The position numbers and the translations under genes are program-made. A stretch of 63,619 bases of DNA, filler included, from Octopus bimaculoides (lineage: Eukaryota): assembly GCF_001194135.2 (NCBI RefSeq). It is 5 parts of 5 records of this genome, joined end to end, with 100 filler letters (N's around TTAATTAATTAA, not from the genome) between each part and the next. Parts side by side here need not be neighbours in the genome. Positions count along the whole stretch, not along the records: positions 39,962 to 56,951 come from NC_068982.1; 4 more parts are not named here. The stretch is one strand, 5' to 3'. Shown here one piece after another: positions 1 to 63,619 of the stretch (the first letter of the stretch is position 1; each line of letters begins with the position of its first letter). The notes beneath the pieces were generated by a model. The model was not told the origin of the DNA. It saw only the letters and a list, made by a program, of their open reading frames with translations, and searched no databases.

Positions 1-250
1 CATTGACCACCAGATAAGGGATCGGGGGACCCTGTCAAAGGTTTTTTCCATGTCAACGAAGGCCAGGTACAGAGGTTTATCCTTGGCTAGGTATTTCTCC
101 TGCAGCTGTCTCACTAGAAATATGGCATCAGTGGTGCTTTTACCTGGCACGAACCCAAACTGCATCTCATCTAAATTGATTCGCTCCCTAATTAGTTGGG
201 CTATGACCCTCTCCGTAACTTTCATAACCTGATCTAACAGCTTGATGCCT
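1..250 (-). mobile_element. RTE-clade LINE reverse transcriptase fragment
   Basis: Minus-strand translation GIKLLDQVMKVTERVIAQLIRERINLDEMQFGFVPGKSTTDAIFLVRQLQEKYLAKDKPLYLAFVDMEKTFDRVPRSLIWW contains the QFGF..GKST.DAIF and AFVD.EK.FD RT motifs typical of RTE elements. Confidence 0.9.
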
Positions 251-360
251 CATATATATATATATATATAGTAAATCCCAAAAAGAACAAACACAAAAAC
301 ATAACAACGCAAGGACGTGATACATGTAATGTATTAGCAGATGCTGAGGGAAGGAAAGAA

Positions 361-395
<35 letters not shown>

Positions 396-406
396 TGTAT
401 GTATAT

Positions 407-633
407 ATCATCATCATCGTTTAACGTCCGCTTTCCATGCTAGCATGGGTTGGACGATTTGACTGAGGACTGGTGAAACCGGATGGCAACACCAGGCTCC
501 AGTCTGATTTGGCAGAGTTTCTACAGCTGGATGCCCTTCCTAACGCCAACCACTCAGAGAGTGTAGTGGGTGCTTTTACGTGTCACCCGCACGAAAACGG
601 CCACGCTCGAAATGGTGTCTTTTATGTGCCACC
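407..633 (-). mobile_element. RTE-associated 3' UTR/tail fragment with (ATG)n tail
   Basis: Starts at a (CAT)n run and shares gctttccatgct.gcatgggtt...ggatgcccttcctaa with 5185-5560, which adjoins RTE C-terminal coding sequence. Confidence 0.65.
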
Positions 634-1227
634 NNNNNNNNNNNNNNNNNNNNNNNNNNNNNNNNNNNNNNNNNNNNNNNNNNNNNNNNNNNNNNNNNNN
701 NNNNNNNNNNNNNNNNNNNNNNNNNNNNNNNNNNNNNNNNNNNNNNNNNNNNNNNNNNNNNNNNNNNNNNNNNNNNNNNNNNNNNNNNNNNNNNNNNNNN
801 NNNNNNNNNNNNNNNNNNNNNNNNNNNNNNNNNNNNNNNNNNNNNNNNNNNNNNNNNNNNNNNNNNNNNNNNNNNNNNNNNNNNNNNNNNNNNNNNNNNN
901 NNNNNNNNNNNNNNNNNNNNNNNNNNNNNNNNNNNNNNNNNNNNNNNNNNNNNNNNNNNNNNNNNNNNNNNNNNNNNNNNNNNNNNNNNNNNNNNNNNNN
1001 NNNNNATGTTCAGCTTTTCTCTCAAGATACTTACACTCTGACGGGTATTCACATTGACATTACACATCCAACGGAGCATACTGGCTATATATATATATAT
1101 AATAATATTATTAGGGACAAAATCCAAAATTACAGGTAAAAAACTCAATTAAAATCAATTTATAAAAAATTAAAATTAAATTGAGCCTTATAGATAAAGT
1201 ATATATAAAATTGGTTATTTTCCCTAA

Positions 1228-1268
<41 letters not shown>

Positions 1269-1269
<1 letters not shown>

Positions 1270-2156
1270 AAGGTTGTATCAAAAAGTTCCAAGACTAATT
1301 CTATAGTGCACCAACAGACGGCAGCATATGGTTGCGTACGCAGTGAGAGCTAGCACTGACCTTCATGAGGCAGTGCCAAGTGACATCACTGTTTGCTTTG
1401 CAAGTTGTGAAATTTGTGTTTTTGTGATCACATGTATGCCGCAGTCCACGATTTTGTCATGGACAGGAATAAAGAGCCAATATGAAATTTTGTGTTAAAT
1501 TTGGGAAGGCCTGCTACAGAGCCATTGAGCATGCTTTGGCAAGCTTATGGTAACAAGGTAATGAGTAATATGGAATGTTTTGAGTTTCACGGGTGCTTCA
1601 AAATGGAAGAATGTCCCTGGAAGACAATATGTGGTCTGAAAAACCTGCCCTGAGCATCACTCCTGGAAATGTAATACTGTGCATCAAGAATTTGTCACCA
1701 GGGCCAGACTGTCGATCAAGAGTTCTACTGCAATGTCTTGAAGCAGGGAGGACATTCAGTGAAAGTGACTGGATGTGTAGAATGCGAAGAATTGGATTCT
1801 TCACTGAGCTCTCCTCACTCGTGAGTTTCTCGCCAAAAGCAACATGGCATTGCCTCTGCACTCACTCTATTCACCAGATTTAATACTTGCAGACTTCCAT
1901 CTCTCCACCAAGATCAAAACGCAGTTCAAAAGTTGCCGTTTTAACATCATTGTTGAGATCCAGAGCGAATCACAGAAGGTCCTCAACTCAATTACAGAAA
2001 CGACTCCCAGGCCAAATTCCAAAAGTGGCAGGAATGCTAGGACAGATATGTTGTTGCGCAAGGTGACTAGTCCAAAGGAGATGATGCTAAAAGTTAGGTA
2101 AATAAGTTATTTCATATTAAATATTACTAGTCTGACAACCTTTTGATACCACCTTG
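1269..2156 (+). mobile_element. Internally deleted mariner DNA transposon with TIRs and TA target duplication
   Basis: TA|CAAGGTTGTATCAAAAAG at 1267-1286 and CTTTTGATACCACCTTG|TA at 2140-2158 are inverted. Interrupted transposase: KFCVKFGK (HTH region), GRMSLED...EKP, and SPDLILADFHLSTKIKTQFKSCRFNIIVEIQSESQKVL (degenerate YSPDLAP motif). Confidence 0.9.
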
Positions 2157-2196
2157 TATACACATATACATATGTGTGTGTATGTGTGTATGTGTG

Positions 2197-2233
<37 letters not shown>

Positions 2234-2339
2234 NNNNNNNNNNNNNNNNNNNNNNNNNNNNNNNNNNNNNNNNNNNNNNNNNNNNNNNNTATATATATAG
2301 ATATATTTATTTATTTAAAGTCACAATACATGTATTAAA

Positions 2340-2392
2340 GCGCTACTAATAGTTTCATGTGTTGAGAAAACTCAAACATATTCTTCAGGTGC
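2340..2392 (-). ncRNA. Minimal type I hammerhead ribozyme (5' inverted pLTR copy)
   Basis: Minus strand: GCAC-CTGAAGA-ATATGTTTGAG-TTTT-CTCAACACAT-GAAA-CTATTA-GTA-GCGC. Core intact; one mismatch in stem I and one in stem II. Confidence 0.75.
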
Positions 2393-4480
2393 AAACCACA
2401 TATAACAAACTAAAGAAATTGAATAATAGAAGAAACGCGAAAAAATTGAGAAGGCAGCATATAGAAAATGCAAACAGTAAACAACAGAAAATGAAAAGCA
2501 AACTGTAAAAAGTAAAAAGGTAAAGGAGTTATCCTCTTTAGACCTTAAATGATAAGGCTGGAAAGATATCAAGTCAGTCAGAGATAGGTGGAATTTTTCA
2601 ATTCTTCAAAATATATTTATACATACCCTGCTATCGTTAAAGATTTAGTCCCCTTTGAGTCTGACCACCTTAATTTAGTTACTAATATTTCTTAAATACC
2701 ATATCTCCTTTCAAACTAAAATGAAATCTGAAATTAAAAACTTTAGAAGTTCTGAAAAGAAGTTCGTATTTTCAGATAAGACTAATAACCTATATGAAGT
2801 TACTAATGACTTATACGATAAATTGCTAAAAGACACGATTTCTAAATATAAGAAAGCTAATGTAGAGAGATACTATGATATCGATGATGAAGCTAATTCC
2901 TCGCTAAATGTAGTAATATCGATGATAGATTAGAATGCTTGAAAAAGCTATTGAATTTGCTAAATCATATGTTAATATTGACCCTATAGACCTAAATTTT
3001 ATCAGGCATGTGAGAAAAACACAATTGTTCAGTAAAGGATTAGCATGGGTAAAAAAGTCGTATAGTGACGAACTATTCGACGTATCTATGGGGTCATATG
3101 ATAGTGCTGACGTCTATGATCTTGTGAGTTCATTTATATTAAACATATTGAGATACAGATACCCATCTCATGATGTTGGCCTATACCGTGACAATGGTTT
3201 GGGTATTTCCCATAGGTGTGATGGTCACACCCTCGATAGATTTAGAAAGCAACTATTTCTACCTTTATTCAATTAGGACTTACAATTACAGTAGCTACTA
3301 ATCTCTCTATGGTTGATTATTTAGATGTTTCCCTAGATTTAAACTCTTCTTCATACAAATATTTCCATACACCTCATGAGAAACTCGCATATATACATAA
3401 ACAATCTTGTCACCCTCCTGCAATATTAAAAAGCCTGATAACTAATATTAGTAACAGAGTGTCTAACCTCTCTTCTTCAAAAGAAATTTTCAAGAAAGCT
3501 TCCCCCTATTATAACAAGGTCCTAGCTAATAGTGGCTTCAATTATAATTTGATATATAATCCCTCTAATAATAAACAAAATATTAATAATAGATCTAGTG
3601 GCATCAAAGATAAAGTAGTACATAACCACTCTAGTATTAATCAGGATAAGAAATCTAAAAATAGGTCAAGGAAAATTATTTGGATTGCCCCTCCCTTTTC
3701 CCTTAATATAAAAACTAACATTGGTAAAAGATTCCTGTCTCTCTTAGACAAACACTTTCCAGCCACTCACAGATACAGGAAAATATTTAATAGATGTTCT
3801 GTGAAATTATCATATAGCTGCTGCTCCAATATGAAGAGTATCATTACAGGTGGTCAATATCAAGAGCCTGAATCCAATTGCAACTGTCACTACCCAGGAC
3901 TAATGGTGTATGACTAAATCTATCATATATGAGGTAGAAGTTACTGCAACTCTAAATAATAATACTACTGATAAGAATACCTATATTGGATTATGTGAAG
4001 GAGAATTTAAAAATTGCTTTGCCAAACACATAGCTTCCTTCTGACATAGGGACAAAAGTAAAGCTACTATGTATGGACTTTGAAAGATAATGAAACACTG
4101 CATGTGATTAAATGGAAAGTAATTGAGAATTCCATACTTTATGTGAACGGAGTGAATAAATGTAAACTTTGTTTGGCTGAAAGAGCACAGATCCTGTTCA
4201 GATCTAAGATCTCTAACTCTCTATTGAAATTCAGGTCAGAAATTTTCAGTGGTTGTATGCATATATATAAATATATTTTGAAGAATTGAAAAATTCCACC
4301 TATCTCTGACTGACTTGATATCTTTCCAGCCTTATCATTTAAGGTCTAAAGAGGATAGCTCTTTTACCTTTTTACATGTTTTCCATTGTTTACTGTCTGC
4401 ATTTTCTATATGCTGCCTTCTCAACTTTTTAGCATTTCTTCTATTATTCAGTTTCTTTAGTTTGTTATGACATGTGGTTT

Positions 4481-4533
4481 GCGCCTGAAGAATATGTTTG
4501 AATTTTCTCAACATATGAAACTATTAGTAGTGC
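4481..4533 (+). ncRNA. Minimal type I hammerhead ribozyme (3' pLTR copy)
   Basis: GCGC-CTGAAGA-ATATGTTTGAATTTTCTCAACATAT-GAAA-CTATTA-GTA-GTGC. It has the CUGANGA and GAAA cores, stem II ATATGT/ACATAT plus TGA/TCA, near-palindromic stem III ACTA-T-TAGT, a GUA cleavage triplet and a 4-bp stem I with one G-U. Confidence 0.85.
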
Positions 4534-4761
4534 TTTAATACATATATTGTGACCTCTAAATAAATATTTATCTCTCACCAGATGGAGTACGGTTTCTGTT
4601 GAATTTTCTATCACGGACCAGTATATTGTATATATATATATATATTGACAGAAATGGTAAGACAACAAAAGAATGGAAGAGACCTCAATATTATGTAAAT
4701 AGAGGAATTTACCTGTAAATATATGTGACAATTATTCGATACATACATACATATGTAAAGG

Positions 4762-5160
4762 CACAGGCATGGATGTGTGGTAAGAAACTTGCTCCCCAAC
4801 CACATGGTTCTGGGTTCAGTCCAACTGTGTGGCACCTTGGGCAAGTGTCTTCTACTATAGCCTTGGGCTGATCAAAGCCTTGTAAGTGGATCTGGTAGAC
4901 AGAAACTGAAAGAAGTCCATCATATGTGTGTGTTTGTGTGCATGCGTGTGTGTGTGTGTGTTTGCCCCTCCACCATCGCTTGACAACCAGAGTTGGTGTG
5001 TTTACATCCCTGTAACTTAGCAGTTCAAAAGAGGCTGATAGAATAAGTACTAGGCTTAAAAAATAAATCCTGGGCTTGATTTGTTTGACTAAAACCCCTT
5101 AAGGCCGTGCTCCAGCATGGCTGCACTCAAATGACTGAAACAAGTAAAAGAATGAAAGAA
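4762..5160 (+). mobile_element. tRNA-derived Octopus-type SINE (family A), near full length
   Basis: tRNA-like head (gtgtggtaagaaacttgc...ggttcagtcc), core ttgggcaagtgtcttctactatagcc, internal (TG)n, and tail ccagcatggctgcactcaaatgactgaaacaagtaaaagaa. Many homologous copies occur in the window. Confidence 0.85.
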
Positions 5161-5184
5161 TACATTTATATACATAAATCCTTA

Positions 5185-6090
5185 TCATTTGATGTCTGCT
5201 TTCCATGCTGGCATGGGTTAGATGGTTTGACTGGAACTGGTAAGCCAGAGAGCTGCACCAGGTTTNNNNNNNNNNNNNNNNNNNNNNNNNNNNNNNNNNN
5301 NNNNNNNNNNNNNNNNNNNNNNNNNNNNNNNNNNNNNNNNNNNNNNNNNNNNNNNNNNNNNNNNNNNNNNNNNNNNNNNNNNNNNNNNNNNGATGTCTGC
5401 TTTCCATGCTGGCATGGGTTAGATGGTTTGACTGGAACTGGTAAGCCAGAGAGCTGCACCAGGTTTCAGTCTGATCTGGCATGGTTTCTATGGCTGGATG
5501 CCCTTCCTAAAATCAACCACTCCAAGAGTGTAATGGATGGTTTTCATGTGCTATTTACATGACATCGGTAACAGCCATGACTACGGTTTCACAAAGCTTA
5601 ACAAGTCTTCTCAAATACAGCGTATCACCAAGGTCTCAGTCACTTGTCATCGCTTCTGAGGCCCAACATTCGAAGATCATGCTTCACGACTTTGTCTCTC
5701 ACCTCTGTGAGGTCCAACTTTTGACCATCATTTCGAAGATGATGCTACAAGCAATGGCCATTATTACAATTTCATGGGTGTCATTTAATGACATTAGCAA
5801 CAGCCATGACTACAATTTCACTTGGCTTGACGAGTATTCTCAAACCCAGCATATCACCGTTACTAGTCATCGACTCTGTGCGGTCCAACATTCAGAGATC
5901 ATGCTTCACCACCGTGTCCCGTGTCTTCCTCGGTCTACCTCTTCCACAGGTTCACTCCACAGTTAGAGACGGTCCAACATTCAGAGATCATGCTTCACCA
6001 CCTTGTCCCGTGTCTTCCTCGGTCTACCTCTTCCACAGGTTCACTCCACAGTTAGAGATCAACACTTCTTTACCCATCTGTTCTCAGCCA
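5185..6090 (-). mobile_element. RTE LINE C-terminus and 3' UTR, with internal tandem duplication
   Basis: Minus strand encodes TCGRGRPRKT(W/R)D (RTE C-terminal motif) twice because of an approximately 89-bp tandem duplication (about 5881-6058). The 3' UTR matches 407-633. Confidence 0.75.
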
Positions 6091-6148
6091 AAAGAAGTGC
6101 CAATCGCTAATTGAGGAGGGAACCTGAGGAAGAGGTAGATCCAGGAAG

Positions 6149-6180
<32 letters not shown>

Positions 6181-6490
6181 GCGAGTAAAAATAAATACAA
6201 AAAAGGTGGTTTTTTTGTATGATTGTGTATAGAGGAATATATTATTTTGTTTAAAAGAGTTCCAACACTGTCTGTTTTTTATGTTTTATTTATATTCCTG
6301 CAGAACCAATGTGGGGTATAGAATATGGAATATACAATATATAATATAAAATAAAATAAAATAAAAATGGATGGCACCATGAAAGAAAGTATTGAATGTA
6401 GATGAAATATTGAGTGTTCAATATAAAGGATCAAATATATAAATATNNNNNNNNNNNNNNNNNNNNNNNNNNNNNNNNNNNNNNNNNNNN

Positions 6491-6502
6491 TTAATTAATT
6501 AA
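6491..6502. other. Artificial assembly spacer N44-TTAATTAATTAA-N44 (also at 13203, 39906, 56996)
   Basis: The same 12-mer, with stops in all six frames, is flanked by exactly 44 N on each side at four sites. Confidence 0.95.
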
Positions 6503-6612
6503 NNNNNNNNNNNNNNNNNNNNNNNNNNNNNNNNNNNNNNNNNNNNATAAATATATATATATATATATATATATTCATATATATATATATATATATACAT
6601 ACACATATACAT

Positions 6613-6655
<43 letters not shown>

Positions 6656-7079
6656 TATATGTATACATATGTGTATATATATACCGTAAATACATACATA
6701 TACACACACATACATATTCGTAGATGCAAATGAATATATTGTATACAATTTTGTTTGCATTTATATGCATGAGACAATATATAAGCCATTGTACAGTTTA
6801 TACAAGATTAATTTGATCACAACAAATTAAATGTCTTATGTGTGTATGCATACATGTACCTATGTATGTATGCATGCGTGAATTATATGAGCGAATGCAT
6901 GCGTGCATGTGTCATGTGTGTGTGTGTTGTGTGCACGTCTGCGTTTGTGTGGTGTGTGTATATCACAATTCCGAGCAATAACACACTAGTGATTGCATGT
7001 AAACGCTTAAAACTACAAGCATAAAAGAAATATATATCAGCGTTTTCCTATTACGATATAACAGTAAAACAGTTACCTG

Positions 7080-7230
<151 letters not shown>

Positions 7231-7410
7231 TATCTATGTATGTATATACATATATACATACATATATATATTTATGTATATACATGTGTTTATATATGGG
7301 AGAATATACAAATAATAACAACAGACGAGGACAGGTGGTGTAAATAACAAAAGTATATATTAGTATGACGCTCGGATATGTATATATGTGTGTGTGTATA
7401 TATACATATG

Positions 7411-7449
<39 letters not shown>

Positions 7450-7593
7450 TTGTATGTATGTATGTATGTAGTATATATACGTATATATGCGTTTGTGTCT
7501 GCCATTAACACAAGTGAGTGGAACAATGATTTGGAATGCGTGTACATGCGTGTAGTATTATATACGATGATATACAAGCATAAAACTGTATGC

Positions 7594-7658
<65 letters not shown>

Positions 7659-8147
7659 GATGGATGGATGTATACATGCATACATATGTGCGCATGTATA
7701 ATTCTATGAGTCTGTGTATAGATATGCGTGGATGTATGCCTATATGTATGTATACCTGTGTAATTCTAAGTTTCTGTGTATGCATTCGTGTTAATTCTGA
7801 TTGCCTGATATACTTCCTGTTTTGAAATTAAATAAATTTGCTATAATAGAGAAAAAAAGCAAACAAAAACGAAACAAAAACTCTATAATTATTTTTCCTT
7901 CAATCGATTATAAAAGACATTTATTTAGATAATAGCAATAAAAATAACTTTCAATCAATTAAAATCCAATAATGTTTTAGGAAAAAACGATAATGAAAAT
8001 AGCAATAAAATTAAAATTAAACACAAAAACTATCAAACAAACAAATAGATATAAAAAAAACGATAATAATAATTTCTATATACATGTAAAAATTGAAAGA
8101 TAAAAAAAAATCAAAAACGAAGAAAATCTGTAAGCTAGTCATGTCAG

Positions 8148-8185
8148 TGACGTAACGAACATGGCTTCCTAACGTTGCCGGAAGT
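8148..8185. promoter_or_regulatory. Possible promoter-like motif cluster (CRE-like, YY1-like, ETS)
   Basis: TGACGTAA 8148-8155, AACATGGC 8158-8165 and CCGGAAGT 8178-8185 in a short unique CpG-containing island within A-rich DNA. Confidence 0.3.
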
Positions 8186-9366
8186 AAAAGAGTGGCAGCA
8201 AAATCTCATATGTCGTTCATTGCGGTAGAATCACAAGACCTATTTTGATGAACGTTTTCTGAGTGTTTGTATATATATATGTGGTGCTATATGTGTGTTT
8301 ATGAATGCGTTTAATTTCTGTCTATGTACAGAAATGTGTATCTGTGCGCGTGAAATTCTTTTTGTTGATTTTGCGATTTAAAAAAAAAAAAGACTTTTAT
8401 GATTGTTTGTTTATTATATTTTTTATGCATATTATTTTATTACAGCAGTTATTTTTGTTGTTTGGTTGTGTTTCTTTTATATATATATATATATGTGTAT
8501 ATATATATATTATATTTTAAAATATTATTTTTTCTCTCCCCTTTTTTCTCCTGATGCTTCACTACAACACTATTGACTTAAAAGTTTCATTTGATCCTGT
8601 ATTTAATTTCACTGTAAAAACACATTAAAAGTGTAATCAAAATACATTTCGCAAGTCGCCTGAAATAGCGTGAATAATAACAACAGCAACAACAATAATA
8701 ATAACGACGGCGCCAACGACGATGACGATGACAATGATGATGATGATGGTGATGATGATGATTGATATATTAATAATAACAACAAGTTTTGCGTCTGGCA
8801 ACACAGAACCCTCCAAAAATAGATAAAGAACATCGCTGCGGCATAAAACAGAAACTAAATACTGGAAATGGAAGTATGACAAGTGGTTTCAAGTGTAATC
8901 CATATACGCTTAGATACACACGCATCACACATGCGTATAGAAACAGACACATAGCCGTACGTGCGCATACGCACGAAAGGACAGCAATGCACATGCACAC
9001 ACATACACACACATGCACACACACACACACACATTCAGATACATACACGTGTATATATAGATAAAAGTGCGAGCGCACGCATACACGTACACGCTTACAC
9101 ACACTTAAAACGCACGAACATAAACATAAGCACTCACATACACACACACACACACACATACACATACAAACACATACACACACACGTTCCCCTAAACACA
9201 CAGATACGCCTATACGGAAACACACATGAACAGCACACATGCACACGCGCACTCCAAACACACACATGCACACACTCAAACGCACAGACAAGCAACGTGC
9301 ACACACACACACACACGCACACACACAAACGGCAAATATGCATATACATAAGCATACACAAATACA

Positions 9367-9411
<45 letters not shown>

Positions 9412-9717
9412 CGACTTATATACAATCTACCAGAGGAATTCTCCAATGTGACCGATAAACTTACTAGAAATAGCAGTCAGATATCCTTCAAATTAGTGCC
9501 TACTGATTTAAAAAGAAAATATAAGTTAAATGGTTAATGCATATGCATTGTGCAGTACATGCACAGTTTGACAAAATTAGGCGTGAAAGCCACAGTTGGA
9601 ACACTTGTGATGTCATCTTACAGAACCCCAGTTGGATGATGGCGTTGGCCGTAATAATTCTTTTACTTTAGACACAAGGCCTGAAATGTTGGAGGAGGAG
9701 GGCGGTTAATCGATCTA

Positions 9718-10330
9718 TGACTGATCTTGATTACTGGGACCGCCTTAAAGCCTTGAAGCTCTACTCTCTCCAGCGCCGCCGCGAGCGGTACATCATCTGT
9801 ATGATGTGGAAAATATACCACCAGCATTGCCCAAAGGACCTGAACATTAGTTTTAAGGTTCACCCCAGGCTGGAACCACGGGCCATACGTGCCCTTCCCA
9901 TAATGTAGTTTACTGAATTCATTCTGTAACATACATAATGTATATGATCTCACAAATCTCGGCTGAATCTTTGCTCACCATCCTCACTTCGAAACGTCCC
10001 CTGCCCAATTCAGGATCACAACATATAGGTACACTGCGGCATAATTTCTTTTCGTCAACAGGCCCTGTCCTGTTTAACATTGTCCCGAAACAGATAAAAG
10101 AGGAAAAGGATCCTATCACCTTTAAACGGAGTCTAGACAGATTTCTTCAAGGAATACCAAATAAGCCATCCATACCTGGATACAACTCACTCAATAAGAA
10201 CTCACTACTTGACTGTAAAACAAAACTTGACTGTAAAAAGAATTTAGTTAATCCTATCAGGTGGTGCTGTTAAGTTAGACATGGCCTGGACCAATCTTTG
10301 GTCGAAACATATCTAAGTTTATCTAAGTTT
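9718..10330 (+). mobile_element. CR1-type LINE 3' end
   Basis: DYWDRLKALKLYSLQRRRERYII...FSSTGPVLFNIVPKQIK...FKRSLDRFLQGIP, followed by a stem-loop GACCAA-TCT-TTGGTC and an (ATCTAAGTTT)2 tail. Confidence 0.85.
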
Positions 10331-10635
10331 CTCAACTCCAGTGCCCAACTGGTACTTGTTTTATCGATGTCGAAAGGATGAAAAATAAAGTCGATCCTGG
10401 AAGTCAAAGCGTGAAGGCGGAAAATAAATGCAGCTAAGCATTTTCTCCGGCGTATTAATTCATCTAGCTCGTTGACTTAGTCTTTGGGGGGGGGGGTGAT
10501 AATGAGAACGAAGAACGAAATGAACGAAATATTATAATGGTGACGATCAGGAGAAGCGGAGGAAATTGATGGTGATGAAAAAAGATGACGACAATGACAA
10601 CGGAGACGATGACAGTTTTGAAAATGATGGCAATG

Positions 10636-10671
<36 letters not shown>

Positions 10672-10826
10672 GTGCTGGTAGTGGTGATGGTGACAATGAA
10701 GATGGTGGAAATGAAGAAGACGACGACGGGGACGTCAATGATAATGATGAAGAAGTGGAGAAGACGAAGAAGGAAGAAAGAAGAAAAAAATGAAGAGGAT
10801 GATAATGATGATTATGAAGAAGAAGT

Positions 10827-10881
<55 letters not shown>

Positions 10882-10905
10882 CTCACTCACTCTCTCTCTC
10901 TCTTT

Positions 10906-10936
<31 letters not shown>

Positions 10937-11779
10937 NNNNNNNNNNNNNNNNNNNNNNNNNNNNNNNNNNNNNNNNNNNNNNNNNNNNNNNNNNNNNNNN
11001 NNNNNNNNNNNNNNNNNNNNNNNNNNNNNNNNNNNNNNNNNNNNNNNNNNNNNNNNNNNNNNNNNNNNNNNNNNNNNNNNNNNNNNNNNNNNNNNNNNNN
11101 NNNNNNNNNNNNNNNNNNNNNNNNNNNNNNNNNNNNNNNNNNNNNNNNNNNNNNNNNNNNNNNNNNNNNNNNNNNNNNNNNNNNNNNNNNNNNNNNNNNN
11201 NNNNNNNNNNNNNNNNNNNNNNNNNNNNNNNNNNNNNNNNNNNNNNNNNNNNNNNNNNNNNNNNNNNNNNNNNNNNNNNNNNTATATATATATATATATA
11301 TATATATGATGACGACGATGATGGCGGTGGCAGCAGTGGTAGTGGTGGTAGGGATGATGGACGACTATGATGACGGTAGTGATACAGCTGCTTATAATGA
11401 TGAAGACGACGACGACGACGACGACGACGATGATGATGATGATGATGATGATGATGATCATAAGGATATTGATAATGACAAGGCGACGAAGGCCATATTA
11501 ATGCCGCTGCTACTGCTGATTAAGAAAACGATTACGATGTTGATGACAATGTTTGTGGTAATTACGATGGCGAATGAACGTAATGACGGCGATGATAACG
11601 TAAATGCGCCGAAAATGAAGAAGGACATGAAAAAGTGTGCTAAATGTCAGCCTCGCCGCTAGAGGTGCTGATAGAAACTCCTTTGGTATGAAACATCTTG
11701 AACTTTGACCCGTTCTTTTCGTTATCCCTGTAAAGTGGGTGGAGTAGTGAGTGAAATTGAGACAGTAAGACAATAGACG

Positions 11780-11832
<53 letters not shown>

Positions 11833-12011
11833 TAATAAATCAATAAGGGAAGAAGATCGGAAATGAAGGAGAGAGAGAGAAAGTGAGAGGGAGAGAAGAG
11901 AGGGGCGCTTCGTAGACGTGTCCATCCACCTCCTACGTCTTACTAGTTTTTCCATTCCTTTCCCCATTCCCTAAGCCAGTAACGCACCAAACATTGCCAG
12001 CACCGACGGTA

Positions 12012-12112
12012 GCACCGCCACCAGCTTCGCCACCAGCATCGCCACCAGCGTCTCCACCAGCGTCGCCACCAGCTTCGCCACCAGCTTCGCCACCAGCTCC
12101 GCCACCAGCTCG
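12012..12112. repeat. 12-bp GC-rich minisatellite (GCCACCAGCTTC)n
   Basis: About eight units with variation at the last positions. Confidence 0.85.
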
Positions 12113-12215
12113 TGCACCGCACCGCACCAGTGCCGTCGCCGTCAGCTTCATGCTCGACAAAATGTCTGCCATTAAATACGATCTCTTACCGTACAGGAAC
12201 ACAAACACACACACG

Positions 12216-12252
<37 letters not shown>

Positions 12253-12267
12253 ATGTACATATATGTG

Positions 12268-12308
<41 letters not shown>

Positions 12309-38999: not shown

Positions 39000-39560
39000 C
39001 CCGTTGGCCATAATGTATAAACGCTAAGGTAGATTAAATTTTTCCCTTTTCCTTCTTTCCTACCATCTTCGGCAACTCTGAAAGTAAGAGGTGTGAATGC
39101 ACGTGACCTGAGGTCATCCTGGAAGCAGTATCACTTGCTAAACAATTTGAGGTCACTGAGCATGGTTGTAGTAACCATCTGCGAATTTAGGATAGAATTT
39201 GGCACTTCTCGTCGATGGACTGGTCGGTGATTCCAAATATATCTATGCACAACCGTCACGTCACGCGATATATCATACATACAAAACCTTGCATGGGATC
39301 TACAGCATTGAGGCCTGCATCTTTCGTCGTCTTCTCGTTGAGTTAGCCATGTGTTTTGGATGATGGGTAACCAGCTCGCAAAATGGTTCTTTTTAGCGAG
39401 ATCAGGACTGGAGGTAGGTCATATGGACGTCCAAAACTTTGTTTTACGGATCAACTCCAGCAGTCTCTCATTTTATACGGTGTCCCTCGCAACTGGTTGG
39501 AGCCCCTGGCTGTTAATCGGAAGACATGAAAGTCCGTACGTGATGCTGGAGTAGAACGCT
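39000..39560 (-). mobile_element. Degenerate Tc1/mariner-superfamily transposase C-terminal fragment
   Basis: Minus strand *QPGAP (QQDGAP-like) followed by *PTSSPDL (WPxxSPDL-like). Confidence 0.5.
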
Positions 39561-39812
39561 TTGAAACCGAACACGGGAGACTGCACGAAGAGAGGAAGAG
39601 ATATTGTTATCAACCCCACTGACGCTGCTTTTCGGGGTCACTTTCAGTGCCCTCAGAGTCACAGGATCTGTCTATCTTGTATCGGTTTTGTTAGTCACAT
39701 CCGCTCCCATGAGAAACATTGTGTAGGTGGCTGAGGAGGATAAACGTTTTGGATCGACGCTGTCACCACCTTTGATGGGCTGTCATGTATATTTATATTT
39801 CATTCTTAACGC

Positions 39813-39850
<38 letters not shown>

Positions 39851-40075
39851 CTCTCTCTCTCNNNNNNNNNNNNNNNNNNNNNNNNNNNNNNNNNNNNNNN
39901 NNNNNTTAATTAATTAANNNNNNNNNNNNNNNNNNNNNNNNNNNNNNNNNNNNNNNNNNNNAGAGCTTTTTTATAGCAAATAAATAACAGCAAATGGCTC
40001 ACAGCTACTAATAACTGTGAAAAACGAAACCGGAAAAGTCATAGTAGTGACAGGGGAAACCCAAGTATCAATAAA

Positions 40076-40133
<58 letters not shown>

Positions 40134-40284
40134 GCACACATATACATATACACAAAGGGTAGATATACATATACACACACATGCATGTACATATATTCAC
40201 ACATACACACGCACATGCGCACATACACATACACATGCGTGTATATGCTTAGTACAGAATTCGTTGTATGTAGTACATATTATA

Positions 40285-40504
40285 CGAGTGGGGGGCTGAA
40301 AAGTGACCTGGTTTTGGGTAAAAGAAAATACAGTGAGGATCAGTTAATTATGATTTTATTCTACATATTTACCTCTCAGATTCACACACTTATTACAGCT
40401 GTCCTTCGGCTTTTCTAAGCCCTGTAAAAGAACTCGGAAGGTTGGCCTTCCAACCAGGCCTTTTGCAATACCCTTAAAGCCAGAAACTTTTCAGTGTCCC
40501 CTCG
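40285..40504. mobile_element. Mariner-type MITE
   Basis: TA|CGAGTGGGGGGCTGAAAAGT ... ACTTTTCAGTGTCCCCTCG|TA; 220 bp with TA flanks. Confidence 0.8.
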
Positions 40505-40724
40505 TATATGTGCGTGCAATAAATTTCACATATGTGTATGTTAACTTAAATACCATAAATTCTGAAGTGATCCATTTTTATGAGTAAAAATATAGAAATT
40601 GTATTAGGCTACGTCAGTATATCAATGTATGTGTATGTATTGTTGTTGTTTCTATTTGTTTTTGAACCTCAGTTCAACCATGGTTGATAATTATTGGCAA
40701 AAATCGTTCTGTCTGTGACCATCA

Positions 40725-40770
40725 ATGTCATCAGTTATAATTGATGTCAAACTAAAAGACAATAAGGCAG
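40725..40770 (+). CDS. SDR gene, first coding exon (MSSVIIDVKLKDNKA-G)
   Basis: Acceptor tttctatttgtttttgaacctcag ends at 40672. ATG at 40725 is open to a phase-1 donor CAG|GTATAC (40770/40771), which joins in frame to the phase-1 acceptor at 41175/41176. Confidence 0.6.
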
Positions 40771-40799
40771 GTATACGTTGACTTACGGGATAGAGACTC

Positions 40800-41040
40800 T
40801 TATTGAGTCATATAGACTCATAGGACCGATTTCCCGGTTTCCATGCCGTATATATTCCCCACCTGGACGAGACACCGATCCGTCGCAAGATGACTCATTT
40901 TTGCCAGCTGAGTGGACTGGAGTAACGTCAAATGAAGTGTTTTACACAAGAACACAACGCGTCGCCCGGTCTAGGAAGCGAAACCACAATCTTACGATCA
41001 TGAGTTCAACACTCTGACCACAAAGCTCATGCGCCTCCAC
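40800..41040 (-). mobile_element. tRNA-derived SINE inside the SDR intron
   Basis: Minus strand gtggaggcgcatg...gtggtcagagtg...gtggtttcgcttcctagaccggg head, resembling the head of 62386-62780, followed by gttgtgttcttgtgtaaaacacttc. Confidence 0.75.
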
Positions 41041-41175
41041 ATACGTTGATATATTTAGTTATTATCTATATCATGTAGAGTGAGACCACATAGGAAGGTT
41101 TTCTCTCTGTGTGTTTGCATTTGTCGTTTTGTTCTTATAAACTTTTAATACTCTCTTTGTATTTGTATATTCTAG

Positions 41176-41966
41176 GTAACCATAATGAAGAAAGGCAAAA
41201 AATTGCCATAGTTACTGGAGGAACAGGTGGCATAGGTTTCGCAACTTCCAAAGCTCTTGCTTCTCAAGGTTACAATTTAATTCTTGGTTATCTTTCTGAC
41301 AGTGAAAATGCCAAGAAATGCTTACAGGAATTGGAAACAGATTTCAACATCGAAGTTCGGACAATTAGCGGAGATGTTTGTGAAGAAGGCACTGTGAATT
41401 CGTATTTTAGCTGCTTGAATGAAATGAACGGCAAGCTCACTGCTATTGTTCACACTGCTGGACTTTTTAAACCAAATTCTTTTTCGAAGGACCCGAATAC
41501 TTGTTTTAGTACTTTTGAATACTACGACTATTACCAAGATATCTATCCTAAGTGTTTCATACGTTTAGTAGAAACGGGAATGAAGTTTATGGAAGATGGT
41601 CATGGCTATATAGTCTGCTTGTCAAGCCCTGGTTGTAATATCAATGACCATGTCCGACTTGGTTACATGATGCCAGGTACAGGGAAATGTGTACTTGAGT
41701 ACCTGTCTCGTCATTATGCTAAAATGTTAGCAAAGAGGGGAATCTCTTGTAATTGCATTGTTCCTGGATACATACAAACGAAACCATGGAAACTGAGAGA
41801 AAGCATTTTGGGTCCTGATGTTGGTTGCCAGAGAACACCGATGGGTCGATGGGGTCAACCCGAAGAAATAGGAGATTTTATTTCATATTTATGTTCTCCT
41901 AAAGCAAGTTTTCTTACCGGTGCTACCATTCCATTTGACGGAGGTTTGAGTCTTGGGAAGCAGTGA
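41176..41966 (+). CDS. Short-chain dehydrogenase/reductase, FabL/FabI (enoyl-ACP reductase)-like; main exon
   Basis: Uninterrupted frame with IAIVTGGTGGIG (Rossmann TGxxxGIG), GDV, IVHTAG, IVCLSSPG, YMMPGTGK (Y-x6-K), NCIVPGYIQT, TPMGRWGQPEEIG and FLTGATIPFDGG. Preceded by a pyrimidine tract and TAG acceptor; AATAAA at 42084 and 42140. Confidence 0.93.
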
Positions 41967-42779
41967 ATTTAAAAAGAGATAATTAACAGCTATCTCTGAG
42001 TTTTTCAGATCTTTATGGAAAAGTTATATTCAAAGTTAGAATATATTTCAATAATTTTTCATCTTATATGCATTGATAAAGAGAATAAAGTTTATTCGAC
42101 GAACTTTTTTTTACATAATCAGAATTCATTTGGTGGTTTAATAAATCAACTAATATTTTTCTTAATGGTATTCGTCTATTTTCATCGTACTGATTCCAAG
42201 AAATATTGATCTGTGATATTTTTTTATTTTTATATATTTACCATGCACCGTGGAAACTCTGTTTTACCACCTCAAACAATTTGTTGAAACCGCTTATAAA
42301 AGTGCACGGGGTATCTAAATTTTGGTGAAGTACTGATAAATGGAATGGCTAACAGAAGCATCTGCTTATAGTCTTTAATTTACTCGGAATAAAAAATAAC
42401 AAGTTAAATATTAAGCATTTGTTATTCATTAATTAGTTGATTTATTATTCAATCAATAAAACAATAAAAAAAACCTTGATTATATAATTCAAGCTGTAAT
42501 TGTTAGAGAATATATAAGAAAAAAATACCTACTATAATTCTTGTCTTGGCATATTTCCAAAGCTCCAGCTTGTCTTGCAGCGAATTTACATTCGTAAATG
42601 AGAAATTAAAAATACATGTAGAAGACTGTAAATGCAGAAGAATTATGTTTCCAAGAGATTTATATGTTTAATCTTATCAACTATCTAATGATCTTTATTA
42701 TTATAAACTGCCTAATGATCTTGTTTATCATTATAAATAGAGACATCAATTGTTGTGGCTGGCAATGTGTCAGGCTGCT

Positions 42780-43033
42780 GAACGAAGGATTTAAGAACAT
42801 ATGCACAGTCGTGTGGATAGTTCACTTCGAAACTACATGGTGCCAGGGTTCGATCCCACTGAGCGAGACTTTGGGCAAGTGTCTCAAGTTAGGTAATACT
42901 TTGCGAATAGTATTTGGTGGGCGAAAACTGTGCAGAAGCCCAACGAGTGTGTGTGTGTGTGTGTGTATGTATGTGCATATACACGCATATACATACATAC
43001 GACCATGCATAGATATATATACATACACACACA

Positions 43034-43118
<85 letters not shown>

Positions 43119-43460
43119 TTTATCTTTTATTTGTTCAATCATTAGACTTCGACCATGCTGGGGCACCGCCTTGAAAATTTTTAGCCGAATTAATCGATCC
43201 CAGTACGTTTTTTAAAGTCTGGTACTTTTTCTATCGGTTACTTTTGCCGAACCGCTAGAAAAGGGGACATAAACATACCAGCACCACTTGTCAAGCTGTA
43301 GTGGAAGACAAACACAGACACAAAGACACACACACGACTGGCTTCTTTCAGTTTCCGTTCACCAAATCCATTCACAAGGCCTCTATAGTAGAAGACACAT
43401 GTAGTGGGACTGAACCTGGAATCATGAGGTTAGGAAGCAAACTTCTTACCACACAGTAAT
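42780..43460. mobile_element. SINE family A: + strand 5' part (about 42780-42950) and - strand copy (about 43130-43460) around a (TA)n
   Basis: Head and core motifs of family A in both orientations. Confidence 0.75.
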
Positions 43461-43486
43461 GCGCGCGCGCCTATATACATGCATAT

Positions 43487-43554
<68 letters not shown>

Positions 43555-43599
43555 GTTATACATAAGAGAAATGAAAAATGAAAACAAACGAACATGTTA

Positions 43600-44290
43600 T
43601 TTAAATCATTTATATCACCGTCATATATGTTTCGATGGATACATTAAATTAATCTGGAAGGGAAAATAAGATGGAATAATGTATCAATCTCATCAGGGTG
43701 GAGATTATAAATAACAGTGTTCATTAATAAACCATGTTTACAAATGTAAGAAATTATAATATATAAAAACAAAAAGTGAATAGAGAACGCTTGTAGTTTT
43801 TAAAATACCGTTAACTAATTTGACGTCATTAGTCGAGAGAGGAAGAAAAAGAAAAAAGAAAGAAAATTAAAGAAGTAATGGAGGACTTAACAAATAGAAA
43901 GGTGAATGACAAATGGATAGAAATGATAAAGGAAAGAATGGAATGCGTGGATTGAAGAGAATAAAGTGAAAATTACCGATATAATTAGGCAAAGGGGAGC
44001 AGATATTATTTGAAATAGCTGAAAGTGTGTTTTTTCCAATGTAAACACCTGTAAACACGTTCTTTATAGGTGCTGACAAGTGTGTGTTTGGAAAAAAGGA
44101 TAAACAGTTGTTCATCCGTACAAAGAGGGCAAAAAGACTTGCCCTTATCATAAGGGGACGATCTTGACAAAATTTTTCAGTCTAAAGTAAATTGTTTATT
44201 ACAGTCTTTGAGATACCAAACTAGTTTACTAAGACCTGTAGTATTACGTTTACTAATTTATTCAAATGTAGAAAGATGATTAGCTATGCG

Positions 44291-44354
<64 letters not shown>

Positions 44355-44790
44355 TCAGTGGACGAAAGACCAACATAGAAAAATTCTTTAGTTTCTGAAG
44401 TAACTTTGCATTCGTAGACAAACATTTTTGATTTTGAAATTTCCATTGAGAACACATGTTCGATTTGGATCACAATTACAAGTAATATTACAATTAATAT
44501 TATTATTTAAAGAGCGATTATCATTATTTATATTATTGTTATTATATTTATTAAGGGAATCACTTTTACAGTTAAGAATATAATTGTTATGTGAAGAGAT
44601 AATCTGTAGGAGATTATTAATGTTGCAAAAACCAATTCTGATACGATGTGAGTTGAGAATAGAATGGTACCTCGAATTTTGGGGGAAGGTTCCTTTTGAT
44701 GGCTTTACGAAACAGGTAAGGAAGATTACTATTAATTTGTTTATCGTATGGAATAACAAGCCAAATAGTTTTATTTTGGCAATGCAATTT
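43600..44790 (-). mobile_element. Second Penelope-like element, 3' portion (linker, GIY-YIG endonuclease, 3' UTR)
   Basis: IISSHNNYIL...CNC...VYECKVTSETKEFFYVGLSSTE...KRIANH...TGLSKLVWYLKD...PYDKGKSFCPLCTDE...CLH. Confidence 0.85.
43616..43700 (-). ncRNA. Degenerate type I hammerhead ribozyme in the 3' UTR of the second Penelope-like element
   Basis: Minus strand: CACC-CTGATGA-GATTGATACATTA-(30-nt loop)-TAATGTATCCATC-GAAA-CATATAT-GAC-GGTG. Stems I and II pair, but the triplet is GAC rather than GUC. Confidence 0.7.
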
Positions 44791-45565
44791 ATAGGAAGAT
44801 TTCTGGAGTTATTCCTCAGTCTGGGTGTTTCACGTCACCACTCCTGTATGTGCCTTTGTCCCAGCTGTTGGTACATTTGGTATATAAGGGAGTTTGATTC
44901 AGCTGCCCTCGTCTGTACCTCATGTCGGGCTGTTTACTCTCCGGTATTGTGGAGAGGAGGATGTCTAATTCCTTTTTGAAGACACCTACTTCCACCTTAT
45001 GTAAATTTCTTAATTTTTGTGGCAGGGCATTGAAGAGCTGTGGGCTTTTGAATCCTAGACTATTGCAGTACCTGGTCCTGAATTTAGATGGAGTGGATGG
45101 TACCTTTAGTACAATACAATGGCAGCCAGTTCTAGCATTTCTACAACACTCAATGCCAAAGTTAGGTTCTAGTCCTTCTAGGGTTTTTCATATGTATATT
45201 ATTGCATATCTCTCACGCCTTCGCCCCAGGGCGTAAAGCTGTAGTTTTCTCAGCTTATCCGTGTAGCACTGTTTCAATCTTTTTAATTTAGTGGCATTGG
45301 ACTGCTTCAAGCTCCGCTGTTAGTTTGGCACTATGTAGTCCAGGCAGTAGTCCAGGCAGCTGAGAACAAAGGTTCTCCACGGGGTCAACATAGTTTATTG
45401 GTCTCTTGTCTTGAAGGACCTCGGGATCCATCCTGCCTGTTGTCTGCACTTTGCTGCCATCTTGATAATGTGCATATGAAATGATGCGTCATTGCACATA
45501 TTGCTTCCCCAAGCCTTTCACTGCCTGTGACTCTGGGATTGTAGCGCCTTCAGGTCTTGTAAATG
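44790..45565 (-). mobile_element. CR1-type LINE 3' portion
   Basis: AAKCRQQAGWIPRSFKTRD...LDYC...LRKLQLYALGRRRERYAII...LFNALPQKLRNLHKVEVGVFKKELDILLSTIP. Confidence 0.85.
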
Positions 45566-48500
45566 TATATATATTGTATATGTGTCTATGTGTATCTATC
45601 TGTCGCCGAGGTAAATCAGCGAGAAAATCAACAAATTGGTGTTTTACGAACGAAATCTTTTCAGATAGAATGAAATCTTTTCAGATAGATATTCCCTTGC
45701 CACTCTCGCAATGATAAACCTGTTGGAAACATGCAACCAGCGACGCCATTACTAATATATTGCGATATAGATAAATTATTTAACCCTTTCATGTAGAGCA
45801 TACCAACTAGTAATTATGTAAGATTAAGTTTGGTAGGGTTTGTTGAAAGAGAAAGAAAAACTTGTGGAAGCGAAATGTATAAGAAATTGGAATGAATAAG
45901 ATATTGGACTAAATACTCGTAGATCGTGAGTTCAAATCATCTTTTAGACATTTCGTTATCTCTCTCTCCTCTCATCTCTCTTTCTTTCTCTCTCTCTCTC
46001 CCTCCCCCTCTCTCTCTCTCCCTCCCCCTCTCTCTCTCTTTCCACTTCCCTCTTAGAGAAGGATATAATTTTATATGGGCTCAATTTTTCTGTCTACGAA
46101 GAGATCAGTAGGATAGATCACCCGAAGCATGATCTACTTTACATCACTGAATAAGTAAATATTTAACATTGTTTTAATGCTTTAAGGGTAGCTTACCTCT
46201 GTCATCATTGGGTAGATTGTATAATCATCAAATATTTCATTAACTTACAGCGATGTGTTCGTGCGATCGTATGGGTTTAGAGGAATACATGAGAAAACGT
46301 AGCAATACTCCGTCTCGGACGAGTTTCTGTAAAGATCTTGTTCCGACTTTTTGTTGGATCTTAATAGTCCTATTGTAATGCATAAATGCATGCTTAGTGA
46401 CTGGTGTGCAACAGTCCACATTACGTTAAATTTATGGTTCACAGACATCAAATACCAAGGAATTCTAGTGAGAATTCAACGTAATAACGTTTTATTAACT
46501 TTGACTCGCAAAGTCATTCAAGTCGCTAAAACTCTTTTAAAAATACATGAAGTAACTATTTCATGCCGTCACTCCCTCTGTAAATCCAAATCTACATGTA
46601 TGTGCAAAACACCAGTTATAAGATAGTTGTTGACTGTCATCAAGTCAAAAGTCTGTCTATTATTTACACGCATAACGCAGTGAGCTGGTAGAATCGTTAG
46701 CACGCGGGCAAAATGCGTAGCGGCATTTCTTCCGGCCTTACATTCTGGATACAAATTACGCCAACGCTACTTTATCTTAAAGTACCAGTTGATGTAATCT
46801 ACTAGCCTCAACGCCCACCCACCCGTAATTTCAGGCCTTGTGTATATGGTAGAAAGAAATATTTGCACGCATTTTACTCTAATGTGGTCAGTCAGAAATT
46901 ATTCTTCTAAATAAATTAGAAAATTTCATCTTGGTGATTATGCACGGTTTTGTAAAGGAAAGTGTTATGAGCGATTAGTTTTACCCCATTGTAAAATTAG
47001 TACTGATTAGTAGAATAATAATTAAATATTTAACGTGAAGTATATTTGCCACTTAAATGCGGCTAACCACTAAGGGTGAATGCTACTGTAGCTTGAAGTC
47101 TCAGGAGAACATCTCCTCCAGCTGGCTATTGACACACTTTCTATGCCCTATCAGTATTTGCGAAGGGAAGTCATCCTTCCCATCGTCGACCTGATGTGAT
47201 ACGCATGGACCCTGGTTAACAAAATATTGTCACTCAGCTTTAGTTAAAAATCTTATATTGTAAGAGTTATTTCCCATGTGACCAGTTAGCCTGATTGAAA
47301 ATGTTTACTTTTTTCTTTTCTCAATCACCAGCATTATCGAAATATGTTGTTGTGGAACACATCCCAGTTATCAATGTATAAAGCAGTTGAGAGAGATATT
47401 TTCCTTCGTATAGCTAACGTTTCTCTAATAGCTGGAACACCAATATAGCGTGGGTAATGAATATACATGTGCACGGTGTCATCTCAATATATTTAATAAA
47501 AATATTTTGTCTCGCTGTGAAACTTAGCTCTGTGCTGTAACCACAGAACATACTTCAAGGATTTTCTCTGAAAGCGTGGTGGGCCATGTTGAAAAAACTA
47601 ATGTAAACTGAAGTCAATTTCCCTTTCTTGATCAAAAGTAACCATCAAATATTGATAACCCTTATTGACTTCAGTGAAGTTAATAAGGCATATTCACTGG
47701 TATATTCTCTGCGAGAATACAACCTAAGCCTAGCTAGCTTCCATACGAAAAGAGTAAGAGTATTGTGTAATTTAGGAGTATGTTAATATTGTTTAGGAGT
47801 AAGATGATTATGGCTAAAGCATCAGCACAATGCTCCAATACTGAATTTAAGACAGGAGTCCCCGAGTTATTTCTCTCAGTTTTTCCATTTGAATTAAGTC
47901 TTGCTTTTCATTATGTGGTTGATTTGTATCCTACATCCAATACTAAAATAACATCGTAGAAGCATCAACCTTCAGTTAGATATATTATTTGACTTCCAGT
48001 AGCTTCACGTGCGATGACGAAATGGTGATGAATGTGAAGCTGGAAAACTTAGAGGATTAAGAAATATGTGTTCCAATTACACTGAAAGACCGAATGTAAT
48101 TTCTTGGGTAATTTCAGTTATGTAAAAGGCAGAAAAAAAACTTGAAGGGCAGAAAAATACTTGAATCGTGTTCGGGTGGAAGCAATGTGAAGCCTACAGG
48201 TTCTGAAAGTAGAGTCCATTTTTGTAACCAGACAGGTAGGAGCAAAATAGCTGAGTGTGAATGGCACTGGAAAAACAGCTCCATTTTACCTGAACTCCCA
48301 CCGATATGCAGTGTTAATGTCCAATTTGGTAAACAGTTTTCGAGTTGTTGAAGAATAATTAAATACAGTTATATCTTAACTTACGTCGCTTCAGATTACG
48401 TCTTTTTCAACTTAAAGTGATCTTGGTGGGGTGGGGGTTAAGAACATTAATCGATTTATCGGACTTTACGTCGATCACAGCGAAAATATATAAGTTAGAA

Positions 48501-49347
48501 ATTAAGAAACACCTAAATAAAGTACATGTAAAAATATGCACACATCATTTATTAAAACAGATATGAACAAATAATTAAAAAAGTTTTTTTGTTTTCCAAG
48601 TTACCTCATTTTTCTTTATATTGCATGTCTTTGAAGCAATTACTGACATAAGTTGAGGTATGCCTCTAATTGCTAAAATAAACATTTGTCATTATCTCTT
48701 TTTAAAAATTTCAAATTCTGCCGAGGTCGTCTTTGCCTTTCATTCTCTCGGAGTCGATAAAATAAATACCTGTAAACCACTGGGATCAATGTAATTGACT
48801 TCAACACCTCTCAAAATTGCCGGCCATGTGCCAAAATAAGAAAGGATTATCTATATTTAAAAATTAATGTAGAAGTTATCTCCCTGATTTTTAATCTTCA
48901 CTTTCTGTAATTTTTTCTTTGCTTGTAAACATCTGCTTTTAATTATTCCCCTTGCATGTACGAAGTATATGAAAAGAATTATTAATGTTTGTAAACGTTG
49001 CGGTTAAATAATTGCAGATAATTTTTTTAATTTATGTTTTTAAGAAGGGACGGGGTGGATAACTATGTCTGTTTAATGTTGGATAGAAAGTTCGTATCTA
49101 TACAGTATTTAATCTTCCCGGAGAAAAATTTTAGTGAACCAACTTCAGATAATACAGATATTCATTATACAAAAAGTTAATATCTGAAACCGAAATATAG
49201 CAACAGAGTGGCAAAGACATCTCGATAAATTAATCCATTTATAAAGTTTCCAGATTAAATCCAAATCATTTGTAGTCGATTAGTCCAACAGAACTACACA
49301 AATTGATGAAATTCAATAACATCTACTAATGGGACATCTTCCCCCCT

Positions 49348-49384
<37 letters not shown>

Positions 49385-49422
49385 CATTCATATATGTATC
49401 TGTGTGTGTGTGTGTGTGTGTG

Positions 49423-49457
<35 letters not shown>

Positions 49458-49537
49458 GCTGCATACATACACGTGTGTACATACGAGCGTGCGCGCAAGC
49501 ACACACGCTCACACACTAACACACGCATACAAGTGTG

Positions 49538-49627
<90 letters not shown>

Positions 49628-52600
49628 TAAAGAGACAAAGAAAAAAGAGAGATAGGAATTTTTTTTAAACGCAGAAATTTCATGCTTTCCTTATTTTTAT
49701 GTATTCGTAATATTAAAGACGTATATTATTAAAGCTAGACGTTATTTGAAAATATCTAGCTTCAATAACATTTGAAAAATTAAAATTTCCTTTGTAAGTT
49801 AGTGTTAATAACATAAATATGCATAGCCTTTTATCTTTAAATCATATTCGCTCTCAAACCCTGGTTACCTCCCCTATTAACACCTGTTACCTCTTTCCTC
49901 TGCTTTGCTGCCACTAATAGATATGCTTTTATATCTTGTTTGGATCGTTTTTACGTTTAATAAGGAAGCTTCTTATTTATCTTCTTTATTTTATTTTATT
50001 TTATTGCATTTTCTTTTATAACACTCAACAAAGCGTTTGCTGGTGGGGGTGGGTGCTCTTTTGTAACTGATAACTTACCTTTGTAGCAGGATTATTTAGT
50101 ACATACCTCAAACAGCAGCTCACTGCTTGGGAATCGAACCTGAATCAATGTATTCACATGGACAAATAGCAGGATGTTGTTAAGGATTGATGACATCAAT
50201 AAAAAACTGAACAATCAAATCAACAGATCCAGCAGATGCTTAACTCATTAAATTTCGGTGTTGTAAACAATCACTTTTTGGCACAAACAACATATAGGAT
50301 TGTCATTAATAATTTTGTCTTTGGCTTCCTTTTCTGAAACAGACAGTAGCTGTATATGGTTTGCTTTTCTGCTAGCTCACCATTTTCTGTAAAACAGCCA
50401 AGAGCACGGTGTAGGAATTTACGGCACTCAAGTTCGGCTGCGGAATTCGACGATGACAGCGATGAATTCAGTCCACACAAGACAACTTTCATCATCATTC
50501 GAATCTGCCAGAACATCAGCACATTTCATTTAAGGTATTCGTAACCACTTCGAATTGGCGTGTTTGCAACCACCGAACTAATGTCCGATTTGGCATTAGT
50601 TCTTCAGGATTAGTCTCTTTTCGACTTTTGTCTACATCAGTTTGTATAACATTCTGGAAATTAATTATTGTTGATTTCTATGCTGATTTTAAGGTCAAAA
50701 GATCCGAAAGTTTGTATTATGTCCTTCCTTAGCTTATCTATAGTGTACCCATTTGCGGTTTTAGAGCTATCACGTGATAGAAAATAGCAGGGGAGATTTT
50801 TTTTAAATTTAAGGTATCTAACATATACGACCCTATGAGCGCACAGGTCTCTGTACTAGCGAATGATTCCATACTTACGTTAAATGAACCATCCGAAGAA
50901 AACCTCTCGGCTCAGGCTGTGTCCTGATCAAAAAACAAAGTTTTCTGGCATGCATTATAATTTTTATTCGGCTATCACGTATTCTGTTTTAAATTTTTAC
51001 AAAATTTAGTACGTCTTTTTAATGACTCTTTAGAGATTGATTAATAAAATATTTACAATGTCACACTGAATAAATCTAGCATTTCTTTTATTTGTAATGC
51101 TGTCAAACCAACATACTGTTCCGTTGCACAAGGTTGATGGCTACTTTTATCTCATAAATTTTAGAATATTCTTGCTAGCGAGACAAATCTCAGACTTAAC
51201 TGGGTTTATTAACCTATATTTAAGGTTAAAAAACAAGGTTAATCTTATGGTTCTTGATGGTGATAAAGTCGTTACTTTTTGATGGTGCCTGTTCTGTCAT
51301 CAATTTCTATCCTTACTGCTATGTTTTTGAGGGTTTTTTTTGTTTCTATAATTATGTCATTATAAGCTGTGAGCTGGTTCATAGATAATTTTGCGTAAGC
51401 TATTTTCCAACTCATAAATGTATCTAGTTTTATTCATAGAATAGCAGGTCTTTTTTGGATAGTTTTAAAATGTTTTAATACCAGCCGTTAGCATATTTTT
51501 AAAGGGATTAAAGAATTTAACACTCGCTATCAAATCCAGAATATCCGATCGGAGTTTTTTTAATGGTTTTTTTATTGTTGATTAGTATCTTCTTGACAAT
51601 AAATGGTCGTACACTGCTCCGCAGAATCATCGGCGCATACTTTCTATCTCTTAACCTCAACGAGGCCCACTATTTTCTCAAACAGCCTTCGTGCATATTA
51701 TTCATTCGATAGTGTTGGTATGTATTTTTCTCGGGTTGTTAAGGTTTAACAAATTCTTTATCAAAATACTATATGGAGAACTTTCTTCCATGTAACTTGT
51801 ATTTAAATATTTCAAGCTGTGAACAAAGCTTCTTAGTTTGCGATATGCAGAGTGTAATATGGGAGTAGAGTAAGTGATCAAACTCGTTTCATAAAACAAA
51901 GAGCAGAGCATTCAATACAACGAATATAGAGCTGATATTTGAAACCTATAAAAAAAAAGCCAGCTCATGTTACTAGTACTTTCAAAATCATTCAATAGCA
52001 CACATAATGATTCAGTTCATGTAAGAGATCAATATGAGAAATTATTGTCTTTAGAGTGCAGTGGAATGGCAGAAATCGTAACCCACAGGGCATTATTTCG
52101 TCCAGTGTTTTGTTTTGTCCCTCCGCGTTCAAATCTCACTGGTATCATCTTTGCATTGTCTCTCTGTGGAGTAGATAAAATAAACATTAGTCAAACACTG
52201 CTAAATTTAGTTTTGCGTCAAAAATTAAAAAAATATTATTGCGTCACTGAAGACTTGGACTTTTAATTTCATTGCATTACAATGTTGACAATAACATCTG
52301 TTACTTCCTCTCGTGCTTTCGTTTAATTGCAGTTAGTCATCATTGAATGAAATCAGTTGTTGATTTGGTCCGAAATATGAACAATACAATAGGTGTTGGA
52401 AGCGTCAAAATGGTGTAATTATTAGATCAATGACTATAGTGTGTGACCTCTTTTTTCCGCTATTGTATCGGTCTGCAAAATAGGCAATCACGAGTGTAAA
52501 ATTAGCTTAAAAATCAAACAGTCGTCATGTAAGTAATGATAAATTAAATAAATAAAAATTGAGGTGATAGAAAGGATTTAAAAAGGGTCAATGACTTCAT

Positions 52601-53852
52601 AAGTATAATATAGTCTAGCCAGGATCGCAGATCATTTGATAAATTTTTACTTGAAAAATAACAAATAGTTATAGCCGATCATAATTAAAATTTCGTTTCG
52701 GTCCATTTGAGTATTGTTTAGATTTTTATTTCCTTTCACAAACTAAGAGAGAGACTTCACTTAAGACTATTTTGGTGGGGTCTCTAGATTCAGCTCGTTG
52801 CCCATTAACATAATTATCTATATTTGTGCCATTCACCCATTTGGGCTATTTCCTTTCATTTATTTTATTATGAATTATGTTAATTACATTAGCCATTGTT
52901 CGCAATTCTTTTTCTAAATATAGAAATTCTATCAAATGATCGACAGGTTTGGTTTAAGCTTCTTTTTTTTTATGAAAGTTTTATAGACTTGAAAATATCC
53001 ATAGTTATCCCTTCCGTAAGCGCGTAAATACACTCGAGAGATAAATTCTTAATTCTGAAAATTATCTTCCCGTATATTTTAATAGTTAACAATTACAGTT
53101 AGGATTTTGTTTTCTTTCTCCAACTAAATGAGAAATTGCAATTATTTAAGAATGTTTTGCTTACGTCATTTATTTCATTACCTTTTATCTTAGTGATTTT
53201 GTCTTACTACAAAAGAATAACAAAATAATATTGACTTTTGATTAAACTGAAACAAATTTTTTTTAATGTAAAAGAAATGTGATTTTGAAAAAGAAATTTT
53301 TGTTCCATATTTATTTACAAGTATACACGTGTTGTCAATAATGACGATAAATATGTTTATTATACTTATATGCATTGAAAATGATAATGAAACAGTTAAA
53401 CTACTGTTAATTGCATATTATAATATATTTTGCATTGAATATTTTAGAATTTTGTAGTTTTTTAATGTCTATGTTGAACTCTTATTCATTTTTCAAAACA
53501 CACACACACACACACACACACTAGCATAATTCATTGAACAAGTTGACTTTCTCTTTTTCTTCTTTGGAAAATAACGAATTCATTACGTATTTAGTTATTT
53601 CTCTTTGGGTATTATATTTGTTTTTAATTTCCAGTTCATTAAAATGTTAATTTATTGCATGAAATTCAATGTATAATTCCATAGATCAGGTACGGTCCCA
53701 GGAATTTTTCGAAAGAAGGGCACAAAGTCAGAAGGGAATACAATTCCAAGAGAAAAGGGCGCACTTATTTTCTTGAGGGGGGCACTTGGATCCGCCCTTG
53801 TAAACGGCTAATATTTTGACGTTAAACTGATGCTATTTTCCCGTGCCCTTTG

Positions 53853-53889
<37 letters not shown>

Positions 53890-54239
53890 CGTGTGTGTGT
53901 GTGTGCGTGCGTGCGTGTGTGTGTGTGTGTATAAATAATAAAATAATATATATATGCATATATACATACGTATACGTACATACTTAGATGTATACGCATA
54001 TACATATGCATATGTGAGCACAGGACGTCACAAAACATAAACAACAAAAAATACGAAGTACGAAGACATAGAATAAGGGCTTTTTTGCAAGCAACGAAAG
54101 AAACAAATGGAAAAGAAGACAAGCAACACAAGGAACGACCTTTCATCAGTTGTCGGCTGTTTTTCTAATCCGTATTTCGAGCAATTCACGATAAGATAAA
54201 ACAGTTGCTCCCGCAAAGCAAACAATTTTTTTAAATACT

Positions 54240-54580
54240 TGCTTCGTACTGTGATCATTGATCCTGGAACTTATTCTATCGGTTTCTTTTGCCGAATTGC
54301 TAAGTTGCGAGAACGTATACACACCAAACACCAATCTCAAGCAGTAGTAGAATACACACACGCACACACGCACACATACACACGACACACACTCGCGCGC
54401 GCACATATGTATGTATGCATGAATACGACAGGTTTCTTTCGGTTTCCATCTGCCAAATCCACCCATAAGGCTTTGGTCGGCCCGAGGCTATAGTATACTT
54501 TGCTGAAGGTGCCACGCAGTGGAACTAACCCGGAACCATATGGTTGGGAAGCAAGCTTCTACTACTCAGCCAAGCCCGCG
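54240..54580 (-). mobile_element. SINE family A copy
   Basis: Reverse complement of the family A head and core with an internal (CA)n. Confidence 0.8.
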
Positions 54581-56559
54581 CCTAATCAGAGTGCGGTAGA
54601 ATAATTCCTGTATTTTGCTATTGTGAGGTGTGTGTCTGGGTGGTCATAACAATTGACACGTCTTCAAAATAAGTTTCATTATTGAAATATTATGTTTTAT
54701 AATATTACCATTGTCGAATAGGTCCGCTGCTTAATATTTTTAGACAAAGTGCTTATTTCAAAATTTAAACCTTTTTGAAGTTGAACAGTAATTTTGTTGA
54801 GAATCTGTTTTAACTTTTTTGCGAAAAAATGATAAACCACACTTTGAGTGAAAACAAAAAGGTAAACCAACACTAGATTAAAATTGGCAAACTACCACCT
54901 AAACAGATGCAGCTTCAACAGCCTAGTGTACGAAAATACATAGAACATTCCAATACCACGTGTTACAAAAAAAAACGTATAGTTGTATGACTGCATAATG
55001 TATAATTGTATAGCTGTATTACAGAAAAAAAGGCTTTTTTCTTTTCTATTCATATATCTTGTATCTAGAGAAAGTGCGAAAGTAAGAACCGAAACTTAAA
55101 AAATTGTAACAATAGGATATTTTCTGGTTTAGTTGAGAGATGGACGAAAATTTGTGTGAGATTCAAGCACTAAATAGTTATTTATTGTTAACAAAGATGT
55201 TGTTGCGATGAAAAAGAAAAATTATATTTAAGCCAAGTGAGTCAGTTCGTGTGTATGTACGGGAGAGAGTCTATGTATCATCAAGGACAGTAGCCATGAG
55301 TGGCGTAGATTCTTGGAACTAACTGACTAAAACTGTGTCGCAACCACTGTCGTTGTCTTTGTCGATGTGCAGCCGACATTAGTTCGTACAACCCCTGGTT
55401 TTGACTGGGCTGCGACCACAGTCGATGGTCTATCACAGAAAAGGCGCTAAAGACGAACTTGTTAATGACATTTCCAAATGTTTATATAACACTGGGATCC
55501 TAACGAGTTAAACATCTGCTGGATCTTTTGTATTATGCGGTTGGTCAATGGCTACTGAAACAAAACAAAAAAAAAGGTCTTTAATGTGCTTACCTGAGAC
55601 TTACTGACGTTATCAATCCTTGACAATATCATATCTATTGTTTAGTTATTTTTCCGTCCGAACTCTGATTCAATTTCGATTCCTCGGCAGTGAGTTGGTG
55701 TTTGCGAATCTGCCAAATATTCCTGCTACATGTTTAAATAAATTACCATAATAAATATTAAAAAATATATTTGCTATTGTCTCGTGGTGACAGACACTTT
55801 CATTGAGAATTTACTTTATTAATGCCCACAGCCTACTCTGACACAACAACAAAGCAACTGAGCAAAGCATACATATTAGGTATACTCCTCCACACCACTC
55901 ACACAATCAAAGCTTATGAATCCAAATCTTCTAAGTACTTAACAAGTGACTATGCTACAGGAGCACTAGCGAAGAACAACGCATAAAAGGCATTAAAAAA
56001 TCGCCCATTCCAAATTGATGATTTTGCCCATTGCATAAGTAATTAAGATAAATCAAGCGTATAATTATATTCATTCGATGACACCCTGGAATTTTAGGTA
56101 TCGATCAGGCGAAAATCGATGATTTGTAACATATTTTTTTAAAAGTTCGAATGTTCTTAAGGGCGTTCCTCTGTTTGCTTTTCACTTCCCCCACTCTACC
56201 TTTAAATTTCTTCGCATTATAATTTGAAATGTTAGATACCTATCTCTCTATCCGAAAATGGAGATCGGACCGACCTAATGTCCATATGCTTCCACTACTG
56301 GTTGTATATTCTTGATTTTTTGCGAACTACATCTGCCAACATTATGAAGTAATTCCGAGCTCCCACAAACAGCTGTCGGACCTGTAACACCATATCTTCT
56401 CCCCTTAATTTTTGTGTCTTAGTACTCTGTGTAAATTTACTCTGTCAATATAAAAACATCTATATATTTATAAAATTATATTAAGAGAGAAAGGGCGAAA
56501 ACGACTAATCTCCAACATGCCTGAAGTGCCAATACCTTCATAAAACTACCAAAAACTCC

Positions 56560-56597
<38 letters not shown>

Positions 56598-57051
56598 AAG
56601 AACGACCGTACGAACCCAAAAGGAGAAATGGTGACGAATGGAAAACAGGCTCCTTTTATAATAACGCGTCACACGGTCGAACACAAAAATATATCAAATG
56701 ATATATATGTTATACTTCGATAACATAAAGAACTAAGAAATGCCAGTAAGATACAAGATAGGACACAACCGATAAAGATGAATAACAGTAAGATTTATTG
56801 TAGCATTAAATTGTATGTCTGTGTGTGTGTGAATGCTACATAATGAAACACAATAAAAGACAGGCCGTCATGTAAAGAAAAGAGTGTGTGTAAGTGATAC
56901 ATGTATGTGGGTACGAGAGATACACAGTATTGAAATAGAGTCAGTAACACGNNNNNNNNNNNNNNNNNNNNNNNNNNNNNNNNNNNNNNNNNNNNTTAAT
57001 TAATTAANNNNNNNNNNNNNNNNNNNNNNNNNNNNNNNNNNNNNNNNNNNN

Positions 57052-57082
<31 letters not shown>

Positions 57083-58055
57083 GTATATATATATATGTGT
57101 GTATGTGTGTGTTTGTGTGTGTATACATACACAGTAAAATGTATGTTTACTATTAGTTTTATCAATACACTTAGGAAATAAAATAAGCGTTTCTGAAAAT
57201 TAGCTCAATTAATTTATGCAAACACAGGCGCAATATAACGTAAGATAACCTAGTCTCGCTGTAATATACATGCAATATGACACGACCACGCGCACGCAAA
57301 CACACAAACGCACAGACACTCTTCCTTCTGTAATGACTTTAAATGAAGGTAAGATAATCTCTGCCTTCATAGCGGATAGAATTCTAGAGATGACAGTGTT
57401 TTTTATAGTTCCTCTCATATTATATACATTGAACTTGAAAGGTAGGGGGAGTTGTGCCTTTCTCATATAAATATACTGGCAATTTACTGAGTTGTACATC
57501 GAATACCGTGCATTAAACGAGTTTTTAATGCTTGGTATTCGGTATCTGAAAATCATTTATAGCTTTAATCATTTAAATAAACATTTAGGTGAGTTAGAAT
57601 ATGTATAGGACGTATTTGACCTCAAAAAATGCCGTATTCACTGCTATTTGCTATTGAGAAAATTCTCGTTTTTGGCAATAGGTGTTGAAAACACCAACAG
57701 TCATTTCATGGCATTCCCTTGCGGAACGGTAAATATATTTCTAGTTAAACTGACTATCATCAGCAGCGTGTACTGCAAGAGAGACAGCCCTAAAATGACT
57801 TCGGGAGTTTTTACTTCATTACAGGGAATCAATATCAAAACAAGACCTGATTACGTGCGACGCCGGCATAAGCAGTAGAAAAATTTTGTAGTAAGCACAT
57901 AGAAGGACTGTAGTGAGTAAACTAACATTTAAATAATTAAAATATTATAGTTTTAGTCTGGGCAATCACTGCTTACCTTGGCTACATAATTAGCATTTCT
58001 TTTATGTATGTATGTATGTATGTATGTATGTATGTATGTATGTACGTATGTATGT

Positions 58056-58826
58056 CATTGTTCAGTTTTATTTCAAGATTTCTTGCCAATAGAGAAAGAG
58101 CCAGTTTCTAAACTAGATCCAAGGTCCTTCATTGGAATTTCAACATCAACAACTGGGTATGTATGTATGTATGTATGTATGTATGTATGTGCAGATTTGT
58201 ATGTTTTATGTATGTATACCCATGCATATAGTTGCATATCTAGACATGCTCGTATATATTTAAATGATAAACTTCTGGAAAGTTTTATAGATTTTTACAG
58301 TTCAGGTAATGGATTGGATCTGTAGTCTCCGAATTAGCTTTCTCCATTCTGGTTTTGAGAAGCCTAATTTTTCAAGATTGGTATTTAGGCAGTGTGTTAC
58401 ATATCCCAGGGCTCTAATAATTACAGGTATAAACCTTAACTTTTAATCTGGATAAGTAATTGCAGATTCCTCAATAGTTCAGTATAGGTATTCTCTTTTT
58501 CACTGATCTTCAGCTTTATGTTAACATCCTCTGGGTAGCTAATTTCCACAACTATACACAGCTTACATTTTATTGAGGTCTACACTGGGACATTCCACCA
58601 GTACTCCGTTTTATTATGAGTGGCTATGGCTTCTACCATACTGTGGGTTCTTATTTCTTTGTCCTCGGGTTTATCCTTCCGACAGATTTCATTATAGAGT
58701 GTTCTAGCTAAAACATCATGTTTCATCGGTTGATAATACTGTGATGACATTTTTGGACAACTGCTTATGATGTGGGTGATATCTTCGGTGTTAACTCCAC
58801 AAAGTCTGCATCGGTTATCACATTTT
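58056..58826 (-). mobile_element. R4/Dong-like non-LTR retrotransposon, 5'-truncated copy flanked by (ATGT)n
   Basis: CRLCGVNTEDITHIISSC (CCHC knuckle)...HDVLARTLY...EYWWNVPV, RLE remnant and 3' UTR homologous to 24499-25789. Confidence 0.88.
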
Positions 58827-59171
58827 ATGTATGTATGTATGTATGTATGTATTTGTTGTATAAATTGGTATGCATGCATGTATACTTGTATATATGTGTG
58901 TGTTTGTATGTATATGTATGTATGTGTTTGTATGTATGTATGTGTTTGTATGTATGTACGTATGTTTATATGTATATATGGGTGTGTTTGTGTGTGCGCG
59001 CGCACATCTATGTATATATTTGTCGCTTAAATAGTTACGACAGAAAATGAATCCACATTAAACGTATAAACTCTGCTGTATGTATTGAACCTTTTTTTTT
59101 TACCATTTATGTAACTAGTCTCTCTTTCTTCATCCATACACACATACTCACACTCTGTCTCTCTCTCACAT

Positions 59172-59236
<65 letters not shown>

Positions 59237-59415
59237 GAGTGGNNNNNNNNNNNNNNNNNNNNNNNNNNNNNNNNNNNNNNNNNNNNNNNNNNNNNNNNNN
59301 NNNNNNNNNNNNNNNNNNNNNNNNNNNNNNNNNNNNNNNNNNNNNNNNNNNNNNNNNNNNNNNNNNNNNNNNNNNNNNNNNNNNNNNNNNNNNNNNNNNN
59401 NNNNNNNNNNNNNNN

Positions 59416-59476
<61 letters not shown>

Positions 59477-60412
59477 GAGTGGGGCGTGATTTGAAGGAAA
59501 TTGCGGCTGCAGTTCATTCCTTTCTCATTGAACGAGCACGCGTACACACACACGCACACGCACACGCACACGCACACGCACGCTCGCGCGTTCGGATGCT
59601 CACAGACGCTCCCGTGTTTGGCTCGTGCTGTGAAAGTTGCTTTTGCGGGAGCATTAATGAAAAGAAAATAAGCAACAAGTCCTCTGGGAGTAAAGCTAGC
59701 GATAAATTAGATCCTTATGAAGTGGTAAAAATTATCGTTCGCTGAATTTGATGCTCTGTGAGGAAATCAGAAGTATCCGTTTGATCTATAACATATTGTC
59801 TCTCTATAAATACATTAATTTACTCTAGTTTAAGTGTCATATAAGTGTATCTCCTACCACTTCTAATTGTACCCGTTACTCTTTTACTATTTTCATTTAT
59901 AGTTAGGGTTACTATATTAGGGTTTTGACCTGTATTTGTGACGTAACTTTGAACCTGGTGTTTGGTATAAGGAAAAAAGTACGATGGTATCGTCATCAGT
60001 CTTTCCGGTTTCATCTAAAATTTTACGCCTTGAATGTGTTAGTATTTATTCCATCCCCGTGCATCCCCAACATCTTAAGCTAGGAATGATTCTTTTTTCG
60101 ACGCACATGCACGTGAATTATGTGTGAGTGTGTGTGTGTGTGTGTGTATAACTAATAATGGTATACCTACAAGTAGTATAAACTCCTCCTCCTCCTCCTC
60201 CTACTGCTGCTGCTGATACTGCTACTGCTGCTGCTGTTGCTGCTGCGCACACGCGCGTGCGTAGCAGTAGTTTATACATGCATGAATACATATACATACA
60301 TATACGTATATGTGTGTATGTATATGTGTGTTTGTGTATGTATATGTGTGTGTGTATGTGTGTGTATATGTATATATATGTATATATATAAAATGTATAT
60401 ATGTGTGTATAT

Positions 60413-60727
60413 TGGCTGTGTGGTAAGTAGCTTGCTTACCAACCACATGGTTCCGGGTTCGGTCCCACTGCGTGGCACTTTGGGCAAGTGTCTTCTACTA
60501 TAGCCTCGGGCCGACCAAAGCCTTGTGAGTGGATTTGGTAGACGGAAACTGAAAGAAGCCCGTCGTATATATGTATGTATATATATGTATGTGTGTTTGT
60601 GTGTCTGTGTTTGTCCCCCCACCATCGCTTGACAACCGATGCTGGTGTGTTTACGTCCCCGTAACTTAGCGGTTCGGCAAAAAGAGACCGATAGAATAAG
60701 TACTAGGCTTACAAAGAATAAGTCCTG
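60413..60727 (+). mobile_element. SINE family A, young-looking copy
   Basis: ggctgtgtggtaagtagcttgcttaccaaccacatggttccgggttcggtcccactgcgtggcactttgggcaagtgtc...; truncated by the gap. Confidence 0.9.
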
Positions 60728-61689
60728 NNNNNNNNNNNNNNNNNNNNNNNNNNNNNNNNNNNNNNNNNNNNNNNNNNNNNNNNNNNNNNNNNNNNNNNNN
60801 NNNNNNNNNNNNNNNNNNNNNNNNNNNNNNNNNNNNNNNNNNNNNNNNNNNNNNNNNNNNNNNNNNNNNNNNNNNNNNNNNNNNNNNNNNNNNNNNNNNN
60901 NNNNNNNNNNNNNNNNNNNNNNNNNNNNNNNNNNNNNNNNNNNNNNNNNNNNNNNNNNNNNNNNNNNNNNNNNNNNNNNNNNNNNNNNNNNNNNNNNNNN
61001 NNNNNNNNNNNNNNNNNNNNNNNNNNNNNNNNNNNNNNNNNNNNNNNNNNNNNNNNNNNNNNNNNNNNNNNNNNNNNNNNNNNNNNNNNNNNNNNNNNNN
61101 NNNNNNNNNNNNNNNNNNNNNNNNNNNNNNNNNNNNNNNNNNNNNNNNNNNNNNNNNNNNNNNNNNNNNNNNNNNNNNNNNNNNNNNNNNNNNNNNNNNN
61201 NNNNNNNNNNNNNNNNNNNNNNNNNNNNNNNNNNNNNNNNNNNNNNNNNNNNNNNNNNNNNNNNNNNNNNNNNNNNNNNNNNNNNNNNNNNNNNNNNNNN
61301 NNNNNNNNNNNNNNNNNNNNNNNNNNNNNNNNNNNNNNNNNNNNNNNNNNNNNNNNNNNNNNNNNNNNNNNNNNNNNNNNNNNNNNNNNNNNNNNNNNNN
61401 NNNNNNNNNNNNNNNNNNNNNNNNNNNNNNNNNNNNNNNNNNNNNNNNNNNNNNNNNNNNNNNNNNNNNNNNNNNNNNNNNNNNNNNNNNNNNNNNNNNN
61501 NNNNNNNNNNNNNNNNNNNNNNNNNNNNNNNNNNNNNNNNNNNNNNNNNNNNNNNNNNNNNNNNNNNNNNNNNNNNNNNNNNNNNTATATATATATATAT
61601 ATATATGAATCACTATATCCGTCACTTGAAAATGAATATGACTTGGTAGCATGTACCATACATTCGTTGTTTTATGTACAAATACACCT

Positions 61690-61915
61690 AAACGTTGATC
61701 TCACGTGTTTCCTGACCTTGACCCAGCGGAACAACTGGGTTGTTACTACTGGAGGGAATGAAGGCTGCATCAGCACTAGGCAGGTGCTTATATTTTGAAT
61801 GAGTGTCTTGGAGCAACGTGAAATGAAATGTATTGCTGAATGTTACAGTCACTACCTGACCAGGGAATCGAATCCAGAATGTTACGATCGTGTGCCTAAC
61901 CACTACGCCTCAAAC
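61690..61915 (-). mobile_element. tRNA-derived SINE fragment
   Basis: Minus strand ggcgtagtggttaggcacacgatcg...ggattcgattccctggtcagg (A/B-box-like). Confidence 0.6.
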
Positions 61916-62385
61916 CTTCATTATTTATCTCTCTCTCCCTCTCTGCATCTGTCTACCTGTCTGTCTATATATGTATGTATGTTTGTATATGGGGAGAAGA
62001 GAAAGAAAGAGAGAATAAAGGAGAGAGAGAGAGAGAAATCTTTGTAGAACAACATATTTGGCACTGTATAGTAGGGAATACACATGAATTTCGTTGCGCC
62101 TAGAGTATTTCTCAGATGAAAGCAGAAAGCATTTGTAAAATACTTTAACCGTATTGTTATGATTTTACCTTCAGCTGAATTCAGTCCAATGACTGAAGGA
62201 AGTAAAAAATAAAAGATAAATGACTGATCAGTTCTTTTATCATCCTGTTGAAAACGTATACGAGAGATGATCAAGAGAACTTAATGGCATTGCTCTATTC
62301 GCTAATGTCATAAGTTTTCATTTGATATTTCATCATGTATTCAGATAACACATTTAAAGATATTTAATTCTATGTACCTACCTTC

Positions 62386-62780
62386 AGTGGAGGCGCAATG
62401 GCCCAGTGGTTAGGGCAGCGGACTCGCGGTCATAGGATCGCGGTTTCGATTCCCAGACCGGGCGTTGTGAGTGTTTATTGAGCGAAAACACTTAAAGCTC
62501 CACGAGGCTCCAGCAGGGGATGGTGGTGAACCCTGCTGTGCTCTTTCACCACAACTTTCTCTCACTCTTACTTCCTGTTTCTGTTGTGCCTGTAATTCAA
62601 AAGGTCAGCCTTGTCACACTCTGTGTCGCGCTGAATCTCCCGAGAACTACGTTAAGGGTACACGTGTCTGTGGAGTGCTCAGCCACTTGCACGTTAATTT
62701 CACGAGCAGGCTGTTCCGTTGATCGGATCAACTGGAACCCTCGACGTCGTAAGCGACGGAGTGCCAACAACAACAACAAT
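62386..62780 (+). mobile_element. tRNA-derived SINE, full length, (ACA)n tail
   Basis: gtggaggcgcaatggcccagtggttagggcagcggactcgcggtcataggatcgcggtttcgattcccagacc tRNA-like head with A and B boxes, a unique body, and an (ACA)n tail. Confidence 0.88.
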
Positions 62781-63619
62781 CTACCTTCATCTGTCTGTAT
62801 TGGATAATAGATCAGATGATTTATAATAATTGATGGAGTGCAGGCAGAACAGCAAGGATCCAAACGATATTCATTTTTAATATCTTTTGTTGTTTGTTCG
62901 TCATCGGAGAACGCCTCCCTACCTTTAGAAGATGTGTGTTCATTATACACGGGAAACACCGATTCATTGGCGTGAGGGGACTTTGAAACAGCGTAGTGTT
63001 TCGGCCTTGTCGTGTGTCTCCCGGAGCGATGAATCTGACAATAGTACGGGCATTTGTTTTTTGGAATCAGCAACAACAACAACAACAACAACAACAAAAA
63101 TAATAACAGAAAGTAGGAAACTATGGAGAAGCAGGCACGTTGATGTGGCGGCGATTGTGGTTGGCGTACTAGGAGTAGCTAGTAAGAGGTTGGATGCAAG
63201 GTAAGAGAAGCTAGGAATTGTCATCAAAATGGAGTTGTTGCAGAAAACAGCCTTGTATTTTAAGTATTGTCTGGAGAAGCATACACCTCCATTCATAAAT
63301 TTCTCTTTCGAAAATTTTCCATTTGTATTTTTGTTTACTTTGCGAAACGAATTTTCAGTTTATCATTCTCGTAAAAAAAATTTTTTTTAATCAAAATCTG
63401 GTAAATACGGAGAATTAAATTTGATAAATGGAAAGAGAATTACATATCAAGTATGAAGCATGAAAATATATCAAGTAAACATCGTGGTTTCCTCCAAATG
63501 CCAAAACGGAAACGAAAGTAATGTTTTCTTAAACGAGAAAAAAAGAACTCGTTTGGTTTTAAAAGTCCATGTATCAAGTGGAGAGAGAGAGAGAGCGAGA
63601 GAGAGAGAGAGAGAGAGAG

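What the first reader, a model, noticed from the sequence alone, without database searches (positions are those of the whole stretch)
40725..41966. Bacterial-style FabL/FabI-like enoyl reductase embedded in an animal genome: candidate domesticated horizontal transfer
Seen: the entire SDR fold lies in one exon. The active site reads LSSPG...GYMMPGTGK (Tyr-x6-Lys, not YxxxK), NNAG is replaced by HTAG, and the usual helix-4 Asn is absent. The only modelled intron lies in a short N-terminal leader and contains a host SINE. Known: Y-x6-K marks divergent SDRs such as E. coli FabI (YNVMGLAK) and B. subtilis FabL (SSLG...YTTVGVSK), whereas the animal fatty-acid-synthesis enoyl reductases (FASN ER domain, MECR) use the unrelated MDR fold. 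Inference: a bacteria-derived C=C reductase integrated into the cephalopod genome, possibly acting in specialised lipid or secondary metabolism. The intron and SINE context argue against contamination.
Basis: partly seen in the sequence, partly recalled or inferred. Interest (0 to 1): 0.8.

Follow-up and report, generated by a model that had tools for sequence, protein, structure and literature searches.

The report
Cyanobacterial-type reductase gene in octopus
This is a real, spliced, selectively maintained octopus gene for a small NAD(P)H-dependent reductase. Its relatives are cyanobacterial and algal enzymes, but amphioxus, acorn worms and sea anemones/corals also carry it, so any gene transfer was ancient rather than an octopus novelty.

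Summary
The sequence observation holds. A 278-codon gene (exon 1 40725-40770, intron 40771-41175, exon 2 41176-41966) encodes a short-chain dehydrogenase/reductase (SDR). The whole fold lies in exon 2, with TGGTGGIG, HTAG, Ser149, Tyr163-x6-Lys170, and Tyr where FabL has its Asn.

It is a host gene, not contamination:
- It is colinear with Octopus sinensis, and the exon-2 protein is identical to an O. bimaculoides RefSeq protein.
- A second paralogue shares the same splice acceptor.
- Synteny with Argonauta is conserved.
- dN/dS is 0.03-0.17.

The protein belongs to a compact family centred on cyanobacteria and algae (44-48% identity). The next relatives are at about 33%. It fails the FabL model cut-off (108 vs 328 bits), so enoyl reduction is inferred from the motif alone.

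The family is not cephalopod-specific. It also occurs in hexacorals and anemones, enteropneust hemichordates, amphioxus and bdelloid rotifers.

In my ML trees:
- Cephalopods sister to amphioxus is as good as the best tree (ΔlnL 0.2).
- One clade of cephalopods, amphioxus, one hemichordate type and cnidarians is not rejected (KH p 0.20).
- Cephalopods sister to cyanobacterial group 1 is disfavoured (p 0.035).
- Rotifer copies have a separate origin, grouping with green algae.

Best reading: ancient microbial-type gene, probably inherited and widely lost. Moderate interest.

The parts
40725..40770 (+). Candidate first coding exon (ATG; MSSVIIDVKLKDNKA plus the first base of a Gly codon)
   Evidence: Read. 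Identical to the N-terminus of O. vulgaris CAI9717707.1 (P0381). The exon and its donor are 100% conserved in O. sinensis, against about 95% identity in the surrounding DNA. RefSeq models instead use first exons 37-43 kb upstream, outside this piece.
40771..41175 (+). Phase-1 intron in the N-terminal leader (GT...AG, 405 nt)
   Evidence: GT at 40771-40772 and a pyrimidine tract followed by AG at 41174-41175. The O. sinensis paralogue P0002 uses the same acceptor position and phase (L090). The Argonauta gene, like the others, carries the whole SDR fold on one exon behind a far-upstream start.
40819..41045 (.).
   Evidence: blastn finds copies at 76-81% identity at L101 6501-6643, L101 36311-36404 and L090 4067-4194. 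The orthologous copy in O. sinensis is 92% identical. ARAGORN and Rfam find nothing tRNA-like.
41176..41966 (+). Main exon: entire SDR fold (262 aa) plus stop TGA at 41964-41966
   Evidence: Pfam adh_short_C2 4.3e-37. tblastn identity is 99% to O. sinensis P0001, 85% to the paralogue, 78% to Argonauta and 46% to Moorena. Identical to the O. bimaculoides protein P0380. AlphaFold2 model has pLDDT 83 and pTM 0.85, with a Rossmann beta-alpha pattern.
41214..41237 (+). Cofactor-binding glycine motif TGGTGGIG
   Evidence: and the alignment. Relatives have TGGTRGIG. Cephalopods have lost the Arg: Gly in octopods, Ser in the cephalopod-like sequences.
41451..41462 (+). HTAG, in place of the usual NNAG/HNAG at the end of strand beta-4
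41544..41552 (+). YPK in helix 4: Tyr123 occupies the position of the FabL/FabG catalytic-tetrad Asn
   Evidence: phmmer alignment to FabL 3oic, where FabL has 'NAK'. Y123, P124 and K125 are invariant in the family alignment A1.
41622..41687 (+). Active-site segment: Ser149 (SSPG), Tyr163 and Lys170 (Y-x6-K)
   Evidence: Aligned with FabL SSLG...YTTVGVSK. S149 and K170 are invariant and Y163 is at least 90% conserved in A1. Y-x6-K holds in cyanobacterial, algal and animal members. The loop 152-161 is modelled with low confidence.
42084..42089 (+). AATAAA polyadenylation-type signal about 120 nt after the stop codon
   Evidence: Pattern search. Function not tested.

Best explanation
The locus is an ordinary, functional nuclear gene of an octopus, most likely Octopus bimaculoides. 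It encodes a roughly 30-kDa NAD(P)H-dependent oxidoreductase of the short-chain dehydrogenase/reductase superfamily.

Family placement (shown): the protein belongs to a compact, uncharacterised family whose core is in cyanobacteria (two groups) and photosynthetic eukaryotes. The family is defined by VTGGTRGIG, HNAG, a long beta4-alpha4 loop, YDYYQxxYPKCFIR, SSPGCN and FLCS motifs. Its catalytic Ser...Tyr-x6-Lys has the spacing of the bacterial enoyl-ACP reductase FabL.

Mechanism (inferred):
- The Rossmann domain binds NAD(P)H through TGGTGGIG.
- Lys170 holds the nicotinamide ribose.
- Tyr163 and Ser149 polarise and protonate a carbonyl-conjugated substrate while hydride goes to the beta-carbon.
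- That is, it reduces a C=C bond of an enoyl-thioester-like or enone substrate.
- A carbonyl (keto) reduction is the main functional alternative.

Origin (inferred):
- The family entered eukaryotes from cyanobacteria or algae.
- The cephalopod copy is old. It pre-dates the Octopus/Argonauta split and a duplication within octopods, and probably the split from the 61%-identical cephalopod-like sequences.
- It most likely descends from a gene already present in early bilaterians or eumetazoans. That gene survives in amphioxus, acorn worms and hexacorals and was lost from most other animals.
- It is therefore probably not a transfer specific to cephalopods.
For: A real host gene under selection:
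- The piece is colinear with the O. sinensis chromosome (86-95% nucleotide identity over about 10 kb).
- The exon-2 protein is identical to the O. bimaculoides protein.
- A second paralogue lies 55 Mb away and uses the same phase-1 acceptor.
- A BTB gene is nested antisense in the leader intron in both O. sinensis and Argonauta.
- dN/dS is 0.034 against the O. sinensis orthologue (dS 0.095), 0.17 against the paralogue and 0.12 against Argonauta.
- Transcript-like contigs of the 61% homologue occur in at least 17 sequencing runs.

Family placement:
- Cyanobacterial 278-aa SDRs are 44-48% identical, then similarity drops to about 33%.
- Profile searches add algae: Chromera, Micractinium, Coccomyxa, Alexandrium and a diatom.
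- NJ bootstrap is 100 for cyanobacterial group 1 plus all eukaryotes against group 2.

Catalytic motif:
- It aligns with FabL, the best-scoring solved structure by sequence (2.8e-23).
- Y-x6-K is conserved family-wide.
- The FabL signature is taken from the review PMC9260719.

Older than cephalopods:
- Homologues exist in Nematostella, Exaiptasia, Actinostola, Orbicella and Oculina; Branchiostoma (3 species); and Ptychodera and Glandiceps.
- Cephalopods plus amphioxus costs ΔlnL 0.22.
- A clade of cephalopods, amphioxus, hemichordate type A and cnidarians costs ΔlnL 13.6 (KH p 0.20, SH 0.29).
- Cephalopods plus cyanobacterial group 1 costs ΔlnL 20.5 (p 0.035).
- Cephalopod and amphioxus proteins share IRLVE, RHYAK, ITCN and a shortened loop.
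- The anemone and coral copies share an intron and an MsrA neighbour, so the gene is old in that phylum too.
Against: - The unconstrained ML and NJ trees do not recover an animal clade (NJ support 0-1%). Cnidarians plus hemichordate type A sit beside cyanobacterial group 1 (local support 64-90).
- Putting all non-rotifer animals in one clade is borderline (ΔlnL 27, KH p 0.07).
- Rotifer copies clearly have another origin, grouping with green algae and Plesiocystis (local support 100). So repeated transfer of this gene into animals does happen.
- No intron position is shared between phyla. Amphioxus and the cephalopod-like copy are intronless. Octopods have only a leader intron. Cnidarians have one internal intron. 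That fits separate captures of an intronless gene.
- Among molluscs only cephalopods were found.
- My ML program is home-made: a rate matrix derived from BLOSUM62, 256-258 alignment columns, and NNI plus backbone-SPR searches.

On function:
- NCBIfam scores for FabG and acetoacetyl-CoA reductase models equal the FabL score.
- The fold search gives generic SDRs.
- Cyanobacterial neighbourhoods are not conserved, and the two family-range long proteins examined (P0246, P0245) carry no second recognisable domain.
- The Asn of the FabL signature is missing.
Confidence: 0.6

Rival explanations
1. One reading: a bacterial (cyanobacterial) enoyl reductase gene was transferred directly into the cephalopod lineage and domesticated there. 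The copies in other animal phyla would be independent captures of the same gene.
For: - Patchy distribution, with cephalopods the only molluscs found.
- The whole fold sits in one exon, and the cephalopod-like homologue is an intronless ORF with its own ATG on a gene-poor 181-kb contig.
- No intron is shared with cnidarians.
- Independent capture is demonstrated for rotifers.
- The unconstrained trees do not unite animals.
Against: - Cephalopods as sister of cyanobacterial group 1 is disfavoured (ΔlnL 20.5, KH p 0.035). Cephalopods as sister of amphioxus is as good as the ML tree.
- Cyanobacterial group 1 excludes all animals (support 98).
- Identity to amphioxus (46-47%) equals identity to cyanobacteria (44-48%).
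- Cephalopods and amphioxus share derived residues and loop shortening.
Confidence: 0.25
2. No transfer into animals at all: an ancient eukaryotic gene lost from most lineages, with the cyanobacterial copies either ancestral through the plastid or taken from eukaryotes.
For: - Rooted on cyanobacterial group 2, the ML trees place algal and some animal branches below group 1.
- A single animal clade is not rejected.
Against: - Apart from the five animal groups and one amoebozoan transcriptome sequence of the cyanobacterial group-2 type, the named eukaryotic members are all photosynthetic lineages. No fungal, choanoflagellate, sponge, vertebrate, arthropod or nematode sequence appeared among the listed best hits of the sequence and profile searches. 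The unannotated representative search cannot be checked for this.
- The next outgroups are all bacterial.
- The deep branching is short and prone to long-branch attraction.
Confidence: 0.08
3. Functional rival: the enzyme is a carbonyl (3-ketoacyl, acetoacetyl-CoA or other keto) reductase, as the RefSeq name 'FabG-like' implies, or it acts on a non-lipid small molecule. On this view the Y-x6-K spacing is not diagnostic.
For: - NCBIfam top hits are 3-oxoacyl-ACP reductase at 111 bits, FabL at 108, FabG at 106 and acetoacetyl-CoA reductase at 105.
- PDB sequence hits after FabL are FabG and acetoacetyl-CoA reductases.
- Structural neighbours are sorbose reductase, FabG, hydroxysteroid dehydrogenases and AerF.
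- No fatty-acid-synthesis genes lie next to the cyanobacterial orthologues.
Against: - The position four residues before Lys, where ketoreductases have their Tyr, is Pro/Gly in the whole family. The conserved Tyr is seven residues before Lys, as in FabL, FabI and InhA.
- FabL is the best single match by sequence and has the highest identity among the structural hits (29%).
Confidence: 0.35
4. Contamination or an assembly artefact: a cyanobacterial or algal fragment mis-assembled into the octopus scaffold.
For: None found.
Against: - Orthologous, colinear loci exist in the window species, O. sinensis and Argonauta, with matching annotated proteins in O. vulgaris and O. bimaculoides.
- Host repeats and microsatellites lie within 100-700 bp.
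- The leader is spliced.
- GC3 is 0.32 in a 35% GC piece.
Confidence: 0.01

Closest known systems
FabL (YgaA), enoyl-ACP reductase III of Bacillus subtilis (PDB 3oic/3oid)
   Same: - Best-scoring solved structure by sequence (2.8e-23).
- About 250-280-aa single-domain SDR.
- Ser...Tyr-x6-Lys with identical spacing.
- Closer to FabG-type SDRs than to FabI.
   Different: - Only 29% identical.
- Scores 108 bits against the equivalog cut-off of 328.
- The Asn of the Asn-Ser-Tyr-x6-Lys signature is Tyr.
- Three extra residues between Ser and Tyr, and a longer beta4-alpha4 loop.
- The basic residues after strand 2 (FabL YARSKK) are LSDSE here.
- No link to a fatty-acid-synthesis gene set.
- Activity unknown.
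Uncharacterised cyanobacterial 278-aa 'SDR family oxidoreductase' (Crocosphaera, Moorena, Nostocales, Lyngbya; group 1) and its 260-264-aa sister group (Synechococcus PCC 7336, Rivularia)
   Same: - Same family: 44-48% identity over the full length.
- All signature motifs shared, including YPKCFIR, SSPGCN and Y-x6-K.
   Different: - The octopus protein has a loop 15 residues shorter, and 6 fewer residues before the TPMGRW motif.
- Gly instead of Arg in the glycine motif, and HTAG instead of HNAG.
- A spliced leader.
- The cyanobacterial genes stand alone with no conserved neighbours.
Animal genes with relatives only in marine microbes, such as the deuterostome 'novelties' of Simakov et al. 2015 (PMC4729200) and the algal-type genes of Ni et al. 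2012 (PMC3494510)
   Same: - Metabolic enzyme gene.
- Closest non-animal relatives in cyanobacteria and micro-algae.
- Retained in slowly evolving marine invertebrates.
- Either ancient transfer or massive loss can explain the pattern.
   Different: - Not restricted to deuterostomes: also present in cnidarians, cephalopods and rotifers.
- No paper that discusses this gene turned up in five topical literature searches.
FabG / acetoacetyl-CoA reductase (classical SDR ketoreductases), the name RefSeq gives this gene
   Same: Same fold and size, and similar model scores.
   Different: Those enzymes use Tyr-x3-Lys and an Asn in helix 4. Here the Tyr is three residues further upstream and the Asn is absent.

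Membership tests
SDR superfamily (Pfam adh_short / adh_short_C2) | Profile match above the curated cut-off | tested here: met
   PF13561 scores 128.4 bits against a cut-off of 27. PF00106 scores 82.5 against 26.6.
SDR superfamily (Pfam adh_short / adh_short_C2) | Rossmann fold with an N-terminal TGxxxGxG cofactor motif | tested here: met
   TGGTGGIG at 41214-41237. The AlphaFold2 model shows a beta-alpha-beta pattern with pTM 0.85. Foldseek gives TM 0.75-0.85 to many SDRs.
Classical SDR ketoreductases (FabG type) | Asn...Ser...Tyr-x3-Lys catalytic tetrad | tested here: not met
   The residue four before Lys170 is Pro. The Tyr is seven residues before Lys. The helix-4 Asn is replaced by Tyr123.
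FabL (enoyl-ACP reductase III) | NCBIfam equivalog NF005975 at or above its cut-off | tested here: not met
   108.1 bits against a cut-off of 328. FabG-type models score the same.
FabL (enoyl-ACP reductase III) | Tyr-x6-Lys spacing | tested here: met
   YMMPGTGK aligns with FabL YTTVGVSK. The signature is as stated in PMC9260719.
FabL (enoyl-ACP reductase III) | Extended signature Asn-Xn-Ser-Xn-Tyr-x6-Lys | tested here: not met
   Ser, Tyr and Lys are present. The Asn position (FabL 'NAK') is Tyr ('YPK'), invariant in the family.
FabL (enoyl-ACP reductase III) | NADPH-dependent reduction of trans-2-enoyl-ACP; complementation of fabI(ts) | not testable with these tools
   This needs biochemistry or genetics. 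Sequence hint only: the basic residues FabL has after strand 2 are absent, and the Arg of the glycine motif is lost in cephalopods.
FabI / InhA (divergent SDR enoyl reductases) | Specific sequence relationship to FabI, and the Ser/Tyr-Xn-Tyr-x6-Lys signature with an internal Met | tested here: not met
   No FabI or InhA chain is among the best 60 PDB sequence hits or the 50 best structural hits. Only the Y-x6-K spacing is shared.
Cyanobacterial/algal 'YPKCFIR' SDR family (unnamed) | Full-length similarity well separated from other SDRs, plus the shared motifs VTGGTxGIG, YDYYQxxYPKCFIR, SSPGCN, Y-x6-K and FLCS | tested here: met
   Family members score 400-460 bits against the family profile, versus 160 bits or less for the next SDR group. 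The motifs are seen. NJ bootstrap is 100 for group 1 plus eukaryotes.
Lineage-specific horizontal transfer into cephalopods | Recipient sequences nested in, or sister to, a donor clade, to the exclusion of other animals | tested here: not met
   Cyanobacterial group 1 is monophyletic without animals (support 98). Cephalopods plus group 1 costs ΔlnL 20.5 (p 0.035). Cephalopods plus amphioxus costs ΔlnL 0.2.
Lineage-specific horizontal transfer into cephalopods | Absence from other animals | tested here: not met
   Present in Hexacorallia, Enteropneusta, Cephalochordata and Bdelloidea.
Lineage-specific horizontal transfer into cephalopods | Stable integration in the host genome (not contamination) | tested here: met
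   Colinearity, synteny, host repeats, splicing and purifying selection.
Vertically inherited ancient metazoan gene | Animal sequences form one clade | tested here: inconclusive
   Not recovered in the best trees, but not rejected: KH p 0.14 with 36 taxa, p 0.20 for the core clade and p 0.07 for all non-rotifer animals.
Vertically inherited ancient metazoan gene | Shared intron positions or synteny between phyla | tested here: not met
   No intron is shared between cephalopods, amphioxus and cnidarians. The neighbours differ: BTB in octopods, MsrA in cnidarians, a RAG1-like gene in amphioxus. Chromosome-scale linkage was not testable.

The most novel reading that the evidence does not exclude
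The same cyanobacterial/algal reductase gene was captured independently by four or more animal lineages: cephalopods, amphioxus, acorn worms (twice), hexacorals and bdelloid rotifers. It was kept under selection in each because it supplies a C=C (enoyl or enone) reduction step that animals otherwise lack. One candidate role is a free-standing reductase in specialised lipid, polyketide or pigment metabolism. That would make it a recurrent 'hot' transfer and a new enoyl reductase class distinct from FabI, FabL, FabK and FabV.
Probability: 0.2. Interest if true: 0.7.

Novelty: new member of a known kind. Interest (0 to 1): 0.45.

Why it matters
- Animals reduce enoyl intermediates with enzymes of the medium-chain dehydrogenase/reductase (MDR) fold: the FAS ER domain and MECR. 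A conserved SDR with the FabL-type catalytic spacing, kept for hundreds of millions of years in cephalopods, amphioxus, acorn worms and hexacorals, points to an unstudied metabolic step shared with cyanobacteria and algae.
- The family is small, sharply delimited and has no characterised member. One enzyme assay would therefore annotate hundreds of cyanobacterial, algal and animal genes.
- For evolution, it adds a case to the debated class of microbial-type genes in slowly evolving marine invertebrates.
- It also shows how a finding that looks like a lineage-specific transfer from one genome dissolves into an older, multi-phylum pattern once sampling is widened. RefSeq's 'FabG-like' name is probably misleading.

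Tried and rejected
- **Bacterial genome scan.** I recovered cyanobacterial contexts one by one instead. They show no conserved neighbourhood, so context gives no functional clue.
- **Domain fusions.** The long family relatives examined carry either a second SDR domain or no other recognisable domain. Uninformative.
- **Fold search.** It gives undifferentiated SDR hits. FabL ranks 8th. It does not discriminate function.
- **Rfam and ARAGORN.** Only sub-threshold 'miRNA' hits on dinucleotide microsatellites, and no tRNA-like SINE head.
- **Other ORFs of at least 90 aa in 42664-54466.** No Pfam match; no second gene recognised in the piece.
- **Identity of the 61%-identical 'cephalopod-like' sequences.** Not resolved. 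No names are attached, the run accessions are not cited in any held paper, and no synteny with Octopus is detectable in the 20-kb locus. 'Decapodiform cephalopod' remains an inference from the tree (support 99-100).
- **The 47-aa N-terminus of O. sinensis isoform X1 as a mitochondrial presequence.** Dropped. It comes from an alternative exon 37 kb upstream that overlaps an antisense BTB gene, and other models do not share it.
- **GC content as a transfer signal.** Rejected, because the cyanobacterial orthologues are equally AT-rich.
- **The algal-type SDR family of Ni et al. 2012.** It is reported as a large multi-copy animal family, unlike this one. I judged it to be a different family but did not compare sequences.
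Full report
**What is in the sequence**

The piece 39962-56951 is AT-rich (35% GC). It is full of dinucleotide microsatellites and holds one convincing gene.

- The ORF 41109-41966 contains a complete short-chain dehydrogenase/reductase (SDR) domain. Pfam adh_short_C2 scores 4.3e-37 and adh_short 3.7e-23.
  - ATG at 40725.
  - Exon 1 at 40725-40770 (MSSVIIDVKLKDNKA plus one base).
  - GT at 40771.
  - A 405-nt phase-1 intron ending in a pyrimidine tract and AG at 41174-41175.
  - Exon 2 at 41176-41966.
  - Total 278 aa.
- This is precisely the O. vulgaris annotation CAI9717707.1.
- The exon-2 protein is identical to O. bimaculoides XP_014773842.1, so the window is most likely from that species.
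- In the alignment with B. subtilis FabL, Tyr163 and Lys170 fall on FabL Tyr151 and Lys158. The Asn of FabL's 'NAK' is a Tyr, 'YPK'.

**Is it a host gene?**

Yes.

- The piece is colinear with O. sinensis chromosome CM016860.1 at 134.4 Mb (86-95% identity).
- O. sinensis has a second copy 55 Mb away on the same chromosome. It is 85% identical and uses the same phase-1 acceptor, with its first exon 15 kb upstream.
- Argonauta has the gene too. As in O. sinensis, a BTB-domain gene lies antisense inside the long leader intron of the RefSeq-type model.
- The intron of the short model contains a dispersed repeat, with three further copies in about 160 kb of Octopus DNA. I could not show that it is a SINE.
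- Nei-Gojobori dN/dS is 0.034 against the O. sinensis orthologue, 0.17 against the paralogue and 0.12 against Argonauta. That is clear purifying selection.
- The first exon is the uncertain part. RefSeq models start 37-43 kb upstream. The 40725 exon and its donor are 100% conserved in O. sinensis.

**What family is it?**

- Searches of 5.8 billion proteins give the octopod copies first, then three unnamed sequences at 61-62%. About 60 cyanobacterial 278-aa SDRs follow at 44-48%, amphioxus at 46-47% and corals at 40-41%. Similarity then drops sharply to about 33%.
- Profile searches, and a search seeded with an unnamed relative, add more members:
  - anemones;
  - two enteropneust hemichordates (Ptychodera, Glandiceps), each with two divergent types;
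  - bdelloid rotifers;
  - green algae, a diatom, a dinoflagellate and Chromera;
  - one myxobacterium.
- All share YDYYQxxYPKCFIR-like, SSPGCN and FLCS motifs and Y-x6-K.
- Against curated models the protein is not FabL. It scores 108 bits against a cut-off of 328 and ties with FabG and acetoacetyl-CoA reductase models.
- The predicted structure (pLDDT 83) matches SDRs generically. FabL has the highest identity among the hits, 29%.
- According to the review PMC9260719, FabL is defined by Asn-Xn-Ser-Xn-Tyr-x6-Lys and strict NADPH use. Here the Asn is missing, and so are the basic residues after strand 2.
- Cyanobacterial orthologues have no conserved neighbours, and the long family relatives examined carry no informative second domain.
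- Enoyl (C=C) reduction is therefore a reasonable inference from the catalytic spacing and nothing more. I put it at about 45%, against about 35% for keto reduction.

**Where did it come from?**

- NJ with 86 sequences and 100 bootstraps:
  - cephalopods, amphioxus and cnidarians each get 100;
  - cyanobacterial group 1 is monophyletic without any animal (98);
  - group 1 plus all eukaryotes against cyanobacterial group 2 gets 100;
  - the deep order is unresolved.
- I wrote a small ML program to test topologies: a reversible matrix derived from BLOSUM62, empirical frequencies, four gamma categories, NNI and backbone SPR.
- With 36 taxa, a clade of cephalopods, amphioxus and cnidarians costs 7.1 lnL (KH p 0.14, SH 0.35).
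- With 41 taxa, including hemichordates, more rotifers and green algae:
  - cephalopods plus amphioxus costs 0.22 lnL;
  - cephalopods plus amphioxus plus hemichordate type A plus cnidarians costs 13.6 (KH p 0.20);
  - all non-rotifer animals costs 27.0 (p 0.07);
  - cephalopods as sister of cyanobacterial group 1 costs 20.5 (p 0.035);
  - rotifers group with green algae and Plesiocystis (local RELL 100), a separate acquisition.
- Rare changes point both ways.
  - Cephalopods and amphioxus share IRLVE, RHYAK, ITCN and a shortened beta4-alpha4 loop.
  - However, no intron is shared between phyla. Amphioxus and the cephalopod-like copy are intronless. Cnidarians share one internal intron and an MsrA neighbour among themselves.

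**Conclusion**

The gene is microbial in type and very probably reached animals by transfer from cyanobacteria or algae. The evidence does not support a cephalopod-specific event from a bacterium. The better-supported picture is an old animal gene, at least as old as the cephalopod stem and plausibly bilaterian or eumetazoan. It survives in a few slowly evolving marine lineages. This resembles the 'deuterostome plus marine microbe' genes discussed by Simakov et al. 2015.

Independent captures remain possible and are demonstrated for rotifers. Five topical literature searches turned up no paper on this gene. RefSeq names its members 'FabG-like' or 'FabL-like'.

It is a solid but moderate finding: an uncharacterised enzyme family worth one biochemical assay, and a cautionary case for calling transfer from a single genome.

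**Limits**

- The ML software is home-made and the alignments are short (256-258 columns).
- The taxon labels of several key sequences are unknown: the 61% 'cephalopod-like' group, P0135, P0066 and P0069.
- Unannotated animal genomes could not be searched.
- No expression data for the octopus gene itself were examined.

Noticed in passing
window 40040-40240, 42940-43120, 49390-49530, 53880-54030, 54350-54430: Long CA/TG/TA dinucleotide microsatellites. They create spurious ORFs and sub-threshold Rfam 'microRNA' hits (mir-297, mir-466, MIR7533), which are artefacts of low complexity.
   Followed up: partly
window 40281-40507: A second dispersed repeat, upstream of the gene. It is 84% identical to a stretch of the O. 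sinensis paralogue locus (L090 13429-13654, opposite orientation).
   Followed up: no
L101 14249-28760 (O. sinensis) and L102 20489-29089 (Argonauta): A roughly 600-aa BTB-domain gene lies antisense inside the long leader intron of the RefSeq model of the reductase gene. The arrangement is conserved between the two octopod genera. The alternative first exon of O. sinensis isoform X1 (L101 15072-15212) falls within its span.
   Followed up: partly
L088 1-3482 and 10001-10795 (Branchiostoma lanceolatum): The intronless amphioxus homologue lies about 6.5 kb from a gene with the full set of RAG1 domains (a RAG1-like gene).
   Followed up: no
L089 (Orbicella) and L103/L104 (Nematostella): Coral and anemone homologues share a phase-0 intron at ...ELL|VRYYA..., just after the catalytic Lys. 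They also share a neighbouring methionine sulfoxide reductase A gene. The gene was therefore already in the hexacorallian ancestor.
   Followed up: yes
proteins P0399, P0419, P0152 (bdelloid rotifers) against P0400, P0417, P0378 (green algae) and P0420 (Plesiocystis pacifica): Rotifer copies carry the green-algal/myxobacterial variant (YPRAFKRG, GLRHV) and group with those sequences at local support 100. This is an acquisition separate from the cephalopod gene.
   Followed up: yes
proteins P0393/P0394 against P0395/P0416/P0421 (Ptychodera, Glandiceps): Acorn worms have two divergent types of the gene. One sits next to cnidarians and the other nearer to algal sequences.
   Followed up: partly
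window 41214-41237 and alignment: Cephalopods alone have lost the Arg of TGGTRGIG (Gly in octopods, Ser in the 61% relatives). They also have acidic residues after strand 2. This may mean a shift from NADPH to NADH.
   Followed up: no
proteins P0078-P0097 (metagenomic; some named 'enoyl-ACP reductase III' by JGI): In P0079, the one member of the next-closest SDR group that I read and aligned, the residue seven before the catalytic Lys is Trp, not Tyr. The other members were not checked. Their automatic name is doubtful if they share this.
   Followed up: no
L002 10001-10786 (ENA contig ctg117197l, 181 kb) and L091-L100: The 61%-identical homologue is a complete intronless ORF with its own ATG, in gene-poor 33% GC DNA. 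It is seen as 1.3-1.8-kb transcript-like contigs in at least 17 sequencing runs.
   Followed up: partly
protein P0228 (Stygamoeba regulata transcriptome, MMETSP): An amoebozoan transcriptome holds a sequence of the cyanobacterial group-2 type, with short loops and a C-terminal extension. It could be a real gene or culture contamination.
   Followed up: no
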